A stretch of 11,146 nucleotides of DNA from a bacterium (GTDB lineage: Bacteria > Zhuqueibacterota > Zhuqueibacteria > Oceanimicrobiales > Oceanimicrobiaceae): positions 1-11,146 of the forward strand of contig JBHHXN010000169.1 in NCBI GenBank assembly GCA_046757025.1, given 5' to 3'. The position numbers and the translations under genes are program-made. The notes beneath the pieces were generated by a model that saw nothing but the letters and a program-made list of their open reading frames with translations, was not told the origin of the DNA and did not search any database. This document shows, piece after piece, positions 1-11,146 of the stretch (its first letter is position 1; every line of letters starts with the position of its first letter).

Positions 1-1
1 T

Positions 2-1621
2 GCTGGACTTTTGTGCTGGCGCTTCCAGTTTTCGGTAAACTTCGTAACGGTCCACCATCATCATGCCATAGCGGTCCATGGCAGAGCCAGCCCAGGAAAC
101 AAGCACTTGATTACCCTGATCGTTGGGAACGTCTCTCACGGCATTGATGTGCGGGAACGCGTTGGCGGTGGAGGCATCTGTAATCGATATGACGTCGTTC
201 GCCGGCGTGGTGAACGAATTTGGACCATCGGGTGGGGAAAGAGCAATCAGCCACTCTGAGCTGTTTTCGAACCAGATCAGGTTGCCGGCCGCGTCCACGG
301 TCATGTCAGCCCGACTGCTGGTTGATCCAGATCCAGAAATGTCTTCGAAAATCATCGTGCTGCCACCAGTAGCGAGATCATCGATTTTGTGAATCGAGTT
401 CCATGGATTACCGCCAGGGGGACTACCTGCAGCGTTGGAGAAATAGATTCTATCATCTGTGTTGGTGGTCAGGTCGTCGCCACGATCCAAACCAAATCCA
501 ATCGGACGTCCATTGCCGTTATCAAATCCCACCGGAACAGTCCATTGGCGATCGGCACGAGTTACAGGAAGTGTTCCTGAGATATCATACCTTTCAACTG
601 CCAGTCCAGGATTAATTCCGTCAACCTCTCGACCCCTTCTCAAGGCAACATACATATATCCACTATCATCGATGACAATATCTTTAATGAATATCGCATT
701 TGTATCACCTGCAGTTGTGTCAGGTTCAAAATCAGCAATCAGTTCAAAATTAGCTGGATCGAATGTGGAATCTGCACCTATTGCAGCCCTGACTATTGTG
801 TTTGCCAAGCCCCAATAAATGGTGCGATTAGCTCCTGTACCAACTACATCAATGCCATGTCCCTTTTTCGAAGAATCATCTGAAGTAGTCACAACTGCCA
901 AAGAACTTGCATCTAAGCTCGGTGCAATAGTATAAAGTTTGCTTAACGGATCCAGGCGGTCGGAATAATACAATTGCCCGTCATCATCACTGGTGATCAT
1001 ATAAAGCCGTCCGAGACCGCCATGATCGCGAACGTCAAATGGCGAAAAGCGACTCAAATTCGGTTCGACCTGCTGAAAGCCGGTGCCGTCGGCAAAGAAG
1101 TTCAGCGGACCGCGTTTCAGGCCGCCGCCGCCGCCGTTACCGCCGATGGGATGGCCAAAATTGGGAGCGGCTGGGTTGCGGATGGAAGTACCGCCGCGGG
1201 TAAAAATCACCGTACCCGACCGGGCATAAATAATATCGAAACCGTCATGACCTTTGGAGTCGTTTGCGGTCACTGTAAAGGTATAGTCACCTTCGGGTAC
1301 TGGATTGCCATCGTCACCAATACCAGACCAGGTCACCATGCTCAAGCCCTGCGGATGGGGGCCCGCGTCGATGGTGGCTACGATGTTATTGCCAGCGTCT
1401 GAAACGGTGATGACGACGGAGGTGGCATTTTCGTTCAAGCGAAATACAATGCCCACACCGGGGGTACCGTCGCTTAGGTCGCCGTCAAATGGGGCGCCGC
1501 CCGGATTGACTACTTTGATATCGGATGCAAATACGTTTGCATAAACATGGCTCGAGGTAGCTGTAACGAAGAAACCCATGATGACGATTGTTACAGCAAA
1601 AAGTAATAACTTTTTACTCAT
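2..1621 (-). CDS. Secreted multidomain protein, 3'-truncated by the window edge (>=540 aa): signal peptide, FlgD-Ig-like domain, probable beta-propeller region, start of an FN3/Ig-like 'DVPNDQG' module
   Basis: Translated by hand; it is absent from the ORF track because there is no stop in the window. ATG at 1621 follows AGGAGG (ATTAGGAGGGCAATTATG) and the frame is open to position 2. It reads MSKKLLLFAVTIVIMGFFVTATSSHVYA-NVFASDIKV...GIVFRLNENATSVVITVSDAGNNIVATIDAGPHPQGLSMVTWSGIGDDGNPVPEGDYTFTVTA (FlgD-Ig pattern). Blade-like motifs follow (MITSDDDGQLYYSD, DIVIDDSGYMYVAL, DMTVDAAGNLIWFE), then PHINAVRDVPNDQGNQVLVSW...YEVYRK. Confidence 0.9.
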   Translation of the reverse strand, partial: MSKKLLLFAVTIVIMGFFVTATSSHVYANVFASDIKVVNPGGAPFDGDLSDGTPGVGIVFRLNENATSVVITVSDAGNNIVATIDAGPHPQGLSMVTWSGIGDDGNPVPEGDYTFTVTANDSKGHDGFDIIYARSGTVIFTRGGTSIRNPAAPNFGHPIGGNGGGGGLKRGPLNFFADGTGFQQVEPNLSRFSPFDVRDHGGLGRLYMITSDDDGQLYYSDRLDPLSKLYTIAPSLDASSLAVVTTSDDSSKKGHGIDVVGTGANRTIYWGLANTIVRAAIGADSTFDPANFELIADFEPDTTAGDTNAIFIKDIVIDDSGYMYVALRRGREVDGINPGLAVERYDISGTLPVTRADRQWTVPVGFDNGNGRPIGFGLDRGDDLTTNTDDRIYFSNAAGSPPGGNPWNSIHKIDDLATGGSTMIFEDISGSGSTSSRADMTVDAAGNLIWFENSSEWLIALSPPDGPNSFTTPANDVISITDASTANAFPHINAVRDVPNDQGNQVLVSWAGSAMDRYGMMMVDRYEVYRKLEAPAQKSS

Positions 1622-1753
1622 AATTGCCCTCCTAATTATCAGTGAATGTTTTGTTAAATTAATTGAAGAGAAGTGTGAAAATTAAACAGGCAGGCATTCC
1701 TCCTTTCAGATAATTGTGTGGGGTGAAAATTTCGATTGGGTTAAACAAAATTT

Positions 1754-1782
1754 ATGATAACTAAAGATTCTTTAAATGTCAA
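1754..1782 (-). promoter_or_regulatory. Sigma70-type promoter for the 1621 gene
   Basis: Minus strand TTGACA (1782-1777), 17-nt spacer, TATCAT (1759-1754). It begins 7 nt after the porV-like stop codon. Confidence 0.7.
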
Positions 1783-1789
1783 GCGAATT

Positions 1790-2842
1790 TTAATATTTGA
1801 TGGCAAAAGAAACGAATTTGACGTTTTTTAACCGACCGTAGTCTGCCCAGCCAAAATCAAATTTGAGATTGGCTCCCACCACATCGTATTTCAAACCTAC
1901 GCCAAAGGTCGCCCCTTGTTCGCTGTCGGCGAGAAACAGCGATTTGTAGCCACCGCGCAAAAAGAGCACGTTTTTAAATCCCAGCTCGATGCCGCCGTTC
2001 ACCGACTCGTTGTTGTCATTGGGCTGCAAACCGTCAGCCACCGTCAACACGGACATGTTTTCATTGTCCACCAATTTCCAGGCAATGCCAAAGCGGAAGT
2101 TCAAGGGCATGTCAAAACTTTCGGTTTTGAACTGAGAGGGGACTTCGTCCACCGCCCCCGGTTCGTTAATGGGGGCTTCGTTAAATTTCAGATCCCGGCC
2201 GTCCAGTCTCATCTTCGAGCCAAAATTGGAAATGGAGGCGCCAATTCTTAGATTTTTAAACGGCGTGTCGTACATAACTCCGATATCAAAAGCCCCGCCG
2301 CGGGCGGTTTCGTTGAATATGCTTTCCTGAATATACTTTCCAGTGATGCCGATGGAAAAGCGGTCGGTGAGATTTTTCGAAAAGGTGACGCCCAGCGAAA
2401 TGGAATTGGCGTCCCACACCTGGCCGGTGCCTTCCGGATTGCTGACGGTGCGGACCACCTGTTCCGGCGTGCGCAGGGAAATGACATGCATACCAAAGGA
2501 GCCGATATCCCCGGCGTTAAGTGAAAACGCGGCAAAATCGTACTGGATGTCTGCCAGCCATTCCGCGTGGTTGAAGGTGGCTTCACCGGCACCGCCGATA
2601 CGGGCTAAACCGGCGGGATTCCAATAGACCGAAAGAATGTCGTCCGAAAGGGCAGTGTAAGCGCCGCCCATGGCAATGGGGCGCGCGCCGGCGCCGATTT
2701 TTAAGAAAGTGGCCGCGGTCGTGCCCACCCGGTTTATGGAAGTCACATTCTGCGGATCGGGACCATCCTGGGCATTGGCCTGGTTAAACAAAATAAGGGT
2801 TGTAACCAAAATTAAAAACAATTTTAGATTTAACTTACTCAT
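1790..2842 (-). CDS. PorV/PorQ (UPF0164)-family outer-membrane beta-barrel protein, FadL-like superfamily
   Basis: 350 aa with a signal peptide (…QANA-QD). It has the family N-terminal signature GTTAATFLKIGAGARPIAMGGAYTALSDDILSVYWNPAGLA, amphipathic beta-strands and a C-terminal aromatic residue (VSFAIKY). Confidence 0.88.
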   Translation of the reverse strand: MSKLNLKLFLILVTTLILFNQANAQDGPDPQNVTSINRVGTTAATFLKIGAGARPIAMGGAYTALSDDILSVYWNPAGLARIGGAGEATFNHAEWLADIQYDFAAFSLNAGDIGSFGMHVISLRTPEQVVRTVSNPEGTGQVWDANSISLGVTFSKNLTDRFSIGITGKYIQESIFNETARGGAFDIGVMYDTPFKNLRIGASISNFGSKMRLDGRDLKFNEAPINEPGAVDEVPSQFKTESFDMPLNFRFGIAWKLVDNENMSVLTVADGLQPNDNNESVNGGIELGFKNVLFLRGGYKSLFLADSEQGATFGVGLKYDVVGANLKFDFGWADYGRLKNVKFVSFAIKY

Positions 2843-2919
2843 TAGTCGTCTCTCTCTTTAGAAAGTTAGTAGCTGGCAATTCTAATCAAGGGTAGTGGTT
2901 CAAATAATATAGTTTTATC

Positions 2920-3333
2920 TTAAATTAATGATTGCGCAATGGATTTAAATGCTTCGATTTCTTTAAAATCTTCTTTAATGATGTTGTAGGCCAATTCATG
3001 GTCGATTTTCAAATAATCGTGAACCAAAATATTTCGATAGCCGGTCCATTTTTGAAGTGTTGCCGAAAGGTCCTCACTGAGATAGTCGTGTTCTTGCAAG
3101 ATTTGAAATATTTCTCGAAAACTTCCTGGCGAACCCAGATTTTGATCGGCTATTAAATGATTACCAAGATCGATCAAACATTCTGCCATTAAATGCAAAT
3201 ATCTTTCTGCCAGGTCATGTAGAGCGGCATTTTTCAGAAATTCTTGTTTTTTAAATTTCCTAAACGCTCGAAGTTTGGTAAAATAATCTTCTAATGGGTT
3301 CAAGCGACTCTGTAAAACTTCTCGGGATACCAA
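2920..3333 (-). CDS. hepT: HEPN-domain RNase toxin (DUF86/HepT-like)
   Basis: 137 aa. It contains ERYLHLMAECLIDLGNHLI and the HEPN R-X4-H motif with downstream Tyr (RNILVHDY). TTG start preceded by GGGAG (CGGGAGTAAAACTTG). It lies directly downstream of an MNT gene. Confidence 0.9.
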   Translation of the reverse strand: MVSREVLQSRLNPLEDYFTKLRAFRKFKKQEFLKNAALHDLAERYLHLMAECLIDLGNHLIADQNLGSPGSFREIFQILQEHDYLSEDLSATLQKWTGYRNILVHDYLKIDHELAYNIIKEDFKEIEAFKSIAQSLI

Positions 3334-3775
3334 GTTTTACTCCCGTATCAGTCCTTCTTTTGGCTGCCAAAATATGATATTCACGCAGTGGTTTCGTGTC
3401 GCAAAATTCCTTGATGGTTCTGGTGGTAAATTCAACTCGTTTCTCAGGATTTTTGCAATTTAGTAAAATGCCATGCTTGAGTACTTCATATTTTAGCAGC
3501 AACGAACTATGATTGAGAATGACTAAATCAACCGAGTCAAATTTCACTGCATCCATTACTAAGCCCATCATCCGAATACGGAATTGCCAATCAGCGCGAA
3601 AATCTACTGAATCGCTAACATGAATGGCCACGTCCACATCGCTGATTTTTGTGAATGGCCCTTTTGACAGGGAGCCAAACGCATAGGCAAAGTCAACTTC
3701 CTCGATGGATTGAAATAGCTCGGACAAAATTTGGATTATTTGTTGTTTTGTTTTTATCAATTTTATTGACTCCAC
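3260..3775 (-). CDS. mntA: Minimal nucleotidyltransferase antitoxin (MntA-like, Pol-beta superfamily)
   Basis: Exact GSX10DXD motif (GS-LSKGPFTKIS-DVD) plus VDLVILN and EVLKHG. The start may be GTG 3775 or the in-frame TTG at 3760, which has GGAG about 9 nt upstream. Confidence 0.88.
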   Translation of the reverse strand: MESIKLIKTKQQIIQILSELFQSIEEVDFAYAFGSLSKGPFTKISDVDVAIHVSDSVDFRADWQFRIRMMGLVMDAVKFDSVDLVILNHSSLLLKYEVLKHGILLNCKNPEKRVEFTTRTIKEFCDTKPLREYHILAAKRRTDTGVKLGIPRSFTESLEPIRRLFYQTSSV

Positions 3776-3801
3776 AACTAATCGCGGCCAATTTTTTGCT
3801 C

Positions 3802-3818
3802 AAGCAGCAACCCTGCTT
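3802..3818. other. Small stem-loop at the stop codon of the 1197-aa gene
   Basis: AAGCAG-CAACC-CTGCTT, a 6-bp stem. There is no U-tract on the minus (sense) strand, so it is not a convincing terminator. Confidence 0.3.
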
Positions 3819-6800
3819 TATTTGATCAATGCTAACCGCCCAATTTTTGTGCCCACTCCGGGCGCCTCCACGTGATAAATGTAAACGCCGTAAGCGGTTT
3901 CCTGAGATTCAAAGGTCAGCAGATCCCAGACGGCAAAGCTCAAATTGTCGTCCTTTTCGATGGTATCCACCAACTCGCCGGCGATGGTGTAAATTCGAAT
4001 GGTGCATTCAGGCGGCAGATTTCGGAACTCCACACGCCGGTCATTGCGGATGCCCTGCCGGAAAGTCAATTCGGATTTGCTGAACGCAACGTAGGGATTC
4101 GGCACCACGATGACGTCGTCCAGGGCATTTTTAGCAATCTTGCTGTCAAATGAAACGGCCTGAGTGGTAAAAGTATATTTGTCGCCTTCCTCAAACGGCT
4201 TTTTCGAAAAAACCAAAAAGACGTCGCCGTCGCCGGGATAAATGGGATCGTCAAACGTGACCAACGAATCTGCCGAGCCGTCGGCGGTTTTCAGGGTGTC
4301 GCTGGGGGGTGCAAATTTGATCTGGTAGGTGGTTTCCAGCCGGGTGTTTGGGCGAATGATGACCACGGTTTCCTGATAATCCCAGCGGAAGTTTTTCAGC
4401 CCCAGCACGTTTTCCTGGATAAAGAAATCGACGCGGTCGCCGGTGGCGGTGTCGATGATCTTGAACGGCGCCTTGACCTGGGGCGCGGCGCCCAGCTTGA
4501 TGCTGGAGTCGGCCGGCGCGGTCAAACTGCCGTCGCTGGCAGTGTCATAACCGGCGAAATGAAATTCAAAATCCGTGTCGATGGGTTTGGGGCTGCCCAC
4601 CCTGGCCAGACCCAATTCGATCACTCTCAAATTGGTATTGGAATTTTTAATTTTAAAGCCGCTGCGCGCCGGATCCACGGCGATGGGTTCGTCTCTCACG
4701 AATAAACGCATGCCGTCAAAAACGGCGTTATCATCTTCGTTGTTGAGCGAGGTGCTGTTTGCCACCGGTTTGATCAAAAAAGTGATGTTAAAGGTTTCAC
4801 CGGATGGCAGATCGCCTTGGGTTACCCCGCGGATTTTTCCGGATTCCAGATCGATCTGATACCGTAACGGATCAACTTCGACCCCCGCCTGATCCGTGAC
4901 AGTCACGGAACCTTCCACCAGATCGCAGCAGGAAATTAAATTCACAAAAATCGTATCTCTGGCTACGAAAGAAAGTGTTTGCGGCAGTAAATCGATAACT
5001 GAGTAAGTCATCTGTTTGCTGCCATTGTCCAATTCAACCTCCTCGAAAACTACCTCGTATTTTTTGCCATCGACCACTTCAAAAGGATCTAAAAATTGTA
5101 CTTTAACCGAGCCGGTGGCGTTACCGATTTCGCGAATGGCGAAGTTGCCTTCGGTGTCGGCCAGACCCGGTTCGACGGTACCCACAGCCAGCGCCCCCGG
5201 CACCGCAAGCGCGGTATTGATATCGAAAGTGAACTCGCGGGTGAGGGCGTCCTGGTCGATGGAGCGCTGACTTTCCGATGGCGCGATTTCGGCTTTGACG
5301 TCGCCGTGATCATACGAGGTGACGGCATAAAAATAGGTGACGCCGTTTGTGACGTTGGAATCCACATACGCGTGCACCAGTCCGGTATTGGTGCCTAAAT
5401 TGTAGCGAATGCCGCCGCGGCCGGCATATTCTATATCAGAAAAGCCAGAGAATTCGTTTATCAAATCAAATTGAGCCGGAACGCCGCCCTGTGAATACGG
5501 CACCGAGAGAAACGGATTGCCCTTGCCGTCGGTGATGGTTTTGGTGTCGTTAAAGCTGAAGTCCCGGCTGCGATAGATGCGATAGCCTTCAAAATCGAAT
5601 CCTTTTTTGGGCTCATCGGGATTGGCGCGTGCCACGAATTGATCGAAGGAGGTTTCGGCTCGGGTGTCCCAATAGAGCGTGACTTTGCCGTCGTCCGGCA
5701 CCGCCACTAAATTGGGTTTCAGCGGCGGTTGGGCAAAGCGGTAATCCGACTCGAAAACCTGCTGGGAGATCTCCGCGTTTTGCAGCAATTCGTTGATATC
5801 CACCCCTAAAATCAGGGCGATGGAAAAACGCTGGCTTTCACCCGGCTCCAGGCTGAAGGGGCCGGAGCCGTAGATGAAAACATTATCAGCCTGCTGTTCA
5901 ATTTCAGGAGCCGGATCCTCCGGGCGCTGGTTGGGTGTGGACATGAGCGACCACATGAGCTCGTCGTTTTTTGGTCGATTGTTGCCGCCAAAAATAATGG
6001 CGTTGAAACTGGTTAATCCCAGTTGATCGGATTCGGCGATATCCAGGAATCCAAAGTTGGGTTCACCGCCGTGGAAGCGCATGCCTTCCAGACGGGTTTC
6101 TGAAATGGGTTCTCCAACATCGAGAATGGCGTTACCATTCAGATCCAGGAAATAGAGCTGAGTGGGTTTGCCATCGCCTTCGCCAAAATCGCCGGTACCG
6201 GGAATGCCGTCCACACCGAGATCATCGAATTCCACGTCCCAGTCGCCGTCTTCGTCACCCGACCAGTGCAATTTAGGAGGTCCGTAAATGCCCACGCCGT
6301 CAAATACTTCTGTACCAGCATCGTTAAACGGGCTCTCGTCGATGAGGCCGTCGTTGTCGTTATCCTGGCCATCGAAATTGATGCCCGGGCTCTCTAAAAA
6401 TCGGTATCCGAAAACGCCCGGAATACGGCCGCCATCGCCTCGGTTGTCGTTATCGGATGCAAAGAGCATGTTGCGGGTGTCGAAGGGAAAATTTTCGTTG
6501 AACGCGGAAATAAAGTCCGCATTGTCGTCGGAGAAGTCATTGGGTCCGCCCACGTGCGGGTCGCCAAACATGCCGAGATAAATTGTGTCGAGCTTTTTTG
6601 GGCTGACATTGGTGATGGTATAGACCAGAAAAATTATGTCTTCGGCGAGGGCGTTGTTGAATTGAAAGATGCGCACCTGCAGCTCCAGACCCAGGCCCCT
6701 TTTGGTGGAGTCGTCCGGAAAAGGGTAATACTGAAATTCCGCGTTGTTGAAATCATCCATGACGTAGAAAACCTCTTCGTCCGGCGTGGTAGCGTCGTCG

Positions 6801-7411
6801 CCTAGAAAGGCCGGCCAGACATATCGTCCGAGGGTTTCATTGAAATATCTTTGCGGCCAACTGTCCGGTTTTCCGTCCCGGTCTTCATCCAGGTCGTTAA
6901 AAGTGGCCATCTCATTTGAATTGGGATCGGAGAAACCGACCTTGGGCAGCCAGCCCCACTTTTCGGCGGTGCCGGGACGAAAGTCGCCGTCGGCAACTTG
7001 GATAAAGCCATCGTTTACAATGTGAATCATGCTGTCCGGTATGAAGGCATGCGGCACTTCTGCGGCCACCAGCGGTCCAAACTCATAAGCATATCCCAGT
7101 CCGATGCCTTTGGGCCAGAACAAATCCGCGTCGGTAATGTCCGCGTCAGGTGTGGAAATGGAGCCCATGTTAGTGAGCAGCACTTTGATCTCATTGCCGG
7201 AGATGGTGGTGAATTTCTGCTTCTCATGAATTTCGTCATTTTGCAGGGCGGCGTTGAACGATTTGTAAAATTCTTTCATGATGGCACGACGTTCAGCAGC
7301 CGGCAGGGTTTTTAATTCCGGATTTTTATTTTTTTGACTGAACAAACTCGTGGTCATTACTAACAACAGCAGTAAAATAATTCTTGTAAGGGTGGCTAAA
7401 ATTTTTATCAT
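3818..7411 (-). CDS. Large secreted/surface protein (1197 aa) with Dx[DN]xDG-type Ca-binding loops, an FN3 domain and a T9SS-like C-terminal sorting domain; function unknown
   Basis: Signal peptide MIKILATLTRIILLLLLVMTTSLFS-Q and RBS AAGGA. Acidic loops DEDRDGKPD, DGQDNDNDGLIDE, DEDGDWD, DLNGNAILD. FN3 pattern PPLKPNLVAVPDDGKVTLYWD…FEGYRIYRS…YVDSNVTNGVTYFYAVTSYD (~5730-5305). CTD-like tail VVPNPY…FRNLPPECTIRIYTIAGELV…WDL…GVYIYHV…KIGRLALIK (~4120-3818). Confidence 0.85.
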   Translation of the reverse strand: MIKILATLTRIILLLLLVMTTSLFSQKNKNPELKTLPAAERRAIMKEFYKSFNAALQNDEIHEKQKFTTISGNEIKVLLTNMGSISTPDADITDADLFWPKGIGLGYAYEFGPLVAAEVPHAFIPDSMIHIVNDGFIQVADGDFRPGTAEKWGWLPKVGFSDPNSNEMATFNDLDEDRDGKPDSWPQRYFNETLGRYVWPAFLGDDATTPDEEVFYVMDDFNNAEFQYYPFPDDSTKRGLGLELQVRIFQFNNALAEDIIFLVYTITNVSPKKLDTIYLGMFGDPHVGGPNDFSDDNADFISAFNENFPFDTRNMLFASDNDNRGDGGRIPGVFGYRFLESPGINFDGQDNDNDGLIDESPFNDAGTEVFDGVGIYGPPKLHWSGDEDGDWDVEFDDLGVDGIPGTGDFGEGDGKPTQLYFLDLNGNAILDVGEPISETRLEGMRFHGGEPNFGFLDIAESDQLGLTSFNAIIFGGNNRPKNDELMWSLMSTPNQRPEDPAPEIEQQADNVFIYGSGPFSLEPGESQRFSIALILGVDINELLQNAEISQQVFESDYRFAQPPLKPNLVAVPDDGKVTLYWDTRAETSFDQFVARANPDEPKKGFDFEGYRIYRSRDFSFNDTKTITDGKGNPFLSVPYSQGGVPAQFDLINEFSGFSDIEYAGRGGIRYNLGTNTGLVHAYVDSNVTNGVTYFYAVTSYDHGDVKAEIAPSESQRSIDQDALTREFTFDINTALAVPGALAVGTVEPGLADTEGNFAIREIGNATGSVKVQFLDPFEVVDGKKYEVVFEEVELDNGSKQMTYSVIDLLPQTLSFVARDTIFVNLISCCDLVEGSVTVTDQAGVEVDPLRYQIDLESGKIRGVTQGDLPSGETFNITFLIKPVANSTSLNNEDDNAVFDGMRLFVRDEPIAVDPARSGFKIKNSNTNLRVIELGLARVGSPKPIDTDFEFHFAGYDTASDGSLTAPADSSIKLGAAPQVKAPFKIIDTATGDRVDFFIQENVLGLKNFRWDYQETVVIIRPNTRLETTYQIKFAPPSDTLKTADGSADSLVTFDDPIYPGDGDVFLVFSKKPFEEGDKYTFTTQAVSFDSKIAKNALDDVIVVPNPYVAFSKSELTFRQGIRNDRRVEFRNLPPECTIRIYTIAGELVDTIEKDDNLSFAVWDLLTFESQETAYGVYIYHVEAPGVGTKIGRLALIK

Positions 7412-7567
7412 TTTTTGTTTCCTTATAAATTAATTCTTTCTCAAGGTATGGAAAAGTTACGTTTCAAGTCTCTTCATAAATCCGGGTAAACAGGGGGCGC
7501 TTTTTTGATTAACTTTTCAAAAACCGTTTTACTGCAGAGCACTGGCTTATCAAATTACCACTTTGAT

Positions 7568-7650
7568 TTTAACGCAAAGGCCGCTGACAGCGTAGAGAAT
7601 TTCGCAGAGAGACAACTTTCTCTCTGCGTCCTCAGCGCCTCTGCGTTAAA
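7568..7650. repeat. Imperfect palindromic (REP/MITE-like) element built from CGCAGAG-like units
   Basis: Inner stem CGCAGAGAGA (7603-7612) / TCTCTCTGCG (7619-7628) is a perfect 10 bp. Outer arms TTTAACGCAAAGGCCGCTGA (7568-7587) / TCAGCGCCTCTGCGTTAAA (7632-7650) have one mismatch and one bulge. Confidence 0.75.
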
Positions 7651-7781
7651 TGAAAAGGTTCGAATGTGTAAATAACGCCTCGATCACTCAAATTTTGGAA
7701 TATTAATTGCTTAAAACCGAATTCATCAACGTGATTTTATTTATTTTTGTTAAATTTATCTAAGTGCGAATCTTGAGCAGA

Positions 7782-10601
7782 TTAAAAATCGAACGACATG
7801 CCCCAGCGAATTTCGCGCGGTGCCCCCAGCCAGTCTTCTCTCTGGTAAAAATTATCCAGAAAACTGATCGGGAAAAAATTTTCCGGATTTCTTTCAATCT
7901 GCCTTCGGACGTTATTGAACAGAGTCGGGTTGATGGTCTCATTTAAGGAAGTCAAAGAACGTCCGGTGTTGGTGTGTACAAAGCGTTCGTTGATAAAATC
8001 AAACACGTTTTCGACCTGCATGAAAATGGAAAAGCGCACATTTTTTTGTCGGAAAAATTTTTCTAATTTGATATCGAGGTTTTTGGTCAGTGGACGGCGC
8101 GCACTGCGTACTTCAAATTCCACCGGTTGCAAAGAAGAGGGCAATGATGGCGTGTACGGCGTACCGGTCCAAACGTTGCCGATGGCGCTGAATGCCCAGT
8201 TGTTGGCTTTGCTCAGCGTTAAAGTCGCGTTTAACGTGTGCGTACGGTCAAATGACAGCGGTACAAACGATTGCTCGCTGTCCCGGCCGGAACGGGTGTT
8301 GATGGCCAGTCTTAACGGGTTATCGAAAGCGCCTTCGCCCACCTGAAAGGTATAGTCCAGCGAGCCGGAAAGAATCCCGCCTTGCGAGCGGCGTTTTAAC
8401 AACGAAATGGAAAAGCCTTTCACATTGGCGTAGCTGATGTTGGTGACGACGTTGAATTCTTTTTGTCCTCCCACCTCGCCGGCAATGACTCTTCGGCTTT
8501 CGATGAGGTTGGTGACGTCTTTATAAAAGATGGTGAAATCAGCCTTGAAATTATCGGTAAACTGCTGCTGCAGTCCCATTTCATACTGGATGCTTCTTTG
8601 CGGTTCGAGATTGGCGTTGCCAAAAGTCGGCGTGCGGGTGAAGTTAAAATCCTCAAATCGCGGGTTGCGGTAAATCTGGCTGAATCTCGGATTCTGATAA
8701 AAATGGCCGTAGGAAAAGCGAATAATTCCTCGAGAGGTGATGGGAAAGCTCAAACTCAGTCTGGGCGCCAGTCGGTGCTTGGGGGAAGATTCCCGCAGGT
8801 TTTCGCTCTTTTCCACGCCTTCGTCCACCGTGCCCACCAGGTCGGGATTGTAGAGTGCGCGTGAGTCCAGGAACTCGTAGCGCAGACCCAAATTCAGAAT
8901 AAATGATTTCGAAAGCTCGATTTTATCTAAAAAGTAAGCGGCGGCCTGAATGGGCTCGTGTTTGAAAAACTGGTAGTCGGTGAAATTTTCATCCAGTTCC
9001 GGGAACGGAATGCAGGGGCTGTCCGCCCCGAATGCTTCGATGCAGGGCTGCGGTTGATTATCCGGATTCAAATCATAGATCAGCGTGTACGATTCGGATT
9101 CCAGTCGGTGTAACTGCAATTCCGCGCCAAACTTAAGCTCGTGGGCCGGATGAATCTGATTGACCACATCGAGCTTGGCAATGATGGAACGCGTCTTGGA
9201 AAAGGAGCGGTCGAGACTGGTGCCGCCGGCTAAATAATCGGTGGGAGCAATCAGACTGTTAGTGATAAGACTGTCAAACACCCGCACATAGCGTTTATCA
9301 AAGGGATCCTCAAAAGCATGAGTGCGGTTGTGTGTGAATGCCAGACCGAACTTTAAGGTGTAAAACATTTTGTCGTTTAAGGTGTGCGTGAGGCCAAGAG
9401 AGTGGTTCAAGCCGTTGCTGAATGTTTTTGGTCGGCCGTCCGGATTGAAACGATAGCGGCGGAAATTGCCGCTGCTGAAGCGTTCGCCGTCGTCCATCAC
9501 CAAATCGTAGTGCACTTTTATTTTGGGATTGGGTTTCCAGGTGAGTTTGGCCGTAGCGTTGATGCTTTCACTGGTAACCATAGGTACGATTTCACGGTCG
9601 CCATCGGCCTGAAAAGCCTCGCCCGAAGCGCCCAGAGGATCGATGAAAAATCGATCTTCCGAAAACACAAGGATTTCATCGCGATTGTACACGCGCATGC
9701 CTTTGAGATGTCCGTTGTCTTTTTCAAACACGCCGGAAGTAAAAAAGGTTACTTTTTTGCCGAGCAGCGGCACGGGACCGCTCAGGGTCCATTCGGCCCG
9801 GCTGTGGTTCAACATGTCGATTTCATCGATTTTGTAGAAAATGTCGTCGCGGGTGCTGAAGTTGCCGCCGGTGTAGGTGCGAAACGAAGCGTGATATTTC
9901 GGGCCGCCGTCTTTGGTGACAAAATTGATCACGCCGCTGAGGGCGTTACCGTATTCTGCGCTGAATGTGCCGGTGGAAACCGACACCTCTTCCACGGCGT
10001 TGGTGGCGATGCCAACGCCTTGCAAATTGCTCAGGGGATTGTTGATAGAAATTCCGTTGACCTGATAGGCGACTTCGTTGGAGCGCCCGCCGCGTATGTG
10101 CAGGGCGCCGGAATTGTCCTGTACGATGCCGGCCTGCAGCGCAATCACGTCCCGGATTTGATCCACGGGCAGGGCGTGTATCTGCTCAGAGGTCACCGCC
10201 ACATGGGTGTTGGTGAGATCTTCTCGCACCAGCGGATTACGCTCACCATAGACTTCGATGGCGGCCATTTCAACCGCGCTCTGGTTCAGAGCCTGGTCCA
10301 CACGGGTGGTAAAATCCACATTCACCCGAACCTCCCGCACGCGCACCGTTTGATAACCGATAAATGAAATGTTGAGGGTGTACAACCCCGGGGGAATGTT
10401 TAATATGGTGTAATGCCCGTCGATATCGGTTGCCGCCCCAAAGCTGGTGCCTTCCAGTTGCACGTTGGTGCCGGGTAAACCGTCGCCAGTCTGCGCATCG
10501 GTGATGCGGCCGGCTATCTTGCCGGTGGTGCCGCTAAAGGCGGTGGCTGTAAAAACGAGCAAAATAAAAATAGAAAGTGTCGTGAACCTGAAAAATCGCA
10601 T
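7782..10601 (-). CDS. TonB-dependent outer-membrane receptor with an N-terminal carboxypeptidase-regulatory-like domain
   Basis: 939 aa with a signal peptide. N-terminal GKIAGRITDAQTGDGLPGTNVQLEGT…ATDIDGHYTILNIPPGLYTLNISFIGY. Plug motifs LHIRGGRSNEVAYQVNG and GTFSAEYGNALSGVINFVTK. Barrel motifs LNLGLRYE, PRLSLSF, GNANLEPQRSIQYEMG, VENVFD, and C-terminal PREIRWGMSFDF ending in Phe. Confidence 0.95.
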   Translation of the reverse strand: MRFFRFTTLSIFILLVFTATAFSGTTGKIAGRITDAQTGDGLPGTNVQLEGTSFGAATDIDGHYTILNIPPGLYTLNISFIGYQTVRVREVRVNVDFTTRVDQALNQSAVEMAAIEVYGERNPLVREDLTNTHVAVTSEQIHALPVDQIRDVIALQAGIVQDNSGALHIRGGRSNEVAYQVNGISINNPLSNLQGVGIATNAVEEVSVSTGTFSAEYGNALSGVINFVTKDGGPKYHASFRTYTGGNFSTRDDIFYKIDEIDMLNHSRAEWTLSGPVPLLGKKVTFFTSGVFEKDNGHLKGMRVYNRDEILVFSEDRFFIDPLGASGEAFQADGDREIVPMVTSESINATAKLTWKPNPKIKVHYDLVMDDGERFSSGNFRRYRFNPDGRPKTFSNGLNHSLGLTHTLNDKMFYTLKFGLAFTHNRTHAFEDPFDKRYVRVFDSLITNSLIAPTDYLAGGTSLDRSFSKTRSIIAKLDVVNQIHPAHELKFGAELQLHRLESESYTLIYDLNPDNQPQPCIEAFGADSPCIPFPELDENFTDYQFFKHEPIQAAAYFLDKIELSKSFILNLGLRYEFLDSRALYNPDLVGTVDEGVEKSENLRESSPKHRLAPRLSLSFPITSRGIIRFSYGHFYQNPRFSQIYRNPRFEDFNFTRTPTFGNANLEPQRSIQYEMGLQQQFTDNFKADFTIFYKDVTNLIESRRVIAGEVGGQKEFNVVTNISYANVKGFSISLLKRRSQGGILSGSLDYTFQVGEGAFDNPLRLAINTRSGRDSEQSFVPLSFDRTHTLNATLTLSKANNWAFSAIGNVWTGTPYTPSLPSSLQPVEFEVRSARRPLTKNLDIKLEKFFRQKNVRFSIFMQVENVFDFINERFVHTNTGRSLTSLNETINPTLFNNVRRQIERNPENFFPISFLDNFYQREDWLGAPREIRWGMSFDF

Positions 10602-10667
10602 TTTTTTTAACCTTTAAATTGGATAGTAAAAAAGGTGGTTAGAAAGATTTGATTAGATTTGCTGAAA

Positions 10668-10696
10668 AATATAAAATAAGTAAAGGACATTGTCAA
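10668..10696 (-). promoter_or_regulatory. Sigma70-type promoter for the TBDR operon
   Basis: Minus strand TTGACA (10696-10691), 17-nt spacer, TATATT (10673-10668), about 65 nt upstream of the ATG at 10601. Confidence 0.72.
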
Positions 10697-10818
10697 GCAA
10701 AATGTTACTTTCACGCAACAAGGTTTAAGTTGTTGCCAAAAGTTAAATCACCGCGGTGGTCATCGGACGGATGTATATAGCTTCCCAGAATGTCTTGTTA
10801 AGGTAAATTAAAAAGTGC

Positions 10819-10847
10819 TTGACATTATTATATAAAATTGCTAAATA
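10819..10847 (+). promoter_or_regulatory. Possible sigma70 promoter for the divergent gene at 11049
   Basis: TTGACA (10819-10824), 17-nt spacer, TAAATA preceded by TGn. The -10 box lacks the conserved final T, so this is weaker than the other two. Confidence 0.45.
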
Positions 10848-11048
10848 TTTGTCGTAAATTTAGGGTCACCTGTGCGTTGTTTTTTGACGCGGTCTTTTAA
10901 GAGGTAACAGAACTAATTTCATTATGTTCTGCTATTTCAATCATTCCCTTTTTAATTTTAAAGTAAGATCTCATGCTTTATTTCCTGCCTGTGGATGTGA
11001 GGAGTCCGTTGCATAAAAATTTCTGTTTTCATTAAGGAGGGTCCACTC

Positions 11049-11146
11049 ATGAAGCTATGTTGCAGTGCTTTTGTCATTTTTGTTTTGATGTCTTTTCTGT
11101 TTACCAATTCACCCGCTCAACAGCCGGCAGACGGCGAAAACAGCTA
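11049..11146 (+). CDS. N-terminus of a divergently transcribed exported protein, truncated by the window edge
   Basis: TAAGGAGG RBS at 11033-11040 and ATG at 11049. MKLCCSAFVIFVLMSFLFTNSPA-QQPADGENS looks like a Sec signal peptide. Product not identifiable. Confidence 0.7.
   Translation, partial: MKLCCSAFVIFVLMSFLFTNSPAQQPADGENS

Follow-up and report, generated by a model that had tools for sequence, protein, structure and literature searches.

An 11,146-nucleotide stretch of bacterial DNA, analysed whole and termed the window here, encodes on its minus strand a TonB-dependent receptor (TBDR), a 1197-residue secreted protein (the cargo), and a barrel of the PorV/PorQ family; all three were confirmed as genes. 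Our preferred reading, which we consider probable, is that these products (the triad) assemble into one outer-membrane complex, in which the cargo takes the place of SusD as a substrate-capturing lid. The original prediction regarded the PorV paralogue as a cognate anchor for the cargo. This interpretation is partly supported, and none of four potentially refuting tests went against it: conservation of the three genes together; congruence of their trees; a predicted interface between PorV and the cargo carboxyl-terminal domain (CTD); and the fold of that domain. A literature search found no description of a TBDR/cargo/PorV triad.

The locus and its two barrels

The TBDR carries a CarboxypepD-like amino-terminal domain, followed by plug and barrel. 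Both PF07715 and PF00593 exceed their cut-offs, the structure model has 22 barrel strands, the last residue is Phe, and the top Foldseek matches are TBDRs, bearing out the predicted identity. Membership in the SusC/RagA family was rejected (TIGR04056, 79 bits; cut-off, 368); the protein belongs to a triad-specific subfamily distinct from SusC. As predicted, no SusD lipoprotein follows it: Pfam and NCBIfam profile searches find no SusD gene within the window, and the neighbour of the TBDR is a beta-rich protein. The window's genome contains four SusD matches, all on other contigs.

The smaller barrel is indeed PorV-like. It scores 210 bits with NF033709 (cut-off, 90), exceeds the PF19572 cut-off, and matches Flavobacterium johnsoniae PorV by profile (E 1e-26). 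Assignment as an orthologue of core PorV, PorQ, PorV2, or BamG was rejected (79/250, 79/220, 69/325, and 23/250 bits, respectively, as score/cut-off). The core PorV is encoded on contig C11, which holds the genome's best PorV-family match (303 bits).

Table 1. Features of the window
Feature	Position	Strand	Remarks
PorV/PorQ-family barrel, 350 aa	1790..2842	-	Triad-specific paralogue, distinct from core PorV
PorV V189 codon (165 in mature numbering)	2276..2278	-	Probably lipid-facing; co-varies with TBDR F619
HepT RNase toxin, type VII toxin-antitoxin	2920..3333	-	Inserted passenger; over NCBIfam cut-off; Rx4-6HxY motif present
MntA adenylyltransferase antitoxin	3260..3775	-	Inserted passenger; over NCBIfam cut-off; GSx10DxD motif present
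Secreted cargo, 1197 aa	3818..7411	-	Signal peptide without Cys, beta-supersandwich, helix, Fn3-like domain, beta domains, CTD
Last 112 cargo residues	3821..4156	-	Linker helix and triad-type CTD; predicted to bind the PorV paralogue
TBDR-cargo intergenic gap, 370 bp	7412..7781	.	Contains genome-wide palindromic repeat
TonB-dependent receptor, 939 aa	7782..10601	-	Signal peptide, N-terminal extension, plug, 22-stranded barrel
TBDR F619 codon	8745..8747	-	Periplasmic end of strand 12; probably lipid-facing; co-varies with PorV V189
Sigma70-like promoter consensus	10668..10696	-	Upstream of TBDR; 11/12 matches, consensus match only

The triad genes were described as three co-oriented genes behind one promoter. 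They do share a strand, but five genes are co-oriented, because mntA and hepT, which had been missed, sit between the cargo and PorV genes. This pair is a type VII HepT/MntA toxin-antitoxin system: the genes are adjacent, both family motifs are present, and the family models score 78 bits (NF047752) and 119 bits (NF047751), each with a cut-off of 60. Its GC content is low (0.35-0.40, versus 0.45-0.57 across the TBDR and cargo genes), and a single locus (L009) is the sole carrier of MntA among close orthologous loci. The pair is a passenger, outside the conserved triad. Likewise, the repeat in the TBDR-cargo gap is an insertion and no part of the conserved module: it has 59 blastn hits genome-wide, self included (fold z -2.4), and the gap spans 8-75 bp in 30 of 33 close orthologous loci. 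The proposed promoter corresponds to a consensus match, which is its sole basis; such sites number 20, against 13.2 in shuffles.

A beta-rich cargo with its own CTD subtype

The cargo model (pLDDT 86.7) is mostly beta. It comprises a galactose-mutarotase-like beta-supersandwich (residues ~40-558) carrying acidic inserts; a helix; an Fn3-like domain (~565-745); variable beta domains; and the CTD. Thus modelled, the cargo is a beta-supersandwich/Fn3 protein bearing its own CTD subtype. The signal peptide, as read from the sequence, contains no Cys; the cargo would be Sec-exported as a non-lipoprotein, as originally proposed.

The supersandwich raises the alternative of a surface enzyme (lyase, hydrolase, or epimerase) that modifies polymer beside the channel within the same three-part complex. 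The best structural match has Z 20.2 (rmsd 3.2, 265 aligned), and the best matches are the amino-terminal supersandwiches of GH15/65/94/116 enzymes. In those enzymes, a helical catalytic barrel comes after the supersandwich. The mostly beta cargo model has no counterpart to it, only short helices and beta domains, and no GH family matches in Pfam; membership was rejected. The supersandwich also resembles folds that are themselves catalytic: GH174 fucanase 9k1g (Z 15.1, rmsd 3.9, 251 aligned) and mutarotases (Z 12-15). Moreover, E213, D220, R247, and E340 are among the acidic and basic residues at least 98% conserved in 232 cargos. Against catalysis, a Pfam search of the cargo yields no match, hence no Pfam enzyme family, and the same cargo core is found next to varying CAZyme sets, as is SusD. 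We regard an enzyme as unlikely.

In the whole-protein model, residues 1101-1195 form seven core strands and an additional short one, consistent with the seven-stranded beta-sandwich of type A CTDs. (Whole-model structure searches return amino-terminal-domain matches, so the CTD fold was read from these strands and from profile searches.) Among PDB entries, the triad CTD profile matches only the PorZ (E 8e-4) and PorU (E 8e-3) CTDs. At the level of sequence profiles this likeness is not specific, as ~50 ordinary CTDs of the window's genome match the PorU model more strongly. Assignment as a canonical type A CTD was rejected (Por_Secre_tail, 16.4 bits; cut-off, 23); among homologous tails, 32 of 71 match that model at E 0.01 (best E 1e-4). 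The "T9SS-like CTD" of the original prediction therefore stands as to strand pattern and profile matches, but represents a distinct subtype rather than standard type A.

Conservation and probable contacts among the partners

In a wide range of poorly studied relatives of Bacteroides, the three genes are nearly always linked. All of them are present in 52/52, 46/46, and 120/123 judgeable loci and in 20/20 fresh regions. Three gene orders were observed: TBDR-cargo-PorV (206), TBDR-PorV-cargo (11), and PorV-TBDR-cargo (1). In four near-complete genomes, both partners lie beside 63/70 triad-type CTDs, 62/65 subfamily TBDRs, and 60/63 PorV paralogues scoring 150-250 bits; the corresponding counts are 0/4 for core PorV and 0/24 for weaker PorV paralogues. 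Applied to the window's genome, the CTD profile sets seven proteins apart from 113 hits; six of their genes precede a PorV paralogue, and the other is near a contig end. Other genomes hold up to 24 triad-type CTDs. The gene trees are congruent (Spearman 0.83-0.86), having 27/34, 24/34, and 15/25 well-supported splits in common (shuffles, at most 3).

The CTD is predicted to bind its co-encoded PorV paralogue. Complex prediction scored 0.91 in three runs (best control, 0.00), with at least 88% contact agreement and partner pLDDT of at least 80; the mark used is reached by 116/157 solved and 2/215 mismatched pairs. Such a prediction may be a memory of solved PorV-CTD complexes, since related PorV chains are available (6h3i, 8gl6, and related entries). 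Co-variation among 278 neighbour pairs points to the same interface, which contains both residues of 8 pairs in the top 10 and of 17 in the top 40 (0.5 and 2.1 expected; random pairing, 2/40). Cargo positions 1141, 1192, 1176, and 1190 co-vary with PorV 337, 126, 145, and 97. In a tree-based test of all 32,857 CTD-PorV pairs, seven of the eight best sit within the covariance top 11. Of the closest predicted contacts, 13 of 25 rank below 4,000 by covariance. The two lines of evidence are not fully independent, because they have 62 sequences in common.

A second contact is suggested between the barrels. TBDR F619 and PorV V189 top all 260,652 TBDR-PorV pairs with z 15.5, where random pairings reach no more than 9.5, and also lead in 6/6 half-sets. 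Counting against the claim, z stays at 10.4 when TBDRs are given the PorV of their nearest relative. The residue states are Y-T (126), H-T (17), and F-V/L/I/A (72) of 240, and 19 of 20 previously unused loci obey this rule of Y/H with T and F with a hydrophobic residue. With a binarisation picked after the data were seen, 13 of 16 changes at TBDR 619 coincide, in branch and direction, with 13 of 19 changes at PorV 189 (478 branches). Automatic binarisation gives 10 shared changes of 16 and 23, exceeding all 50,578 random pairs, but a multistate tree test places the pair no higher than 53rd. In the surrounding patch, likewise picked after the data were seen, 10/305 outward-facing pairs exceed z 4 (0.83 expected), versus 0/192 inward-facing; in the multistate tree test, neighbouring pairs are individually weak (ranks 369 to 43,668). 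Strands 11, 12, and 13 are the highest-ranking of the 22 TBDR strands for PorV co-variation. TBDR-cargo co-variation gives no signal above random controls. The repeated joint switching of F619 and V189 points to barrel-barrel docking, and the PorV paralogue likely packs against the TBDR barrel wall, a claim that leans mainly on this single pair.

Might the paralogue be a private shuttle only? The cargo would then be processed or released, and the genes linked by co-regulation, with no lasting ternary complex. PorV is reported to shuttle type A cargo (PMC5562754, PMC10994853), type B cargos are described as having co-encoded shuttles (PMC12618676), and PorU is present in the genome. However, as far as co-variation can tell, a pure shuttle would leave the compensatory TBDR-PorV pair unexplained. 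The linker helix before the CTD co-varies with the cargo body (A742-F1088, F773-D1098, and A765-Y1079, within the top 40 intrachain pairs), and a loose, self-chosen pre-CTD linker motif occurs in 75/135 ordinary but 36/275 triad CTDs, a weak distinction. We consider a shuttle-only role improbable.

The preferred three-part complex would be built as follows. The cargo would cross the inner membrane via Sec and the outer membrane through SprA, which the genome encodes. Its variant CTD is predicted to be taken by its own PorV paralogue rather than by the shared PorV, as the co-variation also suggests, and would likely remain uncut by PorU, by analogy with PorZ on PorQ and PorU on PorV. The paralogue would pack in the membrane on TBDR strands 11-13 through strands around V189. 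Because it would thus both grip the CTD and dock on the importer wall, the cargo would be held beside the channel as a lid. Judging by its fold and gene context, the supersandwich would bind a glycan or some other piece of polymer and hand it to the TBDR.

Secretion, host lineages, and related systems

The window's genome encodes SprA, PorU, PorV, and PorZ; PorU, PorZ, and core PorV are genes separate from the triad. SprA was found in 21/21 genomes. GldM has no match in the window's genome (95%-complete) or in four triad-rich relatives, where divergent forms could escape a search whose controls matched in 5/18 genomes; GldN has none in the window's genome, nor in any control genome. Could the TonB-coupled barrel, in lineages without the GldLM motor, instead pull the PorV-cargo pair from SprA, or relay a signal? 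Triad-type CTDs occur in 0/19 GldM-positive versus 39/62 other genomes, but this exclusion reflects a single split between lineages. A linked TBDR is missing from at least 150 ordinary CTD cargos and from core PorV (0/4), so another energy source must exist. The TBDR plug and barrel are normal, and the paralogous loci resemble glycan loci; such a role seems very improbable. Slimmer still is the chance that the cargo is an anchored adhesin or surface-coat protein beside a merely co-inherited TBDR: it carries Fn3-like domains and acidic loops, and adhesion is the known or predicted role of type B CTD cargos that have cognate barrels (PMC12618676), but both partners accompany nearly all subfamily TBDRs, linkage persists through three gene orders, and the TBDR co-varies with the PorV barrel.

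Paralogous loci are flanked by LacI or hybrid two-component regulators; by GH13, GH43, GH2, and GH94; and by CBM20, CBM9, CBM30, and CBM96. Around the window's own orthogroup, CAZymes are few and most neighbours are FG-GAP/CTD proteins or housekeeping genes; this copy therefore gives no clear sign of a glycan substrate. Among 81 genomes of another phylum, triad-type CTDs occur in 0/14 genomes with at least 6 SusD hits, and 18 of the 39 triad-CTD genomes have no SusD hit; this exclusion tracks a split between lineages, so it carries no independent weight, and the window's genome itself has both. A broader proposal stands, in our judgement, evenly balanced: that in KSB1-like bacteria, Calditrichota, Ignavibacteria, and Fidelibacterota, polymer uptake depends mainly not on SusC/SusD but on an undescribed complex. 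It would join a TBDR, a private PorV-family barrel docked on TBDR strands 11-13, and a T9SS-secreted supersandwich lid whose CTD subtype co-evolves with the barrel that holds it. Genomes would have 10-25 copies, mostly where neither SusD nor GldM is detected, and CTD-barrel pairs would act as addresses directing each secreted protein to its own transporter.

The preferred complex recalls the SusC/SusD (RagA/RagB) pairs and utilisomes of Bacteroidota polysaccharide utilisation loci (PULs): a TBDR with an amino-terminal extension directly precedes a dedicated extracellular partner, paralogues are many per genome, and CAZymes and sugar regulators flank the loci. In contrast, the triad TBDR falls far under the SusC cut-off; the unit includes a third barrel; and the partner is beta-rich with a Sec signal and CTD, whereas SusD is a helical TPR lipoprotein. 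Lid movement is a reported feature of SusD (PMC13543919); in the triad, a lid is proposed. If correct, the triad would be a second, independently built answer to the task that SusC/SusD performs. Its users would be abundant lineages of sediment, marine, and wastewater settings that carry many CAZymes and few SusD genes, so PUL predictors dependent on susC/susD would miss their uptake loci. Type IX secretion and TonB-dependent import would also be directly linked.

Barrel-anchored CTD pairs are described in Porphyromonas gingivalis, PorQ:PorZ and PorV:PorU (PMC5562754, PMC10202324), and cognate PorV-like barrels are hypothesised to shield the CTD from cleavage (PMC10202324). As predicted for the triad, a PorV/PorQ-family barrel there anchors its cargo through a type A-like CTD. 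Each of those pairs exists once, as a housekeeping part of the secretion machinery, whereas the triad pair occurs in many co-evolving, locus-specific copies tied to a TBDR. In F. johnsoniae, type B CTD cargos are reported to pair specifically with PorP/SprF shuttles encoded directly after them (PMC12618676). The conserved triad order similarly places the cargo gene directly 5' of its cognate barrel gene, but the barrel is PorV-family, the CTD type A-like, and a TBDR the third partner. One PorV serves all type A CTDs in the current view presented there (PMC12618676); the triad would instead make type A-like CTDs readable by cognate PorV paralogues, with co-varying residues, such as TBDR 619 with PorV 189, as exact testable contact points.

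In the Bacteroidota BAM complex, BamG is described as a FadL-family barrel packed on BamA and holding BamH above (PMC12611786, PMC12578637). Both assemblies would set a 14-stranded FadL/PorV-family barrel against a larger barrel, with a surface protein on top. In the triad, however, the larger barrel is a TBDR, the surface protein would attach through a T9SS CTD instead of being a lipoprotein, and the small barrel scores far under the BamG cut-off (23 versus 250 bits).

A three-gene unit with two insertions

Three genes of the window, encoding a TonB-dependent receptor (TBDR), a large exported cargo protein, and a PorV/PorQ-family barrel, specify a real, widespread, and apparently undescribed three-part outer-membrane module of the TBDR-plus-surface-partner kind. 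The original prediction placed these genes, here called the triad, in one co-oriented row. The three are indeed all on the minus strand, but that reading overlooked an MntA/HepT pair between the cargo and PorV genes.

Features of the window
Feature	Coordinates	Strand	Remarks
TonB-dependent receptor (TBDR)	7782-10601	minus	
Cargo	3818-7411	minus	1197 aa; no Pfam match
MntA	3260-3775	minus	
HepT	2920-3333	minus	
PorV/PorQ-family barrel	1790-2842	minus	
FlgD-Ig gene after the PorV paralogue	2-1621		truncated by contig end; N-terminal FlgD-Ig domain; own promoter-like site

Among close orthologous loci, cargo and PorV genes lie 1-172 bp apart in 30 of 32, and only one locus also carries the MntA/HepT pair (L009:11591-12428). 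The window's pair (2920-3775) is intact, low in GC relative to the TBDR and cargo genes, and 52% and 74% identical to that of L009; in both places the called MntA and HepT reading frames overlap by about 74 bases. The window spans all of contig C169 of its genome (G000; 5.96 Mb, 95% complete), in which two more similar pairs reside on contigs C149 and C260. The 370-bp gap behind the TBDR contains a repeat that blastn finds 59 times in the genome, this copy included. This palindromic sequence (window 7500-7780; up to about 280 bp) has several copies at contig ends and a further one directly after the PorV paralogue on contig C28, and is probably a REP- or MITE-like element. The toxin-antitoxin pair and the repeat are insertions into the three-gene unit. 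Relatives of the downstream FlgD-Ig gene, 27-29% identical, occur near three orthologous triads (L028, L029, and L021).

The closest named cargo homologues come from KSB1 and Calditrichia, which suggests a KSB1-like host. Neighborhoods were surveyed in three sets: the best 80 of 598 cargo relatives in genomes; the best 80 of 488 in metagenomes; and 140 regions taken from the window's phylum around CTD hits, less five without a cargo over 300 bits. With short-flank loci excluded (28/80, 34/80, and 12/135, respectively), all three genes were present in 52/52, 46/46, and 120/123 loci, bearing out the predicted co-occurrence. This linkage persists across three gene orders, and carriers include Ignavibacteria, Calditrichota, and Fidelibacterota, among others. 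Within the window's phylum, a profile of the cargo tail (its C-terminal, triad-type CTD) matches 58 of 61 genomes, with up to 24 hits per genome; in a second phylum, that of genome G061, it matches 39 of 81.

Four near-complete genomes were counted gene by gene, excluding 15 PorV rows below the cut-off and TBDR rows comprising only the N-terminus. Both partners accompany 63/70 triad-type tails, 62/65 TBDRs of the subfamily, and 60/63 mid-scoring PorV paralogues; the figures are 0/4 for core PorV and 0/24 for weaker PorV paralogues. The linkage in these genomes is close to one-to-one-to-one. Seven loci (L024, L047, L054, L075, L060, L061, and L221) have triads or cargo genes in tandem, and since some share one PorV or TBDR, pairing is not always strictly one-to-one.

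The trees of TBDR, PorV, and tail agree, as the original prediction anticipated (51 triads; L048, with a frameshifted tail, was removed from 52), and the five complete triads of G000 sort into matching groups in every tree. Such agreement would also arise from co-inheritance alone.

Some neighborhoods depart from the common arrangement. At L086:1187-7310 (contig C114 of G000) and L104:3394-13647, the subfamily TBDR and PorV genes are adjacent or have a small FlgD-Ig gene between them; a probable lipoprotein of 489-504 aa is encoded upstream, and the cargo lies farther off or is absent from the contig. Genes for PPIC-type (SurA-like) rotamases, perhaps dedicated folding helpers, recur near triads (L082:12623-14437 onward, L088:2660-4267, L107:11069-12772, L044:3030-4718, and L056:848-2719).

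Probable contacts of the PorV paralogue

Sequence evidence points to two of the three possible contacts among the triad proteins.

The CTD very probably binds the co-encoded PorV paralogue. Complex prediction scored 0.91 in three runs (best control, 0.00), with at least 88% of contacts common to the runs and a partner pLDDT of at least 80; its alignments excluded L065, which has ambiguous bases, and a few rows that were unpaired or nearly duplicated. Of the 157 solved pairs, 116 reach the mark applied to this score, as do 2 of the 215 mismatched ones. Similar PorV-CTD complexes have already been solved (PMC10994853), so the score may reflect structures that the predictor had learned. Regularised inverse-covariance scores were therefore computed on 278 pairs of tail and neighboring barrel. 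Of the 10 strongest co-varying pairs, 8 have both residues within the predicted interface (0.5 expected), as do 17 of the 40 strongest (2.1 expected), versus 2 of 40 under random pairing, and the leading pairs also lead a tree-based co-change test. Prediction and co-variation have 62 sequences in common and are not fully independent; of the 25 contacts predicted to be closest, 13 are without covariance (rank below 4,000).

The tail scores under the type A CTD cut-off, and PorZ and PorU are the only PDB entries that its profile matches. In G000 the triad profile singles out 7 proteins among 113 hits, and for six of these a PorV paralogue is encoded downstream. PorZ and PorU rank 8th and 10th among the 113 domain hits; likeness to their CTDs is not specific to triad tails, and was dropped as a strong argument for retention of the CTD on the cargo, which is reasonably likely. 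One low-scoring CTD hit (L106, 1398 aa) was considered as PorU and rejected, being a subtilase/FG-GAP protein.

G000 encodes 17 PorV-family genes over the cut-off. Paralogues that lack a TBDR stand beside atypical-CTD proteins at C3:32069-34585, C6:65568-67481, C132:3728-5810, and C11:36157-40575, which suggests that private CTD-barrel pairs are in wider use.

The TBDR and the PorV paralogue quite probably touch. Among 240 TBDR/PorV pairs, residues F619 (TBDR) and V189 (PorV) co-vary with a z of 15.5, rank 1 of 260,652 and rank 1 in 6/6 half-sets; random pairings reach at most 9.5. Where the TBDR has Tyr or His, PorV has Thr, and where the TBDR has Phe, PorV has a hydrophobic residue, a pattern that would fit a hydrogen-bonded or hydrophobic contact; 19 of 20 loci fetched afterwards follow the same rule. 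In the model, F619 sits where strand 12 ends on the periplasmic side, and the alternation along the strands has both residues facing outward. Outward-facing neighbor pairs exceed a z of 4 in 10 of 305 cases (0.83 expected) and inward-facing pairs in 0 of 192; strands 11-13 are the highest of the TBDR's 22 for co-variation with PorV. On the tree (478 branches), hand binarisation matched 13 of 16 TBDR changes to 13 of 19 PorV changes in branch and direction. With automatic binarisation, 10 changes coincided, out of 16 in the TBDR and 23 in PorV, above all 50,578 random pairs, and the two columns were mutually best. Two results count against contact: the z is still 10.4 when each PorV is swapped for that of the nearest relative; and a multistate tree test ranks the pair 53rd, below other pairs, with neighboring pairs individually weak.

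The cargo protein

The most likely reading of the cargo is as a lid for the TBDR; less probably, it is an enzyme. Its model (pLDDT 86.7, pTM 0.81) begins with a galactose-mutarotase-like supersandwich, matching N-domains of GH15, GH94, and GH116 (best Z 20.2, rmsd 3.2, 265 residues aligned), and contains no helical catalytic barrel. The supersandwich is followed by a helix and then an Fn3-like domain; the remainder consists of variable beta domains with a sandwich at the end. Shorter cargos have the same body: 11 of 14, with the tail removed, score at least 24 bits against the profile. A cargo profile had 0 hits in a sequence search of the PDB; Foldseek with the whole model found nothing that matched over the full length (the best TM-score, normalised by query length, was 0.17); and a protein atlas returned only unnamed clusters. 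A lipoprotein cargo was rejected because loose lipobox matches (12 of 254 cargos) fall mostly within ordinary signal peptides.

Paralogous triad loci often resemble glycan loci (LacI or hybrid regulators; GH13, GH43, GH2, and GH94; carbohydrate-binding modules), and the window's own orthogroup has few CAZyme or sugar-regulator neighbors. Genes for secreted FG-GAP-repeat proteins, several of which carry ordinary CTDs, flank it repeatedly on one side or the other and in either orientation (L004, L005, L014, L017, L018, L022, L024, L025, L028, L033, and L038); they may point to its substrate.

Between TBDR and cargo, no residue pair stood above the controls in sets that are small for about 800,000 pairs. 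The top co-variation z was 10.0 versus 10.5-11.9 under random pairing (215 triads), and the best tree score was 7.5 versus 7.0 among 23,776 random pairs (232 triads). Extracellular loops were not enriched among the top reproducible pairs (13 of 40 versus a 41% share).

Known systems and type IX secretion

The triad would work similarly to SusC/SusD, but its TBDR is far below the SusC cut-off and no SusD gene adjoins it. Other likenesses concern single features: the predicted anchoring resembles that of PorZ:PorQ and PorU:PorV (PMC5562754, PMC10202324); the pairing of cargo and barrel genes, that of type B CTDs with SprF (PMC12618676); and the probable barrel-on-barrel architecture, that of BamA-BamG-BamH (PMC12611786, PMC12578637). 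No description of the triad was found in the largely open-access literature searched; term look-ups found no mention in a glycoside-transporter review from 2026 (PMC13543919) or the Caldithrix genome paper (PMC5317091).

Type IX secretion is represented in G000 by SprA, PorU, PorZ, and a core PorV, and ordinary CTD proteins number at least 150; GldM was not detected. The same combination, with at least 150 CTD cargos and no detectable GldM, was noted under handles G049, G031, G039, and G016. Among the 81 genomes of the second phylum, triad-type tails occur in 0/14 with at least six SusD hits and 0/19 that are GldM-positive, and 18 of the 39 with such a tail have no SusD hit; this exclusion follows a lineage split and is only suggestive. 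On contig C139 of G000 (L091:7371-11114), sprA adjoins lptF/lptG-like genes and a DUF5723 barrel.
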